DNA from: a virus
Lineage: Duplodnaviria > Caudoviricetes
Virus record (IMG/VR): IMGVR_UViG_3300021373_000801
Location: 1-24,994 of that record
Length of the DNA stretch: 24,994 nt
Strand: one strand, 5' to 3'
Shown here: positions 1 to 24,994 of the stretch, piece after piece
How the letters are laid out: every line of letters starts with the position of its first letter
Position numbering within the stretch: the stretch's first letter is position 1
The notes under the pieces: generated by a model
The model's input: the letters and a program-made list of their open reading frames with translations, nothing else
Databases searched by the model: none
Told to the model about the DNA's origin: nothing
Position numbers and translations under genes: made by a program

Positions 1-920
1 CACATGAAAACATCCTTAAAGCTTGTCGAGTTAAAAAATCCTTTTAACTTAATTTGAGGAAACGTATTACTTATTGCATCAATAATTGTCTTACATCTTA
101 TTGCTGGTTTCAAGTCTGTCCATATAAGTCCAGTTCCAGTTGCATTGTCTTGATATCCAGAGTTTGAATATCTCATGTTTTTACTGTGATGAATGTTAGG
201 CACAAGTATATTTGTGCTTCCAAAAGATGTTTCAATAGCACTATCTCCAGCAGTAAAGAGATTCTCAATATTGAGCTGTGTATAATCAAAGTTTAAACTA
301 TCTGGATAATTCAATCCAGCAAGAGTTGTTTCTCCAAGAACTTCTTTTAATTCAACAGCATCTCCATAAAAAACAACTTTATAAGCATGAGCTTTATTGT
401 CTTTTAATGAAACGCTTTTAAATTGAATCTTTCCTTTTTTATAGTCAATTCCATTTAACTTAATTATCGCATCATGTCTGTATCTTGCATCAAAGCTATT
501 TTCAATACTTAAATTTTCATAATGTCTAAAAAGCTTGTTGTTTAACTTAGATGCTGGAAGATTAAATTGTTGGCTAAACGGAGTAAAGACTTTCCCAACA
601 TCTTTTACATTTAACAAACTATCTGTGATACTTATGCTTTCATCCTCAAAAAGATCTGCTCTAAAATAATCGCTTGTAATTCTATATGGCTCACTTAAAG
701 AAAGAGGAGTAAATAAACTTGTTGAGAGTGTAAGCTCTGAATCGCTAACAACAGCAGTAACTTTTGCAATCTCTCCACTGCTTAAGTTAGTTACAAAATC
801 TCCTACTTCAATAGTTGAGCTAAAATTCCCACTTTCATCTATTAACTGATTTGCTACTAAGCTTACTCCAGACCCATTATATCGCTTGTATCCTCTTATG
901 TATAACTCAATTATCTGCAT
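1..920 (-). CDS. Tail structural protein (tail tip/hub-like), runs off the window start
   Basis: Not in the ORF track. ATG at 920 overlaps the upstream TAA. The frame stays open to the window edge: MQIIELYIRG...LFEDESISITDSLLNVKDVGKVFTPFSQQFNLPASKLNNKLFRHY..., a segment I recognise from Bacteroidota phage tail proteins. Confidence 0.7.
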   Translation of the reverse strand, partial: MQIIELYIRGYKRYNGSGVSLVANQLIDESGNFSSTIEVGDFVTNLSSGEIAKVTAVVSDSELTLSTSLFTPLSLSEPYRITSDYFRADLFEDESISITDSLLNVKDVGKVFTPFSQQFNLPASKLNNKLFRHYENLSIENSFDARYRHDAIIKLNGIDYKKGKIQFKSVSLKDNKAHAYKVVFYGDAVELKEVLGETTLAGLNYPDSLNFDYTQLNIENLFTAGDSAIETSFGSTNILVPNIHHSKNMRYSNSGYQDNATGTGLIWTDLKPAIRCKTIIDAISNTFPQIKLKGFFNSTSFKDVFM

Positions 921-2032
921 TAACGTATGTTGTTTATTGTATCAAAAGCAAAGTCAATATCAATCGTATAATTAATCAACTTATCATTAAGAACTGTTTT
1001 ATAAGAGAAACTTCCACCGCTTATATTAATAGGAAGAGTTTTGCTTTCAATCTCAATCCAACAAGCTTCTGAAAGTTGCATCTGTTTGAAAACCTCATTG
1101 TATTCCTCTGGATAAAAGCCAGTGTTTAAAGTTAGCTTTTCCTTTCCATTCTTTGTTAAGATTTTTTCTTGATGTCTGCTTGTATCATAAGCTCCATTGA
1201 CAATGATATTTCTTTTGAATTTCTCATCCTTTGTGCTTAGCGTTTCATTTGATCTCTTAAAAAACCATATATCTTGAAGAGCTCCAAATTTATTTACAAA
1301 AGTAATCTTGAATGGTTGATATTTGCACTCCTGGATATTATCAACTGTTAGCTTTATAACTCCATTATCTGTATCAATATAAATAGTATCAAAATCAAAT
1401 AAAGTAAAATCATCTACAAAATCTTGCAAACATGAACTGTCCTCAAAAGTTCCTCCATCTTGAATCACTCTATTTTCAAACTCATCTGCACCATTAATTC
1501 CATTAGTTACGTATTCAATCTGCTCATCACTTTCTAAGCTACTGCTTATTGCTTTAGTATATACCAGCTCTCCATTAAGCTCATAAGTTACTTGATTTGC
1601 TGTTGAAGTATCAACTGGAATAACTGCTGGTGCATCATCAAGCTTAACAACTATATTGTTGCTCTGTAAAAGTCCAGAATCATTCTGTGGATTGGCTTCA
1701 TCTTCATAATATCCATAACCATCAAAACCAGTTAATTGAGTATAACTTGAGAAGCTACCAGCTACTCCAGAAATGTAATTCTTAGTTCTATAATCAACCC
1801 AAACGTTTAAGGTTTCGTAATCTCCATCAAAAGTCTGTAGCAGATAATCTCTTACAATCTCTCCGATCTCAAAGGTTACATTTTCTGTTATAGCAAATGA
1901 AGTCAATTGAAACAAGTTACTTCTGTCTGTCGTTTGCGTTCCAGTATAAACATACAATTCCATATCCACTTGAGTTAAATTACTCGCTGAGATATTTATG
2001 TAATATGGACTTCTTGCATTAATCTTTGACAT
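920..2032 (-). CDS. Virion structural protein (distal tail/baseplate region)
   Basis: 370 aa, acidic and beta-rich, with a FVNKFGALQDIWF motif; coupled within the tail gene run. Confidence 0.6.
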   Translation of the reverse strand: MSKINARSPYYINISASNLTQVDMELYVYTGTQTTDRSNLFQLTSFAITENVTFEIGEIVRDYLLQTFDGDYETLNVWVDYRTKNYISGVAGSFSSYTQLTGFDGYGYYEDEANPQNDSGLLQSNNIVVKLDDAPAVIPVDTSTANQVTYELNGELVYTKAISSSLESDEQIEYVTNGINGADEFENRVIQDGGTFEDSSCLQDFVDDFTLFDFDTIYIDTDNGVIKLTVDNIQECKYQPFKITFVNKFGALQDIWFFKRSNETLSTKDEKFKRNIIVNGAYDTSRHQEKILTKNGKEKLTLNTGFYPEEYNEVFKQMQLSEACWIEIESKTLPINISGGSFSYKTVLNDKLINYTIDIDFAFDTINNIR

Positions 2033-2563
2033 TTATTTCTCTTTTAAATTTATTTGTATCTGTTTTTCTATTCCTATTGAATAAGCTTTTACAAGATCAT
2101 CTGGAAGTCTTTTGAATGCTCTTTCAAATGGCTTTGTAAAAAACATGCTGGCTTTTATTCCAGTGCTGTAAACGCTTCTTGTTATAATGAAAGAAGTTTG
2201 CTCATAACTCAAAAATCTTCCTTTCTTATCTCTAAACTGTATACCTCTTCTCCTTACCCACTTATCAATGCCTTTAGTCAATCCACCTTTTTTTCCAGTC
2301 TTTCTACCGAACTTGTATGGACTGTTTGGAGCTTTAATGCTTTTATCTTTTCCTTGAACACCCTTATCTACAAAATCTCCATAGTCAGCCATTTTAAAAG
2401 CCATAGACGTTTCTTTTGCACTTTGGGATACCTCATACCCTAAACTATTGTAAAGTTCCTTAGAAGCGTTCTTTTTGCCTTTAGTTAAGTTGCTTCTGCT
2501 TTGCTGAATCACATACTTTGCAAACTTATTCAATTCATCTCTTAAGTATTTCTCTGCTAACAT
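2033..2563 (-). CDS. Neck/tail completion protein (HK97 gp10-like)
   Basis: Basic 176 aa protein with ASKELYNSL...YGDFVDKGV...GIKASMFFTKPF; adjacent to the putative tail terminator. Confidence 0.6.
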   Translation of the reverse strand: MLAEKYLRDELNKFAKYVIQQSRSNLTKGKKNASKELYNSLGYEVSQSAKETSMAFKMADYGDFVDKGVQGKDKSIKAPNSPYKFGRKTGKKGGLTKGIDKWVRRRGIQFRDKKGRFLSYEQTSFIITRSVYSTGIKASMFFTKPFERAFKRLPDDLVKAYSIGIEKQIQINLKEK

Positions 2564-3027
2564 ATATCAATATCATTCCTCACAAAGACATCAAATGTTG
2601 CTGCCCAACCAGCAAGACGATTCTCGAAACGCTCATAAAATGGCTCAAGATTTGCATCTCCATCCAGTTGATATTGATCCGAGTAAAGAACTCCTTTTCT
2701 CAAAACCATTACCAGTTTATTAAGAACTGCAAGTTGAGTATTTAAAATATCTTGTTCATTATTATTTCCTCTGAATATATCACTTGTTTCCTCTTTGCTT
2801 TCATCAACGATATCCATTGCAAGAATACTTACGTTGAACGTTAGCGTTTGCTCTTGTGTGCTTACGTTGTTTATGATTATGTGGCACAAAGGAAAGATAC
2901 TCTGCTTTGATAAATCAATGTCATAAATATCTCCAGTGGTTACTGTATTTACATTGACATCATTTAGAAGCTGGTTTTTGATTGCTTCTGTTAATAGATA
3001 AAATCCTCTTACTCCTGTATTGCTCAT
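2557..3027 (-). CDS. Putative tail terminator protein
   Basis: 156 aa acidic protein with FPLCHI and FENRLAGW motifs; size and position fit the neck/tail module. Confidence 0.55.
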   Translation of the reverse strand: MSNTGVRGFYLLTEAIKNQLLNDVNVNTVTTGDIYDIDLSKQSIFPLCHIIINNVSTQEQTLTFNVSILAMDIVDESKEETSDIFRGNNNEQDILNTQLAVLNKLVMVLRKGVLYSDQYQLDGDANLEPFYERFENRLAGWAATFDVFVRNDIDIC

Positions 3028-3285
3028 TTGAATTTACTTTTTATTTGTCTGGCTTCCAACTCATTCTTTTCTTTAGAGAAAGTCAAAAATGTTAAACATT
3101 CATGCACATTTAGTTTAGTGATATGTTCAAATTTTGTAATATCTCCGTTAGCGATTGCAAAGATGGAGTTGTACCATCCCCACTTTCTTGTGAAATTAGA
3201 TACTCCGCTAAAATCTGCTCGTTCTTCTTGTCCAAAGAGTTGATCATAACTGTAGACAAGTCCCTCCCTAAATTGTAAAAAAAAA
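3024..3285 (-). CDS. -1 frame extension of tail assembly chaperone (gpGT-like)
   Basis: No credible start of its own; entered at a T9 run (3277-3285). Encodes FTRKWGWYNSIFAIANGD...ECLTFLTFSKEK. Its stop overlaps the next ATG (ATGA). Confidence 0.6.
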
Positions 3286-3753
3286 CCACAGCACCAAGCA
3301 CTGCATCTAAGGAAACTCTTTTGCAATCTCAAAACTATCTGGATTGTATTCTTTTATGAAATATCTGTTTCCTCTCTTCATCTCCATTGGTCTAAAGAGA
3401 ACATTTACTGCTCTGTGCAAATTATCATTATCTCCAATAAAAGTATCCAAGTCAATATACTCTCCAAACGTCATATCTTCCAGTGATGGAATAAATCCAT
3501 ACTCTTGTCCATTTAATTTGAAGCTATTAATGAGCTGGTGCTTAGTATCGAACATGTTGTTTATGATTTCAGATATCTCTGTAATATCAGTCGCTCTCAT
3601 TCCTCTCACTGCTTCCTTTGGCACATTGCAGAAGATTTCAACTGCTTTCAACTGGAGCTCTGCTTCTGGAAGCTCACTCAATTTAACAAACTCTTGATAC
3701 TGTCCAAGAGTTATCTCATTTAAGGAAGTTGGTATTGTAATTTTGTAATTCAT
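3110..3753 (-). CDS. Putative tail assembly chaperone, short form (apparent 1-nt deletion at 3309-3310)
   Basis: The 148 aa ORF (ITLGQYQ, MTFGEYIDLD) stops at CCT TAG. Adding one T gives CCT TTA GAT GCA GTG, joining the 3110-3301 ORF (about 214 aa in total). Confidence 0.6.
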
Positions 3754-3763
3754 ATTCTTGTGC

Positions 3764-3797
3764 TTATTAATATATAAACAATTTAATAATTTTTTAG
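3764..3797 (-). promoter_or_regulatory. Putative phage late promoter
   Basis: CACTAAA-N15-TTATATATT; same spacing as three other sites. Confidence 0.5.
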
Positions 3798-3800
3798 TGA

Positions 3801-4964
3801 TTAATGGACAGCATATTTACCAAAGTTTGGTCTGCTTAATAATGAGTAAGTAGCGTATCTGACTGCATCAATAATATGGTTGTTCTTATCCACTGGTTTA
3901 TTTGTTAGCTTTCCACTTCTGTCCTCTTGCCATTTATAGTTTCTAAACTCCTGGATTGCATTGTCGCTATCCTTAGTGATATGTATCTTGAATCTCTTTA
4001 ATAAATCAATACCAGCATTTACAGAATCTCTACCTTTTAAGCTTGGTTGGATATTGTGACCCATTCTCCTCAATTCATCAATCAATCGTGGCTCTGCTGA
4101 ATCAAAAAAAATAGTATTCCTACCAACTCCCACTTGTTTAAAATGGTCGCTTAAATCCTTTGTTGTCATCATTGTTCTGTAAAGATGCTCTTGGATATAT
4201 AGATTGTAATCTTTCTTATATACAGATACTAAAGTGCTTGGATCATTTGTATAGCCAGCATCAGCTCCAAAGCTTACAAACTCTGCATCATCTGGAATCT
4301 TATCAGTTTCATAATACTTGAAGATAGTTGCTTTACTGATTCCTCTCTGTCCAAGTCCGTATATTTGCCAGTATTGTTCATCTGTTTCCTTTAAACGCTC
4401 AATCTCTTCAACTATGCTCTTCTCCAGGAATGGATTGTCTAAATAAGTTGTTCGATAAAAGTCAGCATCATCTCTTGGGATAACCTTGTCATATATCCAG
4501 TGGTATTCGTCAGATGGATTGTAATCAATTATGATTTTTTCTTGCGTTCTGAATACTAACTGTTGCCAATCTTCATAGTCAAGCTCATTGGCTTCATTAA
4601 TAAATAAGATATCTCTTTTGCGACCTCTTATCTTTTGTGGTTGATCAACAGAAATAAATTCAATGAGATTTCCATTAAGCTTGTATTCACTATTTGATTT
4701 ATTATGATTCTCCTCTCTATATAGTCCATACTGCTTCAATATAGTCAAGAAATCACGCATTACAGTAGCTCTAACGCTGGGAAAAGTTTTTCTGCAAATA
4801 GTGATAGTTCTTCCTTTTGAAGTTAAGCAATAGTCAAAAACAAGGAAGAGTAAAACATTCCAAGTCTTTCCACTTCTTGTTCCACCCTCGTGTATTGCTA
4901 TCTTGCCAGTGCTGTTCTGCAAATGGCGGTAGACAATGTTAGTCTGTATCTTTGATCTTGTCAA
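3801..4964 (-). CDS. terL: Terminase large subunit (PBSX family)
   Basis: Walker A GGTRSGKT, Walker B LFINEANE, DYNP coupling motif, nuclease motifs GADAGYTNDP and HIIDAVRYA. Confidence 0.95.
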   Translation of the reverse strand: MTRSKIQTNIVYRHLQNSTGKIAIHEGGTRSGKTWNVLLFLVFDYCLTSKGRTITICRKTFPSVRATVMRDFLTILKQYGLYREENHNKSNSEYKLNGNLIEFISVDQPQKIRGRKRDILFINEANELDYEDWQQLVFRTQEKIIIDYNPSDEYHWIYDKVIPRDDADFYRTTYLDNPFLEKSIVEEIERLKETDEQYWQIYGLGQRGISKATIFKYYETDKIPDDAEFVSFGADAGYTNDPSTLVSVYKKDYNLYIQEHLYRTMMTTKDLSDHFKQVGVGRNTIFFDSAEPRLIDELRRMGHNIQPSLKGRDSVNAGIDLLKRFKIHITKDSDNAIQEFRNYKWQEDRSGKLTNKPVDKNNHIIDAVRYATYSLLSRPNFGKYAVH

Positions 4965-5295
4965 TTATCTCAATTTTAAAATCAGTAGGCATTCCATCAG
5001 CTCCAGTTATTTCTTGTCTTTCAACATACCCTCTTTTCTTTCCTTTGCTCTTTAAGTAAAAAATCATCTCTGCTGTCTTTCCTTCTTTGATATTTTCAAA
5101 CAATTTACTCTCAACAAAATCAAGAGCTATTTCCTGGATGTCATTAACTTGTTGAGCAAACTCTGGATCATCTTTTAACCATCCATAAAATGTTGTCCTC
5201 CCCACTCCAACTTTCTTACATGCAGTCGTTACCACACCCAGAGATTTCTCCAGTGCTTCAATGATTGCTTTTTTATGTTGTTCAGTTTTGTTCAT
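4939..5295 (-). CDS. terS: Terminase small subunit (N-terminal HTH)
   Basis: HTH (VTTACKKVGVGRTTFYGW), IFYLKSKGKKRGYVERQEI; overlaps the terL start. Confidence 0.85.
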   Translation of the reverse strand: MNKTEQHKKAIIEALEKSLGVVTTACKKVGVGRTTFYGWLKDDPEFAQQVNDIQEIALDFVESKLFENIKEGKTAEMIFYLKSKGKKRGYVERQEITGADGMPTDFKIEIIDKIKDTD

Positions 5296-5359
5296 AACTT
5301 TTCTATATTATATCCTTATTTTTTGTAACTTTACATTAATGTTTTCATTCTATTCACAT

Positions 5360-5432
5360 GCGGTGGTAGTTTAAAAGTAAAATACTTGGCATCCAGTCAA
5401 GAGATGGCGTTCATATCGACCTCACCGCTCTA
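5360..5432 (+). tRNA. Atypical tRNA-Gly(TCC)-like gene
   Basis: Acceptor stem GCGGTGG/TCACCGC (7 bp) with U73; D stem GTTT/AAAT; anticodon stem CTTGG/TCAAG with loop CATCCAG; T arm GGCG-TTCATAT-CG(A)CC; 3' end CTA in place of CCA. Confidence 0.85.
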
Positions 5433-6095
5433 AGTTTCCCTCCTCTCCTGGAGGGTTATTTTTTCTCCTTTATACATACCAGCTCCAAGCTCATCAATCA
5501 TTTTAAAGTCCAATATATCTGACACTATCTTACAACTTTTATCTATTAATAGAATGTATCTGTTTTGGAATCCCTCAAGAGCTTTAGCTCCTTTAAAGTC
5601 ATACTTGCTATCTCCACGCTTTGCTACTATCTCTCCATTTGCAAGTCTATATATTGTTCCGTTTTTATTTATTTGTGTTAGCTTGAATCCGCTGGCTCTG
5701 TATATTGTTCCATCTCCGCACTGCGTTGCATCCGAGTAGCTTAATATCCATTTAATTTGCGGTGCATTCTTTTTGATCATTCGGATACTGATTGCTATAC
5801 ATCTACTCTCTGAATACTTTGGAAGATAATCATCAAAAGCCATTCTGTTAAGCTCCAGCATCTCATTCCATCTCTTGTTTATATCAGTTTCTCCAGAATC
5901 CACTAAAGGAAGAACGTTTCTTTTATCCATTGGACTTCCATAGCTCATTACTCCATGCAATTGGTTATCCAGGAAGCATCCGAAGTGCAGACTGCTCATA
6001 TTGACAACCTTTCCAGAATAGTGATGTTTCTTTACAAAAGCATTCGCTACTTTAGAGTTTATAACTTTGACGATTATTTCCTTTGCTCTACCCAT
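5430..6095 (-). CDS. mom: Mom-family (GNAT-fold) DNA adenine modification enzyme
   Basis: Family motifs KHHYSG, LELNRM, SESRCI and ILSYSDATQCGDGTIYRASGF resemble phage Mu Mom-like proteins. Confidence 0.85.
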   Translation of the reverse strand: MGRAKEIIVKVINSKVANAFVKKHHYSGKVVNMSSLHFGCFLDNQLHGVMSYGSPMDKRNVLPLVDSGETDINKRWNEMLELNRMAFDDYLPKYSESRCIAISIRMIKKNAPQIKWILSYSDATQCGDGTIYRASGFKLTQINKNGTIYRLANGEIVAKRGDSKYDFKGAKALEGFQNRYILLIDKSCKIVSDILDFKMIDELGAGMYKGEKITLQERRET

Positions 6096-6664
6096 TGGCT
6101 TACTAATAAATATAAGGCGTTTCCATTTGAGTTCTCATTCCCAAATGTTTCAACGTATTTGAACTCTTCTGTTTGTCTTATTTCTTTGATTGCTTCTTTT
6201 ATGAACTCCACTTGTTTATCTGCAAGAGTATAAGTCTGTTGTTGAAATGGCTCTTTCTCTCCATCTGGAAGTGAGAAAGCATCACTGGTTTCAATGTCAT
6301 CCATATTCTGCCAGTTATCCATACCCCAGTCCTCAAGCTCAACAGAGTTCCATTCATTAGCTAATAAATCCCAATCCCACTCTCCAAAGTTTACATTGTC
6401 TTTTACAACAAACTCTCTTTCTTGCATTGGAGTAAGATTATCAGCTTTCATGATCCAGACCTCTTTCAATCCAGCTTCCTTACAAGCTCTTAATCTCATA
6501 TTACCTCCAAGCACAACCATATCACTGTTTACGACTATTGGTCTAAGCTTGAGCATCTCTGGAAACTCTTTGATGCTTTTAACAAGTTTATGATACTTTG
6601 TATCCCTTATGATTCTGGGATTGTCTGGGTTTTTTATTACTTTTCTTATATCAATCAGTTCCAT
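6074..6664 (-). CDS. ParB/Srx N-terminal domain protein
   Basis: NPDNPR...LRPIVVN...VLGGNMRLRAC...KDN...GEWDWDLL; overlaps the mom-like start by 22 nt. Confidence 0.85.
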   Translation of the reverse strand: MELIDIRKVIKNPDNPRIIRDTKYHKLVKSIKEFPEMLKLRPIVVNSDMVVLGGNMRLRACKEAGLKEVWIMKADNLTPMQEREFVVKDNVNFGEWDWDLLANEWNSVELEDWGMDNWQNMDDIETSDAFSLPDGEKEPFQQQTYTLADKQVEFIKEAIKEIRQTEEFKYVETFGNENSNGNALYLLVSQWVEQRK

Positions 6665-6698
6665 ACTTATATATAAATTTTTTCTTATTATTTTAGTA
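6665..6698 (-). promoter_or_regulatory. Putative phage late promoter
   Basis: TACTAAA-N15-TTATATATAAGT immediately before the ATG. Confidence 0.5.
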
Positions 6699-7041
6699 TC
6701 TCCTCAATCTCTTCCAGTTTCTCTGGAGATAAGCTTGATACTTTTTTAATTATATTAATTTTTGAATCATTCAATAAAACCTCGTGAATTAAAGGAAGTT
6801 GCCTGTTATAGAAACTATGATCTTTGTATGTATCATAAGAATGAATCAAAGAAGCGTGAGTTATTTTAAATCCATTTCTTTTGTATTCTCTTACAATCTC
6901 TGTCCAACCCATACCCATAACGTCATGCATGAATACGTTTGCAACGCTTCTCATTTCCACAAGCTCTCGTCTTCTGCTTTGCTCAAATATATCAACTCCT
7001 GTTATTTCTTTTATCTGTTCTCCTATCTTCTGTAATTTCAT
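6688..7041 (-). CDS. HTH protein resembling the DnaA C-terminal domain
   Basis: SRRRELVEMR...WTEI...THASLIHS resembles the DnaA domain IV pattern (R...AR...dHtTVlH). Confidence 0.5.
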   Translation of the reverse strand: MKLQKIGEQIKEITGVDIFEQSRRRELVEMRSVANVFMHDVMGMGWTEIVREYKRNGFKITHASLIHSYDTYKDHSFYNRQLPLIHEVLLNDSKINIIKKVSSLSPEKLEEIEEILK

Positions 7042-7052
7042 TTTATTTATTT

Positions 7053-7706
7053 TTAAAATAATTCTATTTGATTAATGTTTTGTTTTTTGATTATACCCAT
7101 TGCTGTGTCAAGAATTGTTTTACCAGCTTCATACTCTACCAAATTTCTTGCAATCTTTACTGTGCTTTGCTTTCCTTTATATTGTCTAAAATTATAATCA
7201 TGGAACTCACAAAGCTTGTTTAATTCGTCCGTACTATTACCAAAAACTGGTGGCTTTCTTTTGCTTAAAGTGTTTGGAAGATTAAAGTTTGTCCAATAAA
7301 GATGTCTCCCTCTTTTATGTGCTGGGATAAGCGGATCATAATAAGGAACAACATTCTCAACAACATACTTTCCTTTAAATCTTGGATTCTCTCCTTTTGA
7401 AACTAACTCCAGTAATATGATTTGTTGGTAAAGTGACATGTCTGGATACTGTGCTTTATATTTTGAGTTATATGCTCTGGCTCTGGAATGAGATGGACAA
7501 GGTGGAGAGCTCCAGATGAAATCAAAATCTTGATAATTGTCAAGAAGATATTGATGTGCATCCGCAACGATAACCTTATCTTTTGGAAATCTCTCTTGAT
7601 ATAATCTTGCAAGTTCTTCATCCCACTCCACTGCTGTTATTTCATGCTCATCTCCCCACTTATAGCGATTACCTCCAAGACAAGCGTATAAGTTTAAAAT
7701 TCTCAT
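7053..7706 (-). CDS. DNA (cytosine-5) methyltransferase
   Basis: Motif I-like LYACLGG, catalytic SPPC, ENV motif, RHLYW. Confidence 0.8.
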   Translation of the reverse strand: MRILNLYACLGGNRYKWGDEHEITAVEWDEELARLYQERFPKDKVIVADAHQYLLDNYQDFDFIWSSPPCPSHSRARAYNSKYKAQYPDMSLYQQIILLELVSKGENPRFKGKYVVENVVPYYDPLIPAHKRGRHLYWTNFNLPNTLSKRKPPVFGNSTDELNKLCEFHDYNFRQYKGKQSTVKIARNLVEYEAGKTILDTAMGIIKKQNINQIELF

Positions 7707-7930
7707 TTGTTTTTTTCAATCCATTTCTGTTGCTCATCTCTTAAGTACTCAATCTCTCTCCTCAAATAGTCTGCTGCTTTCTCCAGATCTTTCAACTCAC
7801 TTTCTTTCTTTCCAGCTCTGCATACATACTTGATGATGTTCCCTCTGTTAAAGTTAAGATTGTAGTCCTTTATAAAGTCGATAACATCGTATCCCTTTCC
7901 ATTCTCGTAATGTAAATAAGTTGCTCTCAT
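7703..7930 (-). CDS. DUF3310 family protein (T7 gp1.7-like)
   Basis: HY...DVIDFI...FNRGNIIKYVCRAGKK...DLEKA..YL. Confidence 0.8.
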   Translation of the reverse strand: MRATYLHYENGKGYDVIDFIKDYNLNFNRGNIIKYVCRAGKKESELKDLEKAADYLRREIEYLRDEQQKWIEKNK

Positions 7931-8097
7931 ATTATTGCGTTATCAAGTTGTTGAATCAGATGTCGTATTTCACTTCTCTCAAACTTTCCAGATATTTCTG
8001 CATTATAAGTTTTGAAGCTCAAGTGATACATATCCTTTTCCGTATCTCCTTTTTTCTCTTTCTTTCCTAAGTACTCAATCTTTAAATCAAATTTCAT
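7927..8097 (-). CDS. Hypothetical protein, 56 aa
   Basis: Read manually: MKFDLKIEYLGKK...QQLDNAII. Fills the gap and overlaps both neighbours. Confidence 0.7.
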   Translation of the reverse strand: MKFDLKIEYLGKKEKKGDTEKDMYHLSFKTYNAEISGKFERSEIRHLIQQLDNAII

Positions 8098-8851
8098 TTT
8101 TTACTGTTTTTCTTAGTTTATTAAATTCCAGTAGCGTTGCTTCCATCAATGGCTTAAATCTTAAAATTGATGTTGCTGCTGGATGCTCGATTTTTGCCAA
8201 CTTTCCATATTCCTTGAATAAGAAGTCCATTGCTTCATAGTCATTAAAAGCACTGATGTATCCTATTTTTATCATCTCTCTAACTCCATAAGCTTGAATG
8301 TTTCTCTTTCCATACTTGCTTACTAAATTAGATATTTTTCTCAAAAGATATAAAGAAAATTTTAAATCCTTTATTTTACACTCTCCTTTTTTAAATCCTC
8401 CAGGATTTGATCCAAAGAAAAGGTGCACAATATTACCAGCAGATATGTTGTTGGAATTTTTAATGTAATTAGTATAAGCTGTTTTGTAATCCTTGTTCTC
8501 TTTTGCAAAAGCTTTTAAATAATCTAAAGTTGTCCACGCTTTGTTTCCGTTGTTTAGGTTTATGATTGCATTAAGATGTTCTTTCTGGTCTTGAGTATCC
8601 ACCCAGTCCACGATATAAGCTGGAACTGTTCTCTGCTTTAATAATTTAGCAGACACCACTCTGTGATGTCCCTCAATGATATCTCCATCTTTAGAAACTA
8701 CTATTGGCATCATCCAGCCAAACTCATTCAATTTGTCCTTGAAGTTTTCTGAATGCTTTAAAAATACATCTCGATTGACTTGTGCCATCTTTAAGTTCTT
8801 AATGTTGTAATAAGGTTGAAATTCCCCTCTTTTAATCTCTGTTGTTTTCAT
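8087..8851 (-). CDS. ParB/Srx-like domain protein
   Basis: NR...GWMMPIVV...IIEGHHR...INLNNGNKAWTTLDY. Confidence 0.75.
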   Translation of the reverse strand: MKTTEIKRGEFQPYYNIKNLKMAQVNRDVFLKHSENFKDKLNEFGWMMPIVVSKDGDIIEGHHRVVSAKLLKQRTVPAYIVDWVDTQDQKEHLNAIINLNNGNKAWTTLDYLKAFAKENKDYKTAYTNYIKNSNNISAGNIVHLFFGSNPGGFKKGECKIKDLKFSLYLLRKISNLVSKYGKRNIQAYGVREMIKIGYISAFNDYEAMDFLFKEYGKLAKIEHPAATSILRFKPLMEATLLEFNKLRKTVKNEI

Positions 8852-8874
8852 GTTATTTATAGTTTATAATTGTT

Positions 8875-9656
8875 TTATAATTGTCCAGTTAAGCAATAGT
8901 TGTCAATGTCAGCTCCATCAATGAAAAACTTTTCATATAACTTAAGAGCTTTCTCAACTTTCTCCTCTCCTCTGAAATAAAAGTTTTCCGAGCAGTTAAA
9001 GATACCAATGTCAAGACTTCCTTTGTCAAGCACTAAGAAATAAAAATCTTCATGCTTCTTATTGAATAGATTGCAGTAAAGAAAGCACTGCACATCATAA
9101 GAATATTTTTGTGCTGAATAGTGAAAGTCCTTAACGCTTGATGAAGATGTCTTTAAATCTACAATTCTATTATCTGCAAGAACATCCGCTTTACCTCGAA
9201 ATGGTAGTCCTTTAATATTATCAATTCCAGGAACTTCAAACTCTGCTTTTGTGATCAATTCCTTTGCGTGTTCATTCTTAAAGAAAGCATCCACTAAACG
9301 CTCTGCATCGCTTCTCTCTTTTGCAGTGAATACTCTTCCAAGCTCCAGCTTTGCTTCTTTGAATTTTTTTGTATTCTTGCTTGAACATCAATAAAAGTCT
9401 GTGCTGCAAAAACCTCTGGCTCTAATATAGCGGTGTGAAATAACCATCCATCTCTAAGTGCTTGAGATTCCTCACTTCCATATTCAAGTGAATATTTGTA
9501 AGTCTTTGGACTTGCAAGAATCTGCTTCAAGCTACTGCTACTCAAAGCCAGTTTGTTAAGCTCTCCATAATAGAAAGAATCATCATCCATTTTTTTGAGC
9601 AACTCGGCTCTGTCATACTGCTTTCCATCCAAAAGCGTAATTTTATTCTGTGTCAT
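8875..9656 (-). CDS. PD-(D/E)xK exonuclease, RecE/ExoVIII (DUF3799)-like; apparent 1-nt deletion near 9381
   Basis: N-half LSSSSLK...GWLFHTAILEP and C-half RGKAD...IVDLKT...YDVQ lie in different frames. One extra A (CAA AGC AAG) joins them. Confidence 0.75.
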
Positions 9657-10023
9657 AATCGTAACAGTTTTTTGAGCAATAAGTATCACCATCGGTTTCC
9701 TTGTCGCAAGTTCTACAATAAGTTGTTTCTTCTGGCATATCAATATAATGCATATCGTATTTTTTTAATTCATTAGTTAAGTTTTCAATCTGTTCTTTAA
9801 GGTTTCGAATCTCGTCATTTTTCTGTGATCTCATGAGATTGTATCTCTTTGTTATTATATCCAGCTCTGTTCTTAATGTATTGGTAAACATTCCGATTTC
9901 ATTCATTGCTTTAACGCAATTCCTTAAATCTTTATTAAGTGGCTTTGCATCTTTCCACTCCATTATCTTGTCGGCTAACCAATTAAACCAGAGATTGTAA
10001 GCTTGATTCTGTAATAAATCCAT
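9643..10023 (-). CDS. Hypothetical coiled-coil protein with C-terminal Cys4 Zn-finger-like motif
   Basis: CRTC...YCSKNC; coupled to its neighbours. Confidence 0.6.
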   Translation of the reverse strand: MDLLQNQAYNLWFNWLADKIMEWKDAKPLNKDLRNCVKAMNEIGMFTNTLRTELDIITKRYNLMRSQKNDEIRNLKEQIENLTNELKKYDMHYIDMPEETTYCRTCDKETDGDTYCSKNCYDYDTE

Positions 10024-10208
10024 TATGCTTTACCTAATATAAAACCAATTAAAAAAGTTAAAGAAGCAAACGTAATAATAGCAGCATTGATAATAAACTG
10101 TCTGGCTTGTTTTCTTTGCTCTTCCTTTTGCTCTAACTCTTTTTTAGTATAGACTTCAATTCTGTTGTTTCTTGTTTGGATATGTAATCCTGTTTTTGTT
10201 TTTTTCAT
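10023..10208 (-). CDS. Small membrane protein
   Basis: C-terminal hydrophobic helix FIINAAIITFASLTFLIGFILG. Confidence 0.65.
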   Translation of the reverse strand: MKKTKTGLHIQTRNNRIEVYTKKELEQKEEQRKQARQFIINAAIITFASLTFLIGFILGKA

Positions 10209-10423
10209 TTTGTTATAAATTGTGCAAGTTTCTGATATTTCTCTTGCATGTTTAATTTTTCTTTTTGCACTTCATTAAAAGTTATTTCAACTATTGAAGG
10301 AAGATCCTTAAAGAGCTCGTAAGCATGAAAAGTAATAACTCTTCCATCCTCAAGCTCCATATTTACTTCTCCATTGTTTCCACCCCAGAGAGCAACTGTT
10401 TTTTCTACGTATATCTCTTCCAT
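10205..10423 (-). CDS. Hypothetical protein, 72 aa
   Basis: Start moved to ATG 10423 (MEEIYVEK), 1 nt after the upstream stop. Confidence 0.65.
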   Translation of the reverse strand: MEEIYVEKTVALWGGNNGEVNMELEDGRVITFHAYELFKDLPSIVEITFNEVQKEKLNMQEKYQKLAQFITK

Positions 10424-10424
10424 C

Positions 10425-10796
10425 TTAATTAGTTCTAAAAATGTAATAGTTAGCTCCATCAAAATTATACTCAAGCTCTTCTCCATCATAATGAGCAAAG
10501 GTATGTCCATATCCATCAACAGAGCAGTTCTCTGCTGTTTGTTCCCAGTCAATAGCTAACCATTCTGGTGCTTTAATATCATAGCAATCCTCCGTTATTT
10601 CTCTGATTGCTTCTACATAAATATCCCAGATGTCATTATAGTGAATGAATCTGTATTCCTCTCCATCAATCTCAATGTAGAAATCTGTCTCAATGTCTGT
10701 TAATTTTTGAGTTAGCTCTCTTACTTCATCTCTGTTGATTGCAAGGTCTAACTCTTCGTAAATAAATTCAAGAACTTCTCTTTGTATTGTTTTCAT
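10425..10796 (-). CDS. Acidic protein, putative ArdA-like DNA mimic
   Basis: About a quarter Asp/Glu and aromatic-rich; IDWEQTA...DG...YYIFRTN C-terminus; lies in an early operon. Confidence 0.5.
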   Translation of the reverse strand: MKTIQREVLEFIYEELDLAINRDEVRELTQKLTDIETDFYIEIDGEEYRFIHYNDIWDIYVEAIREITEDCYDIKAPEWLAIDWEQTAENCSVDGYGHTFAHYDGEELEYNFDGANYYIFRTN

Positions 10797-10797
10797 G

Positions 10798-10929
10798 TTA
10801 TGCTTTTTGAAATAATTTGTTTAACTCTTCTCTAATAATATACTGCTCAAACTCTGAACAGTCGTTGTAATAATCTTCTCCGAAAAGCTTGTCGGCTAAC
10901 TGGTTTTTTAATTTATTAATGCTTATCAT
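10798..10929 (-). CDS. Hypothetical protein, 43 aa
   Basis: Read manually: MISINKLKNQLADKLFGEDYYNDC...LFQKA; tightly packed. Confidence 0.6.
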   Translation of the reverse strand: MISINKLKNQLADKLFGEDYYNDCSEFEQYIIREELNKLFQKA

Positions 10930-10942
10930 AATTATCTGCTTT

Positions 10943-11095
10943 TTACTCTTCGATTATTTCTTTAATTTTATCAAATCCCCATCTCTTAACCGCTAACTCT
11001 GTAGCTTCTTCGATACTATCGGCAGATAAATAACCATAAAAGTTAGTATCAATTCCATTCTTGTTCCAAGTTGATGTTCTAATTACTTTGTACAT
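10943..11095 (-). CDS. Hypothetical protein, 50 aa
   Basis: Read manually: MYKVIRTSTW...KIKEIIEE; first gene after the promoter, with an A-rich leader. Confidence 0.6.
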   Translation of the reverse strand: MYKVIRTSTWNKNGIDTNFYGYLSADSIEEATELAVKRWGFDKIKEIIEE

Positions 11096-11124
11096 TTTTT
11101 AAGTTTTAAAAGTTATTAATAGTC

Positions 11125-11156
11125 CAAAAGTAATTCTTTTAATAAGTTTATACAAA
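11125..11156 (-). promoter_or_regulatory. Bacteroidota housekeeping-type promoter (-33/-7)
   Basis: TTTG-N20-TACTTTTG matches the TTTG/TAnnTTTG consensus. Confidence 0.75.
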
Positions 11157-11168
11157 CTTTTTTTAAAA

Positions 11169-11579
11169 TTATTTTTCTACTTCGTTTATATTATTTATTG
11201 AAGCATCTTTCTCATCTATTAAATAACAAGGTTTAAGCACTTTCTTTTTAGTCCAAAGAGATGAATCTGGACAGTAAAAATCTTTCTGTTTGAGCTCTTT
11301 TAATTCATTTAGCCAGAACAAATAATTACCTTTAGGATCATTAACAAAATAAAGAGCAACCTTTCCAGTTGCCAGAAGTTTATCATACCTATCCTTTTCC
11401 AGCATCTTTTGTATGTAATATGCTTTGCGAAAATTCATTGACATAACAACTTCAACTCCTTTAGGAGATTTACCCTCTGCATCATAGTCATATCCATCTC
11501 CTCTGTGAGTTAGCTCCCAACCATCTGCATTCAATAGCATGATAACAGCTCTTTCCCAATCTTCTACGCTTCTACTCAT
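11169..11579 (-). CDS. Hypothetical protein, possibly degenerate PD-(D/E)xK fold
   Basis: YDYDA...VMSMNFR (no E-x-K) and ALYFVND. Confidence 0.55.
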   Translation of the reverse strand: MSRSVEDWERAVIMLLNADGWELTHRGDGYDYDAEGKSPKGVEVVMSMNFRKAYYIQKMLEKDRYDKLLATGKVALYFVNDPKGNYLFWLNELKELKQKDFYCPDSSLWTKKKVLKPCYLIDEKDASINNINEVEK

Positions 11580-11766
11580 TGCTTAATTTATTAAGTTCAT
11601 TTATCCACTGCACTATTCTTTTTGGCTTACATCCGCATGGCTCAAAGTATTGGTGGTTAAAATACTTTGCATGAAGCTGACAAAGAAGCTTAAATTGATC
11701 CTCTTTTATTTTGCCTTTTATTTCCTGGCTTACTTGAAGCCACTTCTGTTTATCTACTTGTTCCAT
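11572..11766 (-). CDS. Small CxC protein
   Basis: 64 aa with EPCGCKP; overlaps its neighbours. Confidence 0.65.
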   Translation of the reverse strand: MEQVDKQKWLQVSQEIKGKIKEDQFKLLCQLHAKYFNHQYFEPCGCKPKRIVQWINELNKLSNE

Positions 11767-11906
11767 AAATCCAAATCAATATCATTCCACTCTTCTCTTC
11801 TCTTATCACATCCACAGTCTTTTCCAACTGCTTTGCTAATCTTTTTTACTAACCAGTGAATACCAGTGTAGTAAGTAAAGTAATACATTAAATCTCCTAA
11901 CTTCAT
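11754..11906 (-). CDS. Small CxC protein, 50 aa
   Basis: Read manually: MKLGD...TGIHWLVK...DCGCDKRREEWN; ATGA overlap with the upstream gene. Confidence 0.7.
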   Translation of the reverse strand: MKLGDLMYYFTYYTGIHWLVKKISKAVGKDCGCDKRREEWNDIDLDLWNK

Positions 11907-12325
11907 AACTTATAATTATATAACATTTCTTTTTTTATCAAATAAGCTTTTTTGCTTTTTGTATCTCCTTTTCCAATAAACTCCACCCAGTTGAGATGAT
12001 TCTCTTTTATGCAGTCTTTTATCCGATCTTTTAAAAACCAGTGATAAGCATATCCATCAAAGATTACCCAATACTTTGCTTTACTTGTGCTCAACGCAGA
12101 TGGTCTGTTATTAAATTCAATCTCTATTACAATATTACCAGTGAATTTACTTTTTTCATCACTCTTCACTTCTACTCCGATTTCAAGCTCTGGGATAAAA
12201 ATATCATACTCCTTGCAGTATCCATCCTTGATGAAAGCTTTTGGGTATTTCTTTTGAATTACCTCCAGGATAACATTCTCATGATATTTCCCTCTTTTTA
12301 AATCTCTATTAAAAGTCTCAATCAA
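11903..12325 (-). CDS. Putative PD-(D/E)xK nuclease
   Basis: YDIF...VEVKSD...TGNIVIE. Confidence 0.65.
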   Translation of the reverse strand: MIETFNRDLKRGKYHENVILEVIQKKYPKAFIKDGYCKEYDIFIPELEIGVEVKSDEKSKFTGNIVIEIEFNNRPSALSTSKAKYWVIFDGYAYHWFLKDRIKDCIKENHLNWVEFIGKGDTKSKKAYLIKKEMLYNYKL

Positions 12326-12816
12326 AGCTGGTCTTTTATAAATTTCTTTGCGTTAGTATATGTATTGTAAAGTGAATAATAACTGATTTTTGTATCTCTG
12401 CTCAATTCTGCAACGCTCTTTCCAGAAGCACAAATCTCAAAGACTTTCCTATCATACCAGAACATCTTGTCCATTAAATCGTCAATTTTTTTCTTTTTAT
12501 TTGCATACTCAACCTCATCAATTCCAAGCTCCTCCGCTTGTTTAAACTCATTAATCTCCTCAAGATACATTTTGATTTGCTTTGCTTCCTTTTTATATAT
12601 GTTTAAATAAATTCCTCTTAAAACTTTATAACAGTAATATGTATTCACTTCCTCTCCATACCAAAGATCAAGTCCTTTCTGCACATCCAGATGGAGCTGT
12701 ATATACATTTCTTGAACAATGTCTTCTGCTGTTGAGGAGTTGCATCCAAAAGACTTGACAATCCGTATCCAGTCTTGGTGTTTATTATAAGCTATTTCAA
12801 CAAGGGATTTTTTCAT
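12322..12816 (-). CDS. ECF-type sigma-70 family factor
   Basis: Region 2 AEDIVQEMYI; region 4 WYDRKVF...SVAELSRDTKIS. Confidence 0.8.
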   Translation of the reverse strand: MKKSLVEIAYNKHQDWIRIVKSFGCNSSTAEDIVQEMYIQLHLDVQKGLDLWYGEEVNTYYCYKVLRGIYLNIYKKEAKQIKMYLEEINEFKQAEELGIDEVEYANKKKKIDDLMDKMFWYDRKVFEICASGKSVAELSRDTKISYYSLYNTYTNAKKFIKDQL

Positions 12817-12825
12817 ACTTTAAAT

Positions 12826-13674
12826 TTATAGTCCACAATACCCAGAATCACAATCATTGAAGTCATCTTCAAAGAGCTCTGTTTGTTTTAAACTGTTTTT
12901 AATATCAATGTATTTCATTCCATTCTTAAAAGTTCGAGCTCCATACCCAGCAGTATTTTCTTGATCTATAAACCATTGAAATTTCTCTGGATGTTTATCA
13001 CTCATTAATTTTAAAAGCACTGGATTTCTGTGAAAGCATCCAATACAGTTGTTCATATATGCAAATCTAACTGGTTTATCTTTCCAGAACTTTTCAATTG
13101 AATCTTTATAGATATTATCATCTATTAAAGGAAAGACTGGTTTTTGCCAGGATATGTCCGCCCACTTATTTCTTGTTTTTCTTTTTCCAACTATTTTTTT
13201 GTGAGATAAGATTCCATTTTCATCAGATTTCTCAATCATGTTTTTGGCTCTTCTCATTTCATTAGCTCTGAATCCAATACGCATCTCAACTGGATCTGTA
13301 AAATTTTTATCCCACCAGTCAAAAATTGGCTTTAATTTCATAAGTTCAGTGCAGAATCTTATTGTTGCGTTAGGAAGATATTTTTTATCTCCTCTTATTA
13401 TAACCTCATCAAAAGTCTTTCCAGTTACCCAAGATATTTCTTGACCGATGTATTGCTCAAGATCAATCATTGTGTATATTATTGCATCCTCTTCCAAAGT
13501 TCCAATAAATTCAACTCCAAGCTTGTCGCTTACTTCTTGTCTGATTTTTTTATCTGGAAACATGCAATTTTTATCACTTGTTCTTACAAGAGCAAAAACA
13601 TTGTAATCTGCTTTATAATTAGCAGCAATATAACTGGAAGTTTTCCCTCCGCTTAAACTATTAACTGTAATCAT
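12826..13674 (-). CDS. PAPS reductase-like (PP-loop) protein
   Basis: SLSGGKTS, RFCTELMK, IGFRANE..RA, NCIGCF, C-terminal CDSGYC. Confidence 0.75.
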   Translation of the reverse strand: MITVNSLSGGKTSSYIAANYKADYNVFALVRTSDKNCMFPDKKIRQEVSDKLGVEFIGTLEEDAIIYTMIDLEQYIGQEISWVTGKTFDEVIIRGDKKYLPNATIRFCTELMKLKPIFDWWDKNFTDPVEMRIGFRANEMRRAKNMIEKSDENGILSHKKIVGKRKTRNKWADISWQKPVFPLIDDNIYKDSIEKFWKDKPVRFAYMNNCIGCFHRNPVLLKLMSDKHPEKFQWFIDQENTAGYGARTFKNGMKYIDIKNSLKQTELFEDDFNDCDSGYCGL

Positions 13675-14531
13675 ACATCTAATTTTTTTGGCACATAATA
13701 TTCCAGTGGATCATAAATCTCTCCAACCACAAATGGTAGTCCGTATTCATTTATACTAAAGCTGAATGTTTCAAAAGCGTATCCCCTTGAGCGTTTACAG
13801 CTCACTGTTATCCAATCCTTATTTACTGTATTTGCTTCAAGCTGTATCTGGCTCTCTGTTTTTTTCTCAAGGAATGATCCAAGATGACCAGTCGGTTTAT
13901 CGCTTCCATAATTTGAATGTATTACTGTAATTATATGGCAGTTAAATTTTGCACTCCACTCCATTATTTTCTGCACACAAAGATTGCTTTCCTCAAGATT
14001 GTTTACATCACTTACAAGGTCTGCAATCCCATCAATCACAACAACTCCATTTTTATCTCCATTCTCTTTTAAGCAAAACTCTATAAACTCCATTCTTTGT
14101 TTATAATTAATAGTCCTCAAAGCATATGTTTGGTAGCATCCAGGATTTTTCATGTTAGCCATATCAAGCACACGCTTAAAAACTCGTTGTGAATGCCAGT
14201 GTCCTTGTTCTGTATCGAAATGCATCAAGCACTTTCCATCTCTGTGCCCTAAGATTTTACCACCAAAATTATTACCTCCACTTAAATAAACCGAAGCAAG
14301 TAGAGTAATAAAGAATGTCTTTTTTGTCTTTGGTGGAGCTTGAACAAATGAGAAGTTACCATACGTTCCAATAGGAATTGGAAAGGTTATCTCTCCAGCT
14401 TTTGTCTGAATTGTTTTATTTCCTAAGCTCAAAGCAGTTGGAGGATAGTCAAGAACTTCTGTTGTATTGACTTCGCACTCTTCCTTGATGAGCTCCATTA
14501 ACATTCTGTCTGTTGTTTCCTTTTCTGTCAT
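13671..14531 (-). CDS. RecA-fold/AAA_25 replicative helicase-like ATPase
   Basis: Deviant Walker A APPKTKKT, FDTEQG, Walker B VVIDGIAD, VIHSN, GHLGS..EKK. Confidence 0.75.
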   Translation of the reverse strand: MTEKETTDRMLMELIKEECEVNTTEVLDYPPTALSLGNKTIQTKAGEITFPIPIGTYGNFSFVQAPPKTKKTFFITLLASVYLSGGNNFGGKILGHRDGKCLMHFDTEQGHWHSQRVFKRVLDMANMKNPGCYQTYALRTINYKQRMEFIEFCLKENGDKNGVVVIDGIADLVSDVNNLEESNLCVQKIMEWSAKFNCHIITVIHSNYGSDKPTGHLGSFLEKKTESQIQLEANTVNKDWITVSCKRSRGYAFETFSFSINEYGLPFVVGEIYDPLEYYVPKKLDV

Positions 14532-14564
14532 TTTTTAATATTGTTCTTTGTTATCATAAATATA

Positions 14565-14592
14565 TAAAAAAAAGGGAAGCCGAAGCTCCCCT
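14565..14592 (-). terminator. Intrinsic terminator
   Basis: GGGGAGC-TTCG-GCTTCCC followed by a T-run; cUUCGg tetraloop. Confidence 0.85.
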
Positions 14593-14599
14593 ATAAAAA

Positions 14600-14902
14600 T
14601 TAAAAAGGTAGATCCGCTGACTCTTGTGGAGAAGCTTCAACCTCTGGAGCTGCTTCACGCTCTGCATTTACGATTGTGCCATTGTTCCAGACTACTTTTC
14701 CATTGCCTAAGTAAGTCTTTTGCTTTTTGGCTTCTCTTTCCTCTTGCGTTTGGCTAACATAGATACCAGTATTGTTACCGTATCTTGTTTCATCATTGAC
14801 GCTCATTGTGAGATTTACATATACCGCTCCATCTTTTCCAGCGATAAATTTCTCCTTTGGTAGCTTTGCTACGTTTAAACTAAAATTAATTAATGCACTC
14901 AT
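14600..14902 (-). CDS. Single-stranded DNA-binding protein-like
   Basis: YGN...SQTQEERE...YLGNGK; acidic tail ending DLPF. Confidence 0.7.
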   Translation of the reverse strand: MSALINFSLNVAKLPKEKFIAGKDGAVYVNLTMSVNDETRYGNNTGIYVSQTQEEREAKKQKTYLGNGKVVWNNGTIVNAEREAAPEVEASPQESADLPF

Positions 14903-14913
14903 ATTTATATATA

Positions 14914-15321
14914 TTAAAGGGTTTTAAATTCTGTTTTTGGTTTCTTAAAACTTTCGCTTTCATCTTCTCCGAATACTCCGAGTTCATAAAAGCCAGTTAG
15001 TTTCAAAACTGCTCTGCTCATTGCACGTTTTTCTGCCATCTCTGGAACGTACCACGAGTTAGTATTTCCATCTTTGTAATTAGCTCCTTTTAAAGCACTT
15101 CCAAAGGTTTCAATTTTCTTTCCATCTTTCTCTGCATGAGCTTTAAATACTGCGAAATTCGGCTCACATCTAATTACCTCATAACTAACGCTCATTTGCT
15201 CAAGAGCTTGTATCTTGTCAATACCTTGTCTTGTAATGATTGTATAGTGTTGATGTTTAAAGAAATCTTCTTTTGTAAGGTTATACTTTTTGTATAACTC
15301 TGTTAATTTCTGTTTATTCAT
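14914..15321 (-). CDS. Putative single-strand annealing protein
   Basis: EMAEKRAMSRAVLKL.G...GEDE resembles Rad52/Sak-type motifs; lies upstream of the SSB gene. Confidence 0.45.
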   Translation of the reverse strand: MNKQKLTELYKKYNLTKEDFFKHQHYTIITRQGIDKIQALEQMSVSYEVIRCEPNFAVFKAHAEKDGKKIETFGSALKGANYKDGNTNSWYVPEMAEKRAMSRAVLKLTGFYELGVFGEDESESFKKPKTEFKTL

Positions 15322-15461
15322 TCCTCTTCTTTTATTAAATTGTTTACTTCAATTATTGCTTCAAGAAATTCAATTCTTTTTTCCAAAGCTTCGATTCTTA
15401 AATTTAAAAAATCAACTTGTGATGGAGATGTTGCTCTCCTTACATCTTCTGTATGTGTCAT
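15318..15461 (-). CDS. Hypothetical coiled-coil protein, 47 aa
   Basis: Read manually: MTHTEDVRR...LRIEALEKRIEFLE; ATGA overlaps at both ends. Confidence 0.7.
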   Translation of the reverse strand: MTHTEDVRRATSPSQVDFLNLRIEALEKRIEFLEAIIEVNNLIKEEE

Positions 15462-15658
15462 AGCTCTTCAAAAAATTGGAAAGCATCTAAACTCCCAAAG
15501 ACAAAATTTAAGTCAATGATTGTTTCATACCTAAGTTTGTGAACAAATCTCTCGTTTTCTAAGTCTTCACAGATCCTATCAACTAAGTCTGGAATTTTTA
15601 AGTTCCACTTCTCAAGCTCTTGCTTATAATGTGGCTTTAATCTTTGTAATAAATTCAT
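15458..15658 (-). CDS. Hypothetical protein, 66 aa
   Basis: First ORF after a promoter. Confidence 0.65.
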   Translation of the reverse strand: MNLLQRLKPHYKQELEKWNLKIPDLVDRICEDLENERFVHKLRYETIIDLNFVFGSLDAFQFFEEL

Positions 15659-15690
15659 TTGTTTAATGTTATAAAAAGTTAATAATATCC

Positions 15691-15719
15691 CAAAGTTATA
15701 AAAAAAATTTAATTATCAA
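15691..15719 (-). promoter_or_regulatory. Bacteroidota housekeeping-type promoter
   Basis: TTG-N18-TAACTTTG upstream of the replication operon. Confidence 0.7.
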
Positions 15720-15730
15720 CAATTTATCAC

Positions 15731-15756
15731 AAAAAAAACCACCTATTAAGGTGGCT
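15731..15756 (-). terminator. Intrinsic terminator
   Basis: GCCACCT-TAAT-AGGTGGT followed by a T-run. Confidence 0.8.
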
Positions 15757-15865
15757 CTTTCCGAGTTGGTTAACTCTTTGATAACAAAAAACAAAGATTA
15801 TTTCTTAATCAAATATACTTAATAAATAAAAAAAAGAGATTAAAACGCTAAAGAGTTATCAACAA

Positions 15866-16264
15866 TTAAAAGTTCTGGATGCTTTTAAGATCATCAAGCT
15901 TAGTCTTGAAATCCTGGAATACTTCCAACCATTCTGAATCAGTAAGTTTAAGAACTCCTCTTGATAATGTAAGAAGCTCTTGACTTAAATCCTCTCCAAG
16001 CTTTAAGCTGTATTCATATTGCCTACCGTATTCAAAGCGATTGCATTTACGACATTGTGCATGAACGTTTCTTTCATCATATCGAGTAATAAGATGTTGC
16101 CTTGATATGAAATGTCCAGCATCAGTTTCAGAAAAGTGAACTTGCTTTCCACAAGATATACAAGAGCAGTATCCAGTTTCATTGTCTGCATCTCTTCTCC
16201 TTATATATTCATGAAATACTTTGTCAATCTTAGTTTTCCAGTATTTTAAAGTTTTTTTTGGCAT
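15866..16264 (-). CDS. ninG: NinG/Rap family recombination nuclease
   Basis: YIRRRD...CISCG...DAGHF...RYDERNVHAQCRKCN. Confidence 0.9.
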   Translation of the reverse strand: MPKKTLKYWKTKIDKVFHEYIRRRDADNETGYCSCISCGKQVHFSETDAGHFISRQHLITRYDERNVHAQCRKCNRFEYGRQYEYSLKLGEDLSQELLTLSRGVLKLTDSEWLEVFQDFKTKLDDLKSIQNF

Positions 16265-16358
16265 AAGATTACAATTCCGAAGTCATATATTTATTACTAT
16301 TTTTTTAGAAATGTATGTATCTATATAATTAGAAAACATATTTTTATAATAAATAGTT

Positions 16359-16366
16359 CAAAGTTA
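16359..16366 (-). promoter_or_regulatory. Bacteroidota -7 promoter element upstream of ninG
   Basis: TAACTTTG in an AT-rich intergenic region; TTTG lies 23 nt upstream. Confidence 0.5.
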
Positions 16367-16397
16367 TATATTATTTTTTAAATATAAAACAAAAAAA

Positions 16398-16877
16398 TTA
16401 TTTTTTCCAGTGTTTAGTGATTTTTTCTGCTGATCTCATTCCGAAGTATCCTCCATAGACTAACAATAAAAGTGAAGACAATAAATCAATCCAGTTAGAA
16501 TCAATCTTAAATCCCTCCAAAGAGCTGTCAAGAATTATGTATATAAATAAAGTGATTGTTAAAAAAGCCAGAGATAATGGTCTAATGTTTTTTGAAAGCC
16601 AGGAATCACTGCTCATATCTGCAACCCAACGCTTTGTTGTTTCTTGCATCTCAATCATGTCGTGTCTTAGCTCTTCCAGGAGCATCTCTTTGTCAATCTC
16701 TGAAAGCTCCTTGTCTCCTTTTATCTTATCTGCTAAATCTTTTAATTGATCAATACCAGTTATGCTTCCAGCAACAGTAAGAATCTCTGGAGCTACTTCC
16801 TTTCCTTGTCTGACTAACCAACGTAGAGCATCTCCAACTCTTGTTGTACCATGCTTTTCTTTATACTTTCCTGGCAT
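16398..16877 (-). CDS. Holin (3TM/GTA-holin-like)
   Basis: RWVADM..DSWLSKNIRP, two hydrophobic helices, YFGMRSAEK; follows the endolysin. Confidence 0.75.
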   Translation of the reverse strand: MPGKYKEKHGTTRVGDALRWLVRQGKEVAPEILTVAGSITGIDQLKDLADKIKGDKELSEIDKEMLLEELRHDMIEMQETTKRWVADMSSDSWLSKNIRPLSLAFLTITLFIYIILDSSLEGFKIDSNWIDLLSSLLLLVYGGYFGMRSAEKITKHWKK

Positions 16878-17244
16878 AATTCCAACGTGCTTTTGTTCTT
16901 CTTATATCATAGTGAGTAAACGTATCATAAGCTCCAACTCCTCCTTGCAAGAGCTCTCCTATATCAATCAAGTCCTCAATCATTACAAAGACTTCTGCTG
17001 GCTTTAAACTTTGGATTGTGATATCTGCTGCCTTACCTAATAAGTGCTGGCTTCGGCTACTTCCTTTTATTTTAGAATTATGATCTGGACATCTATATGC
17101 ACTATTTATTGTGATTGCTCTTCCAGTATAATCTCTTAACCTCTGGAGCTGTCCAGCAAGTTTGATGACATTCTCATAAACTTCCAGTGGCATCTTGCAA
17201 CCGCACTTGCATTCGAATTCATGAATTTTAAAGTTCTTTGTCAT
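16861..17244 (-). CDS. Endolysin, peptidase M15 family
   Basis: EFECKCG, INSAYRC..HN, SQHLLGKAADI, FTHYDIR. Confidence 0.9.
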   Translation of the reverse strand: MTKNFKIHEFECKCGCKMPLEVYENVIKLAGQLQRLRDYTGRAITINSAYRCPDHNSKIKGSSRSQHLLGKAADITIQSLKPAEVFVMIEDLIDIGELLQGGVGAYDTFTHYDIRRTKARWNYARKV

Positions 17245-17398
17245 TCTTTTTTTTCTTATGCGTTTCGTATATTTTTTGCAGAGTATATACTATTGAAGCC
17301 ATAAGCAGTATGATTTTTAGACTGTTCTCTATTGCAGTAAAACTTATGCCTAAACTTATGGCATTAAAAAAAGCTATTCTTAAATCTTGTACACTCAT
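17228..17398 (-). CDS. Small membrane protein, putative holin/antiholin, 56 aa
   Basis: Read manually: MSVQDLRIAFFNAISLGISF...IILLMASIVYTL...HKKKK. Hydrophobic with a basic tail, directly before the endolysin. Confidence 0.65.
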   Translation of the reverse strand: MSVQDLRIAFFNAISLGISFTAIENSLKIILLMASIVYTLQKIYETHKKKKNDKEL

Positions 17399-17727
17399 TA
17401 CATTTTATTTTCTAAATAGTCAACACCATAAAAATTATGTAGTGGCTCACCGCTTGGTGTTACTGCATAGCTTTTCCAACCGTATGGGTGTTCTTCTATA
17501 CCGTTCCAAACTACATCTATTAAATAGTTATCGCTGAGTACAGTTTCTTTAATTACATTCCCCTCTGCATCAGTTTCACCCTCTTCTATTACTTCGTGTC
17601 CTAATCTTACTACTGCGTGGCTATGCGTTGGATATTCGTTACCATTTTCATCAGTATCTACTCCTAAACCTTTTATTTTAGTTTCAGCTTGTTCCTCGCT
17701 ATCAAATATATATTTGCCTACTTTCAT
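17398..17727 (-). CDS. Hypothetical protein associated with the fibre gene
   Basis: 109 aa with IDVVW...HPYGW...HNFYG; coupled to the fibre gene. Confidence 0.6.
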   Translation of the reverse strand: MKVGKYIFDSEEQAETKIKGLGVDTDENGNEYPTHSHAVVRLGHEVIEEGETDAEGNVIKETVLSDNYLIDVVWNGIEEHPYGWKSYAVTPSGEPLHNFYGVDYLENKM

Positions 17728-18875
17728 AATGTTGTTAGTTCTATTGCTTCTGCTTCTGTTAATACTCTGTCATAAACTCTTAAATCTTTTATTTTGGCTT
17801 GTAGATTAAAAGCACCACTTGAAATTCCTGCAATTGTACTCCTAACTTCTGTTAATGTATCTTCTGCAAAAATATTTACACTTGTATCTGTTGAAATTAA
17901 ACTGCCATTAATATATAATTTAGCTTCATTGTATTTATATGTAACCGCTATTTTATTAAAGTTTGTAACATCATAAAAAGTAGTGAATAAAAGTGCTTGT
18001 GTTACATTTGCAAGTTTTATTTCTGCTCTTATTTGATTATTTGTAGTATCATATTGTATTGTAACTCTATTTTGACCACTACTATCACTTAATTCAATCC
18101 CATTACTATTTGTTTGAGCATTTAAAAAAGAAGCCATTTGTACAAAAAATGTACCCTCTAAAGAATTAAACAAATTTGCATTACCTCCACCACTTATAAA
18201 ATCTTTTAATCTTGTTACTGTACTTGCTTCTGTTTTTATATAGCTTGTAGGATAGCTTCCTAGTTCAAGCATAGCACCCCAAATCGCAACATCTCCATTA
18301 GTGTTACCAAAAAAAACTTGACCATTAGAAGGGTTTGTTGTTAGTGTTACTCTTTGCCAATCACTATTAGGCGTTATGCTTTGACTAAACACTTGTCCGT
18401 TTGAACCATTACGGATATAAATAGTAAAGTTTGTACTACCTAAACTTTTAACATAAATACTTAATGTAGAATTTCCGCTTATAACAACGTTACGCCTTAA
18501 TACTGTTCCGCTTACGCTTGTTCCTGTCGCACCGCTTAATGTATCAGCGGTTAATGTTCCGTTAGGTGCTAAATTTGTATTGCTTGAAACGGTACACCCA
18601 CCTTGTTTGCTCCAATAAGAATTATCAAATTGCTCACTTCTTTGAAGTATATTTGAGCGTTGTGGCTCTAAAAGTAAACTTGGACAGTTGCTATTTAACC
18701 AATCTAAACGAGGTACATCATTTGCAACCTCTTCAATTAGTCCATCTTTGCGTACTCTTGTACCCTCGCTTGCTCTATCAAAGTCAAAATCTCCTGTAGC
18801 ATCATTCGGCAAAATAGAATATACTTTACCGCTTTTATATCCGCTTGGTATCAGTGCTAATTTAGGTTTACTCAT
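17724..18875 (-). CDS. Fibre/spike protein with carbohydrate-binding and LamG-like domains
   Basis: FDRAS..TRV..DGLIE...PRLD...LLLEPQRSN N-terminus; PTSYI.T; KLYINGSL...IKDLRVYDRVLT LamG-like C-terminus. Confidence 0.75.
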   Translation of the reverse strand: MSKPKLALIPSGYKSGKVYSILPNDATGDFDFDRASEGTRVRKDGLIEEVANDVPRLDWLNSNCPSLLLEPQRSNILQRSEQFDNSYWSKQGGCTVSSNTNLAPNGTLTADTLSGATGTSVSGTVLRRNVVISGNSTLSIYVKSLGSTNFTIYIRNGSNGQVFSQSITPNSDWQRVTLTTNPSNGQVFFGNTNGDVAIWGAMLELGSYPTSYIKTEASTVTRLKDFISGGGNANLFNSLEGTFFVQMASFLNAQTNSNGIELSDSSGQNRVTIQYDTTNNQIRAEIKLANVTQALLFTTFYDVTNFNKIAVTYKYNEAKLYINGSLISTDTSVNIFAEDTLTEVRSTIAGISSGAFNLQAKIKDLRVYDRVLTEAEAIELTTL

Positions 18876-19339
18876 TATCTCTCTGTTAATATTGTTGTAC
18901 TATTCATATACCTCCATATTCCGTTAGCATACCATCTCAAAGTAATTTTATCATCTGCATTAATAGGTGCAGTAGTTCCAAAATCAAAATTTAGCACCAT
19001 TCCTTGACTTGCAAAATAGCTAAGTGTTTTAGAAGTAACTAAAGTATTTAAACCTTTATAGATATATACAGTTGCACTACTTCCTGTAGGTGTACCATAA
19101 GAGCTATATTTATTTGCAGTCATAGTAACGCTTGAAACATAGCAGTCAAAAGGAACAGGGATAGTGCCATAAGCATAAGGGAATGCAGTAGTCATACCTG
19201 TATCATAAAGCGTAAAAGTTGAAGTACTACTATGATAGTGCCTCCAATTTAAAGCTAACTTATCCTTATGAACAGGGTTTGCTTCTTTAAGCCTGTTTAT
19301 CTTGTTAGTATGTTTAGCACTTACTATTTTACTTATCAT
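18875..19339 (-). CDS. Hypothetical beta-rich virion protein
   Basis: 154 aa, rich in Thr/Ser/Tyr; coupled to the fibre gene. Confidence 0.55.
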   Translation of the reverse strand: MISKIVSAKHTNKINRLKEANPVHKDKLALNWRHYHSSTSTFTLYDTGMTTAFPYAYGTIPVPFDCYVSSVTMTANKYSSYGTPTGSSATVYIYKGLNTLVTSKTLSYFASQGMVLNFDFGTTAPINADDKITLRWYANGIWRYMNSTTILTER

Positions 19340-19463
19340 CTCTGTATGCTTTGTAGCAGATTGCTATTGCTTGATCTTTTTTATACTCTTTGCTTATTTG
19401 AGCAACGCACCTCATCATGAAATCGCTCTGCTTCTCGTTTGCTTTTGGTTTCGGTATAGGCAT
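19329..19463 (-). CDS. Small phage protein, 44 aa
   Basis: Read manually: MPIPKPKANEKQSDFMMRC...DQAIAICY, a pattern I recognise from phage head-associated proteins. Confidence 0.65.
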   Translation of the reverse strand: MPIPKPKANEKQSDFMMRCVAQISKEYKKDQAIAICYKAYRDDK

Positions 19464-19514
19464 TGATATACTTTTTTAACCTTATTATATTTTTATCCTT
19501 TACTTTATACTTCA

Positions 19515-20015
19515 TCAAAGCACCCATCCATTAAACGTTGTGTCAGTATCTGGAGAAATATCTTCATTTGTGTTGCTTCTATACTCTGGGAACTTTGATT
19601 CATTGAAACATAAATAGTCCACCATTCTTGTTGAGTAATAGTTAGCGTATTCTCTTGCTTTTGATACTAAGTAATCAACTTCGTTTTTTTCTACGTTCTG
19701 TGCAGTTTCGCTTGAATGCTTAAACACCCCTCCGTTTTTTATTTGATAAGCAGCAAAAGGAATGTATGTCATTTGAGCAAACCAAATCAATGTCGGTTGC
19801 ACATAATTATTTACAAGATCAAGGTAATCTCCAGACAAAGTATCTGCAATGATGTCAGCACTTATCTTATTGTATAAATCAGTTCCAAGAAGATTTTGTA
19901 CCTCAACTTGCTGTGCTACTTTTATAAATTGTATGAACTTGTCCGTGTCAGTATTTCCATCAATGATGGAGTTCTTAACAAGATCTGTTCTGCTTATGAA
20001 TAGTGCTGTTGCCAT
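19515..20015 (-). CDS. Head-tail adaptor/connector
   Basis: AQQVEVQNLLGTDLY...YLCFNESKFPEY; directly after the portal. Confidence 0.65.
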   Translation of the reverse strand: MATALFISRTDLVKNSIIDGNTDTDKFIQFIKVAQQVEVQNLLGTDLYNKISADIIADTLSGDYLDLVNNYVQPTLIWFAQMTYIPFAAYQIKNGGVFKHSSETAQNVEKNEVDYLVSKAREYANYYSTRMVDYLCFNESKFPEYRSNTNEDISPDTDTTFNGWVL

Positions 20016-21835
20016 TAGTTTTTAAATTTCATTTTATTCCAATACTCTGCTGTATATCCTTTATACTTCATATCCTTTGGTGCAACTGGAACTTTCTGTG
20101 CGTTTGCTTCTGGTTTAAAACCTCTCTTTCTGGCTTCTGTCGTGCTTATTGCATCTCCGAGTCCTTTAGCACCCTCTTTTCTAACGTAAGTCTTTCTAAA
20201 CCATTTGTGATTACATCTTGCACCGCCTTTATAAAGCCAAATAGAATAAGTATCACTTCCACCTTTTCCAAATCCTTTATTTACAACTTTTTTCTCCATT
20301 GCAACAATGTCCTCTTTTCTGTAAACTTTCTTAGCACTTACCATTTTTGAGCAGAATTGTCTTGAAGTTGATTTTGTTGTTGCTGGTGCATACATATATC
20401 TTACAAGAAACTCATTTCCCTCTTCTCTTGATTGCTTACTTGTTCCATCTTGATCACTCTTTTGATATGGCTTTGCACTTCCAGTGCTTACAAACTCCCA
20501 AATCTTAGAAAGCAAACTCTTTTCCTCTGGCTTGTTTAAATCAGTTATAACTTCATCAAGCTCCTCTTCATGCTCATAACTTACCTCTCGCTCATCAATA
20601 ACATCAAAGTCCTTTAAAAGCTCCTCTTCATCTTCTCCGAGCTCAATCAAAGCATCTGCAATATCACTACCCATTTCATCTGGAAGCTCTTTGCTTAATT
20701 TAACTCCAGTTTCCTCTTCTCTTGTTTCCTTATCAACTACGTTCTCCAAATCAGTAAACTCAAGTGGCTGTAGCGTTTTAAAGTACAATTTAAGAGCTAT
20801 ATTGTTGTAAGCTAATATCATGTCAAACGCATCAATCAAAAGTGTCTGAAATGGTCTAATAACAGTGTTATCCATTAATGTGCTGGCAGTCTTAAGTTCT
20901 TCTGCATTGTTTCCAAGTCCAGAGCTGTCTTTAATTCCCAAAAGCATTGGAGAAACTACTCTGTGTGCTACCATTATTTTCTTACCGCTCTCGTCTGATA
21001 AAAATTGATACTGATTGTGAGCATCACTTAACTGGATTGGCTCAATAGTTGCTGCACTCTCTGGATTGTCGTTAAACGCAAGAATGAATTTACCCGCGTT
21101 AGAACTACCCGAAAATTTAGAATAAATACGGTTTTCTAACATTTGTCGCTCTTCGGCGTTAGGTGTACCATTGTTAAAATTAATTAACATACTCGGTGCA
21201 AGTCCGTTAAGTATGTTATTGAGATGATAGTTGCTAATCTCCTCCTCAAGCTCTGCATATTGAAGTCCACCTTGATAATCTGGAGAGGAATAGTATTTAT
21301 ATCCAGCTCGATACGGTTTTACATATACAATCTCAATTGATTCATTTGAATAACCAAAAGCTGGTATTCTTGTGCAATCATCTGCTCTCTTTACTTTACT
21401 CCAGTTATCTGAATAGTAATACGCTTCAATCTCTCCTTTCTCATTGCACTTTTCTGCTCTTAAGTTCTCCACTGGGATATGCTCTACTCTTGCAACAGTC
21501 TTTCTGTCCTTTGAGTATATCACTTGCATGGAGCACTGACCCATAAGCTTTAAATCATAACAGAGCTTTCTTACACAATCCTTGTGAAATAAAGAAATCA
21601 TCTTTGCGTATTGCTCTGGCTTTTTATTTGAGTCTAAAGCATCCAATCCCTTTCCGTATATCATCTCCGATACTCCGTTGATAATAGCATTGTTTGTTGG
21701 ACTTCCATTGTATCTGTCAATAAGATACTGGAAATAATTATTGTCGTTTCCATACGCAACCCACTCTTTATTGGATTTCTCCACAATCTCTGGACTGGTA
21801 TATGTGCTTAGATTTACTACTCTTAAATCATTCAT
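20015..21835 (-). CDS. Portal protein with C-terminal extension
   Basis: YG.DN.Y...SPTNNAII...YYSSPDY...GSSNAGK...IMVAHRV.SPML.G portal core plus about 220 extra residues. Confidence 0.85.
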   Translation of the reverse strand: MNDLRVVNLSTYTSPEIVEKSNKEWVAYGNDNNYFQYLIDRYNGSPTNNAIINGVSEMIYGKGLDALDSNKKPEQYAKMISLFHKDCVRKLCYDLKLMGQCSMQVIYSKDRKTVARVEHIPVENLRAEKCNEKGEIEAYYYSDNWSKVKRADDCTRIPAFGYSNESIEIVYVKPYRAGYKYYSSPDYQGGLQYAELEEEISNYHLNNILNGLAPSMLINFNNGTPNAEERQMLENRIYSKFSGSSNAGKFILAFNDNPESAATIEPIQLSDAHNQYQFLSDESGKKIMVAHRVVSPMLLGIKDSSGLGNNAEELKTASTLMDNTVIRPFQTLLIDAFDMILAYNNIALKLYFKTLQPLEFTDLENVVDKETREEETGVKLSKELPDEMGSDIADALIELGEDEEELLKDFDVIDEREVSYEHEEELDEVITDLNKPEEKSLLSKIWEFVSTGSAKPYQKSDQDGTSKQSREEGNEFLVRYMYAPATTKSTSRQFCSKMVSAKKVYRKEDIVAMEKKVVNKGFGKGGSDTYSIWLYKGGARCNHKWFRKTYVRKEGAKGLGDAISTTEARKRGFKPEANAQKVPVAPKDMKYKGYTAEYWNKMKFKN

Positions 21836-22182
21836 AATATTATGTAATCGTTGTCATAACTATCCTCCTGGACATACTCTCCACTATTTACAGAGTAATA
21901 ATCGTTGTTGGATTGATTAATTGTTTGGTCTGTGCAAAATACTCTGTCTTTATAAATTACAGAGCTTCCATTTTTTACTTCCAACGTATAGAAATCTCCC
22001 TCCGTTAGCGTTCCAAAGTCTGCTGTAAAAGTTGAGTAATTTCTGTCTGTTGAAGCTGTTGGAGTTATGCTTATATTTGATCCAGTGCTCTCACTTCTTA
22101 AATTTACAGTGATGCTACCAGTAATGTATTCTCTTGGAATTATCTTAAAAGATTTACTTCCACTTGTTCCAATTAACTTCAT
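21832..22182 (-). CDS. Hypothetical virion protein (possible head closure)
   Basis: 116 aa, beta-rich, coupled to the portal and preceded by the late promoter motif. Confidence 0.6.
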   Translation of the reverse strand: MKLIGTSGSKSFKIIPREYITGSITVNLRSESTGSNISITPTASTDRNYSTFTADFGTLTEGDFYTLEVKNGSSVIYKDRVFCTDQTINQSNNDYYSVNSGEYVQEDSYDNDYIIL

Positions 22183-22216
22183 ATTAATATATAAACAAAA
22201 AAGAAATATTTTGCAT
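22183..22216 (-). promoter_or_regulatory. Putative phage late promoter
   Basis: ATGCAAA-N15-TTATATATTAAT-ATG, identical in both boxes to the site at 24634-24667. Confidence 0.65.
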
Positions 22217-22395
22217 GAAAATTACTAAAACACTGATATTTGTGGAATTTATGTAATAAGTATTTTACATAATTTTGTAAGAAGGGTTTTTTGTCAGTTG
22301 AAAGAACTCGGTTTTTTAATAGACCTATATTACAGAGAGCATAACAACTCGTAAAACGCTTAAAATTGACCTTAAAACAAATTAATAAAAAGCAT

Positions 22396-22426
22396 AAAAA
22401 AAGGGTTACCAATAAAGATAACCCCT
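22396..22426 (-). terminator. Intrinsic terminator
   Basis: GGGTTATC-TTTATT-GGTAACCC followed by a T-run. Confidence 0.8.
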
Positions 22427-22453
22427 TAATTATACCAATTAATTTGCTCTAAA

Positions 22454-22969
22454 TTAAGCGTCTGGATCAATCTGTGTAGCATCCTCTTGCAAGTTGCTTA
22501 CAAAGTATGGTGGAGCTACTTCTTGAGCTGTTGCAACTAAAGTAAACCCAGAAAGGTCACCCATTGCTGCACCGCTTACGATTGTACCACCAGTAATTTC
22601 TGCACCGTTCTTATGTCCGATTAACAGTTGATTTCCATTGTAATCTTCTACTACGTAATGAGCTCTACCAGCATTCAAAAGTTTGATTTGCTCTTGCGTT
22701 GCTACATCAAGGAAAGTAAAAGTAATGTTTAAAGTTGTTTCATAAAAAGTCGTTCCATTCTCTCGTGAACTGTTTACTGCTGTTTCTAAAGAACTGTTAC
22801 CTTTGATATCGAACTTAAAGAAATCTCCTCCAGTTGTCAAATCAATTGTTCCAGATGTATCAGAAAGAGCAGCAATCGTTGGGTCAAAGTCAAGAATGTA
22901 AATTGTCTTAAGACCTCCAACGCTATTCTTACAAGGTAATGAGCGACCGCTTGTTACTGCACATGCCAT
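22454..22969 (-). CDS. Probable major tail (tube) protein
   Basis: MAC...GR..PCK.SVGG...SRENGTTFYE...G..NGAE..GGT...GAAMGDLSG; follows the capsid gene and is bounded by terminators. Confidence 0.6.
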   Translation of the reverse strand: MACAVTSGRSLPCKNSVGGLKTIYILDFDPTIAALSDTSGTIDLTTGGDFFKFDIKGNSSLETAVNSSRENGTTFYETTLNITFTFLDVATQEQIKLLNAGRAHYVVEDYNGNQLLIGHKNGAEITGGTIVSGAAMGDLSGFTLVATAQEVAPPYFVSNLQEDATQIDPDA

Positions 22970-22984
22970 ATTTTTAGTTTTTTA

Positions 22985-23016
22985 AAATAAAAAAGGGTAG
23001 GGATATTCCCCACCCC
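22985..23016 (-). terminator. Intrinsic terminator
   Basis: GGGTGGGGA-ATA-TCCCTACCC followed by TTTTTTATTTT after the capsid gene. Confidence 0.8.
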
Positions 23017-23041
23017 TCTTTTCTGTTAGTTATTAATTTTA

Positions 23042-23980
23042 TTAAGATGCAAGTGTATAAAGAGCGATGTCTCCACCGATACCATACTGAACACCAGCGG
23101 TTGCTCTCATTACTACTCTTACGTTTTGACTTCCATCAACGTCACTCATGTCAATAACCTTAACTTCTTGAGAATCTGACAACAAGCCAGTACCAAAGAA
23201 TAAGTTTGACTTCTGTGCAGCAACCATGTGGTCTGCTGGCATTCCAGGAGCTCTAAAGATTTTGATTCCATCAAAAAGCAAGTTGCTTAATGCTTGGTTG
23301 TTTCCTTTATTGTCATAACCATTAGCACCTACCCCACCAGATTGGAATCCTCCTAAAGCACGTAAGTAAAGTTGATAAACATTGTTAGGAACATAGATGT
23401 GTAAATCTTCTTGGTATAAAACGCTGTTTGGAATAGCATCTACCAATTTTCCGATTTCTGTTGTGATATTTGCTGCTGTAAAAGCAGTTTCAGAAGTTAC
23501 TGCATCATTAACATCTCCATCTGCTGCCATAAGAACAGTGAATCCATCAAACTCTCCAGCGTTAGCATTTACTCCACCCCAGATGTTTTGCTCTGTTTTT
23601 TGAGCTACTTTCTCTGCAACGTGAGAGATTAAGAAGTCAGAAAATGATGGAGGAAGTTGGTCGAATGTAGAATAACCCATCTCGATTGCTTCCCAGTCAG
23701 AACGGAAATCTTTCTTACACAATTGTAAGTTTACTTGAAACTCCTCTGGTTGTAAGATTCTTTCTGTTAATGTAATTGTAGAAGTAGGATCAAAATCACA
23801 AGTAGCATCTTTTAAGATTGCATCAGTTGAAACTTTTTTGATTACTTCTTTAAACTTAACGTTTGGTTTGATTTCTACTCCACCATTGCTAAGTGTTTCT
23901 CCGCTTAGTAAAGCTGCACTGATGTATTTACCAGCAAACTCACCAGCGTAAGTTGTTGTAATTGATGTTGTTGTTGCCAT
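23042..23980 (-). CDS. Major capsid protein
   Basis: 312 aa; YAGEFAGKYI, NLQLCK.DF, EQNIWGG...FDG, NLFFGTGLLSD; lies after the scaffold and before a terminator. Confidence 0.85.
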   Translation of the reverse strand: MATTTSITTTYAGEFAGKYISAALLSGETLSNGGVEIKPNVKFKEVIKKVSTDAILKDATCDFDPTSTITLTERILQPEEFQVNLQLCKKDFRSDWEAIEMGYSTFDQLPPSFSDFLISHVAEKVAQKTEQNIWGGVNANAGEFDGFTVLMAADGDVNDAVTSETAFTAANITTEIGKLVDAIPNSVLYQEDLHIYVPNNVYQLYLRALGGFQSGGVGANGYDNKGNNQALSNLLFDGIKIFRAPGMPADHMVAAQKSNLFFGTGLLSDSQEVKVIDMSDVDGSQNVRVVMRATAGVQYGIGGDIALYTLAS

Positions 23981-23985
23981 TTAAT

Positions 23986-24633
23986 TTATTGATTTATTTT
24001 GTTAATTACTCGGTCTAAAATTGTTGTTGGTCTTTTTGGAGCTAATCTGTTTAAATTCACAGAAGCTTTATTTTCTGGATTTGCTTTGATTGGCTCTGCT
24101 GCTGGCTCATTGAGTTCAGCTTGTACATCTTCTGGAACTTCGCTTAATTCAGTTCTTTCATGCTTTGCAAGTTCCTCTGTAATTAGATTCCCCAAATCTT
24201 CTGCACTCATTTCTTCCTTTGGCTCAAGCATTGCTTTGATTTCCTCAATCATTTCTTTTACCTCTGCAAGTTCCTCTTTAGTAGCGTATCCAAGCTCTTC
24301 TTCTTTTTCTTCAAGCTCTACTTCTTCCGAAGCTTCAACTTCTTCAACCTCTTCTTCTGTTGCTTCTGGAGTTTCCTCTTCTGCACCAGCTTCTTTGATT
24401 TCAGATATCAAACCCTCTTCTGCTACTACAAGCACTCTACCATCTTCAAGCTCATACTCTCCAATAGGTACAGCAACTTTCTCGTCTTCTGTAACAATAA
24501 AAACTTCGTTACCAGATTCAAACGCTTCTGCTTCTAAAACAGCACCGTTTTCTAACGTCTGTTGTTCTAACTTAACCTCTGTTGATAAGTTAAGAACGTC
24601 TTTGATTTTCTCGATCATATCGTTCGTGTTCAT
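23986..24633 (-). CDS. Putative capsid scaffolding protein
   Basis: Very Glu-rich, with VP.GEYELEDG; directly upstream of the capsid gene. Confidence 0.7.
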   Translation of the reverse strand: MNTNDMIEKIKDVLNLSTEVKLEQQTLENGAVLEAEAFESGNEVFIVTEDEKVAVPIGEYELEDGRVLVVAEEGLISEIKEAGAEEETPEATEEEVEEVEASEEVELEEKEEELGYATKEELAEVKEMIEEIKAMLEPKEEMSAEDLGNLITEELAKHERTELSEVPEDVQAELNEPAAEPIKANPENKASVNLNRLAPKRPTTILDRVINKINQ

Positions 24634-24667
24634 ATTAATATATAAGTGTTAAAAAATTAATTTGCAT
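24634..24667 (-). promoter_or_regulatory. Putative phage late promoter
   Basis: ATGCAAA-N15-TTATATATTAAT-ATG. Confidence 0.65.
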
Positions 24668-24669
24668 TT

Positions 24670-24994
24670 TTAAGCTTTTTTCTGGATAATAAACCACTCG
24701 CTTCCATCACTCCAAACATATATCCCCTCGTAAGATTTGTTTATTTCATAATAGTCAGTAGATCCATCTAAAGTGTCACTTCCACTCGGTGTTAGATAAA
24801 CTCTTGTATTGGTATTAAACCCTCCATTTGAAATGAATCGAATTGCTCTGTTTGTGCTACTTGATGCACTTGGAAGATTTAAAGTCATGTTTCCACTTGC
24901 ACCACTCCAAGTTAATTTTACAAGCTTTACATCTGCATACTGACTGTCTGATAAGTTTACAGTTTCTCCGCTTGATACAGTTATATGAGTTGAT
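24670..24994 (-). CDS. Virion/fibre-like protein, 5' end outside the window
   Basis: The frame is open to the window edge (STHITVSSGETVNL...MTLNLPSAS...DTLDG...SDGSEWFII). Confidence 0.6.
   Translation of the reverse strand, partial: STHITVSSGETVNLSDSQYADVKLVKLTWSGASGNMTLNLPSASSSTNRAIRFISNGGFNTNTRVYLTPSGSDTLDGSTDYYEINKSYEGIYVWSDGSEWFIIQKKA

Follow-up and report, generated by a model that had tools for sequence, protein, structure and literature searches.

The window analyzed here is a linear virus record of 24,994 nt (completeness ∼81%) with almost all of its genes on the minus strand. In the region of interest, the minus-strand order is a ParB-like gene (6074–6664), mom (5430–6095), a 134-nt gap, and then terS (4939–5295) and terL (3801–4964), which encode the small and large terminase subunits and were assigned by profile matches. 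On the plus strand lies a 70-nt tRNA-Gly-like RNA (5360–5429), the base 73 of which (5429) directly adjoins the mom stop codon (5430–5432, minus strand). Given that the two are on opposite strands, with base 73 set against the stop codon, the RNA and mom are convergent and not co-transcribed. The nearest prophage-like copies in GTDB occur in Flavobacteriales and Saprospiraceae bins (L170, L167-168), which makes a Bacteroidota host likely, with the proviso that bin assignments can be wrong. Sequencing runs that match the window are mostly from seawater, with small shares.

The 221-aa product of mom matches Pfam PF25680 with 147 bits (cut-off 27.1; E = 5.4e-43), PHROG 1384 (E = 1.9e-44) and the Mu Mom structure chain 8bv8 (E = 2e-17). 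These matches bear out the original prediction of a Mom-family protein with the GNAT fold, a family with at least 8000 homologues of similar length. Mu residues H58, Y59, R111, S124, D149 and Y159 are kept as H25, Y26, R84, S97, D122 and Y132, all invariant in 16 aligned relatives (Mu numbering is the 8bv8 chain position + 9, read from the alignment and fixed by the position of S124A). R151, which is essential in Mu, and the dimer residue W48 are not kept and align to T/Q and K, respectively. The sequence match to Mu ends at query position 151 (Mu ∼177), so that the HTH-like insertion of Mu (175–209) is not matched at the sequence level. Because of these differences, the product of the window Mom could differ from 6-NcmdA. 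In three relatives (L012:2760-4093, L027:843-2178 and L035), two divergent tandem mom paralogues, ∼67% identical to the window's Mom, share one ParB gene and one RNA; such paralogues may widen sequence specificity.

Mu Mom (PF25680, 8BV8) moves glycine from Gly-tRNA-Gly to N6-adenine of dsDNA, accepting all three E. coli Gly-tRNA-Gly but not Gly-tRNA-Ala (Silva et al. 2026, PMC13219725). The original prediction had named Gly-tRNA-Gly as the Mom co-substrate, and for Mu Mom this chemistry is indeed published. The window Mom shares with Mu Mom the GNAT family, most active-site residues and a late, packaging-proximal setting, and Gly-tRNA-Gly, the donor of Mu Mom (PMC13219725), is likely its donor too. 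Mu relies on host tRNAs and is without an RNA or ParB partner, whereas the window encodes an RNA and a ParB-like protein next to mom.

A tRNA-Gly(TCC) cloverleaf abutting the 3′ end of the Mom-like gene had been proposed, and it is upheld both by a database match and by comparison of relatives. Positions 5360–5429 of the plus strand give a full-model match to Rfam tRNA RF00005 (31.4 bits, gathering 29; E = 8e-5), obtained only in a 401-nt search with permissive filters. No tRNA was reported in the window by ARAGORN, by a gathering-filter Rfam scan or by a whole-window E-value scan, and ARAGORN calls something in only 19 of 80 viral relatives, some of these calls being tRNA-Gly. As the single-sequence fold is modest (z = –1.7), the case for the RNA rests on comparison. 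Across 44 distinct copies, the cloverleaf pairs are formed in 99.8% of 924 cells, compared to 35–52% when the partners are slid as a control, and changes on both sides are seen for 18 of 21 stem pairs, indicative of covariation. The T-stem of the window type consists of 2 bp, an invariant bulged A, and another 2 bp in these copies. This bulged register is paired in 99.4% of cells; we rejected an uninterrupted T-stem register, which is paired in only 59.5%. A minus-strand reading of the RNA was also rejected (z = –0.62), as its G-U pairs turn into A-C. The claim that this is the only tRNA in the window likewise stands, with a custom model yielding a single match. The 3′-half pattern of the RNA occurs once in the window versus 0 times in 100 shuffles.

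The identity set for bacterial GlyRS comprises G1-C72, C2-G71, U73, C35 and C36 (PMC9976931, PMC7826273). The window RNA retains all of these, along with G3-C70, and so combines a covarying cloverleaf with the GlyRS identity set. Measured against a canonical tRNA-Gly, what it lacks are an uninterrupted 5-bp T-stem, a 7-nt anticodon loop with U33, and G18G19. Its anticodon loop reads CA-TCC-AG, with A33 in place of U33, and positions 32 and 38 form a covarying pair (C32-G38 in the window). No CCA is encoded, only C74.

The same combination characterizes the family. Among 137 distinct copies selected through the protein (5 opposite-strand duplicates having been removed), 135 have the extra T-stem base, which is A in 121. 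Just 22 of the 137 have a 7-nt anticodon loop with U33, while 51 have 8-nt loops; base 34 is U, A, G or C in 92, 36, 6 and 3 copies, respectively, and 32:38 is paired in 129 of 134. An encoded CCA is present in 59 of the 137 copies and in 0 of the 60 of the window's 2+2 type. Since these encode none and keep C74, CCA would be host-added. By contrast with the bulged copies, none of eight ordinary tRNA-Gly genes has a bulge and all eight keep U33; seven of these genes come from five host genomes, and L209 supplied the other. The anticodon bases were assessed in elements selected by RNA pattern, 109 of them distinct: 97 of 98 perfect hairpins have CC in the anticodon loop, and the remaining one has GG. 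As the search pattern left the anticodon arm open, CC was not built into this selection. The descriptor, on the other hand, demanded a GC start, a CC hairpin and U/A73, and hence these features are not independent in the descriptor tables; it returned 16 false positives per 833 kb of shuffled sequence at a score of 22.5, and 23.5 was applied for statistics.

Some copies depart further from the tRNA plan. Length is 68 nt or less in 20 of the 137, and in 32 of 39 short copies aligned, the acceptor, the bulged T-stem and an extended anticodon arm were found to covary (16 of 21 pairs), with no D-stem formed. Tandem pairs of such D-armless copies, with differing anticodon arms, are seen at L081:3162-3299, L261 and L291, and are unannotated in the cultured Psychrobacter phage vB_PmaS_Y8A. 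This phage has the order parB-mom-terS, and its two tandem RNA copies lack the D-arm and encode CCA. At the bulge position, gut Bacillota copies (L110-L132, L185-L200) have U, C or G or lack a base altogether; some of these copies lie 0.7–0.9 kb downstream of mom. In a Tenericutes bin (L173), a tRNA-like element just after mom apparently has an acceptor, D-arm, T-arm and CCA but no anticodon arm.

The affinity of EF-Tu for tRNA is set almost wholly by the first three T-stem pairs (PMC7826273), and the bulge falls at these pairs, i.e. at the EF-Tu site. From this position, we infer that the bulge would block EF-Tu binding.

To what extent is the RNA tied to mom? This Mom is encoded in 369 viral loci, of which the best 80 (65–99% identity) made up our first viral set. 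In all 80, the RNA lies directly after mom or, in L012, L027 and L035, after the second tandem mom. This count comes from the custom model, which was trained on 44 of the sequences, and a separate descriptor likewise gave 80/80; an initial hand-made scan had made a false call in L012 (this row was left out of the alignment) and had missed L027, L035 and L041, which the model recovered. In a second viral set of 80 loci, the RNA was found in 71 by descriptor and in several more by eye. This set shares contigs with the first (L086-165 repeat some of L001-080), and locus counts are not phylogenetically independent. Of 80 GTDB loci, ∼57 have the RNA: 55 by descriptor, one of which is probably due to chance, with the model adding L184, L218 and L219 (L190, with a low score and no bulge, was dropped). 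Hosts of RNA-bearing loci include Bacteroidota, Bacillota, Pseudomonadota, Actinomycetota, Acidobacteriota, Planctomycetota and Myxococcota. In ∼20 of the 80 GTDB loci of the window's Mom clade, mostly from gut Bacillota, the RNA is absent within the DNA examined. In 15 annotated phage records whose Moms belong to other clades, among them Mu, no bulged RNA is seen within ∼1–2 kb, a stretch that a genome end cuts short in several of them.

We also searched from the RNA side, using one exact pattern (T-arm plus the 3′ strand of the acceptor) and no protein input. The pattern occurs in at least 120 IMG/VR loci (∼790 estimated), 80 of which were obtained with flanks. Of these, 72 extend 800 nt or more on the 5′ side, and our Mom profile places a Mom gene next to the RNA in 70 of them. 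Pfam PF25680 confirms all 70; in total, 71 of the 73 ORFs submitted to it match, and those that do not are fragments at contig edges that do not belong to the 70. These Moms span several distant clades, and the RNA is found on either side of the gene. Because the pattern was drawn from Mom-linked copies, this result speaks to the exclusivity of this RNA type, not to its total abundance. Two exceptions are a bulged RNA that follows a group-1 glycosyltransferase gene, with no Mom within 1.5 kb (L260), and one antisense to a GNAT gene whose product misses PF25680 (L253).

A third comparison started from the phage. Of 80 relatives selected by terL, 57 have at least 2 kb upstream; 9 of these carry both mom and the RNA, 46 carry neither, 2 carry mom only, and 0 carry the RNA only. 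The 9 comprise 5 that are near-identical to the window and 4 with a distant Mom clade. In L373, terL and terS are 96% identical to those of the window, a TAGT glycosyltransferase gene replaces mom, and there is no gap and no RNA before terS; the N-terminus of its ParB is the same and the tail is different. The swapped cassette here (L373:1852-3169) is ParB plus the TAGT glycosyltransferase, with the ParB N-terminus as the shared recombination point, and it marks the site before terS as a hot spot for DNA-modification cassettes. The original prediction entailed that RNAs with a Gly anticodon are enriched next to mom homologues, and this enrichment is seen from the protein side and from the RNA side alike. 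The RNA is real, conserved, specific to mom and overlooked by standard tools. A different kind of element is present in the Methylophilales phage Melnitz-2 (L471:197-267), where an unannotated, odd tRNA-Gly(TCC)-like sequence lies inside an annotated ORF ∼1 kb upstream of a Mom-like gene; it has no T-stem bulge and its acceptor end is different.

The orientation of the RNA relative to mom varies, with 51 antisense and 29 sense cases in the first viral set. Both orientations are interleaved on the Mom tree; our trees were made with FastTree only and leave many forks open, and hence show interleaving but not the order of events. In other clades, the RNA can lie upstream of mom or overlap its start (33 of 92 pattern-selected copies). 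Because its structure persists whichever way it is oriented, on both flanks of the gene and in tandem copies, the RNA is best read as trans-acting. Antisense copies tend to have signals of their own. A terminator-like hairpin with a T run, on the RNA's strand and within the last mom codons (hairpin 5438–5455, whole element 5438–5465, plus strand, in the window), is found in 33 of 43 antisense loci, compared to 0 of 57 close-clade sense loci and 5 of 101 sense loci overall (three mislabelled antisense rows, L085, L143 and L156, were left out). A TATA[TA]T box within 40 nt upstream of the RNA is present in 29 of 46 antisense rows versus 1 of 103 sense rows, and an exact TAnnTTTG, the –7 promoter consensus of Bacteroidota, in 14 of 46 versus 7 of 103. 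The window has a weak copy of this possible promoter box (5326–5333, plus strand; one mismatch to TAnnTTTG), which is clearer in relatives. A sigma-70 scan gave 5 sites, with 7.5 expected. The nucleotide at –1 of the RNA is U in 36 of 44 copies, which fits RNase P cleavage.

Our search for expression in 7 RNA runs (contigs without strand) yielded one 151-nt contig (X10) that spans 5338–5479. As it includes mom sequence, this contig indicates neither a free RNA nor a strand. The cassette had been placed between a late promoter motif and terS. The terS side of this statement stands, and the promoter side is weak: the candidate motif, an AT-rich box just before the ParB start (6667–6676, minus strand), is unproven, and such a box precedes 3 of the 18 gene starts inspected, a count with no chance control.

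The ParB-like protein (196 aa) scores 23.7 against Pfam ParB_N, slightly below the cut-off of 26.3, and its gene overlaps the mom start by 22 nt, in line with the overlapping ParB-N gene originally described. Its C-terminal part is found only with the window's Mom clade: of the close-clade Mom loci that extend 700 nt upstream, 235 of 237 have it (redundant sets), as against none of 45 loci from distant clades and none of 65 terL loci without mom. No ParB-N match is seen in 26 of the 45 distant-clade loci. As the RNA accompanies Mom clades without this ParB as well, its link does not extend to ParB. Hence, of the proposed ParB-Mom-tRNA cassette, the trio itself is present in the window, but the tie of ParB to the RNA falls away. 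In phages, thymine dioxygenases are activated by cognate ParB-like proteins built in this way (PMC13229309), and by analogy the window's protein is probably an activator or partner of its Mom clade. The two systems share a ParB_N domain with a C-terminal part, no evident DNA-binding domain, an adjoining gene for a post-replicative DNA modifier, and cognate pairing, which shows here as a C-terminal part that tracks the Mom clade; they differ in the enzyme, a thymine dioxygenase there and Mom here (PMC13229309). Neither Mom nor tRNA is mentioned in that paper. A second ParB_N protein (254 aa; 8087–8851, minus strand), unrelated to the first, is encoded three genes upstream.

What might the RNA do for Mom? 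Gly-tRNA-Gly being the published substrate of Mu Mom, the RNA most likely serves as a dedicated glycyl donor that evades EF-Tu. On the sequence evidence, we think it probable that host GlyRS loads the RNA with glycine, that the charged RNA evades capture by EF-Tu, and that Mom takes the glycine from it to modify N6-adenine ahead of packaging. The RNA would form a small transcription unit of its own on the strand opposite mom, and the transcript would then be trimmed and receive CCA from host enzymes. The kept identity elements suggest that host GlyRS would charge it, and the bulged T-stem and broken anticodon loop would keep it off EF-Tu and the ribosome, such that the charged pool stays free. 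Mom would then attach the glycyl group to adenine N6 in already replicated dsDNA, with rearrangement to 6-NcmdA, and the modified DNA would withstand host restriction and be packaged by the terminase encoded next door; both of these steps have been shown for Mu. In the window's clade, the ParB-like protein probably activates Mom, as phage thymine dioxygenases are activated. Several points count against the donor role: Mu Mom is active with three host tRNA-Gly and no such RNA, ∼20 of 80 GTDB loci and the 15 annotated phage records of other Mom clades are without it, R151 and W48 are not kept, the promoter box in the window is weak, and in L260 the RNA stands beside a glycosyltransferase gene. 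For the Mom family, the RNA would be a booster rather than a strict requirement. A more far-reaching version strikes us as possible but doubtful, namely that a widespread class of non-ribosomal tRNAs, D-armless forms included, makes up orthogonal pairs with Moms that recognize the T-stem bulge and depend on, or at least favour, the RNA encoded with them (here with a ParB activator), creating a private channel from GlyRS to DNA that bypasses EF-Tu.

The toxicity of Mom makes an inhibitory role the main rival to the donor role. Over-expressed Mom is lethal, and Mom is under tight regulation in Mu (PMC7261163), so the RNA could be a tRNA mimic that restrains Mom, as an RNA antitoxin or timer, instead of feeding it. 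Such a mimic fits the one-to-one tie to mom equally well, and antisense copies, which have a promoter-like box and a terminator to themselves, might be transcribed early or during lysogeny. We regard it as unlikely, however, because the anticodon CC, a GlyRS determinant, is kept almost without exception (97/98) even though the acceptor end is the part that Mom presumably recognizes (PMC13219725). U73 is also kept, as is an encoded CCA in 59 of 137 copies; most copies outside the window's clade are in one unit with mom (103 of 137 are sense); and loss of the RNA is tolerated in ∼20 prophages. It is more improbable still that the RNA offsets a drain on, or an attack against, host tRNA-Gly. TacT-type GNAT toxins read U73 and G71 of tRNA-Gly (PMC9976931), both of which are kept, and variable anticodon loops could evade anticodon nucleases, so the RNA might conceivably distract defences that target tRNA-Gly, or act as a reserve that spares translation as Mom uses up Gly-tRNA. 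But a general decoy would be neither tied to mom nor lost with mom, and the T-stem bulge is fixed across phyla.

We give even less credence to a cis-acting signal, whether a processing site, terminator or regulator of the mom-terS transcript or a packaging-related structure. The position between mom and terS in most loci and the U at –1, as expected for RNase P cleavage, are consistent with such a signal. The occurrence of the RNA in either orientation, upstream of or overlapping the mom start in other clades, and in tandem pairs argues against it, as do the terminase genes of 46 mom-less relatives, which are without the RNA. The least probable reading is that of an ordinary phage tRNA-Gly(UCC) for GGA codons, or else a decayed remnant or attachment-site scar. 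GGA does account for 216 of the 340 Gly codons in 25 window genes, and ARAGORN labels some relatives tRNA-Gly, but an ordinary tRNA is hard to reconcile with the bulged T-stem, the lost U33, the 8-nt loops, A34 and the D-armless forms. Decay is excluded by the strong covariation, and against a scar, the RNA does not resemble host tRNA-Gly and has no integrase or prophage end near it.

The pairing of such an RNA with mom has already been seen once, in Dehalococcoides. McMurdie et al. (2011) described a 76-bp tRNA-Gly-like ‘pseudo-tRNA’ within a mom homologue of the ssrA islands, giving no function for it (PMC3146451). By this description, the islands share with the window the trio of ParB, mom and tRNA-Gly-like element, together with a free wobble base (anticodon ‘DCC’). 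Their element lies in the first 150 bp of mom, in the ssrA module of one lineage of integrative islands (PMC3146451), whereas the RNA described here is downstream, antisense, and part of terminase-linked phage cassettes across many phyla.

A parallel for the proposed biochemistry comes from the non-proteinogenic tRNA-Gly of S. aureus, which serves FmhB, FemA and FemB. It too keeps GlyRS identity, is altered in the T-stem at the EF-Tu site, and feeds an aminoacyl-tRNA-dependent transferase with the GNAT fold (PMC7826273). The S. aureus tRNA is chromosomal, has the weak pairs A49-U65, U50-A64 and A51-U63, and serves the cell wall (PMC7826273). The window RNA is mobile and mom-linked, with DNA as its proposed target; it has G49-C65 and G50-C64 plus the bulged A, so that pairs 49–51 are altered through the bulge, in the absence of the staphylococcal A-U pairs, while Gly identity is kept. 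In addition, the D-arm is sometimes missing in the RNA family described here. Allo-tRNAs and 8/4 tRNAs (Mukai et al. 2017, PMC5389517) are also non-canonical, phage as well as bacterial, in some cases T-stem-bulged, and in some cases charged yet untranslated. They have an 8/4 or 9/3 acceptor branch with the bulge (51a) on the 5′ side (PMC5389517), as opposed to the 7-bp acceptor, 3′-side bulge and Gly identity of the window RNA.

Across the literature searched, a body that leaves out most subscription papers, no paper ties RNAs of this kind to the glycyl donor of Mom, and the bulged T-stem family is not described. The main text of Silva et al. makes no mention of phage tRNA genes or ParB beside mom (PMC13219725), and ‘Mom’ does not occur in the paper by Mukai et al. 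(PMC5389517). Similarly, the available parts of a 2023 preprint and a jumbo-phage review neither link such RNAs to the Mom donor nor describe the bulged family.

If the donor reading is true, it adds a phage-encoded RNA cofactor to the just-solved pathway of tRNA-dependent DNA hypermodification, and a new reason for phages to carry tRNA genes, namely to feed a DNA-modifying enzyme and not translation. It would also supply natural EF-Tu-evading and D-armless substrates for the study of GlyRS and EF-Tu recognition, and suggests a reason why some mined Mom homologues may be inactive when expressed alone. Apart from function, the RNAs amount to a large tRNA-like gene family missed by standard tools, with ∼790 IMG/VR stretches estimated for one narrow pattern. 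The donor reading lends itself to direct tests, among others in the cultured Psychrobacter phage vB_PmaS_Y8A.

Several other genes of the window deserve mention. A PD-(D/E)XK exonuclease VIII-like gene (8875–9743, minus strand) consists of two ORFs that meet at 9294; candidate explanations of the split are a frameshift, a pseudogene or an assembly error. A short C5 cytosine methylase-like gene (7053–7706, minus strand) is missing in the near-identical L012 and L373 and is for this reason taken to be a mobile insert. Together with a PAPS-reductase-like gene (12826–13674, minus strand), it is a candidate for further DNA-modification functions.

Follow-up and report, generated by a model that had tools for sequence, protein, structure and literature searches.

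The window (the whole 24,994-nt stretch of viral DNA analyzed here) has its long genes all on the minus strand, among them a gene at 5430–6095 encoding a 221-aa GNAT of the Mom family, a predicted adenine carbamoylmethylase (PF25680, E 5e-43; phrog_1384; PDB 8bv8, E 2e-17). The PF25680 match scores 147 bits against a curated cut-off of 27.1. The gene for the terminase small subunit (4939–5295, minus strand) lies downstream of mom, and a gene for a ParB-like protein (6074–6664, minus strand) overlaps the mom start. Between the terminase small subunit gene and mom, on the plus strand, we identified a tRNA-Gly-like RNA gene of 70 nt (5360–5429), the 3' end of which abuts or overlaps the mom stop codon on the opposite strand in a head-on arrangement. 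ARAGORN and a covariance model found no second tRNA-like gene in the window. Upstream of mom and near the terminase gene, ParB-like and C5 cytosine methylase-like genes (6074–7706) occupy a possible slot for DNA-modification cassettes that is filled differently elsewhere. A strong hairpin with a U tract at 15729–15760 (minus strand), with weak chance matches in Rfam, looks like an ordinary terminator. Among cultured phages, the major-capsid-like protein (23042–23980) matches only the Nonlabens phages P12024S/L (33%) and therefore suggests a phage of marine Flavobacteriaceae, with the host predicted from this similarity.

Mu Mom moves glycine from Gly-tRNA-Gly to the N6 of adenine in double-stranded DNA, accepting all three E. 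coli tRNA-Gly isoacceptors and rejecting Gly-tRNA-Ala (Silva et al. 2026, PMC13219725). The window Mom belongs to the same family as Mu Mom (PDB 8bv8), with 34% identity over 139 residues, and keeps six active-site residues, H25, Y26, R84, S97, D122, and Y132 being equivalent to Mu H58, Y59, R111, S124, D149, and Y159. The two differ in that Mu relies on scavenged host tRNA, with no RNA of this kind close to its mom gene, and in that Mu R151, W48, and W181 are replaced in the window Mom by T124, K15, and I156, at positions that vary across the family.

The RNA gene comprises an acceptor stem of 7 bp (5360–5366/5422–5428) including G1-C72, C2-G71, and G3-C70, a D stem of 4 bp (5369–5372/5380–5383; one G-U and three U-A), an anticodon stem of 5 bp (5385–5389/5397–5401), a T stem of 4 bp (GG-CG/CG-A-CC), and U73 at 5429. 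Its anticodon loop reads C32 A33 U34 C35 C36 A37 G38 (anticodon UCC), and its T loop, UUCAUAU, has U58. The T stem is interrupted by a bulged A at 5419 in the 50-64/51-63 region read by EF-Tu, which is a hallmark of the family and is flanked by covarying pairs. An earlier note on this DNA had reported intact glycine identity bases, four paired stems, the replacement of U33 by A and of A58 by T, and a 4-bp T stem with a bulged A, all of which were recovered on parsing the sequence. Its statement that the D loop lacks G18G19 is correct for G18 only; G19 is kept at 5377 and covaries with C56. The note named no partner for the RNA and overlooked its Mom neighbor, the pairable C32-G38, and the missing encoded CCA. 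The position of CCA is occupied by CTA (5430–5432), which on the other strand reads TAG, the stop codon of mom, and CCA is encoded in only 1 of the 80 unique elements of the set described below.

As the earlier note had foreseen, standard scanners miss the element, with ARAGORN calling 0 genes in the whole 24,994-nt window and Rfam giving no match at 5360–5429. Our parser scored it at 22.5, compared with a best score of 17.5 in 40 block-shuffled loci, and a covariance model gave it 82 bits, a circular result in that the model alignment includes the element. Folded alone, the element is only modestly stable (z -1.5 and -2.1) and its D stem is absent from the minimum-energy fold, so the case for it rests on comparison. 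An assembly or sequencing error as the source of the T-stem bulge, which the note had proposed checking in reads, is ruled out by a contig from an independent run that spans 5358–5433 with 0 differences from the window, showing no canonical T stem at contig level, and by the identical T arm of the closest relatives. Contigs of the RNA runs X15 and X16 do not reach the element and are uninformative on the expression of a 70-nt RNA.

Covariation was assessed in an alignment of 45 distinct sequences. With elements delimited by a parser that itself required paired stems and a CC, and with cells counting related sequences rather than independent events, 99.8% of stem cells are paired, and 17 of the 20 pairs show double changes (271 in all). 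Changes in the stems are thus compensated rather than scattered as decay would have them in the earlier note. The covariation value is 0.85, compared with 0.27 after shuffling and at most 0.2 with partners slid, and RNAalifold recovers the same cloverleaf unprompted. The tertiary contact 19-56 is paired in 45/45 sequences (41 G-C, 4 A-U), and C32-G38 is pairable in 45/45. Pair counts of 59–68% for the D and anticodon stems in a gap-free alignment (A2) proved to be artefacts of mixing two loop registers, and the T stem of that alignment was fixed by the search pattern.

A set of 80 unique elements, drawn from loci L001–L080 and L096–L214, separates what stays from what drifts. The bulged T-stem A, the conservation of which the earlier note had asked about, is invariant (80/80), and the two pairs outside it change together (GG/CC in 69, AA/UU in 6, GA/UC in 4, and AG/CU in 1 of the 80). 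Identity bases are likewise fixed, with U73 in 80/80 and GCG in 79/80. The anticodon loop has 8 nt in 46/80 and the 7-nt form with U33 in only 8/80, so the loss of U33 highlighted in the note is not reversed across the family; position 34 is U, A, or C, the D-loop GG is kept in 52/80, and a UGC T loop is found in 11/80. ARAGORN called 14 of 60 related loci, 8 as tRNA-Gly and 6 with undetermined identity. On the strength of this comparison, we conclude that the tRNA-Gly-like element is a real, conserved RNA gene under selection.

The window copy has the features of a GlyRS substrate, namely G1-C72, C2-G71, G3-C70, C35, C36, U73, the cloverleaf, and the 19-56 contact, and is missing the elongator features U33, an open 7-nt loop, a continuous 5-bp T stem, and A58. 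G3-C70 is a determinant for GlyRS. The set G1-C72, C2-G71, C35, C36, and U73 has been described as the bacterial GlyRS identity set (PMC10464925). Some relatives have no D arm or no anticodon CC (L319, L330, L332, and L426). These four loci keep the acceptor stem, U73-CCA, and the bulged T arm, and the CC of the anticodon loop is absent from them. One GlyRS barely charges a D-armless tRNA and requires C35/C36 (PMC10464925), and the D-armless and CC-less relatives are therefore the main difficulty for reading the RNA as a glycyl donor.

We found the element linked to mom when starting from either partner. A scan of viral contigs with the window Mom gave 369 relatives, and in the best 80 of these 369 (65–99% identity) the element was present at 80/80 loci, sense or antisense and mostly no further than about 30 nt from the mom stop. 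L012, L027, and L035 are exceptions, with a distance of about 675 nt between the element and mom, and in L012 the intervening gene is a second Mom. The L012 locus (1962–3404) thus has two different Mom paralogues in tandem, with one RNA copy and one terminator for both; the spacing at L027 and L035 is the same (Pfam was run for L012 only). At seven loci (L021, L034, L037, L044, L049, L058, and L076), positions 74–76 are CAA or CTC instead of CTA, such that translation of mom continues into the antisense RNA and adds a variable tail to the protein; C-terminal tails of Mom proteins in databases can consequently be RNA-derived.

Searches from the RNA side used two patterns written from Mom-linked copies, which favors close kin, and scored Mom within 1.5 kb by an HMM of the Mom core only. 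The first pattern, for the 4-bp T-stem form, returned 119 viral loci with a Mom core in 77/80 of those with wide flanks, at least two of the three misses ending at a contig edge. The second, describing a 5-bp form that shares the bulge and encodes CCA, was modeled on phage Y8A and covered 120 of an estimated 710 viral stretches, with Mom within 1.5 kb in 76/80 wide loci. Loci with flanks of only 300 nt had Mom in 28/39 and 18/40 cases, flanks that are too short to inform. Applied to one genome each of 185,579 prokaryotic species, the second pattern occurred 87 times across many phyla, with Mom in 67/87 and, for copies with at least 900 nt on both flanks, in 59/69. The ten other well-flanked genome copies of these 69, and one viral exception, have no Mom by Pfam within 1.5 kb, and most of them look chromosomal. 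Copies without Mom within 1.5 kb include L381, L385, L391, L397, L402, L407, and L437, from Terriglobia and Bacillota MAGs and in surroundings that look chromosomal; L391 sits beside RtcB, and the MAG of L437 has Mom-linked copies elsewhere (L440 and L441).

The partners of the RNA include Moms only 25–35% identical to the window Mom, four of them confirmed by PF25680. Among 160 wide loci of the second pattern, the RNA lies at the 3' end of the mom frame in 67, at the 5' end in 63, after the stop in 9, and antisense in 2, with no Mom in 19. An RNA found 5', 3', inside, or antisense to mom therefore follows the enzyme and not a position. The cultured Psychrobacter phage vB_PmaS_Y8A (OQ059336, L081; Mom 46%) has tandem, unannotated, D-armless copies with CCA (2162–2229 and 2234–2302) directly after mom. 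The 76-nt class also encodes CCA, but CCA was part of its search pattern.

The link between the RNA and Mom is clade-specific. By covariance model, the element was found in 0/44 Mu-like Mom loci, and it was found in 0/79 Mom loci retrieved with P12002L as query and was absent from 14/15 cultured phages; three element sequences searched by BLAST against cultured phages gave no full-length family member. Since these Moms lack the element, Mom does not always need the RNA. A loose detector matched one of the 44 Mu-like loci (L361), which we rejected as chance, the match being far from canonical, with no CCA-like end and no covariance-model support. Phylum-wide samples of 1,087 genomes held 17 Mom loci, of which 2/14 were positive once the three centre genomes were left out, as scored by a detector known to overlook some genuine copies. 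A Mom tree (FastTree) places the window Mom among 46 representatives that form a group with strong support; 45 are labeled positive and the other is a detector miss, many members having been found through the RNA. That tree has long branches, a sample biased to RNA-linked loci, and at least three “absent” labels that are detector misses (L216, L424, and L426), which makes it unsuited to counting gains and losses. RNA-linked and RNA-less Moms are not cleanly told apart by any residue. At R125, arginine occurs in 76% of RNA-linked versus 19% of RNA-less Moms, and R151, essential in Mu, is arginine in only 35% of RNA-less Moms.

An antisense copy faces against the phage genes and therefore needs its own signals. 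Upstream of the window copy lies a predicted Bacteroidota -7 promoter box, TAACTTTA (5326–5333, plus strand), one mismatch from the published consensus TAnnTTTG (PMC9723704), and a hairpin with a U tract resembling an intrinsic terminator for the RNA gene follows at 5438–5464 (plus strand), overlapping the final mom codons of the opposite strand. The strict consensus occurs at most 40 nt upstream of 24/51 antisense copies, compared with 5/26 sense copies and 2.6% of background tiles. A looser motif (47/51 antisense versus 3/26 sense copies) was set aside in favor of the strict published consensus because it had been chosen after seeing the data. A terminator follows 63/69 antisense copies compared with 2/29 sense copies, 0/29 equivalent mom 3' ends in the sense-copy loci, and 0/208 background tiles; in another Mom clade (L098 and L099), other hairpin sequences serve as terminator. 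The promoter-like box and terminator of antisense copies make it likely that the RNA is a free transcript from an independent transcription unit, and inversion accompanied by the gain of both signals argues for an RNA acting in trans.

We predict that the RNA is a dedicated glycyl donor for the DNA adenine hypermodification carried out by Mom, evading EF-Tu, rather than a decoding tRNA, a role that we consider probable from the comparative data. Compensatory selection acts on the cloverleaf and its 19-56 elbow, and the element is linked to mom whichever partner the search starts from. Host RNA polymerase would transcribe a short separate unit (promoter-like box, RNA, and terminator) convergent on mom, and host enzymes would trim the RNA and add CCA. 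Host GlyRS would then charge it via G1-C72, C2-G71, G3-C70, C35, C36, and U73. The affinity of EF-Tu is set by pairs 49-65, 50-64, and 51-63, and the energy tables published for this deal with paired T stems and not with bulged ones (PMC3239215); EF-Tu is also reported to sequester donors from the non-ribosomal transferase FmhB (PMC7826273). The bulged A at the pairs read by EF-Tu, together with A33, C32-G38, and U58, would keep the RNA off EF-Tu and the ribosome, so that the charged RNA would not be sequestered; from these features, we infer weak EF-Tu binding and failed decoding of GGA. By homology to Mu Mom, the enzyme would finally move the glycyl group to the N6 of adenine in double-stranded DNA, so that shortly before packaging the DNA would contain a base, 6-NcmdA, that blocks restriction. 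Rather than being chemically essential, the RNA probably supplements or substitutes for the tRNA-Gly of the host.

The idea of a phage tRNA that does not decode has to be weighed against other explanations. Several facts count against the donor role in addition to the D-armless and CC-less relatives: Mu Mom works with all three host tRNA-Gly isoacceptors, other Mom clades lack the element, the promoter box of the window copy has one mismatch, the residue equivalent to Mu R151 is T here, and ten of the 69 well-flanked genome copies have no Mom within 1.5 kb. An unlikely alternative is that the RNA regulates Mom, as a tRNA-shaped ligand or decoy holding the enzyme in check or as a processing or antisense signal limiting mom mRNA. 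It may be that D-armless and CC-less forms cannot be charged, the window RNA is predicted to be transcribed convergently into the mom 3' end, and 127/160 loci of the second pattern lie in the stop-to-stop mom frame, where excision of the RNA would cut the mRNA. However, inversion would be expected to abolish any signal that works through the mRNA, and the same fold is nevertheless seen in 51 antisense and 26 sense unique copies; in the window, moreover, the mom frame is overlapped in antisense by only about 35 nt. The bases under strict conservation make up the identity set of GlyRS, and a decoy that is never charged would have no need of the complete set.

It is far less probable that the element is a working tRNA-Gly(UCC) that supplements GGA decoding or replaces a host tRNA cut by an anticodon nuclease. 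GGA is indeed common in this DNA, as the earlier note stated (192/309 glycine codons in 21 long ORFs of the window), the anticodon UCC is intact in the window copy, and ARAGORN assigns 8/60 related loci to tRNA-Gly, but the window copy has A33, C32-G38, U58, and a bulged 4-bp T stem, and its relatives have 8-nt loops in 46/80 cases and a free position 34. Codon supply also does not explain a tie to Mom across phyla, and the element is the sole tRNA-like gene in the window. A decayed tRNA, a relic of an integration site, or a by-product of the Mom coding sequence is scarcely credible. The failure of scanners and the absent CCA would fit such an origin, as would the placement of related elements in integrative islands (PMC3146451), yet the relic explanation is largely refuted by stems that are 99.8% paired through 271 double changes, and the tertiary covariation of 19-56, the invariant bulge, and the non-coding position of the element in the window point the same way. 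The bulged motif is also rare, with 87 occurrences in one genome each of 185,579 species, and sits mostly beside Mom, and therefore is not an ordinary end of a host tRNA. Overall, the non-proteinogenic reading proposed in the earlier note is supported by the sequence comparisons, with the staphylococcal case that it invoked kept as an analogy only, because the comparative evidence points to the adjacent Mom as partner.

The staphylococcal tRNA-Gly species NP1–NP3 are chromosomal donors for FmhB, FemA, and FemB that serve peptidoglycan synthesis, and weaken EF-Tu binding by A49-U65, U50-A64, and A51-U63 together with a UGC or UGU T loop (PMC7826273). Like them, the window RNA keeps glycine identity, has changed T and D arms and an extended anticodon stem, and is predicted here to have a transferase with a GNAT fold as its customer. 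Unlike them, it has G-C, G-C, and a bulge in the T stem and a UUC T loop, is borne by a mobile element, in this case a marine phage, and is predicted to serve DNA modification. By analogy, the window RNA would work like the staphylococcal tRNAs but is not a member of their group. A probable relative comes from Dehalococcoides. The donor of Mom was not known at the time of the 2011 paper on that element. A 76-bp tRNA-Gly-like “pseudo-tRNA”, of which 16 copies were published, was described inside a mom homologue in Dehalococcoides ssrA islands, with no function proposed in the account (McMurdie et al. 2011, PMC3146451). It resembles the window RNA in its tRNA-Gly-like fold, its free first anticodon base (“DCC”), and its tie to a mom homologue. 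Dehalococcoidia MAG loci in our set have 76-nt bulged copies at the mom 5' end, fitting the length and place described for the pseudo-tRNA, and from this comparison of descriptions it is very likely that the two belong to the same family. The Dehalococcoides form is sense and inside the gene, in contrast to the 70-nt, 4-bp-stem, antisense form of the window, for which a separate promoter and terminator are predicted.

Searches of the literature for Mom together with tRNA, largely outside subscription journals, gave no report linking such an RNA to Mom as donor, including in passages of PMC7824862, and a tRNA partner encoded by the phage does not come up in the main text of Silva et al. 2026 (PMC13219725). 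According to the staphylococcal account, S. aureus and S. epidermidis were until then the only species with detected non-proteogenic tRNAs (PMC7826273). If the donor role is correct, phage-borne tRNAs for DNA modification would be a second, independently built non-ribosomal case that uses a different structural trick, would account for the pseudo-tRNA of 2011, and would show how Mom avoids competition with EF-Tu. More tentatively, and at somewhat below even odds in our view, the bulged-A glycyl carriers may form a family of RNA cofactors shaped by co-evolution with several Mom clades, the bulge being both an EF-Tu antideterminant and a feature recognized by Mom, in a two-part anti-restriction module that is independent of host tRNA and has spread over many phyla unseen by scanners. 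The antisense arrangement in the window separates the RNA from the reading frame and so makes a clean deletion possible, and Y8A, with two copies after mom, is a cultured, ready experimental system. If the donor role holds, many Mom homologues are predicted to work best with their own RNA, and the family would provide a natural tRNA scaffold that can be charged and is excluded from the ribosome.
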